Shown here: positions 1 to 35,431 of the stretch, piece by piece
Layout of the letters: every line of letters starts with the position of its first letter
Position numbering within the stretch: position 1 is the stretch's first letter
Notes under the pieces: generated by a model
What the model was told of the DNA's origin: nothing
What the model saw: only the letters and a program-made list of their open reading frames with translations
The model's database searches: none
Position numbers and translations under genes: made by a program
Source: an uncultured archaeon
GTDB lineage: Archaea > Asgardarchaeota > Lokiarchaeia > Sigyniarchaeales > SOKP01
Reading direction: 5' to 3'
Assembly (NCBI GenBank): GCA_964388035.1
Contig: CAYLZE010000027.1
Location: 14,414 to 49,844, forward strand
Length of the DNA stretch: 35,431 nucleotides

Positions 1-210
1 GACTTCTACGATTTCTAACTGTTTTCCCCCAAAATTTTGCATGATTTTTTTCATGGTAAAGTCCACTACTTTTCCTTTATAAATAACTGAAGATTTTTGG
101 GTTACGATATTCAGAGGTGCTTGAAAATCAAAAAGAATATCATAAAGCTGTTTGGCTTTTTCAATATCTTTTACTACTATTCCTATTTGATCAAACTTGC
201 TTAATTTCAT
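1..210 (-). CDS. VOC/glyoxalase family protein (methylmalonyl-CoA epimerase-like), 3' end runs off the window
   Basis: Not in the ORF track. ATG at 210 reads MKLSKFDQIGIVVKDIEKAKQLYDILF...GGKQLEIVEV, open to base 1. DQIGIVVKDIEKA and LEIVE are typical VOC metal-binding strands. Confidence 0.8.
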   Translation of the reverse strand, partial: MKLSKFDQIGIVVKDIEKAKQLYDILFDFQAPLNIVTQKSSVIYKGKVVDFTMKKIMQNFGGKQLEIVEV

Positions 211-271
211 AGACTTATTTTACACTTCAGAGAAACTTTAATCTCAAATTATTGTTTTTAAAGAATAAATT

Positions 272-1579
272 TTAATATACTTTTGGATAAAATTCCAATT
301 TCCCAGTTGGTTCTTTAATAATGAATTCTTTATTAAGAATCATATTTTTTAATTTTTCAGCTAATTTTATGGCCCCAAATCTGTCAGATTGCCTTAACAC
401 AACAGGAATTTCCATGGATTTGTCAATATTTTTGAGTTTTACATTCACTTTCTTTAAATCCGCACTAAAAGCGTCTTTTGGGCAAACTACTGCACATGTT
501 CCGCAATTAAAACAGAGGTTCCTATCGATTCCTTGTTTCAAATGAAAAGCATTGGTAGGGCATTTTCCATCCACGGGGCATTCATTGCAGTCTTTACACT
601 TTTTAGGATCATAAGTAACGAGAAAGTTATGTTCCCAAACATCTTTATAGGTAAGATTTCCCAATTTTTCCCTACCCACTACATTCAATACAACTAATGG
701 GACGTCTTGATCGGATTTAACAATGTTATTCCAGATTCTTTCGTTTAGAATGGGAATGGGAATCGATATCGAGCATATGTTTTCAAGACCATAGGAAGTC
801 TTCATTGCTCCCATGTATTCTGGTGACATACCCTTAAGATCGCATATTGTTTGTAGATTTGGTTTCAGTTGGTCATTTCGAGTTCCAGGTCCTATTATAT
901 ACCCAATTTGCCCATTTACTAAGATTTTTGTTCCTACACCAAAAACATCTGCCTCAGGATCATTTTGGAAAGGATTCATGGCTCCGCATCCTGAAAAAGT
1001 TAGTTGAGAATAATTACCTTTGAGAGGAAGAACTGAAAAAATTGTATTTACTGGTTCAGAAGATGGATTAACCATGGCAAAATAATTTTTAATAGCTTGT
1101 CTGGTTCCCATCATTCTGGCAAATTGAAAATCATCGATTGTCATTGATTTTTCAACAATTTCTCCATTTTCACTTTTTGCCATGATGGTAACGGGCTTTC
1201 CTTCCACGAGATCTCGAAATAATAACCCTCCTGAATAATTCTTTATGGTTTTACTTTGTGCCGTACCATATAATATTAAATCAATTATTCCTAGAAATTC
1301 ATTAGGACAAGGTCCAGGATATCCTGGAATTCCATTTATACTTGCTTCACTAAATTTTCTTATAGTCTTTGGTGGTGTTAATCTTAATGAAAAAATCCCA
1401 GAAATTCCACTCATTAATCCTTTTGTTGCTGTAGTTATTATGTCCACGTCCTCAAATTTGACTTCTTCTCCATCACTTATGTGATCAATTAATTCTTGAA
1501 CAGTGAGGATATTGACCGTACCTTTATCGATTTTACCTTGAATGTCTGAGAGAGTTCGTTTTTTAACCAAGAATAACAC
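272..1579 (-). CDS. DUF39/HcyBio family protein with C-terminal 2x[4Fe-4S] ferredoxin domain (methanogenesis marker 16-like; related to aspartate-semialdehyde sulfurtransferase)
   Basis: Motifs VDIITTAT.GLMSG, GPCPNE.LG.ID and FSGCG..NPFQNDP; ferredoxin motifs CKDCNECPVDGKCP and CFNCGTCAVVCP. Confidence 0.8.
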   Translation of the reverse strand: MLFLVKKRTLSDIQGKIDKGTVNILTVQELIDHISDGEEVKFEDVDIITTATKGLMSGISGIFSLRLTPPKTIRKFSEASINGIPGYPGPCPNEFLGIIDLILYGTAQSKTIKNYSGGLLFRDLVEGKPVTIMAKSENGEIVEKSMTIDDFQFARMMGTRQAIKNYFAMVNPSSEPVNTIFSVLPLKGNYSQLTFSGCGAMNPFQNDPEADVFGVGTKILVNGQIGYIIGPGTRNDQLKPNLQTICDLKGMSPEYMGAMKTSYGLENICSISIPIPILNERIWNNIVKSDQDVPLVVLNVVGREKLGNLTYKDVWEHNFLVTYDPKKCKDCNECPVDGKCPTNAFHLKQGIDRNLCFNCGTCAVVCPKDAFSADLKKVNVKLKNIDKSMEIPVVLRQSDRFGAIKLAEKLKNMILNKEFIIKEPTGKLEFYPKVY

Positions 1580-1817
1580 TTGTTTTTATCAAAAAGATAT
1601 CAATTTAAATTTATGTTTCTAATAAAATTTTTTGTTTAAAGAAATGTCACAATATGAGTTCTATTCCATGTATTATTTCTTTTTTAGCATCTTCCTCTTC
1701 AAAGAAACATATATTTGTTTTTTACTTCAAAATAAATTTAAAATTAATATAAAATACTTGTTCTTCATAAAGTTCCATTTTTTTGGGGTTTTTAAATCTA
1801 GAATATAATATATAGTC

Positions 1818-2501
1818 ATGTTAGTCAATAATCCAAGTCAGTCAAGAAATGGATACTTTTTTTCTTTACTTGGTACTTTTCAATATCTAATTTTCCTTGC
1901 TCTTGCAATGTATTTGTATGGCGGTGGAAATCAAATAAACGCAGATTATCCAACTTATGATTTCTTTTCTAACTATATTTCTGATTTAGGGAGAATTATA
2001 TCTATTTCAAATAATTCTAATCTCCTGTCTTGTATTATTTATTCTTGTAGCTCAGCAGTCTTAGCTATTTCGCTTTTAGTATTCTTATACTTTTTTAAGC
2101 AGATTTTTAATAATATATTTTCCAAAATTGGCAATTTTTTCGGAATAATATGTTGTTGTTCACTTCTCATTGGATCTTTTACTTTTTGGGATATTTTTGG
2201 GGATCTACACTTAATCTTTGCTAACATTTTCAACATATCTGGGCTATTTACTACCCTCTTTTTCGCAATTGCAATTTTTAAAAATCAAAATTATCCTAAA
2301 TTCTATGGAATCATGCTCCTAATTTTATTTTTCTCGGGAATAATATATGCTCTTACTTTTATTACATTTTCTCCAGATTTTAATCAGTCACTTTTTTACT
2401 TGCAAGTAATCTCTCAAAAGATTGTTCATTTTCTTTTTATATTTACATTCCTCATCCAAGAAGTGGGCGCATTAAAATCAATTAAATTTTCTTTTGAGTA
2501 A
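1818..2501 (+). CDS. DUF998-like multi-pass membrane protein
   Basis: AMYLYGGG...YDFFSNYISDLG motif, conserved His in DLHLIFA, about 6 hydrophobic helices. Confidence 0.65.
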   Translation: MLVNNPSQSRNGYFFSLLGTFQYLIFLALAMYLYGGGNQINADYPTYDFFSNYISDLGRIISISNNSNLLSCIIYSCSSAVLAISLLVFLYFFKQIFNNIFSKIGNFFGIICCCSLLIGSFTFWDIFGDLHLIFANIFNISGLFTTLFFAIAIFKNQNYPKFYGIMLLILFFSGIIYALTFITFSPDFNQSLFYLQVISQKIVHFLFIFTFLIQEVGALKSIKFSFE

Positions 2502-2687
2502 ATTAGGCATATCAAGCATTAGCATAAATTGCTTTCAATTGAATTTTTCTTTATTTTTGGCTTTAAAAAATCAAATAACTTATAATTATAGAACAAGAAA
2601 TTCTAAAAATTATCTTTTAGATATAATTATTTTATACAAAATTATTTCTGTTATTGAAATCTTACATAAAATATCTAAGAATTATGA

Positions 2688-3434
2688 ATGAAGCGATTAT
2701 ATATTGAGGTTGACCATTCATTGCATTATTATGAATCTCGGTTGCATATTGATTTCAATAATATAGATGATATACAGCAAAAATTAACGATCTGTGAACA
2801 GATAGGATTAAAATATATAATTTTAAATGTAGAAAATATAAAGGGTAATATCTTAACCGATTTCAAAAGCATCATTAACTCTCATAAAATGTTGAACCTC
2901 AATTTAAGAATCAATTTAAAGCCAGAATCTATCAGAGTCTTTAAAAATAGTATCAAAAAACTTGAAAAAATACCTTGCCTATTATCCATTGAAACATCGA
3001 ACAAGGATCTTCAGCTTAAAGCTGCAAGGGATTCTAGGGTGGATTTAATCTCTTATTCGCATCCAGATATCTTAAAAACTTTAAATACGGGAGTAATTTC
3101 TCTCACCAAACAAAATAAATCTTATATAGAATTTTCTCTTTCTTCGTTAAGGGAAGATAATAGATATTTTCAATCTAAAAACTTTAGAAATCTTTATAGA
3201 TTTTTACATTTTGCTATAAAAGAAAAAGCAAATTATATTATAAGTGGTAATTTTGAACATCCTTATGATATTCGACATCCTAAAGCACTAGTAAGTTTAT
3301 GTTGTTCTCTTTTGGATATCCCAATATTACATTCAAAAAATGCAGTTGGGAAAAACGTTGAAAGCTTACTAAAACGAAAAGAGGATCTTCTCAATAAGAA
3401 TATAATTGAGAATGGGGTAAAGTTAATTGAATAG
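2688..3434 (+). CDS. rnp3: Ribonuclease P protein subunit Rpp30
   Basis: AARDSRVDLIS, YIEFSL and IISGNFEHPYDIRHPK motifs; directly upstream of Pop5. Confidence 0.85.
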   Translation: MKRLYIEVDHSLHYYESRLHIDFNNIDDIQQKLTICEQIGLKYIILNVENIKGNILTDFKSIINSHKMLNLNLRINLKPESIRVFKNSIKKLEKIPCLLSIETSNKDLQLKAARDSRVDLISYSHPDILKTLNTGVISLTKQNKSYIEFSLSSLREDNRYFQSKNFRNLYRFLHFAIKEKANYIISGNFEHPYDIRHPKALVSLCCSLLDIPILHSKNAVGKNVESLLKRKEDLLNKNIIENGVKLIE

Positions 3435-3444
3435 GGGAGGATAA

Positions 3445-3780
3445 ATGGTTAAAAAAGAACGTCAAAGATACATTTTTTTTAAAATTATTCAAGAAAGGAA
3501 CAATACAATCGAAAAACAGGAGCTTTTAAATGCAGTTTGGTATTCAATTTGGAAATATTTTGGAATGAAAACGGCGAATAAAATCGGTCTATGGCTAATT
3601 GAATATAATTCTAATCAAGGTTTTGGGATCTTTCGGTGTTCTCATGAGACAAAAGAAGTATTGATTTCTGCCTTAACTCTTATAAGAGAAATAAATAAAA
3701 ATAAAATTATCTTGGCTCCAATGAGAACTTCGGGTACGATTAAAAAACTCAAACAAAAAATAAATGAAATCAATTTATAA
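3445..3780 (+). CDS. rnp2: Ribonuclease P protein subunit Pop5/Rpp14
   Basis: KERQRYIFF, GIFRCSH and RTSGTIKKLK motifs; GGAGG ribosome-binding site upstream. Confidence 0.92.
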   Translation: MVKKERQRYIFFKIIQERNNTIEKQELLNAVWYSIWKYFGMKTANKIGLWLIEYNSNQGFGIFRCSHETKEVLISALTLIREINKNKIILAPMRTSGTIKKLKQKINEINL

Positions 3781-3840
3781 TTATTTAATTAAGGATGTAA
3801 TGAATAAAATTTATCTAATTGAGATTTTTTATTAATAAAG

Positions 3841-4293
3841 ATGAAAAAGGAAAAAGGATGCTTGTTAACGGAAGCTAACATTCAAAAGATTACCTCTCTT
3901 AATCATAAGATTTTGAAAGTACCTTTATCCCATTTCAAACAGTTGGATGAGTATCCTTATATTCTCGTGATAAAATCGATTACTGTAGATTTTATCAAAA
4001 TTACACTCTATCCCTTGAAGAAAAAAAGAATCATTAAAATTAGTATTCGTGGAAAAAATGTTCCCAAAGAAGAAGTACTTTTAATATTAAACAAGCTTCA
4101 AAGTTATGAGATCGTGCATTCTTCTGGATTATGCTACGATTCTAATAATCAATTACTCTATGAATGTTATTTGAATATTGATTTCTCTACATCAAATGTG
4201 AACATTTTGCAAAAGTTATTAAATCAATATGAAAAAAATTTTGAAAGTATTCTCATTGATGAAATCACATTGAAAAAGCGAAAAGGAATCTAA
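3841..4293 (+). CDS. Hypothetical protein, possible C-terminal ACT-like domain
   Basis: 150-aa ORF co-oriented with rnp3-rnp2; a beta-alpha-beta-beta-alpha-beta pattern in the C-terminal half is inferred by eye. Confidence 0.5.
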   Translation: MKKEKGCLLTEANIQKITSLNHKILKVPLSHFKQLDEYPYILVIKSITVDFIKITLYPLKKKRIIKISIRGKNVPKEEVLLILNKLQSYEIVHSSGLCYDSNNQLLYECYLNIDFSTSNVNILQKLLNQYEKNFESILIDEITLKKRKGI

Positions 4294-4294
4294 A

Positions 4295-4750
4295 ATGAAA
4301 TCTTGGAAAGTTGAATTAAAAATTTTAAATTCATCATTCTCATTGGAAAAAGAATTACTTTTACAAGATGCATATACCTATTTTAATGGGTATTTGAAAA
4401 TAAGAAGAACCTATTTTAACGCACTTATTAAAGCAATTAAAATTTCTAAGAGTTATAAAACTGAAAAAGGGATTGAAAAAGTTATAGGACCGGATAATAA
4501 GGATTGGACTAATAATCCTTGGTTGTTATTACTGGTTAAGGATTCAGAGAAAATGAAATCTTTTTGGATCTTAATCAAGAGAGAAAAGGATTTATCTGGT
4601 TTATTAGTAGCCATTGGTCCTAAATCTTTTATCGAATATAATAACAACAATTCTGAGGCAAAAAGAGAAATAAAACGACTCTTAAATTATTTTATTACAT
4701 ACATAAATAAATTTGAATGTGTTATTTTAATGCCAAATTACTTACCGTGA
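4295..4750 (+). CDS. Hypothetical protein
   Basis: 151-aa ORF starting 1 nt after the previous stop, suggesting translational coupling. Confidence 0.65.
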   Translation: MKSWKVELKILNSSFSLEKELLLQDAYTYFNGYLKIRRTYFNALIKAIKISKSYKTEKGIEKVIGPDNKDWTNNPWLLLLVKDSEKMKSFWILIKREKDLSGLLVAIGPKSFIEYNNNNSEAKREIKRLLNYFITYINKFECVILMPNYLP

Positions 4751-5000
4751 ACTCTCACTTGATTTATCTGATCTAAGAGACAAGGAATAACTAATTATCA
4801 TATCCGGCTGAAAATATCTTATAATATTTTGAAAATTTTTCTCGTTCTTTGATGTGTGATTTAACTTATTGCTAAAGTAAAAATGAAAAATAGCATTCCT
4901 TTTTAGACTAGGATCATGGCAATAAGATGGAAAAAATATTAAATTATAATTGCATTATCATATTCATTAATATACTTTTAGAAAATAAAGAATTTTTACA

Positions 5001-5810
5001 ATGATAAAAAGATCAGTTTTATCTATTTCATTCCTATTTCTATTCCTCACCATGCTCTTTTTATCAATCACGTTCCCTATTGAAGTTCGAGCTCAAACAG
5101 AAACATTTGAACCAAAATACGGGGATCTTCCTGTAATTGATGGATATATCAATCAATCAAGTGGAGAATGGAATAATGCTTTAAAAACCACTCTCGTTAT
5201 AAATTCCACATCAAAAACAGATATCGGAATTCCAATTAAATTTTGGATAATGCAGAATGATTCCGGTCTATTTATTTGCGTCCAATTAGAATTAGAGTTT
5301 CATGCGAATAATGAATTTATAGGATTCTTAATCTCACGGGCAACTAATCGAGAAAAGTATGTTGATGCAAAAATAGTTCAATTTACCAATGTTTTAAAAG
5401 ATGATTATGAGTATTTAGACCTCCATATAGTCAACAATGTTTTTAAAAGGGATTCTATAAAAGAAGGCGCAGGCGCAGCCCAGTTGGATAAAAACACCAT
5501 GGTATATGAATTTGAAATACCCGTTAACAATTCTGCTGCGACAGAACAAGATGTTTTTTTAGATTTTGGACTTGAATATGCATTTAAACTTATCTTTGGA
5601 GAATCAAAATCTTATCCCTCTGGAATTATGAAATCAACAGTTTTTGAAGTTAGTATACAATATCCTCCCCCCAGTCCGAAAGGATTCGATTATACCCTCT
5701 TATTTTCAGTACTTTCAATTATCACGTTCAGCTCATTAGGTTCCCTTTATGCTTTTTACATGTATAAAATTCTCATTCTTAGAAAAAATTTGAAAAAAAT
5801 GCAAAAGTGA
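5001..5810 (+). CDS. Secreted, C-terminally anchored protein with CBM9/DOMON-like beta domain
   Basis: N-terminal signal peptide, PVIDG...GEW motif, VYEFEIP strand, PPPSP linker, C-terminal TM helix and basic tail. Confidence 0.6.
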   Translation: MIKRSVLSISFLFLFLTMLFLSITFPIEVRAQTETFEPKYGDLPVIDGYINQSSGEWNNALKTTLVINSTSKTDIGIPIKFWIMQNDSGLFICVQLELEFHANNEFIGFLISRATNREKYVDAKIVQFTNVLKDDYEYLDLHIVNNVFKRDSIKEGAGAAQLDKNTMVYEFEIPVNNSAATEQDVFLDFGLEYAFKLIFGESKSYPSGIMKSTVFEVSIQYPPPSPKGFDYTLLFSVLSIITFSSLGSLYAFYMYKILILRKNLKKMQK

Positions 5811-5835
5811 GATTTCAAAAATAATAAATAAATTC

Positions 5836-6225
5836 ATGAGGGAGAATATGAAGAATAAAAAAACAATCAATGAGAATATTGCTTTTAAATCTCTATTAAA
5901 TTCAGTAATTTTGGCTGGAATTTTTTTAGCAATTTCTTGTTTTCTAAATGGAGGAATTTTAACAATTTTTATGAATAAAGGATTTATCTGGGAGGTTATA
6001 GATGTATCCTTAAAAGTTACTACTATTTTGTTAGCATTTTTCTTTTCATTAATAAGTATTGGAAATTTCAAAGATTTGACCGGGAAGCCCGTGAATTGGA
6101 AAGAACTTCTTTTGCTCTTTGGTCTTGCATTAGCTCAAACCTTTCGAAGTCTATGGGTTTTTCTCATTACTTTGATTGGTTTAGCCCTGATATTACTTTA
6201 TTTATATTTAACTCAAGAAAGTTAA
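5836..6225 (+). CDS. Small multi-pass membrane protein
   Basis: 129 aa with about 4 hydrophobic segments; operon-like spacing. Confidence 0.65.
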   Translation: MRENMKNKKTINENIAFKSLLNSVILAGIFLAISCFLNGGILTIFMNKGFIWEVIDVSLKVTTILLAFFFSLISIGNFKDLTGKPVNWKELLLLFGLALAQTFRSLWVFLITLIGLALILLYLYLTQES

Positions 6226-6242
6226 TTATAAAATTATAATTC

Positions 6243-7004
6243 ATGCAAATTGAAAATGAAAGCTCCTTTTTTTTCATAGGTCATAGAGGAACCAGAGTTA
6301 TTTATGATGAAAATACTCAAGAAGCGTTCCAAAAAGCTTTAGATTACGGAGCTAATTACTTAGAGTTAGATGTAAGACTTACAAGAGATAAAAATCTAGT
6401 TGTATTCCATGATGAGACCATGGATAGAATTACAAGTATTTCAAAATCGATTCGGGACTTAAATACAAGTGAAATAAAAGCTGTTCGGACTAAATTAACA
6501 AATTCTGAGATACATCTTTTGGTGGATGTATTAGATTTGTTCTATGGTAAAACTAATTTTATAATTGACTTTAAACAAGAGAATATTGTAAATCTTGCTC
6601 TTGAAATTGTTAAAAATAAGAATCTAATTAATTCTTGCGTGTTAAGTGGAAGATATTTAAATGAACTAATTGAGGTTAAGTTAAAATATAGTTCGCTATA
6701 TATTAGTTATAATATTACGAAAGGTAAGGATTTAACTTTAAATCAATTTTTGAATAATAAAAATTTAAATGATTTACCTTTAAAACCAGACATGATTAAT
6801 TTAAAATCAGATTTAATATCAAGGAAATTCATTGATTCATGTCATGAACAAGATATTAAAGCAATCGCCTGGGATTTTTTAAATTACCAAGATCCCATAA
6901 TGAAAATGAAAGAACTCATAAAAATGGGAATTGATGGAATCTATTTCGATAATTTCAAAAATATTCTTAAAATTAAAACTTGGATAAAGAAAAGAAACGG
7001 CTAA
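6243..7004 (+). CDS. Glycerophosphodiester phosphodiesterase (GDPD family)
   Basis: IGHRG, ENT, ELDVRLTRD..LVVFHD and GIDGIYFD motifs. Confidence 0.92.
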   Translation: MQIENESSFFFIGHRGTRVIYDENTQEAFQKALDYGANYLELDVRLTRDKNLVVFHDETMDRITSISKSIRDLNTSEIKAVRTKLTNSEIHLLVDVLDLFYGKTNFIIDFKQENIVNLALEIVKNKNLINSCVLSGRYLNELIEVKLKYSSLYISYNITKGKDLTLNQFLNNKNLNDLPLKPDMINLKSDLISRKFIDSCHEQDIKAIAWDFLNYQDPIMKMKELIKMGIDGIYFDNFKNILKIKTWIKKRNG

Positions 7005-9046
7005 TTTTTTGATTCAATTTCTGAAAAACCAGTGGGCAGATGCAGGATTATTTCATCTACAGATAAAAGTTTCACCCATTTTTTCATCTCATCTGGTGCT
7101 TGATATATTAAGGTGATTCTTATTTTTTCAGCGATTTTACCTTTTGTAAGTCCTGTTCTTGAGGGTTTAATTAATAGATAATTTTCTTGTTGATGGATAA
7201 TAGCACTGACAGGTCCTGAAATTATTTTAGGATAGTAAGCGTCTTCTCCTTCGGTAGTATTATCTAATTTAATCATCTCTACAGAGATGGCAAGCTCGGT
7301 GCGCGCATTTTTTATAAAATTTTTTTTCCCAGATATCATGAAAGACCCTTTAGGAAGGTATTCACCAGAAGGAGGACTTTTTGAAACTTGTTCTGCATTT
7401 ACATAGAATATATCTGCAAATCCCCAATTTTCTTCCCATCCTCTCGAATAAGAGGCTACAAATTCCGCTGTTTCTTGAATTGTCTTTTCAGGTATCGTTA
7501 GATTCTCTGGATTTTTTATTATTGTTAATGGAGATCCAGGAAAATCTGTATGGAAGACTAATTCATTAGCCTCTAAATATTTATTAAATATATTTTCATT
7601 AGATCCAGCATTTCTCCCACCAATTACTAAAAAATCGTCGGATGAATAAAACCACCTAAACTTTTCATACCATTTCTTTTTAGGTTTTTTTATTAAGGTA
7701 TCGACGGACTCTACTTCTAACTCCTTCTTCTGCTCGAGTTTTTTTATCTTTTTCTTTGTATCAGATATTGCTAATTCGGTACCCTCCATCTTCCGTTTCG
7801 CTTTTTTCCCCTTTTCATAAAAGAAATTTGCATTTTCGCCGGTACTCTTATTAATATCCAATTCAAATTCCTTATTATCAAATTCTATCACTACTTTTTT
7901 CGATGCGGGTAGAATCCTTCTAAAATACTCTGTATCATTAATTCCTTTTGTTTTCGCGCTAATCAGCTTTTGATTAATTTCTTCAATTTTATATCCCTTT
8001 CTCAAGGCATCTTGGATAACATTTAATAATTTTTCAAATGTACTAAAATTATTATATATAAAATCTCCTATATCATAGAATTTTTTCTTCTTTGCTTCAA
8101 GCTCTTCGATATAAGCTAATTGTGTGGATAAAATTTTTTCCTGAGTTTTGATCTTTTTATTTATTTCTGAATCTTCAGGACTTTTTAGCTTTTTCGAATC
8201 AATTATTGAATAATAATCATCTATTGCCTTATTAAATGATTGAAATCCTTTTTTCCTTTCTTCTTTAAACATTTCTAAATTGACTGGTGAATATAAATCA
8301 TAATTATTATCTTCATCCAAAATAATTTGAGCATTCACAGGTTCGAAAAGGAGTTGATTCCTTAACTTTTTAAGGGAAACGAACAAAGATTCAATTTGAT
8401 CCTCCGTTAATTGATTACTTATAACCGTCTTATTAATTCCCGCTCTAAAACAGATTTCTTCAGCGTAGATCCCAGAAACATTAATGCTCCTTGCAATCGT
8501 TCTTACCAATTCTGCATTTGAGTTAGTTATAAGATCCTTGAATTCTGATTTTTGAATCTCTAGAAAATTTAAACCTCGAGAAAGTGGAAAGTGATATTCT
8601 CTGTTGGGTAAAATATCTCTATCTTTAAATTTTAAATATTTTTTTCCAATAATCAAATTGTTTTCATGGTTGACCAATAGATAATTACCTTTATTAAAGA
8701 GTTCAATAATAAATTTCCAAGGAGGCGTGTCTGAATTAAAAAGTTCAAGGATCACGATTCGATCAAAACTATATTGATAAATCCGTAAAATACGCTTTTT
8801 TCTAAGAAATTTTCTTAAAGAAAGGATAAAAGGAGAAGGATATTTGGGGATAGGGTAGTCATAATCAGTGATATTCATCCTAGTATCTCTTTCTATGATT
8901 AAGTTTTTCTTTTCTCGATCTCTAGTAGCAATTTTTAATATAAGAAGATCTTCCACCTCGTATATATTAGAGATAGTTCCATCTTGAAGTGATATCTCCA
9001 ATTCCTTGCAAATCGCGTTTACATCAAAATTTGAAAATGACGTCAT
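7001..9046 (-). CDS. rqcH: Ribosome quality control protein RqcH/Rqc2 (NFACT/NEMF family)
   Basis: NFACT-N (FDRIV, IIELFNKGNYLL), HhH segment, coiled coil, KKWYEKFRWFYSSDDFLVIGGRNA, and VSKSPPSGEYLPKGSFMISGKKN. Confidence 0.93.
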   Translation of the reverse strand: MTSFSNFDVNAICKELEISLQDGTISNIYEVEDLLILKIATRDREKKNLIIERDTRMNITDYDYPIPKYPSPFILSLRKFLRKKRILRIYQYSFDRIVILELFNSDTPPWKFIIELFNKGNYLLVNHENNLIIGKKYLKFKDRDILPNREYHFPLSRGLNFLEIQKSEFKDLITNSNAELVRTIARSINVSGIYAEEICFRAGINKTVISNQLTEDQIESLFVSLKKLRNQLLFEPVNAQIILDEDNNYDLYSPVNLEMFKEERKKGFQSFNKAIDDYYSIIDSKKLKSPEDSEINKKIKTQEKILSTQLAYIEELEAKKKKFYDIGDFIYNNFSTFEKLLNVIQDALRKGYKIEEINQKLISAKTKGINDTEYFRRILPASKKVVIEFDNKEFELDINKSTGENANFFYEKGKKAKRKMEGTELAISDTKKKIKKLEQKKELEVESVDTLIKKPKKKWYEKFRWFYSSDDFLVIGGRNAGSNENIFNKYLEANELVFHTDFPGSPLTIIKNPENLTIPEKTIQETAEFVASYSRGWEENWGFADIFYVNAEQVSKSPPSGEYLPKGSFMISGKKNFIKNARTELAISVEMIKLDNTTEGEDAYYPKIISGPVSAIIHQQENYLLIKPSRTGLTKGKIAEKIRITLIYQAPDEMKKWVKLLSVDEIILHLPTGFSEIESKN

Positions 9047-9176
9047 TAAAGATCCTTATTAATTTACGTTAATTATAATGAATTTAATCTTTAATATTTA
9101 GATCCCTAAATGAAATTGCGCAGAAAATAAAAAGTAAAATGGAAAATTTATTAATTTTCGTACTAATTATATTAAT

Positions 9177-9608
9177 ATGGTTATAAGGAGAAGAAAGAAG
9201 GTCGACCTTAAAAAAAGAAGAAAACAATTAATTAAAGAACAAGAAAAGCAACTTTCACCTCAAGATGTAGAAAAGATCGAGGAAAGAAAAGAACCAAAAC
9301 AAAAGGAAGGCGAATTAGACATCCGCTTAAAAAAGGAAACTCATCTCTATTGGGCTCGAGCTTTAACGGCGGTATTTGGTGCATTTGTTGGTCGATATCT
9401 TCTTGGTTTTATCGGGTGGATTTTGTTCATATGGATGTTAGCCTTTTGGTTTTTATTCCCATTCTTCGTGAGTTTTGTTCTTTTCAGATATAAATACGAC
9501 AAAGAAAATTGGAGTTGGAAAAATATTATATTACCCGGAATCGGAATCTACTTCTTTTTATTCATGATAGTCGCAACTGTCATTCACACCCTTCTAAAAA
9601 TCTATTAA
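9177..9608 (+). CDS. EMC6/Rab5-interacting (OPTI)-like 3-TM membrane protein with basic N-terminal extension
   Basis: LYWARALTAVFGAFVG..LLGFIGW and IILPGIGIYFFLFMIVATVIHTL align by eye with EMC6 ([21 protein letters not shown]...GGL.TYVLFWTFLY). Confidence 0.6.
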   Translation: MVIRRRKKVDLKKRRKQLIKEQEKQLSPQDVEKIEERKEPKQKEGELDIRLKKETHLYWARALTAVFGAFVGRYLLGFIGWILFIWMLAFWFLFPFFVSFVLFRYKYDKENWSWKNIILPGIGIYFFLFMIVATVIHTLLKIY

Positions 9609-9615
9609 AAATAAC

Positions 9616-10125
9616 TTATAATTCTATTTTCTGTTTCAATACTTTACCTTCTGTTTTTTGCTTTGTAGCAAAAATTATTTCATCTAATTTATAAATACGA
9701 TCACAGTATACGCATTGTATTCTCAAGGGTTTTTCTTGTAAGACAGAAAATTCATAATCAATCGGTTCGTCAGTGGAATTTGTAATACAAGTTCTATTTG
9801 TGCAGACAATTAACTTTTTTATAGTATTTGGGATCTTCACTTGCCTTTTTTCAATCACTTTAGAGTTCTCAATTAAGGAAATAGTGGCATTAGGGGATAG
9901 AATAGATATTTGTTGCATTTGCCGCTCAGTTAAAAAGACATTTTCAATTTTAATAATGTCTTTTTTCCCATACTTTTTAGAGCTTACATTCACACCAATC
10001 GTCATTAAATTCGGAGACTCATCAAGACCCGTGAGGTTCAATATGGTAAGACTATACCCTTGATCAATATGATCTATGACAGTACCTTTCTGGATTCGAT
10101 CGATCCTTAATTTTTCTTCCGACAT
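9616..10125 (-). CDS. pyrI: Aspartate carbamoyltransferase regulatory chain
   Basis: IQKGTVIDHI, NVSSKKYGKKDIIKIE and SPNATI motifs; Zn ligands CTNRTCITN and CVYCD. Confidence 0.97.
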   Translation of the reverse strand: MSEEKLRIDRIQKGTVIDHIDQGYSLTILNLTGLDESPNLMTIGVNVSSKKYGKKDIIKIENVFLTERQMQQISILSPNATISLIENSKVIEKRQVKIPNTIKKLIVCTNRTCITNSTDEPIDYEFSVLQEKPLRIQCVYCDRIYKLDEIIFATKQKTEGKVLKQKIEL

Positions 10126-10320
10126 TCCTTAATTACTTTCCTCAATAATTCCAATAAAGAAAAAACAATTAGATACCAATATGATTAATCTTCATTTTTT
10201 ATTTAATTTAATTATAATACCAAAAAGGTATCTCCATTGATGAATTAACACATCGTATTAAGTAATTCTCAGGATTAAGGAAGACTTTTAAATAATAACT
10301 AAAATGAGGCCATAAACACT

Positions 10321-11400
10321 TTAATGAAAGATAAAAACAATCAAAAATAGTATTGTTGCAGATATAACAGGAAAAAGTAGATTGTCATCAATAGGTAAAT
10401 CTAAATAATCTATGAATCCGATTATTAAAGCACCGAATAAAGGAAATAGAATAATCTCTAGGGTTATTAATGTATAGAAAGGTTGGAGATTTATAAGAAG
10501 AATCACTCCTGAAATAAATCCAATAATAATCTCCGAAATTAACCCTTGATATGTTTTGCTAGTGTTTCTGATGTAATTTTTACCAAATCTTCTACCAATT
10601 AAATTAGCACTCATGTCTCCAAAAATAGAAATGGTCATGGATAAGCAAATAACCATTGGACCAATAGGTTGAATCAAGCCAAAAAGTAAGATTATCGAAA
10701 AACAACCAATAGCCATGGAAATCTGAGGCCCTACTCGCGAATGTAATTCGTTTTCTCTTAAAATCTTATTTACGGGTTTTAATGGATAAAGATTTGGTCT
10801 TAAGATTCTTGAAAAATCGGCAGTTAACAAACCAATTGTTGAAATCCCTACCAAAAACACCACCAGGAATTGAGTAAAGATCATTACATCTTTCTCCATG
10901 CTAAAAAGTGAATGAAATAAATCGTATACACTAACTGGAAAATAACTCAAAATTGTATAGAAAAAATTTTGAATGAGGAAGCCTAGTGTAAAATAGAAAA
11001 AAATAATACCTAATACCACCAAGTGAGTTAATTTCCTAATAATTTCATATCTATAGGATAATTCTTTTCCAACTTCTTCTTTTTCATCCATTTGGTTTTT
11101 ATACTTTTTAATTTTCCTTTTTTCATTTAACATGCTCAAATAAAAACACGGTAAAAAAATAATAATAAAAAAGGTCATTAAGATATCAAAAGGAAAAACG
11201 ATTAGGTCTCTATGTAAAGGATTTAAAAATCTCGTGTTTAATAGATTGATTGAGAGCGAAATCGCTAAAACAATGGAATTTGATACATTATTTATAAACG
11301 CTCCTTTATTTCCACGTTTCTTTGCTAAATATGAAATGTAAAACAGTATTATATCGTAAAAATATAAAAAACAAACAATAAAAAACGATAAGATGTTCAA
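10321..11400 (-). CDS. CTP-dependent diacylglycerol/polyprenol (dolichol/phytol) kinase family membrane protein
   Basis: EIIRKLTHL, GDMSANLIGRRFGK..KTYQG and IDDNL motifs; start codon uncertain. Confidence 0.85.
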   Translation of the reverse strand: MNILSFFIVCFLYFYDIILFYISYLAKKRGNKGAFINNVSNSIVLAISLSINLLNTRFLNPLHRDLIVFPFDILMTFFIIIFLPCFYLSMLNEKRKIKKYKNQMDEKEEVGKELSYRYEIIRKLTHLVVLGIIFFYFTLGFLIQNFFYTILSYFPVSVYDLFHSLFSMEKDVMIFTQFLVVFLVGISTIGLLTADFSRILRPNLYPLKPVNKILRENELHSRVGPQISMAIGCFSIILLFGLIQPIGPMVICLSMTISIFGDMSANLIGRRFGKNYIRNTSKTYQGLISEIIIGFISGVILLINLQPFYTLITLEIILFPLFGALIIGFIDYLDLPIDDNLLFPVISATILFLIVFIFH

Positions 11401-11602
11401 AACATTCCATACTCGTCCAGTTTGATTAAATAAAGGAGTACTTCAAAAATAAGATTTACTCTATCTTGATATTAAAAAAAATTATTAAGAATTTGAAAAA
11501 GAATTAATAAAGAAATAGTTAAAAAATAATAAAAAGAATAATGTTGTAAGCAGTTCAAATTTCTTTCATTATTTTTTCTTTAAATTTCTCCTCTATCAGG
11601 AA

Positions 11603-13018
11603 TTAGAATTTAGATTCGTCAATAACAGGCATGGAAGGGGAACTTAATGCTCGTTCGATCTCCTCATCGGGCAATTCATAATCTTTCAGTTCTCCCGTCA
11701 TTCTTTCCTTATAAGCCAAGAGATCAAAGTATCCATGACCGCTAAAGTTGAAAACTATGACTTTTTTCTCGGAATTTTCTTTGGCTTTTAAGGCTTGATC
11801 TATTGCTTCCTTGATTGCATGAGCCGCTTCTGGGGCGGGAAGTATCCCTTCTGTTTTTGCAAAAGTAAGACCTGCGTCAATTACTTCTGTCTGATGATGC
11901 ATTGTAGCTTTAAGGATCTTATTATTATAAAGATTTGAAATGATTGGGGCGATTCCATGATAACGTAATCCTCCTGCATGAATTGGGCTTGGTATAAAAT
12001 CATGACCAAGCGTATGCATTTTTAAAATCGGAGCTTTTTTCGCGGTGTCACCAAAATCCCATCGATATTGTCCTTTACAAACGCTAGGACAAGCTCTTGG
12101 TTCTACGCCTATGATTTCCACATCCGGGAGCTTTCCCTGAATTTTATCGCGGGCAAAAGGGATCATGAACCCACCAAAATTTGATCCACCGCCCATACAT
12201 CCAATTAATATATCAGGTTCTGTAATTCCCGCTTTTTGTAATTGAATTTTGGTCTCTTGCCCTATAATAGATTGATGTAGTAGGACAAAATTCACTACAC
12301 TTCCAAGAGAATATCTTATTTTATCACTCCTTAAACTATGCTCCACGGCCTCAGAAATGGCAATTCCTAAACTCCCAGGATGCTCGGGGTCTTTCTCATA
12401 AAATGTTCTTCCTGAGTCAGTGAATCTTGATGGACTGGCATGAACTTCAGCATTATACGCTCTCATCAGTATTTTTCGACCCGGTTTTTGTTCAAAACTT
12501 GCTCGAACCATATAAACAGTACATTTCATGCCAAATAGATTACATCCAAAAGACAATCCCGACCCCCATTGTCCTGCGCCTGTTTCAGTTACGAGTTCTT
12601 CAATGCCTTGTTTTTTTGCATAATAAGCTTGAGCAAGCGCCGTGTTCGGTTTATGAGAGCCTGTTGGAGAAACTGATTCATTTTTATAAAATATTTTGAT
12701 ATCATCTCCTTCAATGCCCAACGCTTTTTCAAGACCTAATGCTCTGTGTAGTGGAGTGGGACGGTAGCTTCTGGCATAAATCTCCCTTAATTCCTTGGGA
12801 ATGGGAATGAACGGGTCACTTGAAACATCTTGCTTCACGCATTCTTCCGGAAAAATGGCGCATGCCATCTCAAAAGGTGCGGGTCTCCCATCCATGGGAT
12901 TAATTAAGGGCGTCATTGGTGTGGGTAAATCAGGTAAGATGTTTACCCATTCTTTGGGAACTTCATTTGGTTCCAATAAAATCCTTGCATTAAAATTGTT
13001 TTCCATTTTTTTTACCAT
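11603..13018 (-). CDS. trpB2: TrpB-like PLP-dependent enzyme (TrpB2, stand-alone tryptophan synthase beta/indole salvage type)
   Basis: RPTPLHRA, SPTGSHKPN (PLP lysine), TETGAGQWG, GSLGIAISEA, GGGSNFGG, IHAGGLRYHG and FNFSGHG motifs; no adjacent trpA. Confidence 0.96.
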   Translation of the reverse strand: MVKKMENNFNARILLEPNEVPKEWVNILPDLPTPMTPLINPMDGRPAPFEMACAIFPEECVKQDVSSDPFIPIPKELREIYARSYRPTPLHRALGLEKALGIEGDDIKIFYKNESVSPTGSHKPNTALAQAYYAKKQGIEELVTETGAGQWGSGLSFGCNLFGMKCTVYMVRASFEQKPGRKILMRAYNAEVHASPSRFTDSGRTFYEKDPEHPGSLGIAISEAVEHSLRSDKIRYSLGSVVNFVLLHQSIIGQETKIQLQKAGITEPDILIGCMGGGSNFGGFMIPFARDKIQGKLPDVEIIGVEPRACPSVCKGQYRWDFGDTAKKAPILKMHTLGHDFIPSPIHAGGLRYHGIAPIISNLYNNKILKATMHHQTEVIDAGLTFAKTEGILPAPEAAHAIKEAIDQALKAKENSEKKVIVFNFSGHGYFDLLAYKERMTGELKDYELPDEEIERALSSPSMPVIDESKF

Positions 13019-13130
13019 TTATAATTTAACTCAAAATTTATACGTGTTTCATGCAAAATATTGGAATTCAATATTAATATGCACGAAATTAAGAGAAATA
13101 GTCTAAGCTTCCAAAATTTAAAATATTTAT

Positions 13131-13140
13131 AAAACAAAAA
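13131..13140 (-). terminator. Oligo-T tract (TTTTTGTTTT) in the trpB2 leader; candidate premature terminator
   Basis: Lies about 40 nt after the leader stop, at the base of the predicted leader hairpin. Archaeal termination uses U-tracts. Confidence 0.45.
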
Positions 13141-13178
13141 GCTAAGATGATTTGGTTAATCCAGTGAGTGCGCGTTCT

Positions 13179-13229
13179 CTAACGCCACAGCCAATGCCAA
13201 GCCCAAGAATGTAATTTTAAGGTTGACAC
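13179..13229 (-). CDS. Trp-rich leader peptide MSTLKLHSWAWHWLWR upstream of trpB2
   Basis: Minus strand reads GTG TCA ACC TTA AAA TTA CAT TCT TGG GCT TGG CAT TGG CTG TGG CGT TAG; alternative in-frame TTG start at 13238. Four TGG codons in seven positions, same strand as trpB2. Confidence 0.8.
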   Translation of the reverse strand: MSTLKLHSWAWHWLWR

Positions 13230-13278
13230 TTTTATCAAACCAAATATGATAGTTAATGTTATGTAAAAAACTAAATAG

Positions 13279-13286
13279 TATAAAAA
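13279..13286 (-). promoter_or_regulatory. Candidate TATA box (TTTTTATA) for the leader-trpB2 transcript
   Basis: Implies a start site near 13254, 16-25 nt before the leader start codons. The AT-rich context weakens this call. Confidence 0.35.
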
Positions 13287-13325
13287 GTTATTGGATAAAA
13301 AGCCATATTATCGTATAAAACTTGC

Positions 13326-13733
13326 TCAGACCGTTCCTTCAAAAATTTTTCTTAAATTATTGGCTGCAACTCTCATTACTTTAACAGTTTTCATCATTGT
13401 ATCAATAGCAGTTCCCGCACACATGAGTACGAGTTTTCCTGCATTACTAATCACGATATATCCATTTTCTGCTCTCACAATTATTTCATTAATATCTTCT
13501 TGGAATAATGTTTGGATAGTAGATCTTGCAGTCAATAATACTGCCGATATTTGACCACAGAATTGGTCTGAGTCCACGTTATATTGAGGTAGACTAGAAA
13601 ATGCAATTTGATACCCTTCGAAACTAACTAATGCAATTGCCTCAATTTCAGCATTCGCTGTAATGAAGGTAATCTGGGGGCTAATTTTCTGAATATCTTC
13701 TTCAGTAATCCCTAAATCTGTTCCGAATTCCAT
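13326..13733 (-). CDS. Roadblock/LC7 (MglB-like) domain protein
   Basis: EIEAIALVSFEGYQIA, EIIVRAENGYIVISNAG and alpha-beta-beta-alpha-beta-beta-beta-alpha layout. Confidence 0.9.
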   Translation of the reverse strand: MEFGTDLGITEEDIQKISPQITFITANAEIEAIALVSFEGYQIAFSSLPQYNVDSDQFCGQISAVLLTARSTIQTLFQEDINEIIVRAENGYIVISNAGKLVLMCAGTAIDTMMKTVKVMRVAANNLRKIFEGTV

Positions 13734-13998
13734 TTTATCATCGACTTGTTTGTGTATATTGAATAATAAATCGTTTTAAATATATAGAAATAATGAATAA
13801 AACCATATTTATATTTTTTTATAATCATTAATCACAAATAATATAAAATAAGAGCAAATGCTAATCACAAATATCTGTTTTCTAGAGAGTTAAAAATAAA
13901 AACTATACTTTTCATATAAATTATGTTATTATCATCTTTAACTGCTAAAACCTTCATTTAGCGTAAAAAAGTATATTCATTATACCAAGGAAAAAATT

Positions 13999-16296
13999 AT
14001 GATTACTACTAGAGAATCACTTGAATTTCAATTTTCATTGATTTATGTTTATGCGTCCACTAAGAATGAGGATGTAATTGTAGGAGACGTTATAGGCCCG
14101 GGAAAACTGACTAGACAAAAGGTAAAAGAACTATCCTTTGATGTTATCAAATTTTTACGGATGTATAATGCCATAATAAGGGATTACTGCGGTTCAGAGG
14201 TATTTTCAGTAGAATTTGAACTCTATAATTTAACCAAATTGAATGTACCTTTTCCAAAATCAATGATACTAATTCCAGGAAGATATAAAGATTGTGAAAG
14301 TTTATTGCTTGCTTTAAAACCCGAGACGGGTTACATGAATATGCATAAATCGCGATCTTCCGTTGATAAAATAAGCACCCTCTTTTTCGAAGTAGAAGAA
14401 TTTACTGAACATCCGGATCTTAACTTGAGTGAAAAGGAATTATTTCTTAGTAAATTCGCCTCTCGATTTGCCACAAAATTGTATGGTGATCTTCTTGAAA
14501 ATAAATGGAATAAAAAATTAATTGGATTAAATGAATCTCTTCCTACAGAAAACGAAATGTTGAATAAATTCATTGATGTGACTTCAAAGTACGAGATCCA
14601 ATGGACAGAGAGACCCCCCAAGATAATTCTCAAGGACCATCAGTACCGAAACATACCAGCTCCCTTTGAAGGTAAAAGGGAAATAGAACATCTAAAATAT
14701 AGGATTTCTGAACCAAGTGCCAATTTTATTGTGGAAAAAACGCTTCAATTGGCCATGGATTTATTTAATTTAGCAAATACAGGGACTATTGATGAAACCA
14801 AAGAACAACTCGTACTTTTTATTGAAACAGAATTAAAAAGTAAATTGAAACCTCTTAAAGGGTATTTTAATGGGAATGAATTCATAAGAAAAATTAATGA
14901 TTTACTAAAATTCATGGAATCATATTTTAGGAATTTTCTCAATTTTTCCAGAGATTTTCTAACAACAGGAGAGATGGGAGATATTTCAACTCTATTAGAG
15001 ATATATAAAACCTATATTTGTGAGAAAGGTATTACATGTAATGAAGAATATAAGGATTTATGTGATATTGCTATTAACTACTTTTCTCAATCAATTATTC
15101 AAAAAGAAAATCTGCGAGCTATAGACTTAAGCTCGGGAGTTAATTATTTTTCAGAACTTATAAAGAATAGCCTCACTTTAATTCAAAAAGCTTTACCAAA
15201 ATATCTTGCGCGCAAAAAAATAGCCGAATTAATGCACGTCTTCATAACAAATTTAAAAAAAGAACTAGACAAAGAGCAAAAACCAGCAAGAATTCTTGGA
15301 TATAAATTCATTGAAAATTATCAGAATTTTCTTAATAATATCATTGAAATTCATCCTTCCCTAACAACAACCTTTACATTTTATGATGATAAAACCTTGA
15401 ATGATACCTTTTATGAAATATTAAATGACCATTTAGATGAGTTCTTTGATAGTTTTGCATTAAATATAAGCGATATCATCTCCTTCGCTGAAGAGGAGAT
15501 GGAAAAAGATTCAGATGCCATAAAGGAGCATATTCACAAATTCAAGAGATTCAATGCTGAAATCCCATTTCTCCTCAGCTATATCTTAAGATTTTCAACT
15601 ATGAATCGTTTCTTAAAATCACATTCTAATGAAGATCTCATCTATGCAGAACCTTTTTTTCATAATTTTACTCGGTTTTTAGAAAAAAGAATGGGAGGCA
15701 TCAATTTAGTTTGGAATAAATATATGTTAGAATGGATTGATGATTTTATAGAAAAAAAGCTGAAAGAGGAGAACGAAATAAAGTCGAGTTTTAAAGAGAA
15801 TTATGAACAATTCATTAATTATTTGGAATTGAGAGAAGCATATGAATTAAAAGTTGAGAACTTTTTAGATTTCTTAAATATTTACATTGCTAAAATAGAA
15901 GATCCCGTTCAAAAGCCGCAATTATTAGATTTTTTTAAGCAATATGAGTTCTGCTTGGACATTAAGGAAGAATTTCCCAATTATTTAAAATCGAAGATTA
16001 AAAGAGAAATTGAAGCTTTCAACCTTAACAGTGAGCCTAATCCCCCTCTTTCGTTTTTTTCCATAGAAAATGGAGATTCTTTCATGACATATCTTCGAGA
16101 AACAGAATTAAAATATTTTTCTAAATTAATTCCTCGTCCTAAAATAATAATATTGAAACATAATTTGACAACTGATGAAAAAGAGGTATTTAATGGGGAT
16201 TTATTCCATGTTTTTAATTTTAAATTTTTAAAAAAAGTCGTAGAACTAGAAGTAGGCAATAATTTTAAAAAAGTATTCAGAGAGTGGGAGATTTAG
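13999..16296 (+). CDS. Large hypothetical protein (765 aa), alpha/beta N-terminus and helical body
   Basis: Long uninterrupted ORF; no recognisable catalytic motif or TM segment. Confidence 0.8.
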   Translation: MITTRESLEFQFSLIYVYASTKNEDVIVGDVIGPGKLTRQKVKELSFDVIKFLRMYNAIIRDYCGSEVFSVEFELYNLTKLNVPFPKSMILIPGRYKDCESLLLALKPETGYMNMHKSRSSVDKISTLFFEVEEFTEHPDLNLSEKELFLSKFASRFATKLYGDLLENKWNKKLIGLNESLPTENEMLNKFIDVTSKYEIQWTERPPKIILKDHQYRNIPAPFEGKREIEHLKYRISEPSANFIVEKTLQLAMDLFNLANTGTIDETKEQLVLFIETELKSKLKPLKGYFNGNEFIRKINDLLKFMESYFRNFLNFSRDFLTTGEMGDISTLLEIYKTYICEKGITCNEEYKDLCDIAINYFSQSIIQKENLRAIDLSSGVNYFSELIKNSLTLIQKALPKYLARKKIAELMHVFITNLKKELDKEQKPARILGYKFIENYQNFLNNIIEIHPSLTTTFTFYDDKTLNDTFYEILNDHLDEFFDSFALNISDIISFAEEEMEKDSDAIKEHIHKFKRFNAEIPFLLSYILRFSTMNRFLKSHSNEDLIYAEPFFHNFTRFLEKRMGGINLVWNKYMLEWIDDFIEKKLKEENEIKSSFKENYEQFINYLELREAYELKVENFLDFLNIYIAKIEDPVQKPQLLDFFKQYEFCLDIKEEFPNYLKSKIKREIEAFNLNSEPNPPLSFFSIENGDSFMTYLRETELKYFSKLIPRPKIIILKHNLTTDEKEVFNGDLFHVFNFKFLKKVVELEVGNNFKKVFREWEI

Positions 16297-16368
16297 CTAT
16301 TTACGTGACTCCTTTCTCTCTTTAGAAATTGAAATATTTTAAAAATAAAGCAAAAGGGTGTTAAAATT

Positions 16369-18762
16369 ATGATAAGTGGAGTGAAACGTAAAAAAACTGC
16401 AATTGAAACAACTTTTCGTTTTTTCCAAACAATTGACCTTCTAATATCTCACTTTAAAAGAGAAGCGGATAAAGAAAAAATTTTTGAACTTACTACCAAA
16501 AATACTACTCTAGAAGGTATCTTAATCGCTACAGCTGCCGTGCATCTCTACCATAATTTAGGGATCCGTGTAAAAGATACCTTAAAAAAGGATGTAACTT
16601 CTGTAGAATCTACCAGAAAATTAGAATTTGCGGAAAAGTCGCTCTTACTGGAAGAATTGAATAGTTTATTGAAAGATTCATTCAATTTAGAAACGGAACT
16701 CTTGTTCAAAAAAATAGATATTGAAAATAAATTTTTAGAATTATTATTAAAGGAAAGGGAACCAGATTTGCAGAATTTACAAAAAGAAGAATTAATTAAA
16801 TCTATTGATATGTATCTCGAAGAGGAATTATTAGAAATGGTTCGCTCTTATCCTCTATTTTGTTTTTATGATCTTATCAGTGATTTATTGGGATTAACGA
16901 ATGATATTAAATCGATGATATTAGATGAAAGTGCTTCCATGAAAGAAATATCAATCGAAATTGAGGAAAAATTGAAGAGAAAAGAAAAAGAAGACAAATA
17001 TATCGAACTTTCTACCTTAAATCGATTACAACAAAAAATTCAAGAAGAATATGAGTTCCATTCTCACAAGGAATTACAAACGCAAGCTATGCCTGTAAGA
17101 ATGTTAAAGAGAAAAATATTTACTTATCATTTAGAAAAATATCCCATTTCAATTCATGGTTTAAAAGCTCATATTACAGGAAATGAACTCCGGAAGGAAT
17201 TAATATCGAGAATAAAGGAAGTTCTTTTTACTAATATTAATTATGATGAATTCGAACAAGCCATGCTGAAGTTTTTGATAGAGAATTTCACGGAGAAATT
17301 AAAAGCAACCCCAAATGATTTCATTTACTTTTTACAAGCTCTTTCTGAGCGTGATTTTAGCGATATTATCTTCACCCTAAACAAATTTGGAATTTATAAC
17401 ATCTCTCAAATGATGAATATGAATGAGGATTTATCAAGACAAGTCAATCAAAATATGATTCGGTATAATATTAATAAATTTGATATCATGAACTTGAATG
17501 ATCCAAAGAAAAATCAGATATATCTAGTTAAAAAAGTAATTTATGAATTAGACTTGCCTGCCTTGAAGAAATCCCTCAATATTAATGATACAATTACCGA
17601 CTTAGATTTTGAGAAATTATTAAATCAAGATAATACTGATCATCAAACATTATGGAATTTGATACAAAAGAAAATTCAATTAGAAAAAAATGAAATTAGA
17701 GAAGCTTTCAGGAAAAAGAAAATTATAGATAATATATTTTTAGAAAAGTTAAAGTTAAAAAATTACAGCCAAATCCTTTTATTACTCAATTTTAGTGATA
17801 TTTTGGAGAATATCTCAAAAGAAATTTTTTATCTAATCCTTTCTAAAATTTTAAGACAATTAAGTAGGATTATTGAACTTTACGTGAAAATCACAAACGA
17901 CAAGGCGCTCTATTTATTAGGTCTTAAAAAAATCTCGGGACTAACAGAGACGGAAGATTGGGTAAAAATTAAACTCGAAGAGTTATTAATAAATCGAGTT
18001 TTCGAAAGGCAAAAGGAATTAATTATTGTGTTGAATGCTGATAATAAACCCTTTTTAGTGAATGGATTCATACTATCTCGATTAATCGATATACCCTTAA
18101 AAGCTAGCATGGCTGAGCTACAAAACGTACCCAGTCCCTTATATGAAGGAATTAAACCTATAACCCTGCAAGCGGAATTTATTTCACCGAGTTCTTATTG
18201 CATGGCTTATGATTTGATAAAAAGATTTGAAACCTTTGAAGGAAAGAGAAAAAAAGAAGTAGAGAAAATAGTTGAAAAAGAAGTTGAAAAAAAGGAACAA
18301 AAGAAGGTGGAGATACGTAAATTACAACAAGAAAGCGCATTCAATTGGATTGAACGAAGAATTACTTCTTCACTAATGAGAATAAATAGCCCCGGAATCA
18401 ATCCTACCCTCCTTTATTGGCAAGAGAATGATACTAAAATAGCCTCAGATAATATTAAACTGTTTAGTGAAAAAGATGGAAATTCTCTCGATTTGTTCCT
18501 AGAATATTTCTTCTTTGTTTTGGATAAATTAGAAATTCATGCGCCCGACGTGGACTTCCCTAATGAAGAAACAGTTACAACTTTCACGGAAAATGTAGTT
18601 AAAAACGTGATCTCTCAAAGAATTAACCATGCCCCAAATAGCACGGAAATAAATAATATGCTAGAAGGAGAGAGATTCGAAATCTCCAAACAATTGGCAA
18701 AAAAGATCGGAGATTATCTTAACAAGGCGCTTTATACGAAATTTAAAAATAAAAAAAGATAA
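16369..18762 (+). CDS. Large hypothetical helical/coiled-coil protein (797 aa)
   Basis: Long ORF with a charged coiled-coil segment (KRKKEVEKIVEKEVEKKEQKKVEIRKLQQE); no known motif. Confidence 0.8.
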   Translation: MISGVKRKKTAIETTFRFFQTIDLLISHFKREADKEKIFELTTKNTTLEGILIATAAVHLYHNLGIRVKDTLKKDVTSVESTRKLEFAEKSLLLEELNSLLKDSFNLETELLFKKIDIENKFLELLLKEREPDLQNLQKEELIKSIDMYLEEELLEMVRSYPLFCFYDLISDLLGLTNDIKSMILDESASMKEISIEIEEKLKRKEKEDKYIELSTLNRLQQKIQEEYEFHSHKELQTQAMPVRMLKRKIFTYHLEKYPISIHGLKAHITGNELRKELISRIKEVLFTNINYDEFEQAMLKFLIENFTEKLKATPNDFIYFLQALSERDFSDIIFTLNKFGIYNISQMMNMNEDLSRQVNQNMIRYNINKFDIMNLNDPKKNQIYLVKKVIYELDLPALKKSLNINDTITDLDFEKLLNQDNTDHQTLWNLIQKKIQLEKNEIREAFRKKKIIDNIFLEKLKLKNYSQILLLLNFSDILENISKEIFYLILSKILRQLSRIIELYVKITNDKALYLLGLKKISGLTETEDWVKIKLEELLINRVFERQKELIIVLNADNKPFLVNGFILSRLIDIPLKASMAELQNVPSPLYEGIKPITLQAEFISPSSYCMAYDLIKRFETFEGKRKKEVEKIVEKEVEKKEQKKVEIRKLQQESAFNWIERRITSSLMRINSPGINPTLLYWQENDTKIASDNIKLFSEKDGNSLDLFLEYFFFVLDKLEIHAPDVDFPNEETVTTFTENVVKNVISQRINHAPNSTEINNMLEGERFEISKQLAKKIGDYLNKALYTKFKNKKR

Positions 18763-18841
18763 TTAATAATTTCTTTGAATAGCAATAAATTTTTAAAATT
18801 TTGAAATATTAACAAGAATAACTATCAATTGTAAGTGGATC

Positions 18842-19105
18842 ATGGCTTCTATACTCTTGTGGATTAGAAAAAGATTCAGTAATATAAAAGATTCTTTTAG
18901 TCTTATTGTGAAAGGTTTATTCTTGTGCATGATAGCTTTGTCCGGGTTTAATTTTGCAATCATATTAAGAATTCTGGAATATAAAGGGTTAATAATTTCG
19001 CTCTATGGAATCTTAATTCAATTTTTTTCAATGATAATTGCATACTTCATATTTAGGAAATATTTTTCGCCCGAACAAAAAGAAGTAGAAGAAACCTATA
19101 AATAA
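18842..19105 (+). CDS. Small 2-TM membrane protein
   Basis: 87 aa with two hydrophobic helices and a charged tail. Confidence 0.6.
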   Translation: MASILLWIRKRFSNIKDSFSLIVKGLFLCMIALSGFNFAIILRILEYKGLIISLYGILIQFFSMIIAYFIFRKYFSPEQKEVEETYK

Positions 19106-19110
19106 TCGCT

Positions 19111-19854
19111 TCATTCTGGAGTTAAAAAATACTCCCACGGTCTATTAATTTTCTGAGATTGTAAGTATTCACCAATCTGCATTAAAGTAGATCTCGGTTC
19201 AAATTCCCACGCCTCATGTTTATTGAAAGATATACAACTAATATTTCTTAAGAAAAAGTTAGATTTGATTAATAAACCATAAGTTGCCACTTGTGGTAAT
19301 GATAAAAGAAAATTACCTTCTGGTTTATAGTCAATCACTTTAACCATGTCATTATCAAATTGAATTAAATCTATATGCCCTGTTAAATAAGAGGATCTGA
19401 ATTTCTTCCAAATGGGAACCTCAATAGCAACCGCATTTTCATCTCGAATTAAGATATTCTTTAACACGGGCCCGTGCCCCGGTGTTTTATAGATTCTATT
19501 CGTCTTATATGTCAAATAGACATTTTGTGCATACTTAGGAAATTTTGATTGGGCATCATGATGCTTAATTATACCGGACCTTATCAATTGCTTGCTCAGA
19601 CTATTAACATATGCTCTTTTTAATCCTGTAATTTTAAAGCGGGAAATTCGAGGAACTTCTCGAGAATTAAAAATCTCTTCGGGAATCTCTCCATTATAAA
19701 TGCGCTTAAAATAAGTCCCTAATATCTTAAATTCTTCATAACTATTTTCCCCTTTGTTAAGAATTTGTTTGTGATGTTTAAGATTCCAGTTAAAGGAATA
19801 ACATATGCGTTGATGATAAAAATCACGTCGTTTTAACATGGTTGACTGCATCAA
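19111..19854 (-). CDS. PD-(D/E)XK nuclease superfamily protein
   Basis: AIEVPIW...TGHIDLIQ...VIDYKP...QVATYG matches the RecB-like E-D-DxK-QxxxY motif series. Confidence 0.85.
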   Translation of the reverse strand: MMQSTMLKRRDFYHQRICYSFNWNLKHHKQILNKGENSYEEFKILGTYFKRIYNGEIPEEIFNSREVPRISRFKITGLKRAYVNSLSKQLIRSGIIKHHDAQSKFPKYAQNVYLTYKTNRIYKTPGHGPVLKNILIRDENAVAIEVPIWKKFRSSYLTGHIDLIQFDNDMVKVIDYKPEGNFLLSLPQVATYGLLIKSNFFLRNISCISFNKHEAWEFEPRSTLMQIGEYLQSQKINRPWEYFLTPE

Positions 19855-20049
19855 TATCTTATCGAGGGGAAATTAACTGTCCTATTTAATTAGAAAAATC
19901 CATCCGAATTAATAAATAAGGAATATTAATCTCATATTAATCCTCCATCATTACTAAGTGTTTCTATCCTTAATTTTAAAATAAAATGGAGGAAATAAAT
20001 TGGTTTGAAAGGAAATTATTGTTTAAAGAATGAAAATGTTATTAAAGAG

Positions 20050-20174
20050 CGGACCCGGCAGGATTCGAACCTGCGACTTTCGGATCTCTCCCGATTTGAA
20101 GAATCTTAGAAGTCCGACACCCTATCTGGCTTGCTCGTAATTTTCCGCAAGGATCCATGCTAGGTTACGAGTCC
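20050..20174 (-). tRNA. tRNA-Arg(TCT) with two introns (D-loop 20124-20152; canonical 37/38 20086-20106)
   Basis: Acceptor GGACTCG/CGGGTCC, anticodon stem TCGGA/TCCGA around CT-TCT-AA, T-arm GCAGG-TTCGAAT-CCTGC. Removing 29 + 21 nt gives a 75-nt tRNA without encoded CCA. Confidence 0.93.
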
Positions 20175-20196
20175 ATTACAAAGAAATAATATTATC

Positions 20197-20232
20197 TTTT
20201 TCTTATTATTATCTTAAAAATAATAAGAAAAA
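20197..20232. repeat. Perfect 14-bp inverted repeat upstream of tRNA-Arg
   Basis: TTTTTCTTATTATT-(8 nt)-AATAATAAGAAAAA. Confidence 0.6.
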
Positions 20233-20388
20233 ACCTCGATAATAAGAATATTAAGATTAATTCGAAATAAAATTTATGGTTTTAGGTTCTCTCATCCTTT
20301 TTATGCTTGTTTTTAAGAAATTACATTCAGTTCAATTAGAGCAAGAGTTTCCAGATATTTTCTAATTAAACCATTTTTTGTTGAATTA

Positions 20389-21531
20389 TCAATTTGAATT
20401 AATTCTCACATCGAGAGCAATGAGATCTGCCTTAGGTGAGTATTGTTTAACTATTCTGGTATTAAGTACTTTCATTATATTCCGTTGATTCTTTTTCAAT
20501 GCATTTTCAAGAGCTAGTAAACTTTTTTTGATGGACTGAGGTTTTTCGCAAATTTGATAATTATAAAGGATTCCCTCCTCCTTGATAAGGAAGCACGCCA
20601 CGTCGATGAAATCTAAGGAACTTTCGGGTAAGTTCATGATTATTCGATCTACTTTATTTCTTAATTTTTGACCAATTTCTGAGGTATTTTTTGGCAAGTC
20701 CTTAATATTTAGGTTATAGGGAATTACTTGACCTGTTAAGGTGTTCAGATTTATGTTTTCTACTAAATAATTAAAGGCCTGTGGGTTTATATCAAACGCA
20801 TGAATGATCACGTCATGTTCTCGTGCAATTTGGATGGAAAAAGGTCCTACTCCTGCAAACATGTCGACAATTAATTCATTTTTCCTAAATTCTTGAGAAG
20901 CAACACGCTTGCGTTCATGATTTAATCTCGGACTAAAGTAGGTCTTTTTTATATCTAGTTTAAATAAACAATCGTTTTCTCTATAGATGGTCTCAGAATT
21001 CGCCTTACCCCAAATTAACTTTAACTCTCGCAATCTATACCGACCATCGACTTTACCCACCTTCTCATATACGGTTTTAACGTTTTTATGTTTTTCAATT
21101 AACTTTTTAGCAATATGTTCCTTGAAGAACTCTCGTTCTTGTTCGGGTAATTGATCAATACGATCATATTCGATTACAATTATGTTCCCAATTATATCAT
21201 AGGAGTTTGGGACAAATTCCAAATATTCAAGAGGTATTAACTCCTTTATCCCTTCTTTAAGTGTTTTAAACACGTAGTTAGGGTTCTCAATACTTTTTCT
21301 GGCAACAATCTGATAAGAGACAATCTCCTTGAGCTCTTGAAGAAAATTTAAAGATTCCTCTCCCCTCTCATCTAAAGGAAAAAATATGAATTTTTCCTCA
21401 TGGAGAACCTTTCTCTTAGGGTCGACGATAGATTTTCCCTTGTAATAATGCTTCAAGAAATTAATAAATTTGGAGCCATCTACTGTTCTGACCTTTAAAT
21501 ATTTGGATTTCTCTACTTCTCTATTGGTCAT
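20389..21531 (-). CDS. trm5: tRNA (guanine37-N1)-methyltransferase Trm5 family
   Basis: SYDIIGNI, GRYRLREL, ENDCLFKLD..KTYFSPRL..ER, VDMFAGVGPF and DRIIMNLP motifs. Confidence 0.9.
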   Translation of the reverse strand: MTNREVEKSKYLKVRTVDGSKFINFLKHYYKGKSIVDPKRKVLHEEKFIFFPLDERGEESLNFLQELKEIVSYQIVARKSIENPNYVFKTLKEGIKELIPLEYLEFVPNSYDIIGNIIVIEYDRIDQLPEQEREFFKEHIAKKLIEKHKNVKTVYEKVGKVDGRYRLRELKLIWGKANSETIYRENDCLFKLDIKKTYFSPRLNHERKRVASQEFRKNELIVDMFAGVGPFSIQIAREHDVIIHAFDINPQAFNYLVENINLNTLTGQVIPYNLNIKDLPKNTSEIGQKLRNKVDRIIMNLPESSLDFIDVACFLIKEEGILYNYQICEKPQSIKKSLLALENALKKNQRNIMKVLNTRIVKQYSPKADLIALDVRINSN

Positions 21532-21532
21532 T

Positions 21533-21958
21533 TTACTCAGCTAATTCGAAAATTAAATAAAATGCATGCTCGGGTGTTTTTAGGTTATTTAATAATTTCC
21601 GATTTATATCTTTTGAAGATTTATTGCATCTTATTAAGACCGTTCTATCACAGATGAAAGTACTCTTTCTGAAAACCATTGCCCTCTCATTCGAGAGAGA
21701 TAGCCTTTTATCCCCATACCCATAAAATATATCATTAAATTCCCCAAATTTAATGGTTACCTTAATCTTTTTTCCACTCTTTATTTCTCGCTTCAATTCT
21801 TCATTTAAATCAACACAGCTTTTAGATGCGTTAATTCCTAAAATGCAATTCCCCCTCTTAGTCAAGAAAGAATCTTTCGTGATCTCAATAGTAGTTTCAT
21901 GAGTACATCGAATATTTTGATGTCCCTCTGCTTTTATTTTATCTAACATTGATTTCAT
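21533..21958 (-). CDS. DUF371 family protein
   Basis: GHQNIRCTHETTIEITKD..LTKRGNCILG and MVFRKSTF..DRT motifs. Confidence 0.92.
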   Translation of the reverse strand: MKSMLDKIKAEGHQNIRCTHETTIEITKDSFLTKRGNCILGINASKSCVDLNEELKREIKSGKKIKVTIKFGEFNDIFYGYGDKRLSLSNERAMVFRKSTFICDRTVLIRCNKSSKDINRKLLNNLKTPEHAFYLIFELAE

Positions 21959-23607
21959 GGGTCCTTTTTAAAATAGTGTAATATTTCTTCTAAATTCCCT
22001 TGAACGGAATATCTGGAATCAAAATGTAATTCTAATAACCCAGAAAACGCTCTTAAAATGTGATTATTTTGAAATTCCATTACTTCATTGAATTGATTGT
22101 AATATTGAGTGGGAATAAAAAGAGCTGACTTGATATAATGACTATGAATGATTTTCAAAAAGGTTGTACACTTACGCATGAAATCTTGTAGGGGGGGTTC
22201 ATTTGCATTAAGAATAGTAATAAGTGGCTCATATTGACCAAAGGGAAACGTATTACTTAATTCAAGAGGAATTAATCCTAAAGAATAAGTTAAGAATAGA
22301 ACATGGATTTCTTGAAAGGGGATCAACTCATTTTCTTTAAGAAATTTTAACCATCTCTCTATACCGGGTGAATTTAATATATTGGTATCTAATTCTGGTA
22401 AGATAAGTAAATACTTCACACCTTCAGGAGGGCGATAAAACCGTTGCAGTTTTCTTTCAAGGCGATAATGAATGGGACGATATTGACTTTCCGAGGAGGT
22501 AAATAATCTTCCATGGTTTTTATATATTTTTTCATGGAATTCGAAGTTATCCGCATGATTTTTTATCAATTTAAATGCTTTTACTAAATTGGGATGATTT
22601 CTAATTCTATTCTCTACTAATTCCCACAAATTTCCCTCCCTGATAGCTTGCCTTATTGTCTTTAGTTCTGAAAAAGATAAATATAAATTATGCTTTGCAA
22701 GTAATTCCGTCCTTAATTGAGTATCAAATTTCTGTAATTCTGAAGGTGTGTGCGCGGAACAAATCGGACAATGACACGGAAATTCCACTAATTCCTTTAA
22801 ATCTTTTGTACCCGTGGATAATGTAAAATAGCGATTTTCCTTGGCAAATAAAATGTATGCGGCGGAATCCATCAAATCACAACCACAAGCGATAGCCAAG
22901 GAAAAGAATTGAGGTAATCCTAATCCAAACATATGAACGGGCCTATTTGGATAAACGTGCCTTTTCACTGTCAATAAGATTTCCAGTGCTAAATCAAAAC
23001 GATACTCCAAGAAAGCTTTCACCAGTCCACCAATAGCATTCACGTCAAAATCTAAGTTTTTCATGCGATTTGCACTCATTCTTAACAATTGAGGATACCT
23101 TGAACCATGAATTGGACCAAACCAATGGCAACTCGAGCTTTTCCTCCTTGACACGTTATCTTTAGCCCGCTTAATAGTCGTTAATACCTTTCTTTTGGCA
23201 TCCTCGTAGGAATCGTTTATTTGTACGGGCCAATCTAAAATTACACCAAAATCGGTCCCTACATTTTCCTGAAAAGATTCTATCTCTTCGGCTTGAATCT
23301 GAAAATTTTTCTCATGATACATGTATTGCTGAAATGCACCGCTATCCATCGCAATAATTCCATGAAAATCCAAATGATCATGAATGCCCTCCTTTAAGGT
23401 TTTCTCTCTCCAATACTCGTTTTGATATAAGATATAAGCATTAGTGAAGAGACACTGTCCACCAATCTTCTCAATATCCGCCACAGAAAGAGAATTCTTA
23501 TAAGGATGGACTACGGGAAATAAGTTCGGAGTTACCATTTCCTTGCCATTTACAACCATCTTGCCTATTCTTCCCATGGTTTCCGTGTCTGTTATCTCAA
23601 ATTTCAC
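21955..23607 (-). CDS. tgtA: Archaeosine tRNA-guanine(15) transglycosylase
   Basis: MDSGAFQ, PVHMFGLG, GCDLMDSAAY, Zn site CHCPIC...HNL and EGNLWELVE.R.R.HP motifs; no evident C-terminal PUA domain. Confidence 0.95.
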   Translation of the reverse strand: MKFEITDTETMGRIGKMVVNGKEMVTPNLFPVVHPYKNSLSVADIEKIGGQCLFTNAYILYQNEYWREKTLKEGIHDHLDFHGIIAMDSGAFQQYMYHEKNFQIQAEEIESFQENVGTDFGVILDWPVQINDSYEDAKRKVLTTIKRAKDNVSRRKSSSCHWFGPIHGSRYPQLLRMSANRMKNLDFDVNAIGGLVKAFLEYRFDLALEILLTVKRHVYPNRPVHMFGLGLPQFFSLAIACGCDLMDSAAYILFAKENRYFTLSTGTKDLKELVEFPCHCPICSAHTPSELQKFDTQLRTELLAKHNLYLSFSELKTIRQAIREGNLWELVENRIRNHPNLVKAFKLIKNHADNFEFHEKIYKNHGRLFTSSESQYRPIHYRLERKLQRFYRPPEGVKYLLILPELDTNILNSPGIERWLKFLKENELIPFQEIHVLFLTYSLGLIPLELSNTFPFGQYEPLITILNANEPPLQDFMRKCTTFLKIIHSHYIKSALFIPTQYYNQFNEVMEFQNNHILRAFSGLLELHFDSRYSVQGNLEEILHYFKKDP

Positions 23608-23637
23608 CTACTTCACCCACACTATTAAGTCTTGCAG

Positions 23638-24240
23638 TCAATCAAAAAATTCCATTAAACGATCCTGGTTATTCAAGAATTCTAACCAATCTATTTTTCC
23701 ATATATATACCCTTCTATCTTAATATTACCTTTTATAATATTAAAAACCAATTGGCTAGTCTCGCTAATGCTGATGTTACTCGTATCAATCTCCATTATG
23801 GGAATTTCCAAATCCTTTTCAATCATATAATTCGTACAACTGCCTAAAATCTCTGCTTGAACGTTCTCTGATACTTTTTGTGGAGTATAACCCCGTTCCT
23901 CTAATCTTTTCCTCAATTCATCAGGATTGCATCGAAAAACGAAAACTTGATTGATATATTCGTTGGGAACGACGTCTGCATAATGCCCTTCTATAATAAC
24001 ACGTTCCACTTGCTCTTTTTTCGCCGTTTGGATGAAATTCTTAAGATAAGGTATGAGTTTCTTAAAATCTGCGATGTATGTCTCTCTTTTCTTATCAAAA
24101 CCGGCAGTCAATTTTTCCGAGATAATGATCTCCGTAAGATTCAAAACTCTGGCGGGTAAAAGAGTTCCTAATCTTTTTGAAATCGTAGTTTTTCCCGTTC
24201 CTGGCGTCCCCGAAATGATAATACCGATAGGATCTCGCAT
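23638..24240 (-). CDS. Adenylate kinase/ATPase of the AK6/Fap7 family
   Basis: ISGTPGTGKTT, IIEGHYAD and LEERGY..KVSENVQAEI motifs. Confidence 0.92.
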   Translation of the reverse strand: MRDPIGIIISGTPGTGKTTISKRLGTLLPARVLNLTEIIISEKLTAGFDKKRETYIADFKKLIPYLKNFIQTAKKEQVERVIIEGHYADVVPNEYINQVFVFRCNPDELRKRLEERGYTPQKVSENVQAEILGSCTNYMIEKDLEIPIMEIDTSNISISETSQLVFNIIKGNIKIEGYIYGKIDWLEFLNNQDRLMEFFD

Positions 24241-24329
24241 TTGAGTTTAATTCGAATTTTTCATCAATAGATCTAGTAATATAAAAGCAAAAATATTAGA
24301 TTTTTTTTAAAGTTTCATGAATGAAAGGA

Positions 24330-24487
24330 TGGTGCGAATGCGGGGATTATCGCAGGTGGCGAGGAGCCATCCCTTTTCGATCCCCGGACCTCCCGCTTTC
24401 AAAACTCTGTATTAGAGTATATCAGGCGGGCGCTATACCAGGCTTTGCTAAACGGACGTAAATCCCCCGCTTTTAAGCCACACTCGC
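24330..24487 (-). tRNA. tRNA-Ile(GAT) with three introns (about 14/15: 24444-24473; 37/38: 24398-24419; 59/60: 24347-24375), encoded CCA
   Basis: Acceptor GCGAGTG/CATTCGC-ACCA, anticodon stem CCCGC/GCGGG around CT-GAT-AA, T-stem CGGGG/CCCCG. Removing 30 + 22 + 29 nt gives a 77-nt tRNA. Confidence 0.9.
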
Positions 24488-24638
24488 ATTATTTACAAAA
24501 TGTTGTAAGAATCATTTTTTTAAAAGTTAAGTTAATAAAATTAAACTTTAAATCTTAAAAAATTTTTTGCCTCAATTCCATTTACTTGTATTAGAATTAA
24601 GCTCACCATTTAAATAATCAAAAAAAGATAAGTAACAC

Positions 24639-25064
24639 ATGCCAATTTTAGAATTTTCCATCATTGGTTTACAAGATTATTCTATTAATTTTCGAAAATA
24701 TTGCATTCCGTGTGAAATTCAAAAATATTGTACTTATGGAAAAGATTATCCTTTCACTGTCACGATTAACTGCAACGACTTGGCTCAAGCGAAAGAAAAA
24801 ACTAAGTATGAACAACTCAAAAAGTTACAGAAAACGGAACCCGTGGAAACTACCTATGAGGAATTGATACATAAAGTAAAAATTAATATGAGTGAAATTT
24901 TCTCACATCTCTGGCAAGAAAAAATAAAAACTAACCCGGAAATTAGGTGCTTGGATTCGAGTAAGGTCGATAGTATTTTTGTTTCCCAACAAGGTCAGGC
25001 TTGGTGGACAGATTTCGCTGCTACATTAAAAGAAATTAATAAAGAATGCGAAAAAATCACGTGA
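24639..25064 (+). CDS. Hypothetical Cys-containing protein
   Basis: 141 aa; N-terminal CIPC-x5-C-x13-C motif, plus two more Cys in the C-terminal half. Confidence 0.7.
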   Translation: MPILEFSIIGLQDYSINFRKYCIPCEIQKYCTYGKDYPFTVTINCNDLAQAKEKTKYEQLKKLQKTEPVETTYEELIHKVKINMSEIFSHLWQEKIKTNPEIRCLDSSKVDSIFVSQQGQAWWTDFAATLKEINKECEKIT

Positions 25065-25701
25065 GTCCATGTTCTTATCTCAACGATTATTAGTTATAAT
25101 ATTTGCAGATCTAAATAGAAGGGTCGTCTTTATAGAAAAATTCGAATTAACATTTTTATGTTGGTCTAAAATTTTAAAAAATGTAATGAAAACGGGTTAA
25201 TGCTAATATTTATAAAGTACTTGTAAGAGCTAAATTGAAAGATTTTTAGGAATTTTGATTAAATGCATTAAATTAATATTAATAACAAAATAATCTTTAA
25301 AATACTGATATTTGAATTTTCAAACGTTGATTAGCTTGAAGATATAAGTTAGAACCATCAAGTTTTTAAATCTATAAGAAATTGATTTTAATAGGGAGAA
25401 AGCTAAATTTTCGAAGAAGTGATCCACGAAATGAAAAATCCTATTTAAATGAAGAAATTTAACAAAAATGTAAGGATTATTTTAAGAGATAAAGCTCCCT
25501 AATCCCCATCTCTGGATCACCCGAAAAGTTTAAAAGGCACACTCCCTCCTAGAATACTCTATCAAGTCTAAGAAAATTAAAATTCTTAAACTGATACCTT
25601 TTCAAGAAATTGATAAGGGTTTCCCATAGGACCTTATATTTAGAAGGTGGTTAATAGTCAACAAAAACTTTTAAATAAAAATCTAGGTATCTGGGGGTTT
25701 T

Positions 25702-25738
25702 ATGGAGGGAATCTCGAGGGCGATTCCCTCTATTTTTT
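25702..25738 (+). terminator. Strong hairpin followed by a T-run (intrinsic-terminator-like)
   Basis: ATGGAGGGAATC-TCGAGGGC-GATTCCCTCTAT forms 12 bp with one G-U pair and runs into a T6 tract. Confidence 0.6.
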
Positions 25739-26013
25739 CTATCCAAACTTTAAAGCGAACTAATTCAGATAAAAGTTATGAAATTATTTTATATCCACGT
25801 AATTTCACTTATGAGCTTGACTCCCGCTAACCATATATTCTTAATAACATAGTTCGTAAATATTTTTGGCACTCAAGCACGGATTTTAATTTAAATAATC
25901 CTATTTTAATTTTTTCCTTCCTGAGTTATAAATGTAAAAATGGAATCACAAAAAAATAGTGGTTGAAAACATGTGAAAAGTTAAAAAAAAAAAAGAAAAG
26001 AGCAAAAATTTGA

Positions 26014-26334
26014 TTACTCTATTTTGATTTCAACGTTCTGGAACTCGGGTTCTTTAAAAGGTACATCCACTTTTAATAAACCACTTTTATATACCGCTTT
26101 TGCTTTTGATGGATCAATGGGACAGCATGTTGCATAAGAACCAATGTAAACGGTGTCCTCCGTTTCTCCAGAAATAAAAAAGCTATCTTCATGCATTTTT
26201 AATCTAATTTTTTCTTTTGGAACTCCTGGGAGTTGTACTTCAATATGGTAATTCTGGTGATTTTCATCGGGGTACGTACAAACTTCAGGAGATTCATAAA
26301 ATCGTTCTATTACTTCTTCATTCATATTTTTCAC
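26014..26334 (-). CDS. Small heat shock protein (Hsp20/alpha-crystallin)
   Basis: YHIEVQLPGVPKEKI and AKAVYKSGLLKVDVP motifs. Confidence 0.92.
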   Translation of the reverse strand: MKNMNEEVIERFYESPEVCTYPDENHQNYHIEVQLPGVPKEKIRLKMHEDSFFISGETEDTVYIGSYATCCPIDPSKAKAVYKSGLLKVDVPFKEPEFQNVEIKIE

Positions 26335-26346
26335 ACCTTTAAATGA

Positions 26347-26646
26347 TTATTCAATGGTGACATCAACTGCCCCTTCCATGGGATCTTTAAAAGGTACATC
26401 CACTTTCAATAAACCGTTTTTATAATTAGCTTTTGCTTTTTGCGGGGAAATCTCACAACAAACAGCATAGCTTCCGATAAAAACCGTATCCTCTGACTCC
26501 CCCTTGATGAAAAAGGAGTCTTCGTGCATTTTTAATTTAATTGCTTCCCGGTCGATTCCCGGCAGCTTTATTTCGATGTGATAATTATCATGTTCATCAT
26601 CTGCCCATGCTACAATTTCGGGCATCCTTATCATTTTCTCAGACAT
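26347..26646 (-). CDS. Small heat shock protein (Hsp20), tandem paralogue
   Basis: YHIEIKLPGIDREAI and AKANYKNGLLKVDVP motifs; GAGGT ribosome-binding site. Confidence 0.92.
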   Translation of the reverse strand: MSEKMIRMPEIVAWADDEHDNYHIEIKLPGIDREAIKLKMHEDSFFIKGESEDTVFIGSYAVCCEISPQKAKANYKNGLLKVDVPFKDPMEGAVDVTIE

Positions 26647-26907
26647 GTTTCAAATTTACCTCTAGTTATAATTTTTTATTTAGGTTTCTATCCTTAAATT
26701 ATTAAAAGAAGAAATTTAAAAATTAGCTCTATAATTTATTGGAAATATTCCTTGTAGGTCCGTGCACGTAAAATAAAAAAGGTGATTTATTTATGATTCA
26801 TAAGCCGTATCATTAATTATATGTATGGTTATACTTTAAATAATAATTTCATTGGTTATTTTATATTCCTCAGCTTTTATTGCATATCATCTTTCAATTT
26901 GATTTTT

Positions 26908-27750
26908 ATGGAAAATAATGTACTTAAATGTCTAAATTGTGGCAAGGAGTTTAAACTAGGAGAGAAATTAGAGGAAAATCAATGTCTAAATTGCGTTTTA
27001 AATTTAGATTTCAAGACAAGGGACATAGATAACGAGCAATTAAATATTTATCTTCAAAAAATATTAGATTTTTTTATTTCAGATGTGAATGCCGCTTTTA
27101 CGAAAGACCCCGCAGCAAACACGTTAATCGAGGTACTAACCAGTTATCCTGGTGTAAAAGCGGTATTATTATATCGTATTGCTCATTTTTTTTGGAAGAT
27201 CGGAATGCCTTTTGTGCCAAGATACATCTCGGACATCGCAAGAGAATTGACGGGGATAGAAATCCATCCTGGCGCGGAAATAGGTAGTGATTTCTTCATT
27301 GATCATGGTGCGGGGGTGGTGATTGGAGAGACCTCCCAAATAGGAAATAACGTGACAATATATGCAGGCGTGGTATTGGGAGGGGTATCATTAGAAAAAA
27401 AGAAAAGACATCCTACAATTGGTAATAACGTGGTGATCGGGACGGGAGCAAAAATTCTAGGTCCCGTTACGGTTGGAGATAATGTACGGGTGGGAGCAAA
27501 TTCCGTGATAGTGCATGATGTTCCTCCAAATTCGGTAGTCGTTGGAGTTCCCGGAAGAGTTATATCCAAGGAGGGAGAAAAGCCTCAAAAAATTGATCTA
27601 AGACATGGAGATCTCCCCGATCCTTTTTCCATCGTTTTGGAAGACTTAAATAAAAGAATTACGGAATTAGAAAAGAAAATTTCCCCTGTTTCTGATCCTC
27701 GAGAAGATGATATTGAGGTATATTATGGAAAATATGGTGGTGGAATTTAA
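26908..27750 (+). CDS. cysE: Serine O-acetyltransferase with N-terminal Zn-ribbon
   Basis: DPAA...YPG, TGIEIHPGA.IG..FFIDHG.GVVIGET, KRHPTIG and VVGVPGRV motifs. Start placed at ATG 26908 rather than 26821. Confidence 0.95.
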   Translation: MENNVLKCLNCGKEFKLGEKLEENQCLNCVLNLDFKTRDIDNEQLNIYLQKILDFFISDVNAAFTKDPAANTLIEVLTSYPGVKAVLLYRIAHFFWKIGMPFVPRYISDIARELTGIEIHPGAEIGSDFFIDHGAGVVIGETSQIGNNVTIYAGVVLGGVSLEKKKRHPTIGNNVVIGTGAKILGPVTVGDNVRVGANSVIVHDVPPNSVVVGVPGRVISKEGEKPQKIDLRHGDLPDPFSIVLEDLNKRITELEKKISPVSDPREDDIEVYYGKYGGGI

Positions 27751-27777
27751 TTAAAATAAATAATCAAGGGTGCTGTA

Positions 27778-28707
27778 ATGGGAAAGGTATATAAAAATAT
27801 TATTGAAACGATTGGAAATACCCCCTTAGTGAAAATAAATAAATTAGCGGAGGGTCTTGAACCAAACCTCTATGCTAAACTCGAATATTTCAATCCTGGG
27901 GGAAGCGTGAAGGATAGAATTGGGATGGCGATGATCGAGAAGGCAGAAGAGGAGGGATTGATTAATGCTAATTCGAAGATTGTGGAGCCCACCTCAGGAA
28001 ACACGGGAATCGGTCTGGCCTTAGTCTGTGCTGCGAAAGGGTATGCCTTAACCATCATCATGCCGGAATCTGTTTCTATTGAGCGAAGGAAGGTCTTGAA
28101 AGCATTAGGAGCGGAATTAATCCTAACTCCTGCTGAAGGGGGAATGCAAGCAACTATTTCAAAAGCAGAAGAATTGGCAAAAGAAGATAATAACGTCTAT
28201 ATTCCTCAGCAATTTAAGAATAATGCAAATCCCGAAATTCATCGTAAGACTACTGCCAAAGAAATATTTAATGACTTGGATGGAAAAGTTGACGGGTTTG
28301 TGGCAGGGGTAGGTACTGGAGGAACCATCACGGGCGTGGGGGAAATTCTAAAACAAAAAGTTGGTCCGCGTATTAAAATCTATGCTGTCGAACCCAAAAA
28401 CTCCGCTGTGCTGAGCGGGGAAGCACCGGGGAAACATAAAATTCAAGGAATAGGTGCGGGATTTATCCCAGAAGTCCTCAATACGAAGATTTATGATAAA
28501 ATCATTCAAGTAGAATACAAAGACGCCGTGGAGGTTGCCAGAAAATTAGCAAGTCAAGAAGGTATTTTTGCGGGAATCTCCTCCGGAGCTATCGCTTGGG
28601 CTGCCATTAACGTGGCGGCAAAAGACTTTAAAATAGGTGAAAATCTGGTGTTTATGATTTGCGATTGGGGCGAAAGATATCTTTCTACGGATTTATTCGA
28701 TATTTAG
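27778..28707 (+). CDS. cysK: Cysteine synthase A (O-acetylserine sulfhydrylase)
   Basis: IGNTPLV, KLEYFNPGGSVKDR, EPTSGNTGIG, GVGTGGT, HKIQGIGAGFIP and GERYLST motifs. Confidence 0.97.
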   Translation: MGKVYKNIIETIGNTPLVKINKLAEGLEPNLYAKLEYFNPGGSVKDRIGMAMIEKAEEEGLINANSKIVEPTSGNTGIGLALVCAAKGYALTIIMPESVSIERRKVLKALGAELILTPAEGGMQATISKAEELAKEDNNVYIPQQFKNNANPEIHRKTTAKEIFNDLDGKVDGFVAGVGTGGTITGVGEILKQKVGPRIKIYAVEPKNSAVLSGEAPGKHKIQGIGAGFIPEVLNTKIYDKIIQVEYKDAVEVARKLASQEGIFAGISSGAIAWAAINVAAKDFKIGENLVFMICDWGERYLSTDLFDI

Positions 28708-28770
28708 ATATTTTTCCATTTCCTTTTGCTTATCTTAAAAATTTTCGACATTAAATGACAATATGAATAT

Positions 28771-29439
28771 CTAAAATTCCCCTAAAGGGATTTTACCTTC
28801 ATAAAAAAGGGATTCTCCATCGAATCTTATTTGAATGCAATATATTTTAATATGTTTTTCTCTAGCTTTATGGAGAGCTTCTGAGAATTTGGCATCCATT
28901 TTTGTATTTGGCATGAATTCCCTTGCCCTTCGAAAAATTAAAAAAAGAAGCATTCCTTGGTATTCAATAATTTCCTTAACGTGCCGTGTACCCCTCTCTG
29001 TAGGTGCATCGGGAAATAATGCTATCCTTTTTTCCACTAAAGTGACTCCTTTCACTTCCAAAGGGGTACCATCCAGCATGAAATCAATCCTACTATTTCC
29101 AAGCGGCACTTCTTTACGTATTTCCTTTATGTTTGAAAATTCAGGTAAAAACGAAAAGAGAATTCTCGCTATTTTAGAATGTTGGGCGGAATCGATAAGG
29201 ATCCATTTCTCCTCTTTTTTAACTGCTTTTATGTAATACTTTAACTTTCCTCTTGAATGGGTAAATAACACTTCTGCCCCCTTGATCAATAATTCTTTTA
29301 AACGTCCCGGATCGTGCACGTGTGCTAATTCTCTCTTTCCATCATGCTGGATTTCTGCTACAAATCGGTTAGGTCTCGTTAAAAATATCCCCTTTTTCAA
29401 ATAGGGAATTTTATAAAGAAGCTGCTTGGTGTCTTTCAT
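28771..29439 (-). CDS. sfsA: DNA/RNA nuclease SfsA (sugar fermentation stimulation protein)
   Basis: RPNRF, AHVHDPGRLKELL, SRIDF..EVKGVTL and FPDAPTERG.RH motifs. Confidence 0.95.
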   Translation of the reverse strand: MKDTKQLLYKIPYLKKGIFLTRPNRFVAEIQHDGKRELAHVHDPGRLKELLIKGAEVLFTHSRGKLKYYIKAVKKEEKWILIDSAQHSKIARILFSFLPEFSNIKEIRKEVPLGNSRIDFMLDGTPLEVKGVTLVEKRIALFPDAPTERGTRHVKEIIEYQGMLLFLIFRRAREFMPNTKMDAKFSEALHKAREKHIKIYCIQIRFDGESLFYEGKIPLGEF

Positions 29440-29633
29440 GATCTTATATCTCTAATTGAAGAAAATTTAAAGAAAAATCTTGTTTAACATAATGTTGTAT
29501 TTACTATTAAATCCGTTTTTTATGAATCTTAAATAAACAATTAGAGGGTATTATTTTAGTATTTGATCCAAATTTTCATGTTTATAGAATATAAAGTTAA
29601 TAAATATTAAAGATAATCTCCTTGATTCTCAAG

Positions 29634-29873
29634 ATGAGCATCATAAATAATGGAAATAATCTTGAAAAGCGTAGTTTTCATCACATCGATACGAGCAAAT
29701 GTGCCTCGTGTACTTCTTTCAGCTGTGAAAAAGCTTGTTTTCGGGGAATTTATAAGGTTATTAATAAAGATTCGACACATGAATGCACTATCGTGAAAGA
29801 AAGAGAAGATCGGTGTGTAAAATGCCATCTATGCACTACTGCTTGTAAATATAATGCAATAACTATAGATTAA
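29634..29873 (+). CDS. 4Fe-4S dicluster ferredoxin
   Basis: CASCTSFSCEKAC and CVKCHLCTTAC motifs; ATG at 29634 preferred over TTG at 29622. Confidence 0.85.
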   Translation: MSIINNGNNLEKRSFHHIDTSKCASCTSFSCEKACFRGIYKVINKDSTHECTIVKEREDRCVKCHLCTTACKYNAITID

Positions 29874-29990
29874 ATCTTTTTAACTATATTCTGGGAAAAA
29901 TAATTATTATAAATAATAAATGATTATTTATAAAATATAAATACCATGATTATCTTATATATCTAAAAGAAATAAAAAATTCGATAAAAA

Positions 29991-30530
29991 ATGATTTCTG
30001 AAAAATTGAAATTAGATGATGTGGATCGGAAAATTATTACACTAGTTCAGCAAGATCCTTCCATGACTCACACGGAAATTGCCGAAAAGATTGATAGATC
30101 CCAGCCAACCGTCGGCATGCGCATAAAAAAGTTAGAAAAATCCGGAATTTTACAATTTCAACCGGGTATCAATTTCAGGATGGTCGATCTTCATTTAGCC
30201 ACGGTAGAAATTAAAACCAAGAATCCTCAAGAAGTATTAGATATGGCAAAATATTGTCCATTCATGTTAAATGCTTTTCGCTTGAGTGGGAATTATAACG
30301 TTTGCATTCTAATTGCGAGCTCTCGCTTGGATAAATTGGATAAAATCATAAACTATCATTTCAGGAATAATCCCGATGTTTCCACCGTCGATATGGAAAT
30401 TGTCACCGAAATTGCGAAAGATCTAGTTCTTCCCATAGATTTTGATAGCGAAGATCACGAGCCCACTGAAGAAGATGGATGCGGTGATCGTTGTAAATAT
30501 AGATTAAATAAAAATAGCGAGAAAAAGTAA
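29991..30530 (+). CDS. Lrp/AsnC family transcriptional regulator
   Basis: LDDVDRKII..Q.D...EIAEK..RSQPTV..RIKKLEKSG helix-turn-helix; RAM domain (LSGNYN). Confidence 0.93.
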   Translation: MISEKLKLDDVDRKIITLVQQDPSMTHTEIAEKIDRSQPTVGMRIKKLEKSGILQFQPGINFRMVDLHLATVEIKTKNPQEVLDMAKYCPFMLNAFRLSGNYNVCILIASSRLDKLDKIINYHFRNNPDVSTVDMEIVTEIAKDLVLPIDFDSEDHEPTEEDGCGDRCKYRLNKNSEKK

Positions 30531-30571
30531 TAAAAAAACTCTTAAAATATTTTTTTCGCATTACCAGTAAT

Positions 30572-30895
30572 TCTCTCTCTGAGTTAACCAATTACACGGG
30601 AATTACCTTTCTAATTCAATAAGTATTCGCAGAAAGCGTCATCCAAAGAAAGATGGAAATGTTTGGTGACATTTAAATGGAGAATCCTCAATTTGGAGAA
30701 GTCTTAGAACTCATTGAAAAAATTATTAAAGAATATAAATAGATTATTAAAGAATATGAAGAAATCATACAAAATAAAGATTCTAAAGGATTTGAACGAA
30801 TTTTCTCAGAAGGATTAAATTATTCTAAAGAAGATAAGCATTCTGAAATGTCTTATGATTATTTCTATCGATTCATGAAAATTTTAAAAGAATAA
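30572..30895 (+). pseudogene. Degenerate C-terminal fragment resembling prephenate dehydrogenase (TyrA dimerisation domain)
   Basis: One frame reads SLSELTNYTGITFLIQ*VFAESVIQRKMEMFGDI*MENPQFGEVLELIEKIIKEYK*IIKEYEEIIQNKDSKGFERIFSEG...; three in-frame stops and a 21-nt-period duplication. Confidence 0.6.
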
Positions 30896-30918
30896 AAAAA
30901 AGAGAAAGAAAAAAGGAC

Positions 30919-31308
30919 TTATTCATTGATTTTAGTCCCACACAATGAACAGAATTTAAGGGTTCCGTTGTCTTCTAATTCAGCACCACAATTTGGACAA
31001 AAATGTGGGGCTTCTAAAACAACAGCTTGCTTCATGGGATAAACTAATTGAGTTGCACTTTGATTAGAAGATTGAGTAGTAGCCACTATCGTTGCATTTG
31101 CATTAGATTGAACATGCAATAATAAAGGTTGACACTTTGAACCACAAAAGATGCACCTATCTGCTTTTTTATCTAAATAGACTAAAAGATAAATAAATAA
31201 TCCAAATCCTGCAGTAAATATAAGCAAGAAAATAGCTAACCCAACCCTAAAATCCTCCTTCTTCACGAAGACTTCTTTCATGCAATAAGGACAATAACCT
31301 TTCGACAT
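30919..31308 (-). CDS. LITAF-like zinc-ribbon membrane protein with C-terminal zinc ribbon
   Basis: CPYC-hydrophobic hairpin-CIFC, then a low-complexity linker and FCPNCG...KFCSLCG. Confidence 0.8.
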   Translation of the reverse strand: MSKGYCPYCMKEVFVKKEDFRVGLAIFLLIFTAGFGLFIYLLVYLDKKADRCIFCGSKCQPLLLHVQSNANATIVATTQSSNQSATQLVYPMKQAVVLEAPHFCPNCGAELEDNGTLKFCSLCGTKINE

Positions 31309-31462
31309 TTTTTACAAAACCTCCATTTTCCGTATTTAGATTATATTTCTTGATTAAAGTATGTATTAAGTCATACTAAAATGATCTGGAGACCAATATT
31401 GGAACTAATAGAAAGATAAAAATAAATTAGAAAGAGAAGATATGTTAAAATAATTGAGAATC

Positions 31463-32923
31463 CTAAACGATTCTTAAAATGGTATCTATTTTATCTAAAT
31501 TTTCTTTGGAGATCTCGACGCAGAAATTGCTTTCAATTTTTTCGACATCTAATTTAATGCCATTTGGTTCTAAAATTATTTTCTTAATGCCAGCCCAAAT
31601 GGTTGATTCAAGTTCTATAGTAATGAATTTCTGAATCCCCGTTAAATTTATAACATGTAGAATGCGATCATTAACTTGCTGGCTTCCAATAATCCCAAAA
31701 TTTTCATCATCTAATTTTACCCCTGGAACTTTTTTCCTTTTATAATTCATCGGAATTGCTTCAGTAAACAAATCCCTTCTCGGCTCATACCATTTTCCAA
31801 ACGCCTCTACCTGAGTAGAGGGCTCGGGATATAAGCTTCCATCCATTTGAGAAGGTAACCCAAAGCAATATTTTCCTCCGCTTGCCATGATGATTGCAGC
31901 TATTCTTCCTATTTCAAATGGATCTTCCCGTGGGTTAGGATCAAACCAGTTCTTAGCAGCGGGACCAACGAGCTCCCATGGCATAGTTTTGTTTCTCAAT
32001 TTATTTCCTTGATCCCATGCAGATTCTACTGTATGAGCTTCTCCACTGAGATATTGGCAATATCTCACCTTTTCATTAACGCTGTTATTAAAAGTAAGAA
32101 TGACATTGGGATATTTCTCTTTCATGAGATCCATTATTAAGATGGTCGATCCTTCTCTAATAGCTTCTTTCATGAACCAATCCATCCACATTCCATCGGG
32201 ATCATACTTTTCTATTAATTCACTCAATTGGTTTTTCAAATAAGTTTCATATTTTTCAGGATTGTAATTAAATTGGATATCATTTTCCTCAATCTCTTTC
32301 ATTTTTTTTTTGAAAAAGCGTGTACTATAAGGGCGATCGACTTTAATTTCAAAAGATGGCGGTTGTGAGGGGGCTTGTTTATCGTGGTTCTTAAGTTGCT
32401 CCATTATATGTGCCATTGCTAGTGTAATTATCATTTGAGTAAAACCGAGCGAAAATTTGGCTACTTCTTTTCCATTTTCTCTATGCAATGCGAGGTAAGA
32501 AGGGGTGAATTCTCTAATGGGTTGGATGCTATCAAATTGAGGATTGTGATCAAAAACGCTGGAGTAATAAAACATGAAAGGAATACGTGCTTTTTTACTT
32601 TGTTCGGAGAAAATCTTACAATAATCTTCCGGTGTTTTCCATTCGGTATATTGTGTGTCAAAATAACAGATACCGTCGTGCCATTTTGCTTCAAAAATAT
32701 GATAATCTACTCCAACTCGCTCTGAATAAGCTACCCAATCTTTCATTTTACAGAAAGGGCCATTAAAATTAATTTTCCCATATTCATCCTTCATTGATTC
32801 ATTAAATTTATCAAAATCTCTGTCCCAAATCCACCCGGGTCTCGCTTCAATTTGATACATGATTCCAAATCCGGGTTTCTCCCACCATCTCCTTGTACTT
32901 TTTCTTATTGAAGTTTCATTCAT
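31463..32923 (-). CDS. Alpha-L-fucosidase-like glycoside hydrolase (GH29)
   Basis: WWEKPGFG, EAKWHDG, FMFYYS and QLSELIEKYDPDGMWMDW (nucleophile strand) motifs; C-terminal beta domain. Confidence 0.8.
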   Translation of the reverse strand: MNETSIRKSTRRWWEKPGFGIMYQIEARPGWIWDRDFDKFNESMKDEYGKINFNGPFCKMKDWVAYSERVGVDYHIFEAKWHDGICYFDTQYTEWKTPEDYCKIFSEQSKKARIPFMFYYSSVFDHNPQFDSIQPIREFTPSYLALHRENGKEVAKFSLGFTQMIITLAMAHIMEQLKNHDKQAPSQPPSFEIKVDRPYSTRFFKKKMKEIEENDIQFNYNPEKYETYLKNQLSELIEKYDPDGMWMDWFMKEAIREGSTILIMDLMKEKYPNVILTFNNSVNEKVRYCQYLSGEAHTVESAWDQGNKLRNKTMPWELVGPAAKNWFDPNPREDPFEIGRIAAIIMASGGKYCFGLPSQMDGSLYPEPSTQVEAFGKWYEPRRDLFTEAIPMNYKRKKVPGVKLDDENFGIIGSQQVNDRILHVINLTGIQKFITIELESTIWAGIKKIILEPNGIKLDVEKIESNFCVEISKENLDKIDTILRIV

Positions 32924-33086
32924 CTAATATAATCACTTCGAAAAATGTAATAACATTTGTTTAAAGGGTATATGATTATTAATTGTTTTCGTAAGTAATA
33001 AAGATTCTATTATCGAAATACCTTGAGGATTATTCTACGCCATGATTATCATTTTTTCTGAAAAAATGGCAGACTTTTTAACACTC

Positions 33087-33307
33087 ATATTGAATTAACG
33101 AAATTCGGGTCAAACTTCCAGATGTCCGTAATTCCTTTCATGTTGTCGCTGGTTGCTACCATAATTTTTACATTTAATTATAAAATAACAAAAGAACAAG
33201 CTAAGCAATATACTCAGAGCTTAATAGATAGGACTTATAATGAACTTAATGGAATTAATTTCTTGACCAAGGAATTAGAAATGAAGTATATTTTCAGGAA
33301 AACATGA
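33087..33307 (+). pseudogene. Isolated last-TM fragment resembling an MFS/GPH sugar transporter
   Basis: ELTKFGSNFQMSVIPFMLSLVATIIFTFNYKITKEQAKQ resembles TM12 and tail of MelB-type transporters; the preceding 11 TMs are absent. Confidence 0.5.
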
Positions 33308-35431
33308 AATTTGGAGTTTTTATTTGAACCACTTCATTTTCTGATAAAACAATGGCATGACGATTCTTTAGACGAGAAATCAATTTTAACGTATTTTCAT
33401 CAAGATATTCTCCCGTAATTCGAGTTCTTAAAAAAACCTTTAATCCCGTGGTTTTTGCAAATTCCAGAGTTTCCTCTTGTTGGTCTGCTAAAACTAATGA
33501 TACACCTCTACTCCGGAATTCATTAATAAGATTCGAAAAGATTTGGGTTTGCACATTAAATGTTACCATCTCATCATCATCCACGCTTAATCTCTTAGGA
33601 GGAGGTCCGGAGAGTACGTGTGCTTCATCAATCATGATCAAATTCTTTAAATGATTCGTTTCTTTTGCTCCTAAATGATATCTTATAAGATTGAGAAGAG
33701 CAAAAATTGTGAATCTTTGGATATTTTGAGGCGCTTTTAAATTGATAAAAAAGGATTTTCCCCCTAACCAAGCTTTAAACCAAGGAGGATAGTCATATTC
33801 CTCTTTTAATGAAAATAGTTCCATCAAACCTGTATCCACGAAAGCACTTACTCGATTTTGAATGGCTTGAATGAAGTTATTGGTTAATCTGGCATCATAG
33901 GGTTTCTCTTTCAAATGTTGTATCACTAATTCAAAAAGGGCTTTAATGGTGCTGGGAGGAGAGGAAGTTTTCAGAAGAACATCGTAAATAATAGTTTCGA
34001 GTATATTTTTTAACCCGAGAGAGCCTGCAATGTACTTTGAGGATTCCATGGCCAAAATAGTCTTATCAAGAGGGGATTCTTCTTCATTACAAGGAGGAAA
34101 ATAAGGAATCTTAAAATCTCCAAGCTTTAATATGTCAATTTCCTTATAAAAGTCGTGCTGTCCCGATTTTGTAAGATTAATAACTAAGATACCCACGTCT
34201 TTTCTCGTTCGATTAATTTCTCTAACAATATGTGCTTGTAAGTATGTTTTTCCCGTTCCAGAATTACCTAATAATATGGCCCCCTTGGCAAAATCGTCTA
34301 CTTTAAAATGATAAGGTCTTTTAGTTTCTCGGGAGTTTTCTACAAGATAACCTAATATAATACTATTATCTCGATTTCTATCGGGAGCAAGATAGAGATC
34401 TTCATAATTTTCCGTTTTGGGAATAATCGCTTGAGAAATGGGAAAATCGCTGCAAAATAGAAATTTATTTAACACGATTTTATTGGTCATAATTTTGGTA
34501 TACAGGAAGAGTCTCGGTCTTAGCTCAATAAAGTTGCTTAAATCACGGAAGAGTTCTCCGTTTTTAGTTTTTTCCATAGATAAAAACACCCTCGCCTTTA
34601 CCAAGTAATCACTTGTTAAAGCATTATTTCCATTTTCTTGCCAATTAATAAATTCTAATTGCTGCGCTTGAAAATTCCCTTTATTAGCTATATAAGCATT
34701 AGGATTAAATGAAAGTTTTTTGTTATGAGTCATGGAATTCCAATTTAAAGCCAACTTTTCATAACACACGTAAAGGTCCATGTTCAAGGGAACCTTATTG
34801 CTTAAGGCTTGAAAATATTTGATTATTTCCTCTGAATTATCATTAATTTTAAATTCGAAAAATTTCCTATTAAATTGAATTTTGAAATCCACTTCATTAA
34901 TTTTCAATTCTGTTTCACCTAATTTACTATGTAAGATAAACTCAACTTGCCGAGCTTTCTTCTCCAATTTGCGTTTATTTTTTGAAATAGGAAGCAAGTA
35001 TTTGACATTATACACACCGCTATATGAACTTATATTGAATGCTACCACGTGCGGAAGTTCTAAGAGGAATGTTTGACCTTCTTCAGCACTTTTTACAAAT
35101 ATTTCCGCTAAATAATAGTTCTTCTTAAATAAAGCGACGATTTTATGGAAAAGAATAAAATCTGAACTCATCATCACTCCATTCAGTATTAGGAAAACAA
35201 ATAATGGGATAATGGAAAAGTATGGAATGAGAGTGAGAGAAAGATAAATGAAGATGGAAGACATGAACACATAACTAAGATAAAAATATTTTTTATCTTG
35301 AATAAAATTACAAAAGAGGAGAACTAATAAAGAAAGGAAAATAATCAGATCAAAAGCTATGAAGAGGAAATAGATGGTGATTAGGAAGATGCTTCGGATA
35401 ACTCGAATTCTAAAATAAAATGTTTGTTTAG
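33294..35431 (-). CDS. Membrane-anchored HerA/VirB4/FtsK-superfamily ATPase (DUF87-like), 5' end beyond the window
   Basis: Walker A GNSGTGKT, Walker B IMIDEAH and EFRSRGVSLVLADQ motifs. The frame stays open and hydrophobic from 35270 to the window edge. Confidence 0.85.
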   Translation of the reverse strand, partial: KQTFYFRIRVIRSIFLITIYFLFIAFDLIIFLSLLVLLFCNFIQDKKYFYLSYVFMSSIFIYLSLTLIPYFSIIPLFVFLILNGVMMSSDFILFHKIVALFKKNYYLAEIFVKSAEEGQTFLLELPHVVAFNISSYSGVYNVKYLLPISKNKRKLEKKARQVEFILHSKLGETELKINEVDFKIQFNRKFFEFKINDNSEEIIKYFQALSNKVPLNMDLYVCYEKLALNWNSMTHNKKLSFNPNAYIANKGNFQAQQLEFINWQENGNNALTSDYLVKARVFLSMEKTKNGELFRDLSNFIELRPRLFLYTKIMTNKIVLNKFLFCSDFPISQAIIPKTENYEDLYLAPDRNRDNSIILGYLVENSRETKRPYHFKVDDFAKGAILLGNSGTGKTYLQAHIVREINRTRKDVGILVINLTKSGQHDFYKEIDILKLGDFKIPYFPPCNEEESPLDKTILAMESSKYIAGSLGLKNILETIIYDVLLKTSSPPSTIKALFELVIQHLKEKPYDARLTNNFIQAIQNRVSAFVDTGLMELFSLKEEYDYPPWFKAWLGGKSFFINLKAPQNIQRFTIFALLNLIRYHLGAKETNHLKNLIMIDEAHVLSGPPPKRLSVDDDEMVTFNVQTQIFSNLINEFRSRGVSLVLADQQEETLEFAKTTGLKVFLRTRITGEYLDENTLKLISRLKNRHAIVLSENEVVQIKTPNFMFS

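Follow-up and report, generated by a model that had tools for sequence, protein, structure and literature searches.

The trpB2 gene analysed here is preceded by a mini-ORF of 16 codons, four of them for tryptophan, which, judging from comparison among relatives, very probably lets a ribosome gauge the tryptophan supply. The ORF lies in a window of 35,431 nt, by which we mean the whole stretch of DNA that was analysed; positions are counted from its first letter. In our preferred reading, which we regard as probable, the translated leader senses charged tRNA-Trp and controls trpB2 in cis by means of a stem-loop and an adjoining U-tract. At the level of sequence, the comparison establishes the ORF, its coding constraints, a long helix (P1), a smaller stem (hairpin A), the U-tract and the tie to tryptophan genes; we infer translation, ribosome stalling and, as the output, termination. 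A Trp-sensing leader regulating trpB2 was the core of the original prediction, and it gains support from the conservation of the ORF before both trpB2 and the trp operon, from the coding constraints and from the RNA structure. Leader-peptide attenuation is a textbook bacterial mechanism, which needs ribosomes close behind RNA polymerase. By the features described below, the element is an archaeal variant of leader-peptide attenuation with an architecture of its own. A full-text literature search found no published report of an archaeal leader-peptide attenuator, in agreement with the original prediction, which knew of no description in Asgard archaea.

A tryptophan-codon-rich ORF upstream of trpB2

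The leader ORF occupies 13179..13229 on the minus strand and comprises 16 codons and a TAG stop codon, encoding MSTLKLHSWAWHWLWR; orthologous ORFs are present in relatives. Translation from GTG 13229 to TAG 13179 yields (M/V)STLKLHSWAWHWLWR. The extent of the ORF, its location on the same strand as trpB2 and its distance of 160 nt from the annotated trpB2 start codon, ATG 13018, were reproduced exactly as predicted. Four of the 16 codons are TGG (13205, 13199, 13193 and 13187), an enrichment characteristic of leader-peptide attenuators, and translation confirmed that they are in the W-x-W-x-W-x-W register that had been described. This run, TGG-GCT-TGG-CAT-TGG-CTG-TGG (13185..13205, minus strand), would provide the sensing codons. 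The GC-rich patch noted earlier in AT-rich intergenic DNA was likewise evident, with a GC content of 0.48 at 13140-13219 versus about 0.2 in the flanking intergenic DNA. Of the two start codons that had been offered, GTG 13229 was retained and TTG 13238, which is also in frame, was not; we prefer the GTG because the start codon of most relatives' leaders lies 8 codons before the first W. The GTG occupies this conserved position and pairs with a compensating CAC (see below).

The regulated gene (11603..13018, minus strand) encodes a PALP protein that, by its profile scores, is TrpB2, a TrpB-like PLP enzyme, and not TrpB1. Its product scores above the curated cut-offs of NF009057 (647.9 versus 366 bits) and TIGR01415 (601 versus 518.85 bits) and below that of the TrpB1 model TIGR00263 (149.8 versus 392 bits). 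The true start codon is likely ATG 13006, 172 nt from the end of the leader ORF: the N-terminus that it specifies (MENNFN...) lines up with the MVDYFN N-termini of relatives, and a GGT is located 9 nt upstream. ATG 13018, within 13004-13018 (minus strand), probably belongs to this Shine-Dalgarno-like GGT.

We counted the pattern TGG(N3TGG)x3 on both strands of the 5.47-Mb bin and found four occurrences versus 0.28 expected. Of these, two fall within long coding ORFs and two are upstream of the only two Trp-biosynthetic transcription units of the bin, trpB2 and trpDCFBAEG.

Conservation of the leader among Promethearchaeota

MAGs related to the bin bear the label Promethearchaeota (Asgard archaea of the Lokiarchaeota type), in line with the Asgard-like archaeon of the original prediction. 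For public MAGs we required at least three W in the last 10 codons of a short ORF (sORF). A W-rich sORF was present upstream of trpB2 in 31 of 39 Promethearchaeota MAGs, ending 128-175 nt before the gene. None of 41 non-Asgard trpB2 loci, taken from bacteria and other archaea, had a W-rich sORF at a comparable position, and the single three-W frame in this set, 298 nt upstream of trpB2 in a bacterial MAG, was unrelated. Screening of 40 relatives showed that most genomes of the same family carry an sORF of the form M(A/S)T...W-x-W-x-W-x-W-(R)-stop, 124-171 nt upstream of trpB2. Shorter forms, for instance WAW and WPW, occur before trpB2 in other families of the order, and another Asgard family (f9) has a distinct, conserved sORF with one or two W and the conserved tail YQWHWGPRGPV, located 120-165 nt upstream (L174-L188). 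Trp-rich ORFs before trpB2 orthologues, whose absence was one of the refuting outcomes named in the original prediction, are thus present across the family and the order and, in weaker form, in another family. The GC-rich tail of the f9 sORF may be a structured RNA or else a signal carried by the nascent peptide.

Within one genus, the trpB2 leaders are, as read from the loci, a natural loss series. The trpB2 leader ORF of G024 (L009), in which no trp operon was found, has six W. The ORF is deleted before trpB2 in G006 (L005) and G017 (L006), both of which have the operon with a leader of its own. Despite the loss of the ORF, L006 retains the 3′ arm of hairpin A, CATTGG and the T-run.

A covariance model of the leader, R1, found only the trpB2 leader in this bin and missed the diverged trpD leader described below; in a 151-genome sample of the phylum, its matches were restricted to family f1. 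The model is therefore a sequence-family detector and is no test of absence elsewhere.

Coding signature of the leader ORFs

We compared the W frame with the other two frames in 44 leaders. An in-frame ATG 4-16 codons upstream, with no stop codon between, was present in 37 of 44 leaders in the W frame, versus 1 and 2 of 44 in the other frames. All 44 leaders had a stop codon at most three codons past the last W in the W frame, versus one and none in the other frames; the frame had been picked partly by a nearby stop, which introduces some bias into this stop-proximity comparison and none into that of the ATG. The stop codon is TAA in 21 leaders, TAG in 16 and TGA in 7, and in 29 of the 44 the distance from the start to the first W is exactly 8 codons. 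Length differences within the ORF are steps of 3 or 6 nt, and the number of W units differs between leaders in 6-nt steps. The TGG positions are fixed and the codons between them vary, specifying A, H and L here and mostly R, Q or P in relatives; some of the changes among relatives are synonymous. The leader ORF accordingly keeps its start, frame, regulatory codons and nearby stop, with the rest drifting. Retention of TGG codons with drift elsewhere had been proposed as a check on the prediction, and it was found, together with some synonymous variants between the TGGs.

A long helix encloses the leader ORF

Upstream of the ORF, we identified a predicted archaeal BRE/TATA promoter element, AACTTTTTATAC (13278..13289, minus strand; TATA at 13286-13279). 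It is the best-conserved upstream block in alignment A1, with T/A columns that are invariant or nearly so, and is positioned at a fixed distance of about 50 nt from the leader start. The usual archaeal spacing from TATA to the transcription start is about 25 nt. Given this spacing and the position of the TATA, transcription is predicted to start near 13256, coinciding with the 5′ end of P1.

The 5′ strand of P1 (13226..13253, minus strand) takes in the 5′ UTR and the GTG start codon. Its 3′ strand (13141..13167, minus strand) places CAC 13166-13164 opposite the GTG and AACCAAAU opposite AUUUGGUU. P1 thereby encloses the entire ORF, with the 5′ UTR, the start and the first codons pairing with a segment 12-38 nt past the stop, and the conserved RNA structure takes in the region upstream of 13179. 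MAFFT/RNAalifold analysis of 16 leaders recovered only a downstream hairpin, element C (see below), and a mini-hairpin, as P1 was out of register between the aligned sequences. Therefore, we used an RNAduplex permutation test for P1. Cognate 5′ and 3′ windows gave -11.4 kcal/mol versus -9.0 kcal/mol for non-cognate ones, with 0 of 20000 permutations reaching this difference, and a second set of 30 distinct leaders gave -12.55 versus -8.99 (p=0.0002). Other cognate window pairs of the 30 leaders gave no pairing signal; composition is therefore controlled for in the test.

The P1 partners differ in sequence between genera, being AUUUGGUU/AACCAAAU here and GAUUUGGUUUA/UAAACCAAAUC, AAAUAGUCC/GGACUAUUU, GAUUUAG/CUAAAUC and AUCCUAU/AUAGGAU elsewhere. 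In relatives, the start ATG is paired with the CAT in a conserved TTGCATTGG (as RNA, the CAU of UUGCAUUGG). The GTG/CAC pair here is a compensatory double change with respect to ATG/CAT in G001, a genome of the same genus.

Hairpin A (13168..13188, minus strand), delineated from folds and from the stem variants of relatives, has the sequence GUGGCGUU AGAG AACGCGCAC. The last Trp and Arg codons form its 5′ arm and the nucleotides directly after the stop codon its 3′ arm, the stop itself being in or at the loop. At least seven variants of the stem keep the pairing, including GGCGU/ACGCC, UGGC/GCCA, GGUCUU/AAGACC and GUGC/GCAC as well as GCGCG/CGCGC, GUGUUUU/AAAACAC and GGCUU/AAGCC. Thus, both hairpin A and P1 overlap the ORF, and both show covariation. 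The single-sequence fold of the leader is not exceptional (z = -1.35), and whole-leader MFE folds of 250-350 nt with ribosome masks were swamped by AT-rich long-range noise.

Element C, a second conserved hairpin (13043..13085, minus strand; GTGCAT..ATTGAATTCCAAT..ATGAAACAC), sits between the U-tract and the trpB2 ribosome-binding site. It was recognized from invariant columns in A1 and by RNAalifold, which showed compensatory changes (A-U to G-C) and G-U pairs. Element C is kept in the two trpB2 leaders that lack the W-ORF (L005 and L006) and is present in trpD leaders of two genera (L034, L038, L040 and L041); it is missing from several trpD leaders that retain the ORF, P1 and the U-tract. 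We considered its core motif as a shared operator and rejected this candidate: the motif has eight genomic copies, and the others are without the flanks and are located in coding or unrelated DNA. A further small hairpin, CACAT..ATGTG, comes after element C in many relatives.

The U-tract and a proposed ribosome-gated step

Immediately after P1 is a U-rich tract, TTTTTGTTTT (13131..13140, minus strand), a candidate archaeal termination signal. In a set of 30 leaders, the fraction of T climbs from about 0.4 in the flanks to 0.52-0.61 between +30 and +60 nt past the stop, and the most T-rich 10-mer falls at +21 to +49 in 27 of the 30. The core termination signal of archaea is a U tract, which is read by aCPSF1/FttA and needs no hairpin, and a hairpin can enhance it; the aCPSF1 of Lokiarchaeota is functional in Methanococcus (reviewed in PMC13675443). 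No canonical terminator with a GC-rich stem was found in the leader, in a scan for sigma-70 promoters and hairpin terminators that is uninformative for an archaeon.

In a search for an antiterminator, cognate and non-cognate duplexes were compared between the 5′ strand, the W-run or the 3′ strand and two downstream windows. None was found (p 0.25-0.99), the sole exception being a weak signal between the P1 3′ strand and the trpB2 start region (p=0.07). Mutually exclusive terminator and antiterminator structures were likewise not found in this comparison; a small hairpin, B, that competes with the P1 3′ strand was seen by eye only.

We modelled the ribosome as a 30-nt mask on the leader. The mean fold energy rose from -26.0 kcal/mol to -13.1 kcal/mol with the mask at the first W, -9.1 kcal/mol at the last W and -10.8 kcal/mol at the stop. 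Any ribosome in the 3′ half of the ORF would therefore open most of the leader structure; none of the masks prevents the outer P1 pairs beside the U-tract from forming. Whether the ribosome stands on a Trp codon or on the stop makes no difference that the thermodynamic model can resolve, and discrimination would therefore have to be kinetic. Since the masks do not separate the states and there is no covarying antiterminator, we favour a two-state kinetic design.

A second Trp leader and a proposed tryptophan regulon

The bin contains a second Trp leader, MIANFFKVLKTHLIWIWAWRWHA followed by a stop codon (L032:7349-7420 on contig C100, minus strand), 217 nt upstream of a complete trpD-C-F-B-A-E-G operon (L032:391-7131, minus strand). 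This leader has its own P1-type helix and U-rich tract. Contig C100 may have been mis-binned from a related organism that was present in this sample, because it is an outlier in GC content (0.362 versus 0.333) and tetranucleotide composition and the contamination of the bin is 7%. Among relatives, 15 regions upstream of trpD were readable, and 14 of them carry a W-rich sORF.

TrpD and TrpA were found in 10 of 25 family genomes and neither was found in the other 15, many of which are 96-100% complete. The leader is present before trpB2 in 13 of these 15 genomes, one of the 13 leaders being degenerate. Four of the 10 operon-bearing genomes have a trpB2 leader as well, and six have a leader before trpD only, weakened to two W in two of the six. 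Nearly every genome with a Trp-forming gene therefore has at least one such leader. The prediction had implied that the stand-alone TrpB2 works in Trp supply; its apparent co-regulation with the trp operon, and the presence of the leader mostly where TrpD and TrpA were not found, speak for this role. TrpB2 would thus belong to a Trp-supply regulon, plausibly by indole salvage. For many relatives no Trp-forming enzyme besides TrpB2 was found, a pattern that points to salvage of indole from partners.

A candidate leucine leader

A blind scan of intergenic sORFs for runs of other amino acids was noisy. We rejected His-run sORFs as leaders: the one on contig C36 has no downstream gene on its strand, and the one on contig C63 is followed only by short unidentified frames more than 1 kb away. 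No His-run sORF was found before hisG. The PDT (pheA-like) gene has no separate leader region, because another ORF directly precedes it.

Before leuA lies an sORF of 32 codons, MPQKLTNSERTIFLGGFSSLKLLRNSLLLLLL followed by a stop codon (L141:138-236 on contig C10, plus strand), that ends in six Leu codons 91 nt before the gene (L141:328-1941); GC-rich hairpins come next. In relatives, 20 of 25 loci have a Leu-run sORF that ends 82-99 nt before leuA (L143-L163). We propose it as a candidate leader peptide of the same class as the Trp leader.

Proposed mechanism

In the mechanism that we propose, the conserved TATA box would direct transcription to begin some 25 nt ahead of the GTG, and the leader RNA could form one long stem-loop, with P1 at the base, hairpin A on top and the U-rich tract next. 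Stem-loop and U-tract would together act as a stop signal only if the pioneer ribosome had already gone from the ORF. When Trp is plentiful, this ribosome would pass the four UGG codons, terminate and depart; the whole stem-loop would close as polymerase arrives at the U-tract, and transcription would end, or the RNA be cut, there. When Trp-tRNA is scarce, the ribosome would be held on the UGG run, the stem-loop would not be fully closed and polymerase would continue into trpB2. Closed P1 would hide the leader start codon, limiting sensing to the co-transcriptional round.

We incline, by a modest degree, to the broader view that these amino-acid-specific leaders, for Trp here and for Leu before leuA, form a family that carries out ribosome-mediated attenuation in Asgard archaea by a non-bacterial design, in which the whole mini-ORF, with its start codon, is placed in one long hairpin before an archaeal U-tract terminator and closure of this hairpin depends on how long the ribosome stays. 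If true, this would be direct genomic evidence of functional transcription–translation coupling in the closest prokaryotic relatives of eukaryotes. The Trp and Leu leaders would show that translation gates gene expression co-transcriptionally in Promethearchaeota, and that archaeal U-tract termination is open to regulation by RNA folding and ribosome position. The leader element is short, portable and precisely mapped, and hence amenable to testing.

Comparison with known systems

The element shares with trpL, the ribosome-mediated transcription attenuator of the enterobacterial trp operon (RF00513), a short ORF before Trp-biosynthetic genes, Trp codons near the 3′ end of this ORF, a stop soon after, an RNA structure overlapping the ORF end and a U-rich tract ahead of the structural gene; read-through would be expected in both when tRNA-Trp is uncharged. 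It differs from trpL in its archaeal host and in having no match to the sequence or structure of RF00513. Whereas trpL has two adjacent Trp codons, the Asgard leaders have 3-6 alternating ones. Unlike in trpL, the whole ORF, including its start codon, is inside one long helix, no 2:3 antiterminator was found here, and the polymerase and the termination machinery are archaeal (U tract, aCPSF1/FttA).

In the pyrBI leader of E. coli, the ribosome physically blocks the terminator hairpin, and UTP is sensed via pausing of the polymerase. Our proposal resembles pyrBI in that a single terminator-type structure would be gated by a ribosome on the leader ORF, with no antiterminator needed. However, the pyrBI ORF runs through the terminator, whereas the Asgard leader ORF sits inside the stem-loop, and pyrBI senses UTP and not, as proposed here, an amino acid via codon choice. 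Among archaea, TrpY is a DNA-binding repressor at the promoter of the Methanothermobacter trp genes. Trp-responsive control of archaeal trp genes is common to TrpY and our proposal, but the Asgard feature is a transcribed, structured and apparently translated leader.

Alternative explanations

The alternative that survives best keeps the sensor and changes the output: a stalled ribosome would affect the translation or stability of the trpB2 mRNA, and not termination. Such a ribosome might remodel element C and the hairpin adjacent to the ribosome-binding site, or shield the 5′ end from decay, and P1 is indeed at the extreme predicted 5′ end. The erm leaders are one precedent for an output of this kind. 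Another bacterial precedent is the translational attenuators formed by the leaderless polycysteine sORFs of mycobacteria, on which a stalled ribosome remodels the mRNA and unmasks a downstream ribosome-binding site (bioRxiv 10.1101/834739); like the leaders described here, they repeat the codons of a single amino acid within a short upstream ORF, and this amino acid co-ordinates several loci. The failure to find an antiterminator fits this alternative, as does the weak covariation of the P1 3′ strand with the trpB2 start region, and the true output might reside in the two other conserved hairpins located downstream of the U-tract and ahead of trpB2. However, unlike in the mycobacterial cases, the trpB2 start is about 170 nt from the leader stop, and no significant covarying pairing connects the two. 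Moreover, the trpD leaders that do without element C have the ORF, P1 and the U-tract, and the positionally fixed U-tract would be left without a role. We therefore consider a translation or stability output unlikely, and continue to favour control at the U-tract.

We give much less weight to the idea that the UGG repeats act as RNA, either as a TRAP-like protein site or as a T-box-like tRNA-sensing element, with the ORF being incidental. Triplet repeats at regular spacing are also a feature of the trp leader RNA in TRAP-mediated attenuation in B. subtilis, and the repeats here are regular (period 6, mostly UGGC), the intervening CAG, CCT and CGT codons are conserved in many relatives, and the whole region is structured RNA. 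However, TRAP sites are 9-11 GAG/UAG repeats bound by protein, whereas the Asgard leaders have only 3-6 repeats, the four UGGs here being in-frame codons of a conserved ORF. A search of the bin for TRAP (PF02081) detected none, while the B. subtilis positive control was detected, and Rfam searches gave no match to Trp_leader (RF00513) or to the T-box riboswitch, either at the gathering score or, for 12950-13350, at E<=10. Start, frame and stop are kept in the W frame only, with all three stop codons in use, and the intervening codons have changed here (to A, H and L) with the TGG codons retained. These observations make an element of this kind very improbable.

Slightly less probable still is the idea that the ORF makes a Trp-rich micropeptide with a function of its own, or a peptide that, like TnaC, arrests the ribosome when free Trp is abundant, with no sensing of tRNA-Trp. 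Conservation of the WQWPWRW part of the peptide in many relatives, and of the tail QWHWGPRGPV in the other Asgard family, would suit such a peptide. Against it, the N-terminal half and the intervening residues are free to vary, the number of W units changes in 6-nt steps, and the ORF is tied to two different Trp-biosynthetic units; induction by high Trp would also be the wrong logic for a biosynthetic trpDCFBAEG operon. Finally, the ORF could have arisen by chance in the AT-rich intergenic DNA. Four or more TGG codons occur in 94 of the 125730 short ORFs of the bin, so such ORFs are no great rarity, and a very large scan will meet some beside trp genes by luck, but the conservation over dozens of genomes, the absence from the non-Asgard controls and the structural covariation leave this a negligible probability, and we regard the leader ORF as not due to chance.

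Gene neighbourhood of trpB2

The upstream neighbour of trpB2 is a gene for a Roadblock/LC7 protein. Between trpB2 and pyrI is a 359-aa ORF (10321-11400, minus strand) without a Pfam or NCBIfam match. The same ORF order, with similar sizes, occurs in at least one other genome, G150, as judged from lengths and not sequences. A single contig of G150 carries two copies of the trpB2 locus together with its leader (L169 and L170). The second covariance-model match in this genome, considered as a new target gene, was rejected as such: by ORF sizes and synteny only, it corresponds to the second copy of trpB2.
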